Shown here piece by piece: positions 1 through 64,000 of a DNA stretch of 64,000 nucleotides (position 1 is its first letter; the number at the start of each line of letters is the position of its first letter). The stretch is from Curvularia clavata. Its lineage: Eukaryota. A model generated the notes under the pieces. That model searched no databases, was not told the origin of the DNA, and saw nothing but the letters and a program-made list of their open reading frames with translations. The DNA lies in contig CP089277.1 of NCBI GenBank assembly GCA_023920165.1, positions 1,302,001-1,366,000 of the forward strand. The letters run 5' to 3'. The position numbers were made by a program, and so were the translations under genes.

Positions 1-61
1 CTAACCTGGCAACATTATTGACATCATAAGGCAACCATACAACCGAAGCTCCCATCTCAAA

Positions 62-1552
62 ATGACGAAGAGACACAATCAAATCACCTTTGCCTGGCTC
101 TCGTTGCCTGCAGATATCCGTCTTTTAATCCTTGACGAAATCTCAGGCCAGAAACATCGTGGCTGGGCTCAGTGCGCAGCCGTCTGCAAGGAATGGTTGG
201 CCATCCTTGAACCCAAGAATTTCTCCCGATTAACAGTGCATCCATCCTGTCTAGACGAACTGGATACCCTCGTTATCCGACAAAGGCCTCTTGTTCAGCA
301 CGTCTGTCTCCATATCGAACTTCCTCGATACACCTGTCCCACTTGTAAACGAAAGGCCGAATTTTGCAAGCGCCATCCTGCAATTTTCAAGAGGGCTGTC
401 CTAAGGCTCTTTTCTATTCTGAATGACTGGCAGCCTACAGGTCGGTTGACACTCGAGCTGAGCGCATCTTCACCGAGCGACTCACAACATTGGTTCAAGA
501 ACTACTGTTTTGGACCTGGGCATAAAGACACAAGAGACTGGACTCAACAGGAGAAAGCTATTCGATGGCACGATCCAGAGCACGGCTGGATTGATGGCCA
601 GCAGGTTAAGACTCCCAGCCCAGACGCTGTTGAGCGCCTCTTCTCTGCGCTCTGCCTGGACACCCTCCAAAATCTTCCTGTCGTTCATGCTGTCACAAGC
701 TTTTGCGTGCGTCGACAACTTCGACATATGCTTTTACCCCACGTACTAAAGGATTTGTGGGAGAAACTCCCTCGACTAGAAAGTATAGTCTACGAGCTGT
801 GGCGTGAGCAGTGGCATGCCTGGCATAGCTGTCACTACCCCAACTACGATCTGATATATGCAATTCAGCTATCCCATTTATTCCAGGAATCTGTTCCAAA
901 ACACGTTAAAAGAGTGTCTATCTTTCAGGACTTCAACAACCAACTTACATTGGCACTTGCGCCAAGTATAGGCCAGCCAGGTTTAGGCCGAGGTATTGGA
1001 AGTCCCTCAGATGTGGATCTCAAGCTATCCCACGCATTTGCCGCCAAAAGTCACCATCTGGAGCACATTTCTATTTCATACATGGTCGACGCCCGGCAGT
1101 TTTTCGCCTCATGCCAGCAGCTGCCACGTACCTGGAACCTCCTGCAGTCCATGACATTCACATCATCCACATTGGCCCGGACAGCCCCTCATCGAGACGT
1201 TTATAAACTATTGCGAAACGCCGCATCGGTTGTCCTAAAGATGCCGCGGCTCAAAACCATGGTGCTCTGGAACAGTGAACCGGGACACGCCTGTGCGGTA
1301 ATTTATCAGCGACATACTACAATGGCTGAACTGACATGGAGAGGTACATGGAATCTTGAGCTCAGAGATGATGTAGTTGAGTCCTGGAAGAAGGTTGCTT
1401 CTAGTCCTTACCTACGGTTGGAGAAGGAAGTATTGCGCGACGTGGATATCAGGTCCCATGGCGATGCAATTCATTATCTACGCTTACCGGATGGAATAGT
1501 TGATGCTGAATCGCTGAGTCAAATACGATACGAGGGCCAAAGCATGGCCTGA
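62..1552 (+). CDS. F-box-like N-terminus / DUF6546-type fungal protein (496 aa, apparently intronless)
   Basis: Long single ORF. The N-terminal WLSLPADIRLLILDEI...AAVCKEW is F-box-like. C-terminal motifs (LEHISISYMVDARQFF, MPRLKTMVLWN, HGDAIHYLRL) resemble a fungal-specific family recalled as DUF6546. Confidence 0.65.
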   Translation: MTKRHNQITFAWLSLPADIRLLILDEISGQKHRGWAQCAAVCKEWLAILEPKNFSRLTVHPSCLDELDTLVIRQRPLVQHVCLHIELPRYTCPTCKRKAEFCKRHPAIFKRAVLRLFSILNDWQPTGRLTLELSASSPSDSQHWFKNYCFGPGHKDTRDWTQQEKAIRWHDPEHGWIDGQQVKTPSPDAVERLFSALCLDTLQNLPVVHAVTSFCVRRQLRHMLLPHVLKDLWEKLPRLESIVYELWREQWHAWHSCHYPNYDLIYAIQLSHLFQESVPKHVKRVSIFQDFNNQLTLALAPSIGQPGLGRGIGSPSDVDLKLSHAFAAKSHHLEHISISYMVDARQFFASCQQLPRTWNLLQSMTFTSSTLARTAPHRDVYKLLRNAASVVLKMPRLKTMVLWNSEPGHACAVIYQRHTTMAELTWRGTWNLELRDDVVESWKKVASSPYLRLEKEVLRDVDIRSHGDAIHYLRLPDGIVDAESLSQIRYEGQSMA

Positions 1553-2005
1553 TCAGTGCATCTGTACAGATTTCTGTCTACTTCCTGGCTGCTCTTGGCT
1601 TCGCTGACCAATGGTGATGTTTGATGTATTTTGCACGTTATTACCATCAAGCCACTACGACTGGTATACCATTCTGTGGCAAACACATACAATCGAGATG
1701 TAACACATTTTTTAATCACGTGGAAACTTTCTTTCCCACAAATGATAAAAATAGAAAATAACAGCGTACAAAACCATCCTACGTTCTAGTAAAACTACGA
1801 CTTTTTGAAAATAGCTGTAGTTTTCGCTTTTTTGGTATGTTGGCAGCATAGGTGAGCTTGTTCTGACATTCCCATTTTACTGGTCGTGGGAGAAGGATTA
1901 TATTATGGGAGCAAGTTCTCCACCCACGTGAGCAATAATGACATTGATAATGAGGATAAAATATATTTTGTTCGAGCGTTGGCGCGCCACTATATTCGCC
2001 CTTGA

Positions 2006-2021
2006 TATATATATATATATA
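2006..2021. repeat. (AT)n microsatellite in the 3' region of the 4HN reductase gene
   Basis: atatatatatatata run seen directly. Confidence 0.85.
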
Positions 2022-2085
2022 CGCTCCAGAACTGTTTAATTGTAACATCGCTTTCCCTTTCTCACTCCTTTTGCCAACAGCATGC

Positions 2086-2892
2086 TTACTGGGACGATCC
2101 ACCAGAGATGGTAAGTACCTGTCCGTTGACCCAGCCGCCATCCTCAGATGCGAGGAAAGCCACGACCCTCGCCACATCCTCAGGGACCGCACACCTACCC
2201 AGTGGGCAGTGGCTCGCCATGAGCGACTCAATCTTCTCCGCTGGCCAGTCTGGGGTGCCTCCTGGGATGTAGTGCCAAGCATTCTGTGTGAACATGTCCG
2301 ACTTGATGCCACCGGGCGCAACGCCGTTGACAGTGATACCGCGCTTGCCGAAATCTGTGGCGAAAGCCTTGATGAAGCCAATAACGGCCATCTTGGAGGC
2401 GTTGTACAAAGCGTGGTCCTTGACGCCAAGGAGACCAGCAGCAATAGAGCTCATGAGGATGATACGGCCGTTGTCCTCCATGTACTTGTACGCGGTCTGG
2501 CCGACGAAGAACTGCGCCTTGGTGTTGAGGTTGAAAACGTGGTCGTACTTCTCCTCGCTAATCTCCTCAGTCTTGTCCCAGCTCTCAGTGCCAGAGTTGC
2601 TCATGACGATGTTGATTTTGCCAAAGGCCTTCTTCGCTTCCTCGAATAGTCGGTGGATCTCTGGGACTTTGCTCACATCGGCTTTGATGGCAATGGCTTT
2701 GGCGCCGTTGTTGAAGCCCCGGATGATATCGCAGACTTCGTTGGCTGGTCCCTCAGATGATACGTAATTTACGACGACAGAGGCACCGCGCTTGCCGAGC
2801 TCAATGGCGCAGCCTCGTCCGATACCACGGCCAGCACCGGTGACGAGGGCGACTTGGCCCTCTAGGGAGGCAGTGGGAACGTTGATGACCAT
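2086..2892 (-). CDS. 1,3,6,8-tetrahydroxynaphthalene reductase (4HNR, BRN2-like SDR; DHN-melanin pathway), 268 aa
   Basis: SDR motifs TGAGRGIG, SNSG and YNASK. The segments APGGIKSDMF...NAWHYIPGG and WVNGQ are characteristic of hydroxynaphthalene reductases, closer to 4HNR than 3HNR. Intronless. TATA-like TATATAG on the minus strand near 3050. Confidence 0.88.
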   Translation of the reverse strand: MVINVPTASLEGQVALVTGAGRGIGRGCAIELGKRGASVVVNYVSSEGPANEVCDIIRGFNNGAKAIAIKADVSKVPEIHRLFEEAKKAFGKINIVMSNSGTESWDKTEEISEEKYDHVFNLNTKAQFFVGQTAYKYMEDNGRIILMSSIAAGLLGVKDHALYNASKMAVIGFIKAFATDFGKRGITVNGVAPGGIKSDMFTQNAWHYIPGGTPDWPAEKIESLMASHCPLGRCAVPEDVARVVAFLASEDGGWVNGQVLTISGGSSQ

Positions 2893-3815
2893 TTTGATAA
2901 GATTTTGTTTGGTGGATTATGGAAGTATAGAACTTGTTGGCTGAACTTGCTTCAAGTTAAAAGAAATTCGTAGACGGATTGTATTTGAAAAGGTGGAAAA
3001 ATGATCCTGGGTATCTTGATAATTTTCTCTTCATACTGCAGCATCTATATAACTGCAACCAATATCTCTTTCTTCAAACGTTGGTGTTCACGGTGTTTGC
3101 GGTCACGGGCGGGGATCCGACGGAACGAAGACCGAAAATGGAAGCCCGCTCAAGGAACCTGCGGCTCTACGCTCTCGCGTCCGGTAACCGCCCTGTAGCT
3201 GAGTGTTTTACCTACACAAGGCCAAACGGCCCGGCAAGTCAGGTTTCCGTTTCAGATGTCGTGGTTCAGATGCCGGCTGTGGTGCGGAGCTCGGAAGGGG
3301 AGGGGCCATTGTTGCCCCGCCGAGTACCAGGAATATCTTGAAGTCTCGACGATGGAGATGCGGCGACAAGTCCGATATCATCTCGGCATCTATTCTTGTA
3401 ACTCAGATTTCTTAAATTAATATCTGATTTTCAATAGCTTGTAGGAGATACTGATGATGTACAGTGACGAGCGGTAGTTGCCGGCGCGATGCAGGAACAT
3501 TGTCGGATCTATCTATAGCGCAGGTTCCACAAGCAGCCTGTGACCATCTTCTTCGCTACCTCCTATGAGCTGCCTGCAGTCGGGGAAAATCATTCGCCAA
3601 ACGCAATGCTTTGTCGCAAGGCGCTTAACAGCACTCAACGTCTTTGTAGGGAGGATGGAGGCGGTGACGGCGGCTGAACACGATGCGGCATCGGCATCTA
3701 CCTAGTATCGATAGCGCACGTCACTCCTCCGTGTCTGCCCCACTGCGTCTTTCAACTTCACGTATACCACACAGAGTATTACTAACATTGCGACTAACGT
3801 TGCTCAAAAACAAAG

Positions 3816-4990
3816 ATGCATATTCTTGTAAGTTGATTCTTTGTCTTATGATAGTCAATGGCATCGACTGATCATACAGTAGGTCACTAACGACGATGGA
3901 CCGCCATCGGACCAGTCCTCGCCGTATGTCCACTCGCTGGTGTCAACACTGCAAAAGCATGGCCACACCGTGTCGGTTGTTCTCCCCCACACGCAGAGAT
4001 CTTGGATAGGCAAGGCGCATCTTGTTGGCAAGTCGGTATGAAGCCCCTTTTGCTTTCTCAAGGCAGCCCTTGCTCTCTATATGAGTCCCATTTCGTCTGG
4101 CTCTGACATGGTCGCAGATACAACCAACATATTACCGCCCCGAACCCCTCCAAATAAGTCCAGACGGCCGCCTTACTAACCATGGAACAACTCACAACTC
4201 GCCGCTTCCGCCCTCCTCCAACGAGGAAGAATGGGTGCTGGTCGATTCCACACCCGCGTCGTGCGTGCAGATTGGTCTGTACCACTACTTCACCGAGCGT
4301 GGACCAATTGACCTGGTCGTGTCTGGCCCCAACTACGGACGCAATAGCACTGCCATCTTCTCCCTCTCATCGGGTACCATTGGTGGCGCAATGGAGGCAG
4401 CGGTATGCGGCATGAAGAGCATAGCACTCAGCTACGCCTTCTTCGATCGCAATCATGACGCCAAGATCATCAGCGGCGCCAGCGAGCTCAGCGCAAAGCT
4501 CATACAATACCTGTGGGACAACTGGGATAAGAACACGCATCTGTACACGGTCAATGTGCCTTTGGTGGAGAATGTGGGAGAGCGCAAGATCCTATGGACC
4601 AACATGCTGCAAAACACGTGGAAGAGCGGAAGCTGCTTCCAGGTTGTCGAAGTGCCTCCCGAGGCGGATGACAAGGAGGCAGACATTGAGGGCCAGATAC
4701 GCAAGCAAGAGGAGAAGCTGGGCAAGAAGGAACTCAGATCTCATTCAGATATTCAGGGTGGAGCAAGCGGTACGGATTCAGGAAGGGACACGCCGTCGAG
4801 CCAGGTCCATTCGAGATATACGCACAAGCACTTCAAGTGGGCGCCCTCGTTCAAGGACGTGTACCAGAGTGTAGAGGAGAGTGAGCCGGGCAATGATGGT
4901 TGGGCTGTCGCGCAGGGATACACTAGTGTTACTCCGCTGCGGGCCAACTTTATGCACGTTAACGGATTTGAGGGGGAGATTAAACTTTAG
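3816..4990 (+). CDS. SurE-family 5'/3'-nucleotidase/phosphatase, 345 aa; exons 3816-3827, 3883-4035, 4118-4990
   Basis: The spliced N-terminus MHILVTNDDGPPS carries the SurE NDDG motif. Also present: PHTQRSWIGK, DLVVSGPNYGRN, SSGTIGGAMEA and SVTPL. Canonical GT..CTRAY..AG introns. Confidence 0.9.
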
Positions 4991-5292
4991 TAGATGGGTG
5001 GGGAAATAGAGCAGGCTGGCCAGCCTAATGTGGAAAAGGCAGCGTGAGGATACTTCAAGGCATAGGATCTGATTCACATGAGAGTACGATTTGACAAAGT
5101 CTAGAAATAGATTATTTAGACCAGCGAGGCACGCATGCACATTAAAATATTCTCTGGCCGATTGCCGCATTGGAGCAATTCTCGTAGGTTGGCCTTGAGT
5201 CTCATCATCTACCAGGGGTATCAAAAAAAAAGGAAAAAGAAAACCTCTCAACGCCGGATGGCCAAGCCAGAGCCAGATATGATACAGAAACG

Positions 5293-6491
5293 TTATTCAA
5301 AGTTGAAAAAAGCGTCGTCAAAGGACGACTGCTCTGGATTCGCGTACTCGTCCATGTTGAACAGGTCCTCGAGGTCGTCTGCAGCCATGGTGGCCATCAT
5401 ATCGTCGTTGTTGCTGTTCATGTTGTTGTTAGTCGTCTCGTCCGCCTTCTTCTCTTCAGATGGTGGCTGTGCGGCCGGATTGGGCTCGTCTGCCTTTGGC
5501 GCAGGCTCTGGCTCTGGCGCAGGCTTCACCACTGTAGTCGAATTGCTGTCGATATTCGTGCTCCCGTTGGCATTTGTATCCAGGCCTGGCAGGTCCGGCA
5601 TGGCAAAGTCCATGTCCATGTTGGAGGCTTGGTTGGCGTTGTCGTTGTCGCCGTCCTTTGCAAAGTCTTCAAGGCCGCGCAGGAGGGACGAGCCGTCATT
5701 ACCACTGTCGAGGTTGAAATCCATGTCGCCTGAGGTATCCATCATGTCCGGGTTATGCTGATCCGACGTGTCCATAGCATCGCCGAACATGGCATCAAAA
5801 TCAAAGTCAGATTCGTTGGGGTTGTTGGCTGGGGGAGTGCCATCGAAGAGCGGGTCTTTGGGGGGTTCGGTGTTTGCGTCTGCCGATGTTTTGGGTGGTG
5901 AGGGTGCCTTCCCATCGTGGCTGCCCTGGTTGTCACTGGCGCCTTCTTTCTTCGAAGCGTCCGTCTCTATTTCCATAGCTGTAGTTGGCTCGGATGTATC
6001 CTGGGCCGTCGATGGCTCGAGCTGCGTGGGCGTGGCGGGCTTTTCCGGCTTCACGGGGGCATTGTCTGTCGCTGGCGGCGGGTTCCTCGCCTCTGCCGCC
6101 AATCTCGCCTTCTCTACCTCATGCTGTTTTGCTGCGGCCTCCTTCTTCTTGCGGTCCTGCTTCAGCAATGCCATGTCGCGTCGGAGCACTGTTTGCGCCA
6201 GGCGCACTTCGTTCTCAAGCTCGTCAAGGGCATCGTGGAAGCGCTCAGTCGCATGGGGGACGACGCGCTGCAACTGCTGCTTCATGCGCCCAGAGCCGCC
6301 ACCGGCCTGGGTCTCTTTGAGGAAGCGACCCGAATGGAGGAACTGCGATGGGCTGTCAGTACGGCGACGCGTCTCGGCGGGCGGGTGTGCAGTGGGCGTA
6401 CGATGAGATTGAGCATGCTCTGCAGGGTGTCGGTGTGCTGCTGATGTTTTTGCTGCTCCTGGGGGAGAGCGCCTGGATTGGGGGCGGCCAT
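5293..6491 (-). CDS. Putative Mediator tail subunit Med2/Med29-like protein, 379 aa; exons 6491-6402, 6342-5293
   Basis: ATG at 6491 in good context and a 59-nt intron (GTACGC..ACTGAC..CAG). The helix ERFHDALDELENEVRLAQTVL is followed by a K/E coiled coil and an Asn/Asp-rich acidic-aromatic tail, the architecture of yeast Med2. The gene is solid; the function is inferred. Confidence 0.6.
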
Positions 6492-7267
6492 GATGGGTGC
6501 GTGGTGGTGGTGAGGGTGTCGTATGGACGGGGTAGTGATATGTCGAGTAGTAGTTCGGCATGCCGGCGGCGGATGGGCGCTGGGCGGGCCTGCTGCAGGG
6601 CGGTTCCGCGAGTGGGGGCTACGGGTTCCGGTTGTGCTAGTAATTAAGCAGAGCAGGCAGCCGCTAGCACCCTTTTCTCCTCTATTTACGGCCTTTGGCC
6701 TCGCCCTCGGCCGCCTGACAGCAGCTGGCAGCGGTGGGAGCGAATCCGCCCAAATCGCTCAATGGCTGCCCCGTTCCCACACAACCCCCCGGCGCGCTGC
6801 CCGGCAGGTGGTAGGCTGCCGTAGCTCTCCCGTGGCATTGGGCGCTTGTGGCCGCGCCAGCCTAGTAATTCTCGCGACCCTCGCCCGCGCACCTCCCACC
6901 TCGCTCCTCTTCTGTTCTGTTCCCTTTCTTCCCCCCACTGTGGAGACCGTAGCTTGCCATCACCGCTCCTCGTAGCGCTTTCGCATCTCCTATCTCTCTC
7001 TTCCTCTTGTTTCCTCTTCCCTTTCCTAGTGCTTTCCGCGTCTCTCTGTTGGCTGTCTGTGCTTGCGCTTTCCCATTTCGACTTTCCTCGTCGCCTACCA
7101 CGCTCCCACCGCACAGCTTTCGCCCCGCCCCAGCTCGCCTACCTCTATCCTCCGCGTGGCCTTATCCTGCAATCGCCTTTCGCGTCGCATCAACCCCCCC
7201 AGCCGCGGACTCTTCCACCCTCCTTTGCTGATTTCTTCTGCCTCGAGCGCATTTTCGCGACACACAA

Positions 7268-9021
7268 ATGGCCGACCAGCAGAACCCGGGCGCCCAGCTG
7301 CCCCCTCCTCCCTCGACGGGCGGTGCGCCTGGCTACGACAACCAGGGCCAGACGCAACAGCACATGCCGCCCCCGCCGCTCGCCCCCGTCATCATCCCGC
7401 AGAACAACAACCCCATCCCAACCGCCATCAGCTCGCCCATGTCGGGCAACCCCATGTCCCCGACCAGTGGCCAGCCTGGCTACGTGCCCCGTCGCGCCGC
7501 CCCCGAGCCCAACAAGCGCGCCTTATATGTGGGAGGACTCGACCCGCGGGTCACTGAGGACGTGTTGCGTCAGATTTTCGAGACGACTGGCCATGTCCAG
7601 AGCGTCAAGATCATTCCCGACAAGACTGCAAGTTCTCCTTCTGTAAGATACTTCTCCGAAACCGCTGCAATGTCTTGACAGCTTTGTGGCGTGGGCCGGG
7701 CTTATCTTGCATCTGTTGCAACAACACAAGTGCCGCTGACCGCTAACAGTTCAATTCCAAGGGTTTCAACTACGGATTCGTCGAATATGATGACCCTGGC
7801 GCGGCCGAGCGTGGTATGGCCACACTCAATGGTCGACGCATCCACAACAACGTAAGCAATTGCGCACTCGAGTGCCAGAGGCAGTCATTGAATCCTTTTC
7901 CTGACACATGATAGGAAATCCGTGTAAACTGGGCCTATCAATCAAACAACACGGCCAAGGAAGACACTTCTAACCACTTCCACATCTTTGTTGGCGATCT
8001 TTCCAACGAGGTCAACGATGAGGTCCTTCTCCAGGCTTTCTCCACCTTTGGCCCCGTCTCCGAGGCTCGCGTCATGTGGGACATGAAGACGGGTAGGTCT
8101 CGTGGCTACGGCTTCGTCGCTTTCCGGGATCGCGCCGATGCTGAACGTGCCCTCAACTCCATGGACGGAGAGTGGCTTGGCTCACGAGCCATCCGCTGCA
8201 ACTGGGCCAACCAGAAGGGCCAACCTTCCATTTCCCAACAGCAGGCCATGGCTTCGATGGGCATGACACCAACCACTCCATTCGGCCACCATCACTTCCC
8301 TACTCACGGCGTACAGAGTTATGACATGGTTGTCGCTCAGACTCCTCAGTGGCAGACGACGTGCTACGTAGGAAACTTGACACCCTATACCTCGCAGGCT
8401 GACCTAGTGCCGCTTTTCCAGAACTTTGGTTATGTCACCGAGACGCGCTTCCAGTCGGACCGTGGATTTGCCTTCATCAAGATGGACACGCACGAGAACG
8501 CTGCCATGGCCATCTGCCAGCTCAACGGCTACAACGTCAACGGCCGTCCTCTCAAGTGCAGCGTAGGTTAAACTTGATTCTCTTTTTGTATCTCAACTTG
8601 CTTACTCACACCTCCAATCTAGTGGGGCAAGGATCGTCCACCGACGGGTCAGTTTGAGGGTTACTCGCCTGCAGGCGGCCCCAACTCAGCGTACCCCCAG
8701 ACGCCCAGCGCGTACTTTCCGCAGTACGGTGGTGGGCCACAAGGTGGGCCCATGTCACCTTCAGGTGAGCGGCACCGGAGGAAGCTGCAGTATCGAAACA
8801 AGCAATCTAATGCGCGGGCAGGACCCAGCCCCGGCGGAGCACCTTTTGCGCAGCAGCAGCAGCAACAAGCCTTCGGTACCCCAGGCATGCCATTCCAGCA
8901 GCAAATGCAGCAGCCCGGCAGTGCTGGCGGCTACGGTCGCGGCGCCCCTCAGCAGCCGCAATGGGGCCAGTCTCCTCAAGCTGCCTTTAGCCAGAATGGC
9001 TTTGGTGGGTACCAGGGCTAA
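7268..9021 (+). CDS. pub1: Pub1/TIA-1-like poly(A)+ RNA-binding protein with three RRMs, ~488 aa; exons 7268-7642, 7750-7851, 7915-8562, 8623-8764, 8822-9021
   Basis: RRM motifs ALYVGGLD/YGFVEY, HIFVGDLS/RGYGFVAF and CYVGNL/RGFAFI, plus EIRVNWA, CNWANQK and KCSWGK. Q/G-rich tail. Canonical introns. Confidence 0.93.
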
Positions 9022-10037
9022 GCAGACTCTCTTTGCTCAAAACTTCTTTCCGCGCCATCTGTTCTTTCGGCACGCCCAGTTGTTTACGAGGGCTCGTTTG
9101 TTTGGATAGCTCCGATTTCCAGGTCATATTTCATCAGCTATCTGGTCTCATGTTCTTAGGCAAGTCGTCATCTTAGTCCTGTTGTCCAAAAAAGGGTGCG
9201 AGGGTTGTTGTCTTCCGGCATAGTTGGCTACCTACCCCTGTGGTACATTTCTTGTGGGATATGGTCTACGGTCGTTTGTGTGGTTCACAATGAATCTCCT
9301 TTCTGTTGTTAGCATTTCCTTTGGTGCGAGCTTCGGCTGGTTCCCATGTTTGCCTCTTCACTATTATCCACTATGATGTTGAATCTTCTTATCGATACCA
9401 AAAGCGAATTCTTGTTCTCTTTGCGGCGTACGAATGGTCATGACCGCCCTCTTTGACTGTTTCCGTTGGTCGGTAGGCTTTTCTGATGATTGCTGTTATT
9501 TCATGTCGTTCTTGTTCGGTTTAGACTGCCTTGTCTCTTAAAACGGCATACGCGGGACGCGCCGAGTTACAATCTGGAACAACAATGTATGAAACCATAT
9601 TCTAACGATCCCTGGGGGATATAGGTGCTGGCAACATGGGCACTACCTTTATAGCTACTTGTATCAATACCAACATAGTCGACTCGGTTGAACTGATTAA
9701 GTTCTATTCTATAAAGAGATAGGTATTCGCGTTCAGTCGCTCAAATACAGAGGTGGTACTGAGACCAAGCCAAAGATGGATGCAATTCCATCATCTGCCC
9801 TATCGTAGCCCTATATGCCTAGAATATTAGGTAGATATTGCACGTGACCATTACACTAGCGCAACTCTTTCCGAAGGTCGCGTCGACTAGTCGCGTTTTG
9901 TGGGTCCGTGCCACTAAATGCCTAACAATCCCACCCCCACCGCGCGCCGTGAAAGGCATGGAACACCCTGAGCAACCATACCAAACCATCATTTCTTTCT
10001 TTTTCTTTTATTGTCGGCGCGCTCCCTATTTTGCTGC

Positions 10038-12720
10038 ATGCTTCCTTTCCTTGCTAGGAGAGGTGCGTCGCTTAAATCGTCCAACCCGCAAGATTCGCCG
10101 CTCTTCTCCCTGGTACTACAACCCGTCCAGGTGCACTTGCCTCACACTTGTCTGTTCCTGACGCACCCTCGCCGCGCGCGTGCTTCGACCTCACCACCAC
10201 CACTCAAGGCGCAACGCCTCCTGAGCGCCCTACCTATCCCCCAAATATACAGTGGCAATCTCGTCACTCGCCTATACACAACAAGGACCATGTTCAAGCA
10301 AGCAGTACAAGTGCATGATGCCATCGCGTCGCCCTCGCCGTCAAATAGTGCCTGTAAACAAGCATCGCTCGCGAATTCCTTTCACCGAACCGGTTCAACA
10401 CAAACACCGTCCGCGCATTCCTCGGGATATGGAGCGAAACAGAATAACATTGTGGGGTTACCAAAACCATCGGCTTCAAACGCGCAGGGCATCAAGCGGA
10501 CTGCTGCTGGTCTGGCCAAGTCATTGAGTTCACATGACAATGATTTCGAATATCAGTCCGTCAGCATTGGGGACATAGACAAAGAAAACAAACCACCAGC
10601 CGCCTTCAATATGCCTAGCACAGGCTCTGGCATTCTCGAGACTGCATTATTTGACGAAGACGATTTTGACAGTGACGTGGATCTCGACGTAGAGGACCCA
10701 TCGACTAAAGGCACTGTTACATACCCTACATTACCCAGCGTTCCATCCACCAATTCAGGAGACTCTGGATACGATTCAAAGACACGGGCTGCAGACACCA
10801 AGCCGGAATTGGACAGCAGCCAACCGATACCATGGTCATCATCTCCTGTAGAACATTTTAGGACGCCCAAGAAGTCCGAACCCTTGAGGGTAAAGCGAAG
10901 GACACTACCCTGGCAGCAGTCTCAGCAGACACAGCCCTTGCAAGAGGATGATGAGATTGAGCCACCCAAGAAGAGGCAATCCACAGAACCTGAAAAAACA
11001 GTGTCTACTCCAGCACCAAAGGCATCGACTTCACAATACCTCTGGAACACAACAGCTAGTGGTTTGAAACAACAACAGAAAGCGTTCAGGGAGAACATGA
11101 AAGCACAGACAAAGTCGAATCCAGGGACTGATGATGATGTGGCGAAGGAAGCTATCAAAAAGAAGAAGAGCAACGCAGTAGCCCGCATATTCCTCAGTGA
11201 AGAGCAACAAAACGTTCTGAAGCTTGTAGTGGACTACAAAAAGAGCGTCTTCTTCACTGGTTCGGCAGGTATGTGCAAAAAGGGCGGCTATTATATGATC
11301 CAAGGTTCTAACTGCAACAGGTACTGGTAAATCGGTCTTGCTTCGTGAAATCATAACGGGGTTACGACAGAAATTTGCCCGTGAGCCTGATCGAGTCGCA
11401 GTCACAGCATCAACTGGTCTGGCAGCGTGCAACATTGGGGGTGTAACTCTGCATAGCTTTGCGGGCATTGGGCTTGGTAAAGAGCCAGTTGAGGATCTTG
11501 TCAAGAAGATCCGACGAAACCAAAAAGCAAAGCAGCGATGGCTGCGCACAAAAGTGCTCATCATGGATGAAGTTTCCATGGTAGATGGCGACTTGTTCGA
11601 CAAGTTGGAATCAATCGCACGGACAATCCGCAACAACGGCAGGCCATTTGGCGGCATTCAACTTGTCATCACAGGCGATTTCTTTCAATTACCTCCGGTA
11701 CCAGAGTTCGGGAAGCCGGCCAAATTTGCGTTTGACGCAGGGACTTGGACTACAAGCATCGAACATACGATTGGCCTGACTCATGTCTTCCGTCAAAAGG
11801 ACCCAGTCTTTGCCGGAATGCTCAATGAAATGCGAGAGGGTCGTTTAACACAAGAGTCGATAGCTCGTTTCAGGCAGCTGGAACGTCCGCTTACGATGGA
11901 CGACCAGGCCGTCGAGGCAACTGAACTATTCCCTACACGCCAGGAAGTTGATCGCGCCAATGCTACACGGATGCAACAACTACATGGAAATACGTTTACG
12001 TTCGAAGCTCGAGACGGTGGTACTATCACCAACAAGGAACAACGAGACAGGCTTCTCCAAAGTTGCATGGTTCCAGAACAAATACATCTCAAGAAGGGTG
12101 CGCAAGTTATGTTGGTCAAAAACATGGATGAGACGCTAGTCAACGGTTCACTCGGCAAGATAACAGGTTTTATGACCGAGCAAATGTTTAATCTCTACAG
12201 GGAGGACGAGGATGCTTTCCTCGCAAACGGGCCTTCAGACGCTGCTCTGAAGACAGAGATGGCCAAGAGCACGCTCGGCCTCAACACCAACCAAATCTAC
12301 CCTGTGGTACGATTTGCTATTGCAGACGGCACGACGCGCGATCTATTGTGCAAACGCGAAGATTGGAAGATCGAATTGCCCAACGGAGAAGTGCAAGCAT
12401 CGCGTTCGCAAATTCCACTTATCCTTGCCTGGGCTCTATCCATCCACAAGGCCCAAGGTCAAACTCTCGAACGCGTCCGTGTCGATCTTGGTCGCGTCTT
12501 CGAAAAGGGTCAAGCTTACGTCGCGCTTTCTCGTGCAACCAGCATGGCCGGTCTCCAGATTCTGCGCTTCGATCCAAAGAAGGTGATTGCCCACGAGAAG
12601 GTGCGGTCGTTCTATAGCAGCCTGAGTAGCGCTGAGCAAGTCGAGGGCAAGGCAAAGAGTAAAACTATACTTGGAAAGATGCAAGCCGCGAAGGCAAAGA
12701 GGGCGGCTAATGACGGTTAG
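10038..12720 (+). CDS. pif1: Pif1-family 5'-3' DNA helicase; exons 10038(or 10290)-11268, 11321-12720; 876 aa from the first ATG, 792 aa from the second
   Basis: Walker A GSAG|TGKS is restored by splicing. Also present: DEVSM, GDFFQLPPV, FRQKD, AWALSIHKAQGQTL and GQAYVALSRA. Confidence 0.95.
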
Positions 12721-13411
12721 AATAGGAGCGAGTATATACACGTTGGCCACCTGCATATTTGCATTAGTGGTGTTTACAGAACTCAATATGAGGCATTCAT
12801 GATTGATATACGCATGAGCTGACTGTCAAGACAACAAAGTCGGCTTATATGAAACACAATATACAATACCCTACTTTTCCATTTTTCCATTTTTTCGCAG
12901 GTTGCGAGTGCTTCCCTGTTCATTTCGGGCAACTTTTCTATGGTGGCTCCTTGTTTCATGTCGTATGTTTATAGACATGGCTTTTGGGAACAAGCGCAAG
13001 GAAAGTGTTGTGGTTCTGACAATGTCGAATGCCTTGACGCCCATGATAAGACGAACATGTGAAATCCGCAAGAAACATTTCAGAGTTCACATGGCGAAAT
13101 CAGAGTGGTAAAACACATACATTTCGTATACAAGCGCAGAATGAAATTGATGAGACCCTAGAATACACGCCGTCAAATGGATTGCCAAATGCACGCCAAC
13201 CTGCGCCATTATTTACCGCCTGCTCGCTCCCTTCTCTTAGAAGCATTCTTTCTCCGTTCTTTCAAAAAGATACATATAGCAGCACGTCGCAAACATACAC
13301 TGTATGCGTCATGCATGTAGAACATTGTCGTACTTGATGTATCGATGCTGATGCTTGTCTCTTGCAGATGAATGTTGTCGTATCACGTCTGCAATCATAG
13401 TGTGTGATCGT

Positions 13412-14310
13412 TTAGCAAACATCCTCGCCGCCAGCCCTGGAGTTCATGAGCAGGGCAACAATGAGTCCGTAAAGACCTGTGGCGCGCGTTAGTTATTTGA
13501 TTTCATACAGGCTCTGATGGAGATGGACATACCCAGAACTTCGGCGAAAATGAGAATCAGGATCATTCCGACGAACAACCTGGGCTGCTGGGCAGTTCCT
13601 CGTACACCAGCGTCACCGACAATACCGATGGCAAAACCAGCAGCCATACCAGACAGACCAACAGCAAGACCAGCTCCGAGCTGAACGAAGTTGGAGAACA
13701 GCGAGGAGTTCTGCTTCAGGTTGTTGGAGATAAGCACGGACACGACGAGACCGTAGATACCAATGATACCAGCCATGACAACGGGAATAATGTCTGAGTA
13801 ATGCATTAGCCATATTCATGCATTACACAAGTCCGCGATCAGGTTCGCATAGTTGACAACATACTCTTGACGATCAGATCAGGGCGGAGGACACCCATGG
13901 CGGAGACACCAACACCGGCCTTGGCGGTTCCGTAGGCGGCGCCGAAGCACGCGAAGACGATGGCTGACGTGCAGCCCATCGCACCGAAGAAGGGCTATGA
14001 ATCATTAGCCCGGGTCCTGGAATATGTTCGCGATAGCCGTCGCATCGTATCATGATGATGAAGCAGGACCGTCGCGGATCGGGTCGCGTCCGTCGGGAGG
14101 CGAAGCGGAGGTTGGTACTCGAGTACTTACAGCATAGGCAGGGCTGTAGAAGCTTCGTTAGCTCAAGTTCTTCTGATTTATCACAACGGGAGCTTTTCCG
14201 CTTTGCTGATGACAAGAATAGCTCCAGTTCATGCGCGAGAGGCAAGCTGCAAGCTGCCTGCATCATAGACAAAGGAGCTCCGTTAGGACTCACCAGAGTT
14301 CGGACGACAT
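13412..14310 (-). CDS. vma3: V-ATPase 16-kDa proteolipid subunit c, 161 aa; exons 14310-14294, 14143-14131, 13994-13865, 13793-13533, 13476-13412
   Basis: The spliced product reads [24 protein letters not shown]...[10 protein letters not shown]...[17 protein letters not shown]...[33 protein letters not shown], including the proton-carrying Glu. Contains a 13-nt microexon. Confidence 0.96.
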
Positions 14311-14632
14311 CTTTGCGGTGATGTGAGTGATCGACGAGTCGTCTAGAAGGGCTTGGAGATCTTTGTTGAGATGGACGCGTGCGGTGGTTGCGGCGACGGA
14401 GGCGTTTGTGATGTCGAGGAGTGGTGACGACGGTCGGCGAAGAGCTGTACGCCTGGCACGCTCGCTTGGCGCTATCCTAACCCTGGCATTAGCGCAGCAC
14501 GTGAGACCTGCCAAGGCGGCCATCCATGGGAACTTTTTTGATTTTCTACAAGCTCCAGCTTTTGAACCATCCACCAACTTCACCAATACATATTTTTCCG
14601 GGCGAGCGAGCAGTGTAAGTCGCATTCACACT

Positions 14633-14640
14633 GCGATGAG
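14633..14640 (+). promoter_or_regulatory. PAC-like element (GCGATGAG) in the vma3/snu13 divergent promoter
   Basis: Exact GCGATGAG about 100 bp upstream of the snu13 ATG. PAC marks ribosome-biogenesis genes in yeasts. Confidence 0.4.
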
Positions 14641-14740
14641 TCGCATAAACTAATTGCGCCTAGGAATCCTCCTTCGGACGAGCTTCAGCAGTGAACCCTA
14701 CTTCCAACCTTCTACCACTCTACAAACTACCACTTTCGAA

Positions 14741-15235
14741 ATGGCCGAGGACAACAGCGCCGCATGGCCCCAGGCTGACCAGGCTTTGTCGCAAGAGATT
14801 CTTGATCTCGTCCAGCAGGCGACCCACTACAGGCAACTGAAGAAGGGTGCCAACGAGGCCACCAAGTATGCATACCTGCGCGACTTGAGACGAAAGAAGT
14901 GCGATTGCTAACAATCGGTATTTAGGACCCTCAACCGCGGTATCAGCGAGCTGATCATTCTCGCTGCCGACACCTCTCCTCTTGCCATCCTTCTCCACCT
15001 GCCTCTCCTCTGCGAAGACAAGAACGTACCATACGTCTATGTTCCTTCCAAGATGGCCCTTGGCCGTGCTTGCGGTGTCGCCAGGCCCGTTATTGCTGCC
15101 AGCATCACAACCAACGAAGCCTCTGTAAGCCCTCAAAACATGCTATAGGAAATTTGTACACGTACTAATGAGATACAGGACTTGATGGGCCAAATCCGCA
15201 CCCTCAAGGACAAGGTCGAGCGCCTCCAGATCTAA
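14741..15235 (+). CDS. snu13: Snu13/15.5K (L7Ae family; U4 snRNP and box C/D snoRNP), 126 aa; exons 14741-14865, 14926-15124, 15179-15235
   Basis: AWPQAD...[73 protein letters not shown]. Confidence 0.96.
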
Positions 15236-15652
15236 GCATCCCGAGTACAACCAGATGAGCCAGTTGAACACAAGCTTAGATATATTGGATAGAAGTCTGC
15301 ATATTTGGAAGGTCTATGTAATGGAAAATGCACTGGGGTTTCTGGATGAAATATTGCCGGGTACTCTGTATGTAGACCGAGAATGAAATGTCGAACTTAG
15401 TTCGGCATGGACTCTGCCAAAATGAACGAGAAGGTTGTGGACTATCTCTTTTGCAGTTGTGTACTCTCACAATGTGATTTGTCTCTATGTATGCTCGCGC
15501 CAGACTAATCTATAAGCATATTGGTGCCGCAGAGTCAAGAGCAGTTTGATAGCGAGTTCACAATCAGCATCATTGCAACAAGAAACCATGGGGTATCATT
15601 CAAAGCATTCATCATGATAAGCTCCTTCATCGACTAGCCAAGGTTCGTTTTG

Positions 15653-18423
15653 TTATTGCATCTCAATCTCGACATCCTTCTTCACCTCTGGATTGTGACT
15701 TGGCTTGCGGCTGCGGCTCCGGTTCTCAGCTTGCTTCTCGACGATATTGGCCCCGAGACCAAGACCCGGATCTTCGACTGACTCCTGTTCTGCAACCTGC
15801 ACAGCCGTGCTTCCAGTCTCTGTCTCTGTCTTCTTTCCTGATTCAACAGAAAGTACAACATCAGAACCCTTTGCGGCTTCTTTTGTCTTCTCTGTTGCTC
15901 TTAGATCTGCGCTCAAATCTGAACTTGGTTTAACTGCTTCTCGTGCGATGTCTTCGCTGAGCCTGTTACTGCCGCGTGCTGGGCTCGTTCCTTTGCTCCC
16001 ATTTGCATTTCCAGTGATGCCCAACTTCTCGAAACTTGCCAATACTCCTTGCCTCAAATCTTGTCCGAGCGCAGCGGCAGCATCGAACGGTTTGGGTGTA
16101 CTAGAAGCCCTTGGAGAGCGGTCGCCGACAGCATGTGTAGGTGGAAGGTGAATTGTCGCGCCAGCACCTGTCACTCCCTCCGCGGTCTCAACACCTGTGA
16201 CTATAGGCTCCTGGACCACGGGTGTGCTGGAGCCGCTCCTGTCATTGCTGATATTACTTGTTTGCGGCGTTAAATTAGGAGGCGCTTGGGGACCAAACAC
16301 GTTCATCTCTTCATCAGTGCGACCAAAGCACTCAGCCCACCACCTTGCTTCACCTTTTCGAGGAAAAATCATCCTCTCTTTGCCACGAACAGCATCGTCT
16401 ACTTCTGGGTCGTATCTGGGGTTCATAAACTCGGGTTTTCGGCACAGGAAGTAATCCCACACGCTTCTTGTTCGCTCCTTAGCCCTGGTTTCGACGCGCT
16501 CTTTCTCGTTGTCAAACAAAAAGGTTCCATACTGGCAGGAGTAAAGGTGGTAAAGTAAGCGTCTCAGGAAGCGCTCGTTGAACTCAAATCGGGTTGGATG
16601 TTGGTAATGTAGCTGATAAACACAGTCAAGGAATTGGTGAAAGACAGGCGAGAGCTCGTTGACCTTGGTAATTCGGTGCTCTTCTGCTGCACCGGTCTGC
16701 GCGGGTTTTGATGAAGGGGCATCGGAGAGATCAGGAATATTATCAGGGAGGTTGGTCTCTGGGAGCTGATTAAGTGATTCGTTGGACTCGTTGTGACGAT
16801 TGAAGAGACCTCGTGCACCCCGGAGGGCATTCTCAAAAGCATTGCCGCCCCCTGGGCCATCGTATTTCCGCTCAATCTTCTCGTTTTCGATGGTGAACCA
16901 TTTCTCGTGGCTCAAGAATCCTGATCGGTGCCGAAACATGTGTCCGAAAGAAAGCCAGTCCTTTTCTACAAGAACAATGAAGCCTTCAAGTGTTCTATAG
17001 TACGGGTCCAACAGTATCTGGCTGAGTGCACTCAGCTGACTTGTACGATCCCATCCATCCGAGCAGTGAATCAAGACGTGTGAATGCATGATCCCCACTG
17101 TGCGAGCTATTAATGCAGTACCATCCAGGATATTAGCTATGTGCTTGATCCAGTTGCTCTTAGCTAGCAGCTGCCTGTTTGGTGGAAATGACACTAGATC
17201 TGACTCCTTCAAAGCCTCCACTACCGTATCCAAAGACTTGCGCATAACATGGATATTGTCAATTCCAAGGTATGCCTTCTCTGCACCAGGGTAGTAGTCC
17301 ATTTTCTCTGAGCCTAATCCAACAGCCTGCATGGCATAAGCATTCACTGTCGGTCTAGCGTCGACAATCAAGTTTCGCTGCTGAGCTCCGTACACCTTAG
17401 GTAGATCGGGATCGGTTTCGGATGATCCTGTTAGGTCGTCTACAGTAGTTCTTCCGGTGTCTGCTACCCCTTCCCCTGCTCCAACAAAGGAGCTGTTAGC
17501 ACTAGATTCATTTAGGTTCACAACACTTGTGTCCGGAGTAAACTCTACAGAGCCTGAAGGGGTAGTTGTCGGCCTCCACCCACGATTGGTTGCCCAGATG
17601 GCTGCAACAAGCCGCTCGTCTTGAGGATTTCGGTTTCCACGGAGGCCAGGCGTGGGTTGTGAACTTCGTGTTATGGAGCAGTTGTTAATAGGGTGACGAT
17701 ACACAAGGGCTGGTATGCGTTGCCGCGAGCGGTACTCGCCAGCGTATCGGAGAACGCTGTCTGAGACATTGGTAGGGACGACGATTAGGGCGGGATATGT
17801 CGCGGAGTACTGTGCCATTCGTCAAGAACCGTCCCAGCCGTGGTTAAAGCATGCCAAATACCTTGTATTCTACGTTGATCTCGGATATCCTCCAGCCTTT
17901 CTCAGTGTCTTTTGGACTGATTCCCAAACGCTTCCATTCACGGCGTGCGTCGTAAATGCTCCACCCATCCTGTTTGTCTTCTGGGGGCTTTGGCTGGTAG
18001 CTGAAAGCTAAGAGCTTATCAAGCCTCCCAACCTTGCACGACAAGGCTCGTATGCTCTCGTATACATCACGTGCCTTCTTTTCGTCGGGAAAGAAGAAGG
18101 CAAAGAAGGTGAAGTCTCGGCATCGAATTCGAATCGAGGATTCCTGGCGAAGGACCGGGGGACAAGGTTTAAGAACGCAGTAATTTATCATAGGATATGT
18201 TATCCAGACCTCCTTTTGCCGCGGCGGCTTCGAGTTTGGAGGGGCATCTACAGGAGGGCTGGGAAGGTAGCTGAAGACGAGGTGATGGGGCATGAGATGT
18301 AGCGTGCCGTCAAACCGCGTACCTCTCCGGAGGAGGTATACACCCTCCACCTGCAGTAACTGTTAGGGTTTGCAAGTTCTGGACGACTGAGAAACACACC
18401 TTGCTGATGCGTATCCGGTCCAT
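15653..18423 (-). CDS. ymr1: Myotubularin-family phosphoinositide 3-phosphatase (Ymr1-like), 889 aa; exons 18423-18400, 18350-17862, 17809-15653
   Basis: Active site LIHCSDGWDRTSQ, plus DARP, NIHVMR, EKDWLSFGH and SPVFHQFLDCVYQL. N-terminal PH-GRAM-like region. Confidence 0.93.
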
Positions 18424-19231
18424 GGCTGCAGTGTTGCGCGCGGTGGCCGGCCGGAGAGGTGACTGGGGTATGTGCCCACGATGGTGTGAGTGAGATGAGT
18501 TGCGGGGCTGCGATCGCTACCAAAATGAGGGGTTGTATAACACGGGCATCTAAGAGGGAGCGCAGGCGCAGGCGGAAGGGTCAAGCAGTCAGTGCGGCAG
18601 CTACAGGTGAGTGCGCATGGCCGACATGAGCCTGTCCGCATGTGCCTGCCCTGTCATGCTCACGCCTCGTCCCGCTGCGTCTACTAGTATCTTCTTGGCT
18701 ATCAACGTCATCCGACTACCGCACAAAATGCTCACACGTATAAGCTTATTTTTTTGGCGCCTGTAGCCTCATGACACGAACATGAAGCTATTCGGCGCAG
18801 TGATCTTGGGGTAACAAAAATGTTTACGTCTCTTTAGATTATATGCTTAAGTTGTAAGGCAACAGCGACGAAATCACGTTCATGGGACCGAAGGCTAAAT
18901 CAAAACATACATTTGCTACCATGCTGAAGAAGTTCCAGTCCCGCCTCCCGATCAAGCAGAGCAGGGCAGACATGAAACTACATTGTGCAATCTGATAGGT
19001 CACAGCATATTAGCTTCGCCAGTGAGCTTACCTGTGTCACCTTGAAGAGTCAGGTGTTAGCTGCTAATTATAATACATGTATAAAAGACCCGAAAAACCG
19101 CCTATGCTGCCAAGTGTGCAGGAAGGTTCTGGTGACTATCAGAAATCACCCTACAGCCGACAAGTAGAGAGATGGGACCATCAAAGTACTAATCCAAGAT
19201 CTACGCTGTGGCTGTCGTCATGCTCAAGCGT

Positions 19232-21258
19232 TTAAGCCGGGGGTGGGGGTGGGGGAGGGACATCGCTAGGCGGCGGGGGAGGAGGTGCATCACCCGGAGG
19301 AGGTGGTGGGGGTGGAGCTGCAGCGCCAGGTGGGGGTGGGAGAGGACTGCCAGTAGAGCCGTAGCCCTGATAAAGAGGCATAAGACCAGGTGGAGGGCCA
19401 GAAGGAGGTGGAGGAGCATCGTAGCCTGGAGCACCATAGGCACCGGGAGCACCCATTCCAGCACTCTGGTCATAGCCGTAGCTGCCGTAACCATAGCCAG
19501 CACCAGCTTGAGCAGCTGGGGCACCAGCGGCCCATGGAGCTGCGCCGCTGTTGGCGCCGTAACCTTGATCGTATGACTGGCCAGCGCGACCGCCTCCACT
19601 GGCCCAAGGCGGGGGAGCAGAAGAGTGACTATCGCCACGACCACGGTCGCCATCGTTACGAGCCCAAGGTGCAGAACCGCCAGTAGGACCACGCTCCCAA
19701 GGCTTGAGAGGGCGTTCGCCTCCATGACTGTCGCCACCAGCGGCACCGTTGTTGTATTCGAGCGCGCCACGAGGCTGTCCGCCACCGCCACCAATCTCAG
19801 CCATAAATGCATCCAACTCGTTCGCTGGGGCGCCACCAATTTGTCCTTGATTGCGGTCGCCGTACCGACTGTCGTTGCGCCAGGGCTGTCCGACCTTGCG
19901 ATCGGGACAATCACGAGCCATATGACCAGCTTGGCCACAGGTACGACAGATGATGCTGGCAGTGAAATTCTGCTTCTGGGGGCAGTCGTATTTGCGGTGA
20001 CCAATCTCTCCACAGTTCTGGCAGGCCTGGTTCTCGTCGTCTCGGAGGGTACCGTTGAGGGCGGCGAGCTCGCGGAGTTGGTTGCGCTTGAGTTCGTTCT
20101 GACCTTCGGGGATAGAAGCAGCCTACAAACGGTTAGTATTGCTGCCGGTGTTGAAATAGAGGAAAACTTACAGTCTCAATGACGTTGTGGATAAGTTTCT
20201 TGGCCTTGTTGACCTTCTCTTCCGTATCGGCCATGATTAAGCAGTGCAAGTCTTCTTCTTGATTACTGGTGTGAGCTGCATCCGAACGTCCCTTGCCCTC
20301 CTTTACGGAGCCCTTGCCACGAATGGCAATCTTTGCCTGGGATTCTGTCTCCATCTTTTTCAGCGTGTTGCCACGGGGGCCAATAAGCAATCCAACTGTT
20401 AGTGCAAAAAGCTGCAATTAGTTTATGATCAAAAAATAATGTGTGAGCAAAAGGTTGGGTTAGTGACATAGCTGTACTGCAGGTGCCACTAGATGCGAAC
20501 GAACATCCAGCAGTCTGAGCAGGCTGGTCAAGACAAAGGCTAGGGGAAGGTAAGAAGTCAGAGGGGTTAGTTCCATACTGAAGTTAATTTCCGGGTAATC
20601 ATTGACAGGGACATAGACTTTCTCCTGTGTCTTAGTAGGGCGTCTGTAATCCGCTGGGGGGTGATAGTTAGGGAGCGTTTTCATCGCTTTTTCGACGAGC
20701 TTGTGGCGCTCATCCTCGAGGCGCTTGCGGTAGCGGAACTCGCGGGTGTTGACACGGCGACCGAAGTTATCATACTGGGGCGCAGGTGAGGGTGACCTAT
20801 GCCAGTTAGCCATGAATCGGATGTAGGCAAGCAGCAAACACATACCTGTCACCATCAGCTGGAACAACATCGTTGATCTTCAGCTTTTGGGTGATCTCCT
20901 CGATACGCAAATGCAGAGTGTAGGCGTCGAGTTGTTCAGTAGTCATGGCCGAGTAAATGGCTGTAGGCAAACCCATCAGACCGGCAGCCTTGTTTTCGCT
21001 CGCGTCGCCCCATCGGTTTCGCTTCTTGCGCTGTCGCGGAGCATCAGAGCCTACAGCTCGAACGTTAGCAGGGGGTGTGTAATAACATGGAAGACTGTAC
21101 ATACTGCGCTCAGGGCTGCGACCGCGCTTCAGCTCAGAGAGGCCTTCAGCGGGTGCGGAGGGATTATAGCCACCATCGTCATCACCGCCTCCGATGCGAC
21201 GGCGCGTTCCTAGAGGAATGTTGTTAGATCCGGTGATCCCTTGATTGCGCCAGGACAT
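19232..21258 (-). CDS. msl5: Branch-point binding protein BBP/SF1, 563 aa; exons 21258-21105, 21050-20846, 20796-20579, 20395-20172, 20122-19232
   Basis: [23 protein letters not shown] domain [22 protein letters not shown]2 [19 protein letters not shown]; two CCHC knuckles; Pro-rich tail. Confidence 0.96.
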
Positions 21259-22206
21259 GGTTGCGGCTGTCGGTTGCGGCTGGCGAGAGGTTTGGTGTGT
21301 GAGAGGTGTCGAGAAAGTCGCGGAGGCAAAGCTTTAGGCTAAGCAGGGAGCGCGCTTATCCGTTTTGGGCTATCTCGCGTTTGTAGGCTGACCTCGATAT
21401 GGTACTTTCTTGCATTACACAACGTCCACGTGGCTGCGTATTTTCTATTTCCAATTCACATGCGCATTCACACCGGATTATATTGCCTCGCGCTTTTCGT
21501 CTCTGATATTTCTGCGAATGATCCTTATTCGTAACATCTGGACGCAATCACGTTGAGAAACCACACGAGCCAAAGGACTGGGGCTTCAATCGACAGGCTC
21601 GTGTACTTGTCTAGTATATTTTAGTTGCATTACTTTCTCTCTAGGTCTTATATCGCATTAAAGGCTTTCATGTTGGATACACACCTACAGACACTGGCAC
21701 AAATGTCTACTTACTTCACTTTATTTGGCTTGGGCGGTAAAGCAAAAAAAATCAAAAAAAAATCACAGAGAACATGGCTATTTCTAGTACAAGTACCATC
21801 ATCTTATCAATATGAAAACCGTGTTTTCTGGATACCGCGTTTGTAGGAAACTTGTGTGCAGTCGGTCTCTCCGCTTGTTTTATTGCGTTTTCTAATGCAA
21901 CAGATTGTCCAGTACCGTTGACCGTTAACACTCGCACATTCATGCTTCGTGAAACCGAGAACATATCTTGTTTCTGTCGGCTTCCAATGTGCTCCCAGAA
22001 GACATCATGTTTTAGTGTCACAACATTTCTAAGCAAGTACCAAACTCGTCATAGGCTACCCCTCATTAAACCCCACTTTATCAGCATCACTGCCGCTCGA
22101 CCAAAACCCGCGGCTACACTAGCACGCCATCGACATCACAGCCAAGAGATAAATCCCTCCAACTGTCCCTTCCTTCCATCCTAGTACACTCGTTGCTATC
22201 ACGAAA

Positions 22207-24339
22207 ATGTCTCAGCAATCCGATATCACGCTTTACACTACCCAGACGCCGAATGGCATCAAGATCTCCATTACGTTGGAGGAGCTAGGGTAAGTATAAT
22301 TTTATCTTGCATGAGCACCACTTCATACTCCGCCCTTCGTCAGTTGATATGTGACCCGTTTCTTTGATTTCATCTGATATTCTCACTTTTTCGGTTTCTT
22401 CGTATGTGTTTCCTAAGTCTACGTAAACTGGAGGCTTGCACCGAACACATGTTCTGATCAATTGTACGGAGAGAAAGAAAAAAGGTACAGCGAGTGTATC
22501 AGACTAGAACGATGTGCAATCTCTGCACTTTTGAACTTTCTTGAACAACCTCAGTATCATTGCCGATCCTCGTCATAGATCTTTTCTTCAGCCCTCGAAA
22601 TTCGGATACGAAAGATGCTATGAACAATTCTTGTTCACCAGAGCCTGTCTCTATAGCGGGATTGCCCGGATTACACGTATAACATACGATTCTAAACGGA
22701 GCCCAGAAGCCCGTTTCTACGCACGACACCCGTTTTTTTTAACTATTTCTTTGTTTATTTTTCCTTCTCCATCAATTCACTCTTGGCAAGGCATTGGACC
22801 CAACAAAGCAGTCCATTATCAAGGAAAGCGACCTTAAGGTGACTGGAACGCTAACATAAGTCAGCATCCCCTACAAGGTCGAGAAAATCGACATATCCAA
22901 GAACACCCAGAAGGAAGACTGGGTAAGCACTACACGGCCTCAATAACACTCGTCTCCCTGTGACCTTCTATATGGTCTTTTATTCTAACACGACACGTAG
23001 TTTCTTGCCATCAACCCCAATGGCCGTATCCCAGCTCTTACCGACACCTTTACTGATGGCAAGCCCATCAACCTCTTCGAATCAGGAAGCATCATGCAGT
23101 ACCTAGTCGAGCGCTACGACACCGAGTACAAAATCAGCTTCCCCAAGGGAACCAGGGAGTGGTATGAGATGAACAACTGGCTGTTTTTCCAAAACGCCGG
23201 GGTTGGACCAATGCAGGGCCAAGCCAGTAAGTCGAGCGGCTTTTCATTGATTATCAATACATTTGTAAGAAGGGCCCAGCGGCTGCTCGCTACAACATGC
23301 ACCTTCTTTTTGATGATCCCTGAACCGATGTGCGTTGCGCGTCAGGCGGGTGATGAGGTGCGGCACACGTCTGCCGCCTCGGTATGTGGGGGCGATGGCG
23401 GCGGAGGAAGTTCCCAGTGAAGGCATAGGTCCTATTCCCGCCAGCCTACCCAAGCCCTGTGATCTGCGCATCTGCGGAGGACTGTCAATCAATGCAGAGA
23501 AACGAGGCGCAAGAACGTTACGGTATGACTGTGCTAACAGAGCATCGCCAACAGATCACTTCACGCGATACGCCCCCGAGCACATTGAGGTAAATAACCT
23601 TTTCCCAAACAGTTTGTCTGAAGGAACGCACCAACCCACGTTACTGACACGCTTGTGTTTCCCCGTCAAAAGTATGGTGTGAATAGGTACCAAACCGAAA
23701 CACGGCGTCTGTATTCCGTGCTTGACAAGCACCTCGCCTCAGAAAACAGGCAATACCTGTGTGGCACAAAGTGTACTATTGCAGGTGAGTTGTGCGCGTG
23801 TGCTATATGTGTTTCCCCACGTTCTACTATCAACATGGTCTTACCCTGTTCTCCCCCAACGCATAACGAAACTGTATGCCGCCATCTCGTCATCGATCAT
23901 TCGATGCCGTTGGTCCAGAAAAAAGAACAAAAAAGTAAACCCGGCTGCATTGCAAACCTTATGCGGGTGTGGCTCTGTTGCAGATGTCTGGAGAGCAATG
24001 AGCGAGTAATTCTAGAGCCCACTCCACCCCGTCCCGTCCCCCAGACAGTCACCTTGTTCCAACATACGGTCTCGCTAACCTGAAACCTTAGACATTGCTC
24101 ATTATGGCTGGGTAGCGGCTGCCGGCTGGGCAGGCGTCGACATTGACAAGTTCCCTGCTCTCAAGGCCTGGCTGGACCGCATGGAAACACGCGATGGAGT
24201 AGAGAAGGGTCGCCATGTTCCTGACCGACACACCATCAAGGAGCTTCTCAAGGACAAGGCCAAGATGGAAGAGCATGCTGCTAAGAGCCGCCAGTGGGTC
24301 CAGGCTGGCATGAAGGATGACGCAGAGAAGCAGAAGTAA
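22207..24339 (+). CDS. Glutathione S-transferase (Nu/Ure2-like), 253 aa; exons 22207-22289, 22865-22922, 23001-23226, 23555-23589, 23673-23784, 24092-24339
   Basis: YTTQTPNGIKISITLEELG, FLAINPNGRIPAL, FESGSIMQYL, WLFFQNAGVGPMQGQANHF and TIADIAHYGW. All introns are canonical, but three are unusually long. Confidence 0.93.
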
Positions 24340-27300
24340 GTAAAGCTTTCTGTTTCGAAGTGACAGTTTGACCTCAAGAGCGAGCATTCTTGATGTATCG
24401 GTGAAGATGCCATTCTGGCTTGAGCTATTAGGCTGGAGATGCTTGAGACATATTGAATGCTTGCAACTTTAGGCTTCCTGTTATTTCTGGCATGTTTTGT
24501 ATCAAGAAGTGTTTGTCGCTGTTGTACAGCACTCACTCACACACATTCAAATGCAACCTTCGTACCTTTCCTATTCAGTCCGCCAGCACCAAATGGAGAA
24601 ATAGACTCCAGAGATAGACCAGTTAGGCGTTGTCGCATCACAAGTCATGCTGACCTACCGCTTCCACGAACCAAGTTCCAGATTATAGGGTACCCTGCGT
24701 AGGCCGATTCAGAGAATCTGGAGCGAGTCGCAGACGTGCTTCTAGAGTACTCTCAGGCATATGAGCTTCTAGATCAATTTCGAAAACAAGGGTGTTTAGA
24801 TTTAGGAAAGGTGATCCGATCCGATCCGGCCTATGATGATCGTGAAACTCATCATGAAGACAAGTATCACGGGTGAGTACGGATGAGTACAGATATAGTG
24901 GATGGACGTTTCACTTTGTCGCGATGCCGAAAGAGGGTTGCGAAAAGACCCACCCTGTCTATATTGGGCGTAGGCTTGCGAGATTACCGAGGAAGCTGGT
25001 GTGAATGAAGAAACGAGATTCGGTACTAGTAGGAGATGGTCAGAATGGTGGTTTACCATAGCGTTGCGTGATTCATTGCATGTCAGGGGTAACATAAGCA
25101 TCCTTGCTACTGGCTGTTCAGATTATGCAGCAAGGATGACCAGCCAAAGATATCACGCTATGTCGGCACGATGCTAGTTCCCAGGTAAGCTGGCTTCGCA
25201 GCTATGATGGGTGCAAGTAACGCCGCAAACCAGCTCGTATATCGCCGCAGACGTGCCGAATTTTGTCCACGTTGACGCCTCATTTGTATGAAACGGCTCT
25301 AGGGTGGTGGCAGGCGTTTCGCTGTGTCTAGGGAACAGGATCGCCAAGCTGGACAGGCGGATGCTTGTGCGGGACCATGTTGGGTGGGCTTTCCCACTTC
25401 ACGAAGCTGACATTCGAATGAAGGGCGGGGATATTCGGTCGGAACCGCAAAGTTTAACTCGACTTTGTAAATGAGAAGGAAAATAAAATAGAATAGAAAT
25501 CATCTGAACAGTCGTAGGCCGCTGAGCCATGAGCAGCCTCTGACATGTTTGACAACGAGACAAGAAGACGGCGTGTTTTCAGCCCAGGGACGCTCAGAGC
25601 ACCTGCATCATAACCCATATTGGACTATGCATCTCATCAGCAGGGCAGGTTGGGGTTGTGTCGAGTCACAAGTGGGTGAGACCCCCCTTCCCCTCCTTCG
25701 CTCCATCAAACGACTTGTTCTTCGTCGAGCTGGCGTCAACTTACATTTGTCAGTCGCCATCCACACCACCTATAGCAAACCCCTACCCCAGGTCAATATT
25801 TTCCCCCGCATTAATTGTCGATGATGCATGATCGCGAGCCGCCCATGCGACTCGGCGCCAACAACAACTCAGGATTCGCTGGATGCGCTCCCGTCTAAGC
25901 CTCGACGGCGGGTCTGGGGGATCTTGGTTCCCAGCCGTGAGGGTGTCGAGCCGTAGCAGTTGAACTACGGCTATTTTGCGATCGCACAGCCGCAGCGGTA
26001 CGCGGCATCCACTCCGCCAATAATGTTCGTGCTTAATCAGCCTCGATGGCAACGGCTAATACTGTACTAGTGAAATCAAAAATGGGTGGGAGTTGAAATG
26101 ATGATCCAAGAGGATGACAAGGCAAACAGGCCTCCTAGCCACAAGTTCTGTAGCACGGGCTTCATCCACTGATCCGAAAACCGAAGCTGACGCTTGCCCC
26201 TCGCACCCACACCCAAGATCCTGGTGCGGATTCGTGTTCCCGGGTTTCACTGGTGGGAGAATCTGGGGTGCATGGAAGAAAGCAAGACACGACATGCACA
26301 GCGGTGGCGGCATCTGACGAGTGGCTTCGCGCGCCTGGTTTGAATGCATTGCTAGGCTGGTACCGAGACATGGCTGAAGTACATTTTCTTCTATCGTCGT
26401 TCGTCAGTGGCTCATGGTTTGGACCCTTAATATAGGTAGTAGGTATAGCGCGACTGTAAGCCCTGTCGATTTCAAATTGAGTACAGGCATTTTCAGCACA
26501 GTGGGAACACTTCTTCTCATATTTCCCCTCTTGGAACCGCACGGCGCAGAGCAGCCTTGTACGGGCCTAGGCGGTGAGCGGCCAGGTAATCTACAGGGAG
26601 CGAAGCATGCCGTTCTTCGCCCTCCAACCAATACAGCAGATCATGGGCAAGCTGTAGGCCAAGTATTGGAATGTGTGGAGAAGCAGTAGCCTTGGTGGCA
26701 AGAATTCTATCAGCGACATGTGCCATGTTTGGAGACGTGTGAATGGGCCATAGACTCTTTTTCCAAGGGGATCCTGCCACCCTGACTACAATCAGAGATA
26801 GAGCGGCCAGAAACAAGGCCAGGTCTAATACGCTGGACACGGTATCGCTTACATGCAGGAAGCTGATCTGGGTCACAGTTCTTAGACCCAAGTGTGGAGG
26901 TACGGCCGTTGTGCATACTACAGGACTTGCTGTGCATGCCCCTCCCCTCGTGCAAAAGCGGGTGGTCGACGTGTTGCGCAGCCTCCATGCTAGTAGTAGC
27001 GATTCGGAATCTTTCACAAAGAAGTAATTTCAGCGTTTAGCGGCCAAGTCGGCCGGACACTTTCTCGTCCCTGTATGTAGCAGCCAGGACCGCACGAGCT
27101 AGTTCAACGGCCCGGCGATTGCACTCTCATCTCCACGCACCGAGTCGTTGCGTGTGACCGCGAGATTAGACAGAAATTGCGGCGATCAAAGCACGGAGCC
27201 ATGAGAAGAAGGACATGCCTTTGCTTTCGGCGAGGGGTCTTGTCTTGGTAGAGGAGTGTTGGATGGATGACGCTAACATGTGGCTGAAACAGCAGCGTGA

Positions 27301-29029
27301 TGATTTTTTGGCGATACCATAAGTCGAGAAATGAGACTTTGGCTCCAGATGACGGTATTGGAAGACTCCGAAGCGATTTTGTACCTGAGGGGAGCGCACG
27401 AGAATACCGGACTGCACCCTCTGCCGTGGTGACAAGTTAGAAGTGGGCCCGGCTGTGCTGCTATGCTGCAGTGGTGCAGATCCACTGCGACGCACTGCAG
27501 ACGGCCAGCCAGCAGTTGGACCGTTCACGTTTGGGTGCGCGGGCATGGTACGTTTACGGCCAGTATGCGGTGTTCCACATGTAGACGAGATACGGTGACG
27601 TTGGGCTGACCACATGCCGGAGTCGGGTTTGCAGGCATCCTGGGCTCGCTTAGGAACCCAGAAACCCGCCTCGGCTTCCCCTGCAGGGCGGGAGCAAGCT
27701 GTCGTGCTGGACAGAGGGTGAGCAGTACGTACAGGACAACTAGAGTCCCGGCAACTCTTTGTTGTGACGCTCGCCGCCGCCCGGCTGCCGCTGGCGTGTG
27801 CTGTAGGTACTCTACTCGAGTTAGCAGGAGGTCCACGTCGGCAAACTAGCAGAGGACGATGTGGGTACTGTCGAGTATAAGCATGCTCTTGGGTCGAGGC
27901 CTTTGCCCGGACGCCTTGGCGGTGGATTGGGGGACAGATGGCCGCCCATTGGTGGCCGCTGCAAGACTTGCAACGCCTCCCACGAGGAGTTCGCCGTCGG
28001 CACTGGGTTTCATGTGCCATAACAGCGTGCATATGTTGACGTCCTGACGTCTGCTCCTGGCCGGAGAACAGGTATACCAGCAGAGCCGTGAAACGAGCCA
28101 ATCTGCTGCGTTTCAGCAACTGGTAGTATAGCAGAGGGCCATGGCCAATGGAGCGCCGACCGCCATGGGCCGAATGTGCTATAGCAGTCGAGCGTTATTG
28201 ATACCTCCGACGCTGCTGTTGCGCAACAGCGCCGCGGGAGCGTTGGGGTCGTGGTCAGGCGCTACAAGCCACAACCTGGAGAAGGTCCCAGGAACATATT
28301 GATGGACGGTGCGGGCAGGGATTGGCGGGAAGCTGACGTGCGGTGAGTACAACGACAGCGCTAGGCGCGAACTGCCAGCAGCCCCGCTTTGCTGTCGACG
28401 TAGATGTGCCACCGGTTAATCTCGTTTTAACCGTCCCAATGGCGCGCTTTCACACGGGCAACGGTCCCCTGACGACTCGATCCTGATGCTTGCCACGAGT
28501 TGCCCCAGAGCCTGGTTGCCGTAGCCAATGGGTCGTAGCTCTCATCCGTGCATGCATACTGGAATTAAACATTCCGTCTCATGATATTGCTCTCGAGTTG
28601 ATCTCGCTTCTCGAAGCCCGCGTGGACGCATGGAATCTTCAAGCCACAGATCGTCACACTGACCCTGGAAAATCGTCTTTGCAGCCTAGGACCTTGTGTA
28701 GTCTGGCTGTATCCTCGGCACCTAATAGCTCTCTCGGAGGCCCACATATGCTCCCCAAGTATCGCATGACCCGTGGTCGTCCCCAGATTTCCGGCTGCCG
28801 ATTCCTTCGTCCTCAAGTACTCCCTAACGACGTCACCCGCGTGCACAAACTGTTCCTCCTCTTCTAACCATACTACATCTCGACTTGGGTCGCCACCTCG
28901 GACTAAACAAGTACGTCAGCATCAGGCAGGCCGAGGGAGAGAGGAGAGCGTCCGAGTGCTGATCAGCCATCCAGAAACAAAGGCGGCCACCTGGAGTCAC
29001 AACAGTCAATTTGATTGACAAGCCCAAAC

Positions 29030-31955
29030 ATGGAGTCCACAACATCAGATACAGTCAAGATGGAGCGCCGAGGCTCAGCACCAGTCAAGCGCAGAGTAAG
29101 CCGGGCATGCGACCATTGCCACCGAATGCGTACAAGGTGTAATGGACAGGCTCCGTGTTCGCGTTGTATAGAACTTGAATACGTTTGCCAGTACAACCGT
29201 GAAAAGAAACGACGAGGAAAAGTAAGCATACATTCTTACCTTTCTATGCTTGCCGATCAACAGCGCGTCATGCCGTGGATGCATTACGGTTACCCTGATG
29301 CGTTCAGCAGCTGACAGTTCCTAGGTTCCGCGACACATTCAAAAGCAAAGAGAAGAAGCGGCTGCCGGCGCAGGTGCCGGTAGTGGTACAGGTGCAGCTG
29401 GTGGCGGTGGCGGCAGTCCACAGACTCCTAACGGAATGAATGGCTACTTCGAAAGACCCAACGTTATGAACGAGATGGAAGAGGATGTGTGGTCACAATC
29501 CGAGGCGACGCCCGTTGTACAGCATTTCCCAGCCAGCAAGCCTGCTCTACCCACAGGTGATTGGCAAGCTTTGAACCCTGGCGCGACTTTCGATCCTCCC
29601 GTTAACCATATGATGATCGATCCATTGCTCCTTGGATCCAATGCTGCTTACCCGCCAATGCACGCCGAAATGCCGCGTGAAGAGCTCATGTATGCCATGA
29701 ACGGTAAGTCAGATGAAGAAGCCTCGAGTTCTCTGTACATGATAGAGATTGTTCACCCATCCCCAACCATATGCGAATTATTCCGCGGGTTAGCAAGAGA
29801 CGCGTTGGCTCGTGGGACTTACTGACAGATAGCAGGCATGCATCTCATTCCCGGTTCAAACGGAACACCTGTATCGATTCCCACGGAATATGCCAACATG
29901 GCTTATCAAATGCACTACCAACAAGCTGCACGACAATCCTCACCCCACAGCTACGGCTCTGCAGACACCGGATCGCCGCAATCAGGAGTTAGCGCCAACT
30001 CTTCGCAGAACAGCGGTCCCATGCTTTCTTGCAGATACCCTGTTCTGAAGCCATTGATACCCCATCTTGGAGGTATCATGAACATCCCGACCGCCTGCGA
30101 TCTTCTGGAATTCTATTTCCAGAGTTCTTCGTCCGTTTTCATGGAGCCCGTTTCACCATATATTCTAGGATCAGTCTTCCGGAAACGAAGTTTTTTGCGA
30201 CAGCATAATCCAAGGCGATGCAGTCCAGCCCTCCTGGCCAGTATGCTTTGGGTAGCCGCTCAAACGAGCGAAGCAAGTTATCTCACATCCTCACCTTCGG
30301 CAAGAGCTATCATCAGCCAAAAACTCTGGAAGTTGACCGTGGATCTGTTGAAACCCCTCGTCCATTCTCCTGCCTCACATGGTTTTACCCCTGGACCTGG
30401 CATTACATCTGCTGCTCATGACGCTTTTGGCGTTGATCGGGTTATTGGGCGGTACGATGGAAGACCGGACGGAGCAATGCCTCCCACAAGTACGCTAGAC
30501 GATGTTGCTACATATATCAACCTTGGAGTGGTTACTTCAGCAAGCGAGTACAAGGCAGCCTCTTTAAGATGGTGGAATGCGGCATGGTCGCTGGCTAGGG
30601 AGTTGAAGTTGGGCAGGGAGTTGTCTCAAAAGCCGCCCAAAGAGCACGAAGGAAGTGCAACTGACGGCGAGGTCGATGTTGGTGTTCCGGATGGCCCCGG
30701 TGCTCAAGCGCCCGCGGGCACACCAGCTGCAGCCATCATTGAGGAAATGAAAGAAGAGAGGCGCCGGTTGTGGTGGTTGCTTTACATGGTTGATCGGCAT
30801 CTGGGACTCTGCTACAATCGCCCGCTGGCCATGCTGGACAACGAGTGCGAAGATCTACTTCAGCCGGTTCCAGATACTCTTTGGCAGCAAGGCGAATTCT
30901 ACACTGGACATGCAGGACCACGAAAGCGAGGTCTCAACTTCCAATGCACATCGTATGTATAACGTCCTTTTCCGAGATTTAAAATTTAGATCTCGGGAAA
31001 CCCCCTCGTGATAATGTGAACATTGCTAACTATGACGCAGGCATGATGTGTTTGGCTTCTTCCTGCCACTGATGACTATCCTTGGCGATATTGTAGATCT
31101 GAATGCACAGAAGAACCACCCCAGATTTGGCCAGAGGTCGTCTTGGGAACTTCACGAAGCGGAGATTACTCGACAGTTAGAACGATATGCGTACAGTATC
31201 GAAGAGTTCAAGGCGCAATACGGCTGTGGTCCAAACGAGGAGGCACAAACGAATACCGCACCAGATCCAGTTCGAGCCGAGTGGATTCACCAAACCAAGA
31301 AGGTTGCTGCATATGCTACCCATATTATGCATGTGCTTCATATACTATTGCACGGCAAATGGGATCCAGTAGCACTTCTGGAAGACGACAACATGTGGGT
31401 GTGCTCGCAGTCGTTCCTTGCAGCGACATCGAACGCCATTACAGCTGCACATGCAGTTGACGTAATTCTGGATGTGGATCCAGACCTGTCTTTTATGCCC
31501 TACTTGTTCGGCATGGTAAGTAAAAGATTTCACGTTACTTGGGTGAACTAGGACAAGTTCCGAGTTACCCAGCTTCCATTTTGAGTAAATTGTTTCCAGA
31601 AAAGCCAGCTAACCATCACGCAGTATCTGCTCCAAGGAAGCCTTATCCTGCTCCTTTTGGCCGACAAGCTATCGACTGAGACCAATGACAATGTAATTCG
31701 AGCGTGTGAAACCATTGTACGAGCCCATGAAGCGGCTGTCGTGACGCTCAACACAGAATATCAGGTAAGCCATTCGTAATTCGAGTTTTTGTGAGAGGTA
31801 CTAACTACCGACAGCGTAACTTCCGGAAAGTTATGATATCGACACTGGCGCAGATCAAGGGCCACGGGCATGCGAGGGAGATGACGCCAGCGAAACGGAG
31901 AGAGGTGCTATCCTTGTATCGGTGGACAAGCCTGGGTAACGGTTTAGCGATATAG
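29030..31955 (+). CDS. XlnR-family Zn2Cys6 transcription factor (divergent paralogue), ~814 aa; exons 29030-29221, 29325-29703, 29836-30952, 31041-31515, 31624-31764, 31815-31955
   Basis: Zn cluster [31 protein letters not shown]. XlnR-like blocks [80 protein letters not shown] and LYRW. Probable 5'-UTR intron 28911-28974. Confidence 0.9.
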
Positions 31956-32929
31956 ATATGGGGTTGGGATATTTCGGATTCATGGAGCAAGTGAATTTCA
32001 GGCGTCAGGAAACAACTGAAAAAGGGTTTGGTTAGCTGAAACATGCAGCCCAGGGACTTGTACGATTATGACTTTTGGGTATTTGTGTGGTTGACGATGG
32101 TACGGAAAAGGCGGATCGCTTCGCTATGACTGGATTGATACAGAGATTCTTGGTTCAATAATGTTTCTTGGGCAATTTGCTTTTGATAATAGCGCAATAA
32201 AAGCCCACGGTATTTCAACTTCTCGCACTTTGCACCGTTTTCCTCGATGCCCTCTTCTTTGCTGTAGTGTTTCAATACGACAGTGCAAGGCGCTAATGGG
32301 CGAGACTCTGGCTGTTGCCCCAGATGTGCGCAGAGCGGGTCTGAGTACGTTTGGGGCATATGGAGACACGTCCTAGGCCATGCATGAGTCGAGCTTGGAG
32401 CTGTGGGGGCGACTTGGAGATGCTAGCGTATTCGGCGCAGCTTCCGCATTCGGTGGTTGCGCCGACAAAGTATCCGGCCAAAGGTAACTTCGTCTGTTGA
32501 CTGAGGGGCGGCCGGCCAAGGGGCCGATGTCACGGTAGATGGGTTGACCGTCTCTGGACTGGACCGAACTGGGTGTCGAGAAAGTTTGTGACGTGGGAAG
32601 AAGCTAGTGGGAGTTGCCGGGCAAAGCACTGGAGAAGGAAGGTATTACCCATAGTTTCTCGCTGTGTCGGTCACGTGATACCAAGCTATGTATAGTCTCA
32701 AGCACGACATCAATTCCGACTGGTCATATATCGATACACTAAAGGCCACTATAAGGAGAATTGAGCCATAGAGAGACAATGGGCTAAACATGAAAGTAGG
32801 AAGACAAACAAGGATATCTATTTTGAGATCGCTACGTACAGCAGTGGAAGCTGTGTAAATGGATTCAGGTACTTTTTCCCCCCAAATACCAGCAGACAAA
32901 GGGTGTGAAACAATACTCCAGCACAAAAT

Positions 32930-33913
32930 CTATAGACTGTTCTCCACATCCATGACCTCCTTGATTCCCTGTGCAACCGCATCGACCTTCTCTTGTGGTA
33001 GCCTCTTGAGTGGCTTGCGAGGGTAGCCCCCATAGCCGTAATATGACTGAATGGCTGACTTGGTTCCGGGGATAGCCGACTTTGTCAAGACCCAATCACC
33101 CTTACTCAGAATCTTTTGCAGCTCAAACGCTTCGTCGTACTTGCCCTCTGCCCAAAGATTCCACACTTTGACACAGGTTTTGGGAACGACGTTGGCACCA
33201 CCAGCAATGATACCTGAGCCACCGCTAGCAGCCGTTTGAGCGGTAAAGTCAGCCATACCGCCAAAAGCCATGTAATTGCCAGCATTGTTCTTGGCCGTAC
33301 AAGCGTTGGTGGCAAGGGCTACACGGGTGAGCTTGCCCGTGTTACCGCATGTAAACTTGGTACCAACAATGTTGGGGTGCTTGGCCAGCTTAATTAGAAG
33401 ATCGCTATCCATGTCGATGCCTGCAACAGCGCCGGGGTAGTTGTACAGAATAAGGGGAAGTGGAGATCCGTCTGCAACCTTGGTAAAGTACTCGTAGAGG
33501 GCGTCCTCGTCTATAGCGTAGCGGTAGTAGCTGGGAGGGAGGATGAGGACATACTCGCCACCAGCAGCCTCAGCCTCCTTGCAAAGCTCGATAGTGAGCT
33601 GGATGCCATGTTCAGAAGCGCCTACAATAACGGGGACATTTTGGTAGCCAGCCTCGTCAAGAGCCTCACGGGTTGCTCGTGTGACTGCCGCCTTCTCGGC
33701 TCGTGATAGGTGCACAGCCTCTCCATTCGATCCCATGGTGACAAGACCCACGAGACCGGCTTCGGCAAGCCTTACTGCATGCTTCTTGATAACAGGGATG
33801 TCTAGCTCCTCGGTTTCTGGGTTAAAGAAAGTCATGGTAGGCGAGTAGATGCCTGGTCGGAGAGGTGTGCGTTGCTTGCTGTGGCCATTGGAGCTGGTAC
33901 CATTGGACGCCAT
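32930..33913 (-). CDS. gaaC: L-threo-3-deoxy-hexulosonate (2-keto-3-deoxy-L-galactonate) aldolase, DHDPS family, 327 aa
   Basis: TPLRPGIYSPTMTFF, MGSNGEAVHL, YNYPGAVAGIDMDSDL and Schiff-base GTKFTC closely match remembered Aspergillus GaaC. Head-to-head with gaaA, as is typical. Confidence 0.92.
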   Translation of the reverse strand: MASNGTSSNGHSKQRTPLRPGIYSPTMTFFNPETEELDIPVIKKHAVRLAEAGLVGLVTMGSNGEAVHLSRAEKAAVTRATREALDEAGYQNVPVIVGASEHGIQLTIELCKEAEAAGGEYVLILPPSYYRYAIDEDALYEYFTKVADGSPLPLILYNYPGAVAGIDMDSDLLIKLAKHPNIVGTKFTCGNTGKLTRVALATNACTAKNNAGNYMAFGGMADFTAQTAASGGSGIIAGGANVVPKTCVKVWNLWAEGKYDEAFELQKILSKGDWVLTKSAIPGTKSAIQSYYGYGGYPRKPLKRLPQEKVDAVAQGIKEVMDVENSL

Positions 33914-34421
33914 GATTGGAGGGCAAAGTCAAGTTGAGATGAAGGCAGACTAAGAGGGTATAAATGTGTATTTGGATCTGGGAGGAAAGAGTAAGAGAGA
34001 AACGAAGACTGGTTACAAGTTTTGGGTGAGTAAAAGGCAGCGAGCAGCAATACAGTGGGCACGGATTCGGCCAGCTTTAATAGAAACGCAAGATGGAGAC
34101 AGTCGGCGCAATAAAGGTGGGAGAGACCATGTGCGGCAGAGCCTAATCGTGGTGCCGTTGTTAAGATCTCATGGATTGCGCGTCCTTCATTCGCCCAAGG
34201 CGACGACAGCGACGGCCTCCGGGGACAGGCCTGTGGGCCATCTGACGATTTCGGGCTACATGAGCGCGAAGGGCGGGAATAGAATGCGGGCATTTGTATA
34301 GTAGTGACTAACTCGGCGGCCGTCAGATGGGACATTTCTGCAAGCGAAAGCAAGGTGGCTTGTCAAAACACTGTGACGCCGTCCAGCGCCGTGTGGTCTT
34401 CAGACGCCCTGCCCATGTTCT

Positions 34422-34430
34422 TCCACCAAT
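34422..34430 (+). promoter_or_regulatory. Galacturonic-acid-responsive element (GARE, TCCNCCAAT) in the gaaC/gaaA bidirectional promoter
   Basis: Exact TCCACCAAT near the middle of the 1.08-kb divergent spacer. It matches the GaaR-dependent element known from Aspergillus and Botrytis. Confidence 0.75.
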
Positions 34431-34996
34431 CAGCGAGCCGCCGTGGACGTGGGGGGCTTCGAGTTCCATAGCGGCTTGGCACTGGGGAAGGTTTGTGAGC
34501 CCCACCCGCCGCATTGCTGGTATATACTCTAGCACTCTGGGTACCGAGTACATGCACCCATCCCCTCTGCTGATGCTCTCAATCACTGGCCAGTACAAGG
34601 CCGGAAGCATGGCACGCACTGGAGCATTCCGCGGTGCGTACGTACCCAGCAACATGGCGCAACACGGCGTAGCACTGCCGTTGGCCGTGACCGTCTCCAT
34701 ATATGTACGAACAACAAATAGCTCCAACTAAACGTCATCCGGCCGCGGCTGCCGGCAGAACACACACGCGCCCCTCGTGCCCCTCAATCGCGGTGGTGGG
34801 CGATATATCTTCCGGCTTTGTCAAGCGTTCAAACGCCGACGACGCCATCAGTCGGGTATTGCTCAAGGCGTTCCCTTCAAATTAAGCCCTCAGCTAGCCC
34901 TGCTTCCTACTTGAATCCTTGAACGTACTCAACTGCCTGACGGCCCTCCCCCATTTTTTCTGCCTGTTTGTTCCTCTGCGTGAAAATATATCCATC

Positions 34997-36645
34997 ATGG
35001 CGCCGGTAGAAGTTCTCATGGTATGCAAACACCCCTGTTGGCAACACATCTCTGTTTTGCATGCCCTCTCTCTCTTGATCAGGTGTCAGGCCATGTAATA
35101 CGAAAGGCTGCATGTGGCTTTATCGGTCACGTAGTCAATCTTCCACCGTTTGAACACAATTTAAAGCTTACACGAGCTAATGCATCGTTTAGGTCGGTAC
35201 CGGAGAGTACACGACAGGATTCGTCGGAGGTGGCGCCTCGAAATCGGACAAGAAGGTCGGTGTTGTGGGATTAACCCTCTTTGACCTCCGAAGACGCGGC
35301 AAGGTGGGCAAGCTGTCCATGGTTGGCACATCAGGCGGCAAATTCCCTGCAATCCGTGAGTTACATGCTGCCCAACTATATATCATCATATGCAGGATGC
35401 TGATTCCGGTCAGGCGAGCATCTCCAAAAAAACATATCCGAAGCTTACAACAACTTGGACGTTTCTTTCGAGGAATTCCCAAAGGAGGGGAAGACTGACC
35501 CAAACGCCTACAAGACAGCAATTGATGCGCTCCCAAAGGGCAGTGCCAGTAAGTCGTAAATCTGGCATGCTTTACATGAGGAATCAAATTGACATGATCA
35601 GTTACAATCTTTACGCCTGACACCACTCACTATCCCATTGCTCTGTATGCCATTGAGCGCGGAATCCATGTCCTCATCACAAAACCCGCGGTGAAGCTGC
35701 TAGAACATCACCAGAAACTCCTCGAGGAGGCGAAGAAGCACAATGTCTTTGTTTACATTGAGCATCATAAGCGTTATGATCCTGCATACGCCGATGCACG
35801 ATTCAGGGCGCAGAAACTCGGCGATTTCAACTACTTTTACTCATATATGAGTCAACCAAAGTATGTTCTTTTTTTTCATACATTTCCAATCTGCTTCAAT
35901 AGTCTATGGTGGCTGACTAGATTTCCAGGAGTCAGCTAGAGACCTTCAAGGCATGGGCTGGTATTGATTCTGACATTTCCTACTATCTCAACTCTCATCA
36001 CATCGACATTAATGAGTTCTTGGTTCCTGGCTGGAAACCAGTGCGCGTCATGGCTAGCGCAGCCAAGGGAATAGCCACAGACCTAGGCTGCGATCCTGCT
36101 ACTGAGGATACAATCACATTACTCACCAATTGGGTGAAAAAGGATGACCCAAGCAAAGTCGCAACCGGCGTCTACACAGCTGGCTGGGCAGCGCCACAAA
36201 AGGCCGGTGTGCACTCCAATCAATATTTCCACTACATGGCATCGGGTGGAGAGATTCGCGTCAACCAGGCCAAGCGGGGTTACGATGTCACTGACGACGA
36301 GAACGGCTTGCTGTGGTACAACCCGTAAGTTTTGAGAAAGATGAGAAAAGGTCCTTGATTCAAATACTGAAAATTTCCAGTTTCTATATGAAGTATGCCC
36401 CTGACGAAGAGGGAAATTTTGCGGGCCAGATTGGCTATGGATACATCTCGTTTGAGAAGTTCATTGATGCTGTCAACAAGCTCAATGCGGGTGAAATCAC
36501 TCTCGACCAATTGGATACAAGGCCATTACCGACCCTAAGGAACACCATCGCGACCACAGCCATTCTAGAAGCTGGCCGAAGGTCTCTAGACGAGAAGCGT
36601 CCTATCGATATCGTCGAAGAAAACGGCGTTTGGTCTTTGAAGTAG
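34997..36645 (+). CDS. gaaA: D-galacturonate reductase (Gfo/Idh/MocA family), 413 aa; exons 34997-35020, 35193-35355, 35414-35548, 35602-35860, 35929-36324, 36381-36645
   Basis: [68 protein letters not shown] and [13 protein letters not shown] match GaaA/Gar2. Confidence 0.93.
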
Positions 36646-36959
36646 ATCACGCTAGTCCATAGTATAATCAAAATTATACTATGCACATGAACTAAACGCT
36701 CACCAGCATTTCAGCCACTAACTTGCTCTTCCACTTCCTGGTTGATCCCAGCTATGAACTAGGCCACTGTTATCCGCACACTATCCCCAGATCGCCTGTA
36801 TGGGGTCGTCCATCATAGCGCGTTTTCCACTTGGTACTGACCCACTGTAGACAGACCCCACTCCCATGCCCCGGATGTCAGATCATGCCAGGGCAAGCCT
36901 TTAGTGCAATCCCCGCAATGTGGCGTATGCAGTACCAAGGGCCCTCTGATCTGAAGATC

Positions 36960-38472
36960 AAAGAAGTGATCGGAGTGTCTTTAGCCTGTTCCCGCGACCA
37001 ACTCGGGTGAATCCACTCCGACACAACGGATAGGCTAATATGGCCACTTCAGCCCTGACGTTCTTAGTGTCCCTATTGTTTTCATGTGTGCATAAACCAA
37101 TAGCTGGCCATCCTGGCTCAGGTTTCGGCCAAAGGCGTGTCATGGGCTGTTTTGAACCTGGATTACCCGTTCCGAGGAACTCGTCGCTAAACCCTGTGGT
37201 GATCTTTGCTTCACGGGAGAGGCGTAGGAAGGGTAGACTGTGGATCTAACTGATGCACCACAGTTGTCGTTCCCGTCCCTAAACGTTTTGTTTTGCTGGT
37301 TCCGTTAGGGCGGTTAGTTACTCACCTACCACCCGTTCCCTTACTTAGCGATCAAAGGAGGTGGTGTGTGGGGGTCACGCTGCAGCCGTTATGCGACAGT
37401 GACATGCTGCACGCGCACCATGAACTGCCGATTGGAACAAGCTTCACGCAGACCCTGGATTTGCTCGTATGATCTTAACCGAGGGTTTGCATTTACCACA
37501 ATATCTATCTCGGTTGGTCTTGGCCTCCGGGGAACAGCCTTCATATATTTAGAAACAATTTCCCGGAAATGACCACAGTCGTTGCCGGTTTCACTTATCG
37601 ATGTCTCGTCTCGAATTTCGGTATTCACATTGGAAGACAATTTAAATTGTACGCTTCTGGAAACTTTCAATAGTGTGGGTTCAACCAGGTACTGGATTGA
37701 GTGCGTTGGGGATTCGTAGCTTGCTCTCTTTGTGCTAGTGTACTTTGATATTGCGGCAGGTCAATAGTGGCTGCGGGATGTGGCTTATAGAAACCGTTGG
37801 TGCGTTTTCTGTCGTATCATCGACATTTTCTGGCTATGTAGAAGCGAATTGAGCGCAAAACCGGCCACCCAGAGTCACTGATTTATGACATGTCAGTGAG
37901 TGTTCTTTAATCAAGCACCCACAACCATGTATTGGTTCTCAGACCGCAAATTCTTTTTGAGAATTTATGCCGGTGTATTCCGATCCGAGAGACAAGGCGC
38001 TGTGTAGTCCATAACAGCGTCAGCTACCATAACCAGGACCATATCCGATTTGATGCGAATGGGCAAGTTCACAGTAGAGTACCTCGTTCATTTGCGTACA
38101 TGCCACTGCCAATGCGTCTGTAAAACACGCTGCTGAATATCAAGCCGCACTCGGTGTTTGGATGAACTGTATATATCCAGTGTATCAACCTGGTTCGCGA
38201 GGAGCCACAGTGAGGGTTCGAAAACGCAGAAAGATCTCCTAGGCTGTGAAGTGTAGGTACCGGAATGCACGGAAACGTCGGTTACTTTGATAGAGAAATT
38301 GGTACGAGCAATTTGAATGAAACAGAAAACTTTTTATAGAAGCATGGGTAGCAGATCCAGTTTCGTGTAGTGGTATGGTTGTGACGGGCCTTATAGGAGG
38401 GTGTAGTATTACTGAAGATACCCAGGATAGCAGAGACATCAAAATCCCGGATGCACATGTGCAGGGAGTCCG
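36960..38472 (+). ncRNA. Candidate telomerase RNA (TER); 5' end uncertain
   Basis: No credible ORF and dense long helices. Template-like CTAAACCCT (37187-37195) is followed by P2a/P2b stems, a U-rich loop and a P3 pseudoknot pairing (37295-37301 with 37859-37865). An AU-donor intron-like element starts at 38473. See findings. Confidence 0.72.
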
Positions 38473-39990
38473 ATAAGATTATATGTGATGATCTCCACGG
38501 CTAATTCTACTCCTTTTTGGCCGTAGAACAGCCGCATGCTTATGGACCTCAATTCAAGCGTGTATTCTACCGCAGGAACGCAAATCCCCCTGATCGGATG
38601 TCGGCTGGTCTTCCACCGGCAGCTAGTGTTAGTAGTGTCTCCGTTGCACCGTTTGACGTTTTATTCATTAGTGGCGATACTTTAACTGGACGGCTGCTCG
38701 CCTAGAACGCCTTCAGCTTGTTTGTACCTGTATCGAACATATTGAACAACCCACCGGTAGATTTTATCGAGGAAGAGCGCCAAACTGTGGGCTATGGCTC
38801 GATGGAACGCGACTTTGACCTCTGCCGTGCTGTACCTAAACTCACATGGGAACCTGTCTTGGAAGTTGAGCGCATCATTCATGATTAGAGCATACTTTAC
38901 CAAAGCGAACATGTCTCGGCGAACTACTTAGGTTAGTGAAGCACCGCCATCAGGCTACCCACTGCGAATACTGCACCTCCCTTATATCATATGCAAGAAA
39001 ACTTCAAATAGTTGGCTCAGGTTACCGAGGCTGATTTACCTCATGCTTCACAACACACCACAAAGATCATTCTCTTCCCTCTCACTTCTCGAATATCCTG
39101 GATTCTGGAAACCCAGCCCAAGACTTCCTAGCAACTTGTTAAGATATCTAAATACTCTCACAAAAGTGCCTCGTTCTTACCGCCATTTTACAAGAACTAT
39201 GCCTTTGATGATATCCATTTAGAGACAGAAACACTCGCTATGATTAGACTGATAACTCATGGTCTATCCTATCTAAGTATCAGAAATGAACAAAGTCATC
39301 GGATGTTTTCCCGCGCCCTCCAAGTTCGTCAAAACCCTGTTTCTCCGAAATGGAAGAATGTTCGGTGTAGAGATTCATATCCACTCATATTGCTCTATCC
39401 CTCTATTCTCTTTACCTCTGGATTTCTTCTTAAGTATAACTTTTTCTTCAATACACTAGATTTCCATTTTAATCATAGTAAAGCAAACCTGATTCATATC
39501 TATATGAGATTTATATATTGTCTGCCTTAAATACACAATCGTGTATAGGCGCTATCACGCAACTAAACAAGAAGAAAATATAAACACTAATTTTACGCGA
39601 GAACCAGCGCGTGAAACTAAGTGAAGTAATACAACTGTGGCCAGATTAAGAAGCATGCAAATATGAACAACGAGAGAATAAAAAGATGTCTTGGACGCGA
39701 GGGCAGATCAATCACAGCTAAAAGTGAACGCAAGGAAAGATGTATCGTCATCACAGAAAGAGAACAGTCAAGAAAAATGCTCCTTTTCTCACTCAATCGC
39801 TCCATTCAAGCAAACAGCGATGCTATTATCAATCTACATGTGCATCTTCTACATCAGACTACCACTCCAGACTTAAAAAGTCCCCAAAGCTAATACAACA
39901 CAATCAGAAAAGGAGGAGTACATTGTATTAATCCCCTTCCCCTTCCGCTTATTTCTCATCTACACAAAAATGGCAAAACGAAAGACTTGA

Positions 39991-41274
39991 TTAATTCTCC
40001 TTCCCAACCTCATCCAGCTTCGCCATCATAGCCTGCACCTCCTTGACAAGCGCCTTCCTCTTGACTCTAGCATCCGGATCACCCTCTGTATCTACACCAT
40101 CGAGCTTGAAGATAATCTGCGTCAGAATCGTCTCGCTAAGCTTCTTGTATTCAAATGTCTTCTTTGCCTTGTCCTCAGGTGGATTCGACATGAACTGTAT
40201 GCACAAGGGGACCAACTCTGTGTGGAATTTGCTGGCAACGGCTTCGAGTTTTCCTATCGGGGTCTGAGGTTGCGAGGGTTTGGGTGTGTTTTGTGGAGGC
40301 GCAGAAGTAGGGCGCGGCGCGGCATGGGAAGGCATGGGAAGGTATTCGGCGCCGGCGCCGGCAGTGGTGTAGCCAGGTGTCGAGGTGCCAGAGTTGTTTG
40401 CAGACGAGGCTCCCTTCTTCTTGCTTTTTCTGCCACCCCGCTTGCGAGATTTCTTTTTCCCAGATGTGTTTACGCCCGAGTCGTTGCCGTCATCGTCATC
40501 GTCTTCGCCTTCACTCCAGGCCTGCTGGTGTGCATCCTCTGAAGCAGATGCATGGCCGCCGATAGGCGCCTCGCCCACTGTGACTAGAACCTCACTGCCA
40601 CTGCCATCACCACGTAGACCCTCTTCTCGTCCAGTTCGCTCGTCATACTTCAAATTCTTGCCCTTGTAGAACATGCGTATCTTTCGGTAGTCATCGACAC
40701 CCAACTTCTTCGCCGCAGCCTGTCGTACCGTGCCAATCTTCAGGTCCCCATCACGTATGCTATGCGCCGGGAAATGTGTAGGGTAATGAGTTCGTCCGTG
40801 CTTGAAGATAAGAACATCGGTTTCTCGCTCCGGGTTCTTATCGTCCCACTCTACAATCTCAGGTGTTGAGGCTTGGCCGTTTCGACGCAAATCTTCGTTT
40901 GTAATGTATGAGAAATCCGAATCGTTTACGACGCCTGAATTGGGGGAGTTGCCCGGGCGGCCAAAGGGCGAAAAGCGACCTCCCCAGCTGCCGCCGGCAC
41001 GAGAGAACCAAGACATGGCTACAATGATGGAAGCTAGTGCGATAGCAAGTGTAGTGAGGTAGGCCGGATCGTCGAAGCGAGGGTTGGTTACAATCTCGGC
41101 TATACCGGTCAAACCGTGGTGCTGCAGAAAGTGGACAGCCTTGGATAGTACGTCTGTAGGTTGATGCTCAGAACTGCTTGAGGGGGAATCTGTGCTGTCG
41201 CCTATTAGAGAGGTGTTGTTGAAGAAATTGAAGGATTTCTTCAATTCGTCGACTAGACTGTTCAGCGACGCCAC
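39991..41274 (-). CDS. BAG-domain Hsp70 co-chaperone with a ubiquitin-like domain; 341 aa from ATG 41016, 427 aa from GTG 41274
   Basis: C-terminal BAG helices EYKKLSETILTQIIFKLDGVDTEGDPDARVKRKALVKEVQAMMAKLD. Ubl-like segment IRMFYKGKNLK. The start codon is uncertain. Confidence 0.85.
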   Translation of the reverse strand: MASLNSLVDELKKSFNFFNNTSLIGDSTDSPSSSSEHQPTDVLSKAVHFLQHHGLTGIAEIVTNPRFDDPAYLTTLAIALASIIVAMSWFSRAGGSWGGRFSPFGRPGNSPNSGVVNDSDFSYITNEDLRRNGQASTPEIVEWDDKNPERETDVLIFKHGRTHYPTHFPAHSIRDGDLKIGTVRQAAAKKLGVDDYRKIRMFYKGKNLKYDERTGREEGLRGDGSGSEVLVTVGEAPIGGHASASEDAHQQAWSEGEDDDDDGNDSGVNTSGKKKSRKRGGRKSKKKGASSANNSGTSTPGYTTAGAGAEYLPMPSHAAPRPTSAPPQNTPKPSQPQTPIGKLEAVASKFHTELVPLCIQFMSNPPEDKAKKTFEYKKLSETILTQIIFKLDGVDTEGDPDARVKRKALVKEVQAMMAKLDEVGKEN

Positions 41275-41879
41275 GGTGGCCAAGTGAAAGCGCCCTGCTA
41301 GTTAGCAAGGCGTGATGAGTCCGCGCGTACTCAGATGACGTAGTAAGTAGTTGGGAAAGTCCTTGTGTGTGCAGTGGGGGCTGCTGCAAGCGGTCGGTAC
41401 TGTTCGTCGATCGGCCAAACGTATTAGCGACGTGACGTCGCATTGGGAAAAGGTCCGACTACCCTGCGCACGAGACCTGGCGCAGGGCTTAGTCACCATT
41501 AGTGCACATTATACACGTGATGCCGGGAACCATCAAGATACAATACAGAGAGTGAAGTCGCTGCAAGTGGAACATTCAATATGTGTACACAGTTTTCTGT
41601 TCAATATATAGTACAGTAGACATCAAAACCGAGTTCGTTCCATGCCGTGTCCATAGGACACATGAGATTCAGTAAACCGAGAGAGAAATTTTGACTGCTC
41701 GCACCCGAAGTAAAAGCCTTGGTGATTACGCTCAGTTGCAATGACGTAGGAAAAGACACGGATTTCATGAAGTTAGGAAAGTTGGCATCAGTCGTGTTAG
41801 TGGATTGCAGTTCCCATCCAGAACGCCAAGAACAAAAACAAAACAAAAAGTGAATGAGCAGGTTTGAACTAGCTGCATA

Positions 41880-44230
41880 TTAGACTTTGCTCCGTTTGGG
41901 TGTAGCTAGAAATGCGAGCCTCGACTTGCTGATGGTGCCAGATCGGCCTCCAGGGGTATGGCGTGGCAGCTTGCTAGGGCGAGTGGGAGTCTTCGGGGTA
42001 GACTCAAGGGTCTGCTTAACCTTTTTGGTCGAGCGTGTTTCCTCTTCGGCAGGTCGATCGTTCTCCTTATCGGAGCTCTCCTGTAGAGTGTCTAGCTTGC
42101 GCTTGTTGCCATCGGGAAGCGATGGAGCGTCGCTCTTGCGGACCATACGGATTGTACCAGCTGACGCAGGGCCTAGGAAAAGGTCAGTAATCGAATCAAG
42201 TTCAGTCAAGCCAGTTGTACATACCAAAGTTGACAGCTTGTCCAGACTCGAATGAGAAAGAGCGTGGGTGGTTAGGTGTATCACTACCGAACGTGAGGCG
42301 TCGTGATGGTGAGCCTTTCAGAGTTTCGACTTCTTGCGACAACTCCGATTGCTTGATAACAGCACTCAAGTTGGGATATAGTACAGCACCAGTGGGAACT
42401 TCACTTCCGGCCCTGAACTTCATCGGCGATGGTGACTTGCCCAATTCATCCTGTGACGCGCGTGCCAGAGTACTACTAGAGAAGTTGACGTGCTTCTTCA
42501 CAGGCGCCGTGGCTGGGATCGCGGACGAAGCGTTGCCCAGGTTCATAGTCTCAGGAGGCGCCATGTGTGTACCTGCTGCAATCTTACTAGGGTCATTTGA
42601 GAACTTACGATTGGGAGTGCGAAGAATAGAACGCACAAGCTGCAGGTTATGGCTTGCCTTGCGCAGGGTCTCTTTTGCACCATCCCTCATAGCCCGCAAT
42701 TGGGCAAGATTACTGGTTGGAGACGATGTCTGGTTTGCGGATGCCGACCTCGTATTGTTGACTGTAGAGGGTGATTTGCCAAGTGTGGAAATCATCGAGG
42801 TGGTTTTCGAGGCCTTGACGCTTTGTGAGCGGGCAGCTGAGGCCCTTGTGGGTGTCATTAGACGAGCAGCCAGACGAGGAAGCGCAGTCTGAGAAGTAAT
42901 CTTCCGCGCTGGGGTTGCAGTCGTGGTTGTGGAAACATCAGGCTCATGAGACGCATGACGGGCAGTAGCAGCATCATCAGACTCGGTGCGCTTGACACGT
43001 TTTGCAGCTGGATCGCAATCACCCTCGCCTTCTCGCGAGCCCGGACGACCGCCGCGGGCAGGGGTTGTTGTGCGGCGCGAAGACTCGGAACGCGGTAAGC
43101 CAGTGCCAGCAAGATCCATTTTCGACTGAGTACGTTTCAGCGGTGTCGGCTGAACCTTGCTTCCTGAATCCGATGTGGTGCTTGATTCTGCAACATCGAT
43201 CTTTGACTGTGTGCGCTTGAGTCGGTTTGCCTCTGGCTTTGCAACGTCTGGCTTTGAAGGCGATTTCTTGAGCGACTGGCCGATGACAGGTTTGAAACGA
43301 GCTGGGTCAGCACGGAATGCTGAAGGATGATTGGCGATGGAGTCCATGTTTTTGAATTGCTTCATGTGTGCATCGTTAAAGCGTGCCATTTTGCCCTTGG
43401 GTTCTGCCTTTTTACGTTTGGGAGAGACGTCGGCTTTCGAGGACCATTCGCTAGTGCCTGTCAAGTAGTCAGGATAAGAGGAAAATCTCGGCGGGCTCAC
43501 ATCGTCACATACCAAACAAGGCGCGACTGCCAGCGCCAGGCGTACCCGTGATACCAGCACTCTTCAAGATGTCGCGTGAGCTGGGGCTCAGTCCAGACTC
43601 ATCTGGTTTGAGTTCCTTGAGCAGAGAAGAAGGAGACTTGAACCGGAAGCGGAAATCCGGCGATGACTCGATGTTCGAAGAATTGCCTGCATTGGTAGGT
43701 ACGGGAGTCTTGGAAGGGGTGGCCTGGCCTGCTGCCAGACCAGCTGCTTTTGGCGGCGCAGTGTGCGCGCCCAGCGACTGGAATCCTAGCCAACGCGCCT
43801 CATCCAGAACCTTGGCTGTGCTCGCGTGATGATGCGCCGGGTGCATCTCCTGGCCTGCAGGTTTGATGGGTGTACGGTCCTTGGGTGTGCTGACGTCCAT
43901 GGGTGCAACGAGCGAGTTGGTCGAGTTGTTCTTATGCGGTGTAGGGGTAGCTATCGCTGTTGCTTGCGCTGGCTGCGATGTAGGCTGAGCGCCCTCAGAG
44001 GGCTTTGGCTGCGACGGGGTCTTCATGCCGGGCTCTGGTAGCTCTGGTAGCTCTGGAAGATCCGGAAGTCCTAGATCTGCAGCGGATGGAGTGTGCGAGC
44101 TGTTGTTCGACTTTGTTGAGCCATCAGGCGTGGCCTCGCGCTACAAACTGATCAGCAGATGTAAACAAACGCAATGAGAAAAGCAACACGAGTGCCGTAC
44201 CTTCAAGAGACGAGCAGAGCGACGCGCCAT
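41880..44230 (-). CDS. Basic Ser/Thr/Pro-rich conserved fungal protein, candidate NuSAP-like microtubule-associated protein, 727 aa; exons 44230-44201, 44140-43513, 43457-42225, 42172-41880
   Basis: Four exons join in frame through canonical introns. Motifs MARRSARL, EMHPAHHHAST, RFNDAHMKQFKNMDSI, RLMTPTRAS and RLAFLATPKR. Function inferred. Confidence 0.75.
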
Positions 44231-44660
44231 ATTGCACTGAGGGTTCAAGCGACCAGGCAGCTTGAATGAGCAAGGGAGGTGAGGGTGGAGAACGATGGTC
44301 TGTGGGTGGGGAGAGACGGGATGTGGGAGTTAATCGGCTAGGGCGTCGATAAACAAAGTGCACGGGCCTTGTCGCCTACAACACCGTAGAGCGACGTCAT
44401 AAGCTGGATCCTTTTAGTCTCGTTTAGTCGGTTTGTAGATGCGAGAGACAGGAGTATGAGAACTGAAGGCAACATGAGTGCCTTGAAGTGCTAGGTTCGA
44501 GTACAGCGGATTGTATTCGTCTCGGGTTATTCGTCAAAGCTGCAGCCAATATCGTCGGAATCAAAAAAGAAGAGAACCAAATTGACTGTGTTCTCGTCGA
44601 GTATCTGTATATGCTACATTGCACCAGATGATCTCAGTCAAGGTCCAATGCCTGAACCCA

Positions 44661-45223
44661 TTACCAGCCCTTTTCCGTCGTTTTGCCAAGCAGTACACCA
44701 GGGGGCTTAGCCAATCCTGCCTCAACACTCCTTTCTGCCTCCTCACGCAAAGACTCCTTGGTTGCCTCTTCAGCCTCCTTTTCTTTCTTTGCCTGCTCCT
44801 CGCTCTTCCATACGAAGTTGCCTGCTCCGCCTCTTCCGCTCCTCGCAATGGGCATTTCCTGGCCTTCGGGATGCCATGGTGTGCTGACCTGCGGAACAGA
44901 AGACGTTGGCATAGCAGTGGAATCGCCAGGTTGAGTAAAAGTGCCGTCTTTGCGCAGTTCAGTAGGTTGGTACCAGTTGCCTGCGCCGCCGCGGCCCGTG
45001 TGTGCATAGCTTTGCGATGAATTAGAAGGCTGTGCTGGGGCAGATGAACGGGAGGCCGGTGCGACAGGCGAGTTGGAGCGGTTCGCCTCAGTATCCTGGA
45101 TGCGGTGTCAACTTGGGCGCAACTGCCGAATTGCGAGGCATGTATAACACCCACCTCGGCAGCCCTCTTGCTCTCTTCCTGAGCTGCGTAGTAGTTCCCT
45201 GCGCCTCCTCGCCCGTACGCCAT
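44661..45223 (-). CDS. GRGGAGN-repeat protein (Par32/DUF3602-like), 167 aa; exons 45223-45155, 45095-44661
   Basis: Three GRGGAGN repeats after splicing a 59-nt intron (GTGGGT..TTGAC..CAG). Confidence 0.82.
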
Positions 45224-45872
45224 GATGGTCTTGGTGTCCAAGGGGGATTTTCAGCGTAAATAACAGTAGTGTGCAGTTGTACTGCGGCGATGTATGTGCA
45301 AGTTAATCAATATCTCGTCCCACGAGTGATAGCTGGCTAGTCGATGAGGCAGAGGCATCCACGGTTCGCATGTCGCGGTGCATGACACGCGGCTCTGAGT
45401 GGACCGTGTAGAACTATAATTATAGGCACCCAGCGTGCTGGGCAGATAGCAACGTGGGGAACAATGACGGTCCGTATCAGATTTCAACGTGGGGGATTAG
45501 CAATATGCTTGGCAAACCACGAAGAAGCATCCTAAGCAAATATGGATATAGTACATGGAGGTGGGCAAGCATCACCCAAAAGGAACACGCAATGACTCAA
45601 GAGTAGTTGAAGAGACGAGAAATCATAGAATTTGCCTGCCGTGACTATAAATATATATGGCTCAACAATTGAGTCGTAAAAGGCATTTGAAAAGGCATTT
45701 CCCCTAGTGGTGACCATACAACGAACATAAGAAAAAAGAAGACATCGCTGTGTCCACAAATAAACCCTTAACCCATCATCCCGGCCGGTAGTGGTTCCTG
45801 AAGAACGCCTTTACGCCAATCGCAAGTCCAAACTCCACAAAGCATCATAAAACCTTCTGAGCGAATTCAGAT

Positions 45873-47804
45873 CTATTCCCGTCCTTCTTGCACAGCACGT
45901 AAGACTGGGTACAAGTTGTGGGCATCGTCATCGCTCATGCGGCGCTCCTGCTCATGCTTGACGTCCTCCTCGTCATCGGAGTAGTCGTGTGCCTCAAGCC
46001 TTTCCTTGAGATAAGCACGGAGCCTCTCTATGACGCGGATGTTCTCAACCCAAGATTGTTGAGATGAGTCACCCTGCTCAGTAGCGGTAGATGAAGACAC
46101 GCTTGGCGAACGGAGGGCAGGGTCAACCTTGGGAGAGTGGAGAGCCAGTTGGTTGACGTTGTGGTGGAGGCTATCTTGCTCAGCATCGTGACGCTCCTTG
46201 GGAGAGCCGCTGTCGCTTGAAGTGTCCATGGAATTGCTCTCGGATCGATCCGGCGCAGCCTTCTGCAGAAGGTTGCCAGAAAATCGTCGACGGTTGTCAG
46301 TGTCGAACGCCGGCGCAAGCCCAGACGATGGGGCTGCAGCAGACATATCCGACATGGCGCTGACAGATGGGAGAGTGGGGTACATGCTGCCAATTGAATT
46401 CCTGGATGTGGGAGAAACTCCGCTGGAGTGTGTTGCGCTAGGAGAGTGCTGAGAACCATAGGACAGAACGCTGGAGGCAGGGGTCAAGGCTGGAGTCTCA
46501 GCGCTAGTAGATCCAATGGCAGTAGCGTGAGAGGATTGAGAGTGGCTAGAAGAGAGGCCAGGCGGTGAGTTGCTGGAGCGGTAGCCGGCGCCAGTGTGGA
46601 TGTAGTGACCAGGATGAGCAACACCAGCTGCAGCAGCGTGGTTAGGGTTCTCGTAGACGGTGCTCTGCAGTTGCTCCAAGAATTGGTCGATGTTGAGGAG
46701 ATCGCTCTTGGTTCTAAGGTTGGGCAGTGGCAGAGAGTAGGGGTGATGCATGGGTGGGTGCTGGCCTTGAGCAACCATGGTGCCCCCGTGGCCATACTCG
46801 CCCATACCTCCCTGGTAGCCGGCGGCGCCAAGAACTGGAAGCTGAACACCCTGGAGGCCCATGAGACGCTGACCAACATCATAGTAAGTGGTAGGGTCAA
46901 TTGCACGGCGCTTGGCATCGCCAAAGAACTCGTTGAGAGCGTCATAAGCAGCACGTTTCCTAATTTCGTAGTCGTTGTTGAGCTGCTGTGACTGGTTTAC
47001 GGCATAGTAGACGGGTCCATAAGCAGAGTTCTGAGGTGGTCCTCCATAGAAGCCAGCCGGAGCGCCACCGGGATGCTGTTGGCCGTAGCCAGCATTGGGC
47101 CCAAGGGCACCATCGGGATATTGATATCCACTCGCTGTAGCGGCAAGCGCCTGCAAGTCAGCGACCACTGTAGTAGTCTGTTAGATATCGAAAGGAGATG
47201 GAGGGAAAAGGTGATTTGAAGAATGGGAATCGTAATGAATCATAGAAGGGTACTTACGTTTGCCGTTCTGGCCAGGGTAGCCTTGGGCGCCGTGGGCGCC
47301 GCCTCGGTTGGGCTCTGGTGAGCGGAGCAAAACGGAGTCGTCTGCGTGAGTCTTGACGTGCTTCTTGAGATCCTGAGGGCGCTTGAAGGCCTTGCCGCAG
47401 AAGTCGCACTTGTGAGGCTTCAGGGGCACGTGAACACGGATGTGCGAGGTAATGTGGTCACGCTTGACGGTTGTAGTGCGGCAATTACCCCACTGGCACG
47501 TCAAATTCAGGTTGTTTGTGCTCTTGCGACCAACGTGGCGCTCACAAACGTGGTCCTATTGATGGTCAGCACACGTTGCAAGATGAGATGGAAATACGAG
47601 CAAAGACTGGAGGGTACTTACGTAGAGCTGCTCGGCGGATGGCAGGCGGTCGCCGCAGTTCTGCCACTGGCAGACAAGCTGGTCGCCAGAGCTGCCGCCG
47701 GCGACAGAGGCAGGCGTAGGAGCATTCTGCTGGACAGGCGTGCCCTGGGGCTGTTGTTGCGGCGTCGAAGCCGCCGCTGGGACGGCGTTCTGGACGTCGC
47801 TCAT
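45873..47804 (-). CDS. pacC: pH-responsive C2H2 transcription factor PacC/Rim101, 591 aa; exons 47804-47622, 47555-47258, 47167-45873
   Basis: Three fingers: CQWQNC...[24 protein letters not shown]...[40 protein letters not shown]. Two YPxL PalA-binding motifs (MYPTL, LYPVL) flank the [12 protein letters not shown] signalling-protease box. Confidence 0.97.
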
Positions 47805-47805
47805 T

Positions 47806-50800
47806 CTTGGCAACGAGTCGAGTAGTTGTTCTGGTGCAGAGAAGACAGACAGGCAGGCCAGAGGGTCTTTGCAAGCAAGACCAGCGGTAGGCCAGAGGAG
47901 TGGGGTGCAAGAAGCGTGTGCTTGGGAGGCAGTGAATAAGAAGAAGGGGAAGAGCGCCGAGACAAGATGGATTTCGCGGGGGGCGCTGAGCGTCTGATGT
48001 AGGGACTGGGCAGTGCTCGGAGCGGAGCTGGTCACCTTGCTCCTGCCAATTTTCTTGGGGCCAAGTTTTAGACTGCCGCGCTAGTGGGCGCTTGGGCCTT
48101 GGCCTAATCAGCCGGTTGCATCCAAAAACCCCTCAGCAACGAATCGGCGCCACCTGCGACTGGCCGTGGGCGACAACTACGCCGAGCCTGCCAGCCCACC
48201 ACGTCTGCTCCCCTTCCCCAGCCGGCCCTCCCGCTGCCCGGTTGCGCGCCTGTACGGCCTCACTTGGACGCTGACCCCCTCCTGGTGCTGCCTGCTGCCA
48301 TCGCCGACGACGTCTTTCTGCCACTCCAGGCCCTCTCGTGGCGAGCGCACAATGCCGCCGTCCTCGCCATCGGCTGCCCAGGAAAAGCGGAGTTCTTGGG
48401 GGCGACGGCGGAGTTTCTTGTCTGCCTGCCCACATCCTCTCAGCCGTCGGCAAAGGGTGCATGCATACTACATACAGTGGCGACGCCTGCCGACAAGCAT
48501 GCCCCGCCATCCCCTTCGAGACGTTACCCTCAGTACAGGCCCAGCAGACACTGCCGAGGCGCACTCCCGGGAACCAGGCATGCTATGCTCTTTTCTACCT
48601 GTCTGCCCGCCACTTGGCCCTATCGACCTAGGTCCATGTAAGCAGCAGCTTCCAGCGCTCCGTGTGCGCGTATGCTGCTGTACTACATAGTTGTATTTCC
48701 CTCCCAGCCCACATCCCAGCAGGGCGTCACACGTAACTCTGACGCCTCGAAACCACGCCGTCTCCACGAGCGCCTGGACGGTCGTGGTTCACTAGCACAC
48801 CTCTCCCTGTGTCGGAACAAACTCCAACATCAAACTTACGCTGCCTCCATCCACGTCCATCGGCCGCTCTAACGGAGCCGCATCGCGTGCACCTTGAGTG
48901 GTTCGAGAAGCCGTTTCAAGCGTGCCACCGGCCAGCCAACACGGACGGCGCACCAGACGTCGACAATTCGTTGGCTACACAGGCGTCGATATTGCTAATA
49001 TGCGAGCGGGATTCCGCTGCCCACTTGGCAATTGTTCCAGCCAAGAGTGCCCAGAAAATTTGAGGGTATTGGCATTATGGCTGTGCCAGCTCCATCCACT
49101 TCTGCTAGCCCCGTCTCAGGCCATCGCTCCGACATTGCACTCTTGCCCCCTTCCCCCAACCAGTCTGTTACACACATGCCACCAGTCATTGAAGCGTTCA
49201 ACATAGATTTGCACCGACCATGTCAACTTACAAGTTGGGCTGAGGTGGTTGCAGTTCATACGCTATTTCTTGGCGAGCTCCTTTTGCATCATGAACCGTA
49301 AAGCATGGTTTTACAGCCATACAAGTATATGCGCACCATTGCCATGCTCTCCATCGCAGTCGCCTGGGGATGGGACCGACTGGATGTCATCTTGTTGATG
49401 ACTTCAGCCACCTTCGTAAGCCAAATTTGCACCGCCACGTGGATGCGAACACACGTCTGTACCACCGCAGAATGACGAGCGCCATGGACGCTTGCAGGTC
49501 TGTTTACGTCGGGCGCATGTCTTGGTCTGATTGCGGAATTTCTTGGGAACCAAGAGCGGGACCTGCGCATGGAATCACTTGCCAAGCTGCACACACACAG
49601 ACACGAACTCTTTAGCAGCCCACATTCGAACAAAACAACTGGCCCCCTATTGTCTGGTGGAGAAAACGGCTAGGTGCGGGGCTCTGAAGCTCACGGCATG
49701 GATGCCGAGCCAGATTCTGTATCCGGACGGTAAACTCGCGGTCTTTCTCTCAAGAATCGGGGTTGTTTTCTTGCCAATGTATTTTTTTTTCTCTAGCACC
49801 TCCTCCTTGTGGCAGTTACATTACAGCATTCGTAACAGACAAACGTTAGTGCTCACAGCCAAGAACATCACACGAGTATACAGACGGGAGATCCCTTCTT
49901 CGTAATCATAAATGCTAACCGTCTCACTACCAAACGGAAAAGGACCGGTGCTCATGAGGGGCCGGGGTCTGTGACAAATGCTTTTTGCCTAGCAGTACAG
50001 ATTGTATCAATGAAAAATAGGAGACGGTGGTGCTTACGTCTTGAGATGTCTGATAAGAGGACGCGTCGACAGGCGTAAGATGAATCATGCTAAAGGAGGC
50101 GCTGTAACGTACGTGGCCCTTGGCGTGTAATATATTGATAAGACGGAGTGATGTGAGAATGGTCGCGTGGATAACATGGTAGTGGCTGGGTTGCCGAATG
50201 TTTTTGTGCTATGACATGGGCTTGGGCTTGATGTTATATTCAACGACATGATACAGTCCATTTTTCATTCTTAAGTACTTCCTCCCTTCCTTTCAAAGGA
50301 GAAGGGAACAACTCTGCAAAGTGATCATGTGCATCAGCTCATGCCGTTATGTTCCTACCAGCCACCTGCTCTTTTCTTTAATGTTCACTGCACATGCCGA
50401 AATTTGAGATACGAGCGAGGCAATGATGCTTTCAGAGTGTCTGTCACCGATGTTGTGGTGGAGCAGTTGTCATTTTCCCTCTAAGATCAACTCGTCCATG
50501 GTGTAAGCTTGAAGAGAAAGCTCAAATACTCTGTGGCACCAGAGAAAATAACAGCGAGGAGTGCGGTTTGCTTGTCCATGTCCAAGTGAGCGAGAAGCAA
50601 ATGCCATCGTCATCGCTACAAACGCTGTGCCGATACCGTGTTTCGCCACTCTTATACTGTCACTATCTACTATCCTCCACATGCACCATAAATACTCCAA
50701 AATCCCTCACTCTTCCATCAAGCACTCCTTTCCTCTCAGCTCAAGCAAGGGTGGCCTCCTGGCCTAATCGACACTGGGTTCCAAAAAAATTAAACCCCCC

Positions 50801-50872
50801 CCCCTCCCCCCTTGAGACTGCTAACAGGCATAGGGCACATCACCCAGTGTCATAGAATAATGATGAGCCAGG
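47806..50872. promoter_or_regulatory. pacC upstream region with 12 PacC consensus sites (GCCARG)
   Basis: GCCAAG or its complement at 47806, 48060, 48098, 48613, 49024, 49040, 49269, 49581, 49858 and 50119. GCCAGG or its complement at 50758 and 50867. Confidence 0.75.
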
Positions 50873-51155
50873 AGGCTACCCAGAGTTCGAATCCAACAAA
50901 TAGAAGACGCTGGGAGGAGAGGGTGTTTGATTTTTGCTATTTTTGGCGACAGTAAAGGTGGTTGTTTGCGACTAGAAGAACAACAGCGCCAACGACTGCA
51001 AGGCATTGCTATGATTTCTCTTTTCATGTAATTGAACAGTGGGACTTGCGAGGCAATAGATTGTCGGAGGCAGAGATATAATTCTGAGCAAGTCTAATCA
51101 TATGAAGAATCTTTATTTCAAACAAAGTCTATCTATCTAGCATTGCCCTCTATCA

Positions 51156-52599
51156 TCACAAGCCAATCTCCTCAGGCTTCCCCACACCGTTAAACACACC
51201 CAACTTCTCGAGCTCCTGCATTGAGAGTTTTGGCATAGGACTCACAGCATCAGCGCGCTGAAGCGCACTCTCGATGCTGCCCCAAAAGGCGTCGAGATCG
51301 ACTCCCCTAGGTATCCTACAACCACCCTGACCAGGTGGGAGTTTAGTCACTTTTGTTCTGCCCAGTTCACCGACCTTGGATTTGTCGGGTGAGTGGATAC
51401 CCTCGGTGACAATGTCGACTTGGAAGCGCTCGCCGTTCCGGTCGTCGAAGATGGACGGGTTGTATGCCGCGGCTACAGCGAGGGGGTCGTGCAAGGGCGG
51501 GCCCTCGGTGATGGAAAAGACCTCTGCGTAGGTGCCGGCGAAGAAGGACATGGTTTGAGTGAAGAGGGCGCGCAGCGGCGATGGCGTCAGGTCGGCTTTT
51601 GGGGTGGAGGGATCCCATATCTTTTCCCCGTAGAGAAGCGTTTTGCGGATTTTGCTGGTGCCGAGGACTTGGTGGGTTAGGTCAAGTGGGATTAGAGTCG
51701 TTTTGGGCTGGAGGATGGGGTGCGAGAAGATGAAGTGGGATGCTTCGGGGTCACACTGTGGGTGTTAGTATTGGTTGAGATAAGTTTAGGAATGGACGTT
51801 TACATAGATCTGTAGTGTGTTAGCTATGGTTCAAGAAGATCAGTGCGAGGATAGAGAGTTTACATTGAACTCAGCATAAGGTGTCCAGTTGCCAAATCTC
51901 TCCCCTTCACCTTGTACCATACCCATTGGGGCGTCTGTGAAGCCTCCACCGACAGCGCCTCCCATGATACTAAGGCCTTTAATGTGGGCTGCTAGGTCAG
52001 GATACTTCTGGAACAGCAGCCCAATATTAGTCAAGGTGCCTGTGGAAACGAGCCAGGCCGTGTCCGGGGCTGTAGCGATGAGCGCCCGGTACGCAGCTTC
52101 GAGATGGTCGACATCGGTGGCTGCTGGCTCAACTGGCTGCGGTAGCAAAGTGACTCCATCTAAACCAGACTCGCCTGCACATATGTTAGTACATGTTCAC
52201 GGTGTCTTCAGTCGCACGGCTACCGTGGATATCAGCTGCATGTACAGCATCCCGCACAATGGGCTTCGCGGCACCCGAGTAGACTTTGACATCACGCCTG
52301 CCTATAGCTTCGAGGATCGCCCTGGTGTTGTACGTCGTCTGGTCAAGTGCAGCATTACCATGGACTGTGCTCACACCAAGCAGCTGCACTCGAGGGTCGT
52401 GGGCACAGAGGAGAAGCGCATATGCATCCTGAGGCACAAATCATAAGCATTGGGAAGGCCACGATGCAGCTATCACACGTACATCATGTCCGGTATCCTT
52501 GTGGGGCAAAGGTCAGTAATGGATGTGAGGGAGATGCAAGCAGGTACACACGCAGTCGAGCCAGATTGGCGTCTTTGGAGTAACCGCAGCAGCAGACAT
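51156..52599 (-). CDS. Inosine/uridine-preferring nucleoside hydrolase (Urh1-like), 394 aa; exons 52599-52552, 52497-52483, 52428-52224, 52174-51864, 51809-51804, 51755-51156
   Basis: Spliced motifs WLDC|DTGHD|DA, STVHGN, IH|GESGLDG, TGTLTN, IMGG, AEFN|IY|CDPEA and PPLHDPLAV. Confidence 0.92.
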
Positions 52600-53136
52600 T
52601 GTAAATATATTGCAATGATTTACCAATGATGACCCGGCTGAGAGGCGGCTTGTACGACATGCAGCGCCATACGCTACTCGGCCATGCAGGGCGGCATTTA
52701 GTGGGATTGCCGAGCTGCCACTCCAGCCCATAGGCCGGCAACAACGAAGAGCTCTTGAATACACGCCTCTCTATTCAGCTTCAGGCCGTCAACCCTACGA
52801 GACGACCAGATTGAAGTTCTCAAAGGAAACGGAAAGACCGGATGTGGGGCGAAGGGGGGGTTAGAGAACTACCCGGTTCCGTTGAGCGCATTTCGATTGG
52901 CTTATCGCCCCCTTTGGCGCCGTCAGTCAGCGTTGCATCCAGGTCCAAAAAGTCTAGCCTTCAGCGCAACACCGACACTGTGGCCGTGACACGTACACAA
53001 CAGCACTTCGCATCTACATCTTGAACTTGCCTCTCAGCAACCTCGCTGCTAGAGCTCTCTGTCCAGCTGCGGAGTCGGCCGAGCACCGGGAGCAAAGCTG
53101 CAAGAAGCTCCTATTGCATGCTTTGACAAAACCAGT

Positions 53137-55098
53137 ATGGATCTCCTCAGGCGCCACGAAGGCCACCACGAGGTGCAGAAAGACCAGTACTGGGCCTTTG
53201 GATACTACTTTGAAACTCTCAACGACAAGCAGAAGCACCAACGGCGCGAGTATCTTGACTGGTATGGATTCGCTGCGCAATGGTCGGTGCTGGCGATCTT
53301 TGCGCTGTTCCAGATGGCCTTCGCTGTGTCATGGTTGATGAAGAGCGGCTTGAAGTATGATCAACCAAAATCTCCTTCTTTCACGAAACCTCCACCTGGA
53401 CGACTGGGCTGGCTGAGACGGATGCACAGCGGGTGCAACAAGGCCCTGTGGTGGATGCAAAAAGACATTGTCAAAGGCTGGGCTTGGGGAACAAGAGGCG
53501 AATGGATTGGGGCGACTGTTTGGACAGTGTGGCTGTTGTATCTCTGCATTGCGCACACGGGAAAAGGTACGTTTGCATCTGCTCGCTGACATTGTCCTCT
53601 GTGTGACCAAGAATATCTAGACTACCTCCATCTGACCAAGCGGTTTGGGCAGATTGGCGCATCACAGCTGCCATTTCACTACCTGCTGGCAATGCGAGCA
53701 CCTTACAGTCCAGTGCAGTACCTAACGCGCCTGTCGCATGAACAGCTCAAGGCGTCACATCAAATCCTAGGACGCATTGTGTTCCTCTTCTTCGTGTTGC
53801 ACACGGCATTCTATCTCAACTTCTTCGTTTTGTCGGGCGTCCTCGCCAAGCGCATCAAGGAGTTCGACGTGATCTGGGGTCTCGTCAGTATCCTCCTCTT
53901 CTCCGCCATCAGCACCACCGCCTTGGGTTTCGTGCGAAGGAGGAACTACCGAGTCTTCTACATTTCACACATTGCCATTGCCAACTTCATCATTGTCCCA
54001 CTATTTCTCCATGTCTCTCATATCCGCGTCTACGTATTTGAGATTATTGCGGTAGAGGCTCTGCACCTCATCTTCCGAGCTTTGCGTCTTAAGACGTACC
54101 AGGGCACTCTGAAGCTTCTTCCTGGCACCAATCTGGTCCAGGTTCGAATTCCACTGCCAGCAGAAAGCGGCGCTCTTGGTTGGAAGCCAGGGCAGCACGT
54201 ATACCTCAGCAAACCAGGACCGAAAGGCAAGACTCCTACATGGTACGACCAGTGGCTGGCGATCAACAAGACGAATCCCTTTACAGTGGCGTCTCTCCCG
54301 TCCCACGACAAAGAACTACTACTGGTTGCGAGGACACTGAATGGAAATACAAAATATCTTGCCGAGCTGGCGCGATCGTTGTCACAGGGGGGAAGCAACG
54401 TACCCATGCTGCCTACAGCTGGTGGGGACATCCCAATATTGCCACTCAGCTTGGAAGGCCCATATGGTGGATCGACGCGGCTTCCCGATTTGTCTGATTA
54501 CGACAGAGTGCTTTTGGTAGCTGGTGGCGTTGGGGCCACATTCATCATGCCCGTCTACAGGAGCATTCTTGAGCTTCAAGGCCCGACGCTCTTGGGCACT
54601 CAGGTCCGATTTGTGTGGGCGGTCCAGAAGCTCGCCGAGACGCAGTGGGCATTTCCTGCCAGCTCTTCCTCTGGCGACAAGGAGGAGGAAGGCGGTGACA
54701 ATGAAGAAGATAGTGAGAATGGGCTGCTGCACGGACCGAGCAACGTCGAGGTGTACGTGACACGGCCAGCGGGGCCAAACTTGCAAGTGGAGCCGAGTGT
54801 GTCTGGGACGTTTGCCGTCGACTCTGACGACGAAGAGGGAGAAGCCATTGAGATGCAGGAGAATGAGCAGCTGCTGAGCATGGAGGAGCAGATGGAAAAG
54901 CCACGCAAGGGCATGGCGATCAAGAGTGGCAGGCCCAATCTCAGGGGCATTGTGGACGAGGTGTTCAGCAAGGGCGTCAGGACGGCTGTGATTTGCTGTG
55001 GGCCGAAGCGGATGACGGACGAGCTAAGAGGCAGTGTCGAGGTGTGGGTGAAGAAGGGCCATGACGTGTTTTGGTACGATGAAACGTTTGGTTGGTAG
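53137..55098 (+). CDS. Ferric-reductase-like transmembrane flavocytochrome (Fre8/Aim14-type), 635 aa; exons 53137-53566, 53621-55098
   Basis: TM helices with paired His residues (HQILGR..LHTAFY; SHIAIA..LFLH), PGQHVYL, NPFTVAS (FAD), LEGPYG, VAGGVGAT (NADPH), CGP and a terminal ETFGW. Confidence 0.88.
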
Positions 55099-56287
55099 TC
55101 GGATGTAGCTCCATGGACGTGGCATCAAACACGGTCGTATTTTTAATCGCCATCATGTCTGGTTGTGCCATGGATGCGACTCAGAGTCGGCCGTTGGCGC
55201 GGGTCGTGGGTCGCGGGCGGTAGCACCGGCTATGCACTACTATGCGTGCTCCCGGCAGGGCAGAGGGTGAGTTGGTTGCATGTTGCTGGGTTGGCTGGCA
55301 GAGAGTGTGCAGACGAGCCTCTAGACCGGGTCCACGGCGGACCAGCCGCGGCACCCTGAGCCGTTGGCGGAGACTATCTGGCCAGGAACGGGGAAGGCGC
55401 AGGGAGACGGAAGCTTGTCCAACAGCTGCGCATGGGCCGGCTGGTGTGCACAACACGTGCAATAATCCAACCCGTTCATGCTTGTGCATCCAATTTGCCC
55501 GTCGGTCCCTTTGGTGTTTTGCTGCCGGCCAAGAGGGGGGGAGACGGCCACGGCCCCAGCACCAGAGGAAGCTGGGCGCACATAGAAAGAGAGAGACGGC
55601 GCCGTGAGGGAGCTGGAGCCGACAGGCACTCTTTTTTTTTTGCTTCTTCATAGTAGGGCGATGCAGCCACATACAAATGGGGGCGTCCAGGAGGCGGACG
55701 CCATGATGGTCGGAGACAGGGCTGCCAGATTAGTCGAGGCCCCGGACATGGAGGCTGCCAAGCGCGAATCACCATCGGGCCTCGCGGTGAGCTTTGGACA
55801 TGGCTCTGCGCTCGCGCCCTCAAGTCGTCTCCTCCTTACGGGCTCTCTCATCCCGTCGCGACTTGCTCACTGAATCTCTGTTTGCAGCTGCTGGACGCTG
55901 AGCACGCGACGCCGAGTCTTCGATCGCTACCCTTCTTCTCCTTCACCCCCAATCCCCCATTGTCCTTGTCCATTGTCCCCGTCTTTTCTTGCATCTTTTA
56001 ATAGCCAGCCACCACTCGACCGCGTGCCCTGCAGGGAACTGCTTGCAACGCGCATTCACTGCAAACCCCCCTCACAGCCTCGGACCAGCATCCCCACACC
56101 TGCTGTGCCCTCTGTTCCCTGTCGCCCATGACACTCTGCTGGTAGCCACACGCCTGCGCCTACAACCGCCCTCACTACTTAGCTCTCGGCCGCCTCATTC
56201 TCGGTCCTTGACCGTCACCGCCCTCCGCCCCAGTCCAAAACACGCCCGACTGTACTTTGATACTGCCCTCCCCTAGCTGCACCGTCT

Positions 56288-58219
56288 ATGGCTGCCCTCG
56301 CCTCCTCTCGCCAGACAGCAGCCCCCATCCAGCAGCCCACGCCGCCCAGCAGCTCTCACGGCGGACGGGGCTCGTGGGATTTTGCTGTCCCCGTCAACAA
56401 CTTGGTGCGTACCCACCCTCACTTCTTTGTTGTCAAGCCTGCGTCATGGGATCCCCAGCAATCGTGGCCTCTGCACTAGATTGCGCTACTGCCGCTCCCG
56501 ACCGTGGCGCCTTCCCATCGCCAAGTTTGCCTACTTGCCACAACATTCACGCTTTCCCTTTATGATGTCAAGACGCATGGCCTAGCCTGCTAACCGCTCC
56601 CACAGAGAGAATCGCTCGACCACGACCGTTGCATGTCTGAGTACGGCGCCTCCACCCACGGCGCCCCTCAGTCCTACACCTCTCAGGCAAACGGCTTTGC
56701 ACAGCCCGTACGCTCACCCACCTGGGACTCGCAGGATCTGGGTCGATCCCATTTGGTTCCCGACCGTGTCAACGAACTGCACAAGAAGAAGAGCGGTGAA
56801 ATGATTGCCAGCAACAGCGACCAGGACAGCGTCTTGGAGTACTACAAGACTCACACCAACAACAAGCGGGGCCCTGCCAGCATCAAAGGAAAGCCCAAGA
56901 AGAAGTCGACCAAGGGCAGCCAGACGGACGTCGAGTATGACGAAGATAACTGGATACATCGAGACAAGCTCAAAGAGATTGAGACCCGCGAACTAGAAGA
57001 GGCAGGCTTCAGAGTCGGCCGCTCCAGCAGGTCCAACAGCCGCCGCTCACAAAGCACAGGTCGTCGTGCACGAGACCGTACAAATTCCGAATCCACCGAA
57101 CGTACTCAGAATGGCGACGAGCGCCACGAGCCGAGGAAGCGTGTGTCCACCATACCGGCTGGTGACGAGGAGGCATACGAGGAGGATTACCATACTGGAA
57201 GCCCAAACTCCCAAGGCGAAACGGTAGAATTCCAGCCCATGGCCTCCAAGGGCAACCACACTGTGAGACCTAGTACTTCTCGCATTCCCTTGCCCAAGAC
57301 CAGTGGCATCCCTGTTCCTGCCTCGGTCGCAGAGCGCGATGCACCGCTTCCCCGGTCTAGATCAGGCAGTGCCCACATGAACGGCGATTCGATTGCTACC
57401 ATGGGTGCACGTGTGCGTAGTGGCAGTGTCGGCAGCCAGGTTTTACTGGACGACTACGAGGATGGAAATCCACGTTATGGCGGCCACAGGCGCAATACTT
57501 CAACCGGAAGCATGTCTCCACCTAAATCACCACAAAAGTCGCCCGTTAAAGGCAAAGCACCAACTAAACCGAACACGAATGCGTCTTCATCGCGAAAAAC
57601 CAGTGTCCAGAAGAAGCAGACGAAGCCTCGTACTACGTCCAGTACTTCGCCTCCTAACAGGCGTCCTGGTACAAGTGGTAACGGAATTGCAACACGTCCT
57701 ACCACTGCTCACCGACCAGAAGGAGAGGCACCCTGGATAGCATCCATGTACAAACCGGACCCCCGTCTCCCTCCTGACCAGCAGATCATTCCAACCCATG
57801 CAAAGCGAATGCAACAGGAGCAGTGGGAGAATGAGGGTCGGGTTGGTTCAATGTACGACAAGGACTTCCGTCTGTTGAACGATGATGACATGATGAACAA
57901 GAGGCTTTCACAGCTTGCTGACCTTGACCCTGTCGCCATTGAGAAGGCTCGGCAAGACGAGGCTTGGCCCCTTCCAAGCCCTACAAAGACCGAGTCGTCA
58001 CCAACGGAGAAGGCAGATACCAACACAGCCAAATCTCCGACCATGGAACAGAGTGCCTACAAATTGACCCCGACAATACCTCAGGGAGTCGACCGTGCTC
58101 CTTCGCCCAAAATGGCACCTCCCATCTCACCCCCGCAGCCAAAGTCGGAAGTTACCCGCGTGCCCGAGCCAAAGGAAGAACCCAAAGAGAAGAAGGGCCT
58201 GTGCTGCATCGTCATGTAG
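56288..58219 (+). CDS. teaR: Prenylated cell-end marker receptor TeaR/Mod5-like, 576 aa; exons 56288-56404, 56606-58219
   Basis: C-terminal CCIVM CaaX box. Blocks DNWIHRDKL and RPEGEAPWIASMYKPDPRLPPDQQIIPTHA recalled from TeaR homologues. The upstream exon splices in frame. Confidence 0.78.
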
Positions 58220-59104
58220 CTTTTTGCTACCTCATTATACCCTTTCCTTAGTATTTTGTTCATACCAACTGCGTTCAAAAACAGGTTTCCTTTCGTGTAT
58301 GGCGTTATTGGCGCACAGCCTTGGCTGGGTAGCCCGCATTCGTCCCCATTTTCATCTTCTGCGCAGACCGGGGCTGATAGCGTTTCAGCGACTTGTTTCA
58401 TATCTTTGTCAATTACCCTCTTTCCTTTTTTTTTTCTCTCGGCCCTTGATAACTTTTTGTCTGATTGGCAGGTGTATTGTTTTTTCTTCTTGGTTTCAGG
58501 ACCCCATACATCCATGAGCATATCCACACGGCAGATCGCCAGCATTTTCCTTTTCTTTCATTTCATCATACAGAGAGACGGACGTCTAATGTCCAAGACT
58601 AGCAATGGTCAGAGAGGGGAATAAGTTTCATTGGAGGAGCGAGACAGGGCTGCGGCAGGTCCAAGCAAAAGCGACGAAGCCTTGTCTGGTGGTGAATTTA
58701 TAGATATATAATGATACCAGTCATGCAATCTCAACTCCCTACAGTGGCATTAGTGAATTAAGTCTGATAGTGCAAGGCTTGTAAGAAAGGTGGAGTTTTC
58801 GATAGTATGCATTGATCGAGGCTGGGAGGTGAAAAAAAGAAAAAAGCTTTGCCACCACATACAAAGTTCTTGGCCGTGCTGTGAGGAAGGACTATCTTTC
58901 CCTTGGCACAGCCTTGTTCTGTCGTCGGCGTTGAGAATCGATACCATATCACGTGACGCCATCACCACTAGCCTCTCGCTTGTCGGAACTCCCCACACCC
59001 GCCAGGCCAATTTCAGCTCGGCGAATCGCTGAACTTTTCGAACTTCTTCTTTATCATCACCACCCACTCTTCGAGGAACACCCGACAGATCAAAATCACA
59101 CATC

Positions 59105-59783
59105 ATGGTACGCACCCATCTTCCAGCACCGCTTGAGGCATTGGCAAGAGGCCAGCTAGAGAAAGCAATGCTACAGCATTCTTTCCAGCCCAGCCTCGTT
59201 GCCGCCCCCCTCCCCGCCTTGTACAGAAAAAAAGAACCTTATCACTAACATGTATCACCACAGTCGGACGGAGAAGACGATACCAAGTCCCAAGTCAGCG
59301 CGGCCGCCGAGGTCGAGGTCTCTGCCGATGCATCCGGCGGTAAGGGCCAGATGAGCGTGCTCGAGGCGCTCAAGGGCGTGCTCAAGCTCGCTCTCATCCA
59401 CGACGGTCTTGCCCGTGGTCTCCGCGAGGCCTCCAAGGCCCTCGACCGCCGTGAGGCGCACATGTGCGTCCTCAACGAGGCTTGCGAGGAGGAGGCCTAC
59501 AAGAAGCTCGTTGTTGCCCTGTGCTCCGAGCACAAGATTCCTCTCATCAAGGTCCCCGATGGCAAGCAGCTCGGCGAGTGGGCTGGTCTTTGTACGTTTC
59601 TCCAATCCAATTCATGATTTTGGTTCAGGACATTTGCTAACAGATTTTTTTTCAACAGGCCAGATCGACCGTGAGGGCAACCCCCGCAAGGTCGTCAACT
59701 GCTCTTGCGTCGTCGTCAAGGACTGGGGTGAGGAGTCCCAGGAGCGCAGCATCCTCCTCAACTACTTCCAGACCGAGCAGTAA
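59105..59783 (+). CDS. rps12: 40S ribosomal protein S12 (eS12), 151 aa; exons 59105-59107, 59264-59591, 59659-59783
   Basis: [21 protein letters not shown]...[34 protein letters not shown]. The first coding exon is the ATG alone. Strongly biased codon usage. Confidence 0.97.
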
Positions 59784-60479
59784 ACGTGCTCTCTCTTTTT
59801 TCTAGAAGAGCATGATGCCTCATCGACCTGAGCGACCTTTTTTTTCTTTCTCGCACAATCAAGACCTTTTCCCGCGGCTTAGGGACGGCGACGTGTCGGG
59901 CGTGGTAAATGGAGTTTGGTTGGGAGACGTGAAGGGGTTTACGATGTGGTACGATTGGTTGTAGAGAATCTAGACTGGCCTCTTCTTCTTCGACAGGGAA
60001 GAGTGCTATGATACCAATGAGAAAGGATCAACGTAACCAGTTGTGCCTTTTTTTTTGCTGTGTGAATTGATTTGATGTGTGGAGGAAAAGTTCTCTCATT
60101 CATTGAGAGGATGCCCCGCGCTGTCTGCCAGTACGCTTTAACACGCTACGAGCGAACATTGACAGTCTTTTTCATGAATAACAGACAACAGGCAAACATA
60201 CAGGACGAGACGAAGCGTATTTCTATGACTGATGAATCCATTCACCTCTTCTATAGATTTCCCGCTAGTTTCTGTCTTTTTTTTCTTTGCTGTGTACCCA
60301 AATCCATACACAACAGAGTGGACTATTCCCCTTTCTCTGCTCCGAAAGGAAAAAATGTGCTTGTTTCTATGCTACGCTATGCAAGAGAGGAATTGAGGGA
60401 AAGAGAAGAAAAAGGAACGAAGAGAAAAGATTTCTCAATATAGCTGGCCCCTTGTCTCTCTTATGCGTCTTTTACCCCA

Positions 60480-60510
60480 CTACTACTACAACAACAACAA
60501 TGGTAACAAC
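60480..60510. repeat. Compound (CTA)n(CAA)n trinucleotide microsatellite just downstream of the kinase stop codon
   Basis: ctactactacaacaacaacaa seen directly. Confidence 0.7.
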
Positions 60511-60530
60511 GGCTCTTCTGGGCGGAAAAA

Positions 60531-63500
60531 TCATACATCTCTCACTCTCTGCCTTGGAATCTCCGTCTCGACCATTTCCAAGCCACTCAGACTGGGATAC
60601 CGCTTGGTAAATGTATCGACATCAAGATCGTCGGTATTGTTGTTTCCAACAGGCGGTAAGGGCTTATTAGTATTACTGTCATTGTTGTAGTCTCTTGCAG
60701 CTGTGGACTTGGTGGGCGAAGAAGACGAAGGGGGGAGGACTGGAGTACCCGTCTGCAGGGCTTTTGGCTTGGGAGCACGGGGCGGCGGGCCAGATGGGTT
60801 GCGCATGTTGCTGATGGTGGGTGGGGCGGAAGCGGAAGGGTTGGGTGGCGGCATGTTGGGTCGGATCGAGGACGATGTCGACGAGGGCTTTGCATAATTG
60901 ACATCTTGCGGTTGTGGTTGAGAAGGTACATTTACGGGCTTCCGGGCGACAACAGGAGGTTGCGGGCGTGAAGTAGTTCCGCTTTGGTCTTGGGGTCGCA
61001 TGGGCAGCGGTTTACCTGTGTCGGTGTATTTTCCGTAACCTTCCGCTGTGCGATTGGCAGGGGCTGGCTTATTGCTTTCTTCGAGGAGGTTCTTGACCCG
61101 GCTCTGGATAGTGGAGGCTTTGGATGGACCTGGCTTTGCCTTTCCTTCGGCTTGCAATGCCATCCGTTGCTTGTACTCGGCTGCTGCGGCTTCTACACGG
61201 CGCTCTTCTTCTGCCAACTGTCGCTTTTCCAACTCCCGTCGAACCTCTGGGGACAGGTCCTGGGTTTCGTCAATGGCACTGCGATCATCATCGCTGAGTC
61301 CACCTGTAGCTTCCGAGCCAGCAATGGGGGTCAGGCCGCCTTTGGAGCTCACGTGCTGGTCGTTGCCTACCGTCATGGACGGCTGGTCACGTTCATGCTC
61401 AGGTGTCTTTCCAGTCGTCTCAAAGCGACGGAAGGCGTCACCAAATTTACCCTTGACGATGTTGGTCAAGCTGCCACGTTTGCCGTGCTTGGTTTGCGAG
61501 CTGCTGCGGCGATGTTTGTGGCCATGCTCTTCCTGCTCCATGCTTCGGAGAAAGTCTACACTGGACCGGACATTTCTCTCTTCAGGCTCTGAATCATCCA
61601 CTGCATGTGAAGTTGTACGACGTAACAGTGACGGTGCATCAAAGTTCCGGCCGGATGTCATCTCTCGGTCTCGCAAGTAGTCAAGGTTTGACTCGACGTG
61701 TATGCTGACGGGACGGGAGTTTGAGTTTGCAGATCTCGAGCGATCTATAGCAGAGCCGATCTCCATGGTGGTTGGGCGTTGGCTCTCCAACGAGGGTCTT
61801 GCTGATGCAGGTGACCTGGGAATGCTGAGCTGGGATTTGGATCTTGATTCAAACGAGGGTCGTGCAGGCAAAGCATATTCGGGCTTTAGTGCTGGACTCG
61901 ATAGAGGGCTTCCAGGCGGTTTCTCAAACGAACGCGATTGGCTTGAAGTTCGTCCGTGATGCGAGCTCAGAGGGACCTTCCAGATTGGACGGCTGTTGAC
62001 GTCTGGGTACTTTTGTTGTGCAGGGACAGGAGATGCCCGTGGAGATGTTTGTACTCCAGTAGACACCATATTGACTCTCTGTGGAATGGGCTGATATATA
62101 CCCTGGTTGGACGGCTGTGAGTTGTCATTGGATTCATGAGGCGCAGATTTTTTCAATGATGTAGTTCTCGAAAGACCGCCTGAAGACACCGTCGAAGGTT
62201 TCACACCCGGCGCAGAATCGACCTTTGTGAGTGGAGGGGATGCAAAAGCCTCGTCTGCCAGTGCATCTGTAACACGCTTGCTCAGCTCTGGATCAGAAGA
62301 AATTGGAGCTTCCCCAAATTCAAACTTCTGACCTCTGTCGTGCAACAAAGAAAACTCGTCCAGAGATGGAAAACGAGATGCAAGCTCGTCAGCTGCAGCA
62401 CGTCTCACTTGGACGTCCTGAGAGTCAAGTGCCGCAAAGGGGTCGGAGGTGGTTCCTCTCATGGGGGATGGATTGGCCCTGGGCGCTGCTGGAGGTTGCT
62501 GAACTGGCCCTGTTGGTCGACCTCTCCTCATGGGGGTGATATCCGGTAATTGTTGAACCTGTACTGTGGGAGCAACGCGTTGCAGACCCACGACAGGTGG
62601 GGGTGTAGAGACCTGAGGCTCCGAAGGAGGCAATTGCTGGTGTTGCCGAGTTTCTGATGGAGTCCTGCCAGAGTAGATCTGGCATGTCTTAGCAACTGAA
62701 AGTTGAGCCAGTATCTGATACATACATCTTTGATAGGGATCGGGCGATGGCGCATTGAGCAGACCTCGGCAACCACTTGGTAGATGTTTGGACGATGCTG
62801 AGGATTCTCACGCAACATTGAACCTGTCAAGGGTCAGCTGTGCCAGTAGTTTGCTTATGCAGCCACCCACCTATGAGTGCCTTGATCCTATCTGAGAACT
62901 GCGGGTATGCTGGGTATTTGAACGATGCATTGAGGATGGCCATCTGGCCCACCTCTTCAAACGGAGTGGTGTAGTAACACAGTTTGTACAACAGCACGCC
63001 CAAGGCCCAGATGTCACTCTTTTCGTCTATTGGCTGCTTGCGGTATACATCAATCATTTCTGGACTGCGGTACTGCAGCGTAGTGTGGCGCTGGACGTCT
63101 TCTTCAATCAGCCTGCCCTCGGCAGCGGTAGTAGCAGCTGGGCGCGGGGGCGCTGTAGAGCCAAAGTCGCAGAGCTTGTATATCTTGTTGCCGTTGACGG
63201 TGGTGATGAGGACGTTTTCGACTTTGAGGTCACGGTGGAGGAGCGGTGGCTTGAGGTAGTGCATGGTTGCAACGCCCTCGACGACATCGGAGAAGATGTG
63301 CAGAATCTCAGGCTCCGTCAATCTATGCTGGAGCCTAGTGTTCATGAAGTCGATGAGCCCTCCGCCCGAGCAAAACTCCATGAGCAGGAAGACCTCGTAG
63401 CCGCCCGACTTGAGCTGTGAGGCGTGCGAGTCCATGTAAGTGACAATCTTACTGTGGCCCTTGAGCTTCTTCATCGTCTCCACCTCTGTGCGCATGTTTG

Positions 63501-63777
63501 CCAGGGCCTCCTTGTCTGCGCAGGCGACTCGCTTGAGCACCGCCGTCTCTGGTGTTTTGGAGTCTGTCTTTGGGACGCGGACCAGGTAGACATGGGCGAA
63601 ACCGCCCTCGGAAAGGTACTTTTCGATTGTGACGCGGTGGTTGCCAACCTGGACCTTTGTGCCGGGGGCAAAGGTACCCGGGGGGCCATTGGAGACGGCG
63701 ATGGGGCCTGGGGCACGGTATGCTGCCTGTTGGGCCATGGGCATGGCGGCCGAGGGAGCATAGCGAGCAGAGGACAT
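60531..63777 (-). CDS. Ark1/Prk1/Akl1-family (NAK) Ser/Thr kinase, 1050 aa; exons 63777-62871, 62823-62726, 62678-60531
   Basis: EGGFAHVY, AVLKRV, LLMEFCSGGGLIDFMNTRL, HRDLKVEN, CDFGS, HTTLQYRSPEMID and KSDIWALG. The low-complexity tail contains DPF and RFPSL/RYPSL motifs. Confidence 0.93.
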
Positions 63778-64000
63778 GATGGGCGGTGAGGGAGACTGCA
63801 GCGGAGCAGGGCAACGGCGGGGTGGCTATATCTTGCGCATCGAGGAGACAGGGCGAGGGGCAGAGCAGTTGGAGGGGAGGCGGAGGGGTGCAAGGGCGGT
63901 GGTGTTGAGTAAAGGTGGCATGCGCCGAGATGGTTGTGATGGGAGGGTCGTGAACGGACCCCTGCAACCTGGGACGGCATGGGCAAAGCAAAGCCACGCC

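Follow-up and report, generated by a model that had tools for sequence, protein, structure and literature searches.

How the cellular level of the branch-point-binding protein (BBP) is held, and whether the branch-point motif itself might serve this end within the gene for the protein, are questions raised by a locus of the filamentous fungus Curvularia clavata. Its msl5/BBP/SF1 gene lies on the reverse strand at positions 19232..21258 of the stretch of 64,000 nucleotides analysed here (the window; all positions are those of its forward strand), and comprises 5 exons coding for 563 aa. A sequence-only reading had singled out its third intron, given as 183 nt against about 50 nt for the others, as packed with sites for the gene's own product, and had suggested that surplus BBP loads on these decoys and drives retention or mis-splicing in a negative feedback loop. 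The dimensions proved correct: intron 3 runs from 20578 to 20396, and the four introns measure 54, 49, 183 and 49 nt.

SR and hnRNP proteins are well-known cases of self-regulation through unproductive splicing. In the open-licence literature, a scope outside which subscription journals and most supplements fall, we came across no description of this intron or of autoregulation by SF1/BBP. Term searches of the portions available of PMC6547761, PMC12746065, PMC13004596, PMC2377449, PMC3064769 and PMC3061054 gave no mention of SF1/BBP autoregulation, and BBP names had no match in the accessible supplements of PMC3925392, PMC8942408 and PMC4046813, where tables keyed by gene identifiers would be missed.

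The protein and its predicted ligand

The encoded protein combines an SF1 helix-hairpin, a KH-QUA2 module, two zinc knuckles and a proline-rich tail, as delineated by a Pfam run on a relative (P0013). The nearest named relatives are branchpoint-bridging proteins of Pleosporales, such as those of Curvularia, Alternaria and Bipolaris, and the top PDB matches are the KH and QUA2 parts of yeast Msl5 (4wal/4wan). The residues of Msl5 that read UACUAAC are known from its crystal structure, as described in PMC4338336, and are largely kept in the window protein: N249, K252, R253, Q255, L256, L259, T265-R267, R172, I189, R190 and K196 are all retained, among them the Lys-Arg pair to which the high affinity of the yeast type is attributed, while L169, R177 and P205 are replaced by I, K and A. 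The window BBP should therefore bind ACUAAC, a ligand predicted from structure.

The same genome encodes a second protein with a KHDC4/BBP-type KH domain (L088:1498-1716; G000 C3), which is probably the KHDC4 orthologue. A search of the genome for a STAR dimer domain or QKI-type protein returned none, the search being a weak one in which the controls gave no match either.

Architecture of intron 3

Intron 3 (20396..20578, reverse strand) interrupts codon 193 in phase 1, five codons ahead of the GPRG loop, and thus splits the KH domain just before its GxxG motif, as the sequence-only reading had stated. By a structure-match alignment, on which the numbering depends, codon 193 aligns with yeast Val165, a residue reported to pack on the branch RNA (PMC4338336). 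The motif positions of that reading (three ACTAAC, one ACTAAT, and CTGAC, TTGAC and CTCAC) were likewise all recovered, and its several alternative AGs number eight.

The motif RCTAAY occurs at intron positions 8, 115, 157 and 176, and no other cluster on the two strands of the window is as dense (4 within 178 nt here, against 3 in the next best). Even without its donor hexamer and final 12 nt, the intron contains three ACTAAY; only 3 of 20,000 dinucleotide shuffles reached that number (mean 0.13; p = 0.00015). The full yeast TACTAAC is not represented, as A or C, and never T, precedes each of the four sites. Elsewhere in the window, three ACTAAC lie within about 110 nt on the forward strand (3781-3891), and these resemble branch sites belonging to short introns next to them, close to where another gene has its 5' end.

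From its 5' end, the intron opens with a weak donor, GTATGG (20573..20578), that lacks T at +6 and follows an exonic A. It is succeeded at +8 by ACTAAC (20566..20571), whose branch A at +12 is too near the donor for a normal branch site, because in control introns of the same gene from related loci the donor-to-branch distance has a median of 40-41 nt and minima of 20 and 37. Next come a second site, CTGAC at 20561-57, and a C/U-rich, G-poor tract (together 20532..20565); in most relatives the second site is CTAAC, spaced by 8-9 nt. From its sequence, this 5' cluster with its tract looks like a branch site and pyrimidine tract lacking an acceptor, and SF1 and U2AF65 are reported to bind such a combination jointly (PMC3061054). 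A central, GC-richer segment (20464..20530) folds into a stem-loop, at the 3' foot of which stands the middle ACTAAC (20459..20464). The 3' part holds ACTAAT (20417..20422), 22 nt from the acceptor, with its predicted branch point at 20418; a proximal CAG (20412..20414), 6 nt after the branch A of that site; and a terminal ACTAAC (20403-398) that overlaps the acceptor CAG (together 20396..20403).

The cluster of branch-like motifs described earlier is real, with the correction that one member, most likely the ACTAAT at 20422-17, appears from its placement to be the true branch site and not a decoy. Two further candidates, TTGAC at 20531 and CTCAC at 20447, are present and are weak ones: human SF1 is reported not to bind a UCUCAC site until it is mutated to UCUAAC (PMC3061054).

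Both predicted unproductive outcomes were reproduced at the level of the reading frame. Retention brings in the TAA at 20462, which lies within the middle ACTAAC, and yields a product of 231 aa ending ahead of the RNA-binding loop; the CAG 16 nt before the acceptor, if used, shifts the frame to a stop at 20265-63.

Conservation of intron 3 across filamentous fungi

Relatives were collected with part of exon 3 as query, and the best 80 of 138 confirmed relatives were used. Intron 3 could be excised in 71 of these loci and in the window, giving 61 distinct introns, which, the loci being related, are not 61 independent cases. As controls, and as the source of the fungal branch distances, we used introns 2 (45 found) and 4 (41 found) of these loci, 86 in total, with median lengths of 51 and 52 nt. 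The orthologous introns are 128-247 nt long, with a median of 187.

Their most constant element is the donor-adjacent motif: an RCTAAY starts at +5, +8 or +9 in 61/61, against 0/86 control introns. The first 45 nt hold 2-4 CTAAY in 53/61, mostly spaced by 8-9 nt, and CTAAY is preferred to CTGAY by 299:11 in intron 3, compared with 29:15 and 25:11 in the two control sets, the antisense form appearing only twice. The donor is uniformly poor, with T at +6 in 0/61 versus 32/45 and 35/41 of the controls, A as the preceding exon base in 61/61, and a crude U1 match of 5.25 against 8.32 and 6.46. The tract after the 5' cluster is on average 78% pyrimidine and its first AG lies at a median distance of 50 nt. 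Further inside, a middle CTAAY is found in 47/61 and a middle RCTAAY in 39/61.

The 3' end is equally unusual. An RCTRAY stands 20-32 nt from the acceptor in 61/61, whereas this distance is mostly 8-14 nt in the controls, and an AG follows 5-7 nt past the branch site in 58/61, compared with at least 8 nt in 71/71 controls with a CTRAY. CTAA occurs within the last 8 nt of 45/61 introns (16/61 are without a terminal motif) versus 0/86 controls, and the acceptor reads AAG in 35/61 versus 2/86. On retention, an in-frame stop is met inside the intron in 60/61 and 25 nt past it in the remaining one.

Nine loci stood outside these counts. Four of them (L028, L044, L047, L061) also carry a donor-adjacent RCTAAY, and one (L065) has only ACTGAC, at +17. 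L023 ends too early, and L003 and L022, being without any introns, are transcript-like. At L024 (L024:1700-1720), which is genomic, intron 3 has been lost; intron 1 of that locus seems long, at about 150 nt, and offers two candidate acceptors and no ACTAAC array.

By best tblastn match with a 5% margin, a crude assignment for which 13/99 reference proteins were omitted (a fused and several mis-modelled ones), 40/61 introns could be placed in a nearest class, six classes of Pezizomycotina being represented: Dothideomycetes 14, Leotiomycetes 11, Sordariomycetes 7, Eurotiomycetes 3, Pezizomycetes 3 and Lecanoromycetes 2, the labels being those to which the named reference genera presumably belong. 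Four-fold degenerate sites of exon 3 are only 24-67% identical to the window in 59 loci, so the fixed motif is not due to recent descent. Comparison of these loci thus identifies a long, weakly signalled BBP intron that is kept among distant filamentous fungi. The arrangement is also tied to the BBP gene, since neither half of it is enriched elsewhere in the genome: the 5' pattern gave 6 matches against 12 for the control, the other five not intron-like by eye, and the 3' pattern 19 against 21. A wider BBP regulon marked by either pattern was rejected on the same counts.

As a separate observation, 12/99 named public BBP models contain intron-derived residues between INF and GLLIGPRG, inside the KH domain (P0005, P0050, P0117, P0120, P0140, P0142, P0152, P0178, P0191, P0199, P0206 and P0228); through the strings SMIANP and TKV in them, the donor and acceptor motifs described above can be recognised in genera that are named.

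The central hairpin

The central segment of the window intron folds with z of -2.18, 6 of 200 shuffles being as stable, and the corresponding segment, which was picked after seeing folds, has z below -1 in 47/61 orthologous introns and above 0 in 5. Folding of the whole intron gave no clear signal (median z -0.77; 17/61 above 0). In a group of 16 sequences picked by likeness, compensatory double changes occur at 8/15 pairs, and 91% of cells pair versus at most 59% for slid controls; covariation thus lends moderate support to the hairpin, the structure being derived from the same alignment. A 12-sequence Pleosporales alignment returned the same hairpin with double changes in only 3/27 pairs.

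Intron 3 is frequently retained in RNA

RNA-type contigs of the gene were examined in 4 of the 24 runs listed, namely X1 and X2 (one study), X6 (another study) and X10, of which X10 is RNA on record and the others are presumed RNA. Depths are contig means, and such contigs drop rare variants and joints; they cannot rank parts of a gene, and differences in depth between its 5' and 3' portions were therefore left out. All four predicted junctions, and no others among the contig pieces listed, were found in 4/4 runs. Intron 3 is the only one of the four introns also seen unspliced, in 3/4 runs: a contig of 243 nt (20366-20608) in X1, X2 and X6 spans the whole intron with 30 nt on each side, flanks one letter under the bridging threshold used. 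Its depth of 174.4, 250.7 and 179.4 compares with 496, 162.5 and 442 for the spliced junction, so that retention by contig depth is roughly 26, 61 and 29%, respectively. X10 showed the spliced form only, at a depth of 7.8. DNA carry-over does not explain the retained contig, because introns 1, 2 and 4 are without cover, the bin depths there being fully accounted for by exon parts, and the flank at 21349-21600 has a depth of only 0-4.7. Two contigs from other fungi (L034 and L050, one each) similarly lack introns 1, 2 and 4 and keep intron 3; genomic kin of L050 possess the three introns, and the contigs may represent retained-intron RNA, the alternative being loss of three introns in DNA. X1, X2 and X6, and not X10, have T for G at 21151 (forward strand), probably a strain difference in exon 1.

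Constitutive splicing, and absence of the motifs from orthologous introns, had been named beforehand as findings that would speak against regulation. The intron is not constitutively spliced, its retained form being present in 3/4 runs, and the donor-adjacent site persists in 61/61 orthologues. Regarding the form of the unproductive product, the proposal stood for retention; its second route, through the -16 acceptor, left no joint among the contigs of the 4 runs, which drop rare variants.

That the main unproductive route is nonetheless the proximal AG (-16 in the window), an internal donor or a nested intron, and not retention, we consider hardly credible. The near-universal AG would shift the frame in 49/58 introns, its product could be hidden by nonsense-mediated decay (NMD), and a branch site-acceptor distance of about 1 nt reported for Yarrowia (PMC2911113) implies that such an AG can be usable; yet no such joint was found in the 4 runs, and in 9/58 introns the shift is in frame, 8 of these being stop-free. 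Internal GT donors are not kept among 12 close relatives, and only 7/61 introns have an AG 30 nt or less from the +8 site. In a stwintron, splicing begins at a donor and acceptor that lie inside the intron and are conserved; this candidate was rejected, as the internal GT sites vary in those 12 relatives and the 4 runs contain no intermediate joint. Skipping of exon 3 to an AG after the +8 site was likewise discarded, there being no joint in the 4 runs and rarely an AG nearby.

Retention could also be the by-product of a slow, weak intron kept for some other reason, be it a different KH protein, a small RNA concealed within it or mere inheritance with no function. Retained introns are frequent in fungi (PMC4379411), the L088 protein offers a possible alternative reader, and L024 has dispensed with the intron altogether. 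Against this, intron 3 had no Rfam match (a search of 19000-22000 returned one chance-level match, E 2.2, outside the intron), and the motif holds its position over six classes, in contrast to the turnover of synonymous sites and of the sequence forming the hairpin. We regard this explanation as highly doubtful.

A circular contig and a cryptic acceptor in exon 1

A contig from a related fungus (L005:1-1068) has a 120-nt terminal repeat, corresponding to a circle of 948 nt, in which the end of exon 4 is joined to exon 1 right after CTAAC...TAG, introns 1 and 2 are removed and intron 3 is kept. In the kin of L005, the end of exon 4 is followed by GTAAGT (L012), and the CTAAC...TAG is seen in L015-L017. 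The sequence of this single contig is consistent with a back-spliced RNA circle. The equivalent branch-plus-TAG element of the window lies at 21210..21228 (reverse strand). Among 51 distinct orthologous stretches, the window included, the acceptor AG is present in 8 and CTAAC plus AG in 4; because the AG occurs in only 8/51, the back-splice acceptor is not part of the conserved core. Neither a back-joint nor use of the cryptic acceptor was found in the 4 runs of the window organism. The 5' contig of X1 ends at 21212, 3 nt upstream of the cryptic acceptor, with no cover over 21213-21269, for which filtered records may account.

These data bear on the idea that the retained RNA is itself a functional product, either a nuclear BBP sponge, linear or circular, or an mRNA for the 231-aa protein, which would keep the U2AF65-binding N-terminus and be unable to bind RNA. 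The high steady-state retention, the L005 circle with intron 3 inside it and the precedents of Gomafu and circMbl (PMC3116199; PMC9352392) are in its favour. However, the circle is one contig, its acceptor AG is confined to 8/51 stretches and no back-joint appeared in the 4 runs; furthermore, the retention stop ranges over intron positions 17 to 227, so no peptide is conserved. We hold such a role to be decidedly improbable.

A negative-feedback model for intron 3

Taken as a whole, we consider it probable that intron 3 is a conserved negative-feedback switch, in which BBP bound beside the weak donor and the likewise weak acceptor would keep the intron in. At low BBP only the best site, the branch site 22 nt from the end, would be occupied, and the intron would be spliced. 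When BBP is abundant, it would also occupy the +8 cluster and the terminal site, probably together with U2AF65/Mud2 on the C/U tract, and would hinder recognition of the donor and the AG, so that the intron stays in. The retained RNA would be detained in the nucleus or degraded by NMD, and less BBP would be made. Through the hairpin, the 183-nt intron is probably brought close to the usual 50-nt span, with the motifs left single-stranded. In vitro, tandem UACUAAC is reported to bind SF1 tightly and to slow splicing (PMC3116199). The observed retention of 26-61% equally fits poor NMD or plain slow splicing.

The chief rival to BBP feedback is that intron 3 senses early-spliceosome capacity (U2 snRNP, U2AF or the Sub2 helicase), or that the extra sites enhance a weak donor, BBP being no repressor or even promoting splicing. 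The branch motif is also the sequence with which U2 snRNA pairs, and since U2 reads the same motif, sequence alone cannot name its reader; this identity is a point for the rival. Moreover, Msl5-Mud2 is reported to bridge to U1 at the donor (PMC4338336), so a +8 site could aid U1, and at mammalian ACUAA sites SF1 activates while QKI represses (PMC11483029; PMC13004596). On the other hand, a sensor of general capacity sits uneasily with an arrangement found in the BBP gene and unenriched elsewhere (6 vs 12 and 19 vs 21 matches against the control); sites over the AG and abutting the donor would fit steric blocking better than enhancement, and intron 3 is heavily retained despite intact sites. 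On balance this alternative appears unlikely.

A bolder form of the feedback reading is that, since the origin of filamentous ascomycetes, BBP has gated both ends of its own intron as a repressor, and that the retained RNA, circular in some lineages, also stores surplus BBP; this is conceivable, and we advance it only tentatively.

Relationship to known regulatory systems

The gene encodes an RNA-binding splicing factor, its contigs include an unproductive isoform with a premature stop, and the regulated region carries a conserved copy of the protein's own motif, the specificity being that reported for yeast Msl5 (PMC4338336). With factor dependence and decay or nuclear detention as predictions of the model, msl5 intron 3 is a probable member of the autoregulatory unproductive splicing systems of the SR-gene type. 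Its nearest fungal parallel is SRSF5/srp2 of Neurospora and Aspergillus (PMC4379411), a splicing-factor gene whose unusually long intron, at a conserved position, is retained with in-frame stops and in Neurospora srp2 is an NMD target. In contrast to srp2, an SR-protein gene with intron sequence described there as not notably conserved among Aspergilli and with NMD demonstrated, BBP is a core branch-point factor whose motif keeps a constant place at either splice site of its own intron, and NMD would be one of the fates proposed in the model. Yra1 of S. cerevisiae, as cited in PMC2911113, is another fungal RNA-binding protein limiting itself through retention of a weak intron, as we propose for BBP; it is, however, an export factor, and its control is described as depending on exon size and Edc3 decay and not on an array of its own motif (PMC2911113).

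Arrays of non-branching branch-point motifs read by SF1/BBP are also described for Gomafu/MIAT (PMC3116199; PMC4255692), a separate vertebrate lncRNA that acts in trans with the full UACUAAC, whereas the msl5 array is in cis, is mostly RCUAAC and has BBP as its predicted reader. QKI, a KH-QUA2 protein, blocks splicing from two neighbouring branch-like ACUAA sites (PMC13004596), much as proposed here, but does so by competing with SF1 on other genes, while BBP would repress its own. Finally, the L005 circle resembles circMbl, where a splicing-regulator locus yields level-buffering circles (PMC9352392), with the difference that msl5 provides one contig and a back-splice acceptor confined to a few close relatives.

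General implications

The intron has a practical bearing on annotation, as residues derived from it occur in the KH domain of 12/99 BBP models from named public entries. Being short and fixed in position, it also offers a natural reporter, in genetically easy fungi, for asking whether the place at which BBP binds can make it a repressor, what sets its level and how decoy branch sites act. If the bolder form of the feedback reading is true, intron 3 would use the branch-point code itself to keep the first step of spliceosome assembly in homeostasis, with BBP in a role opposite to its textbook one.
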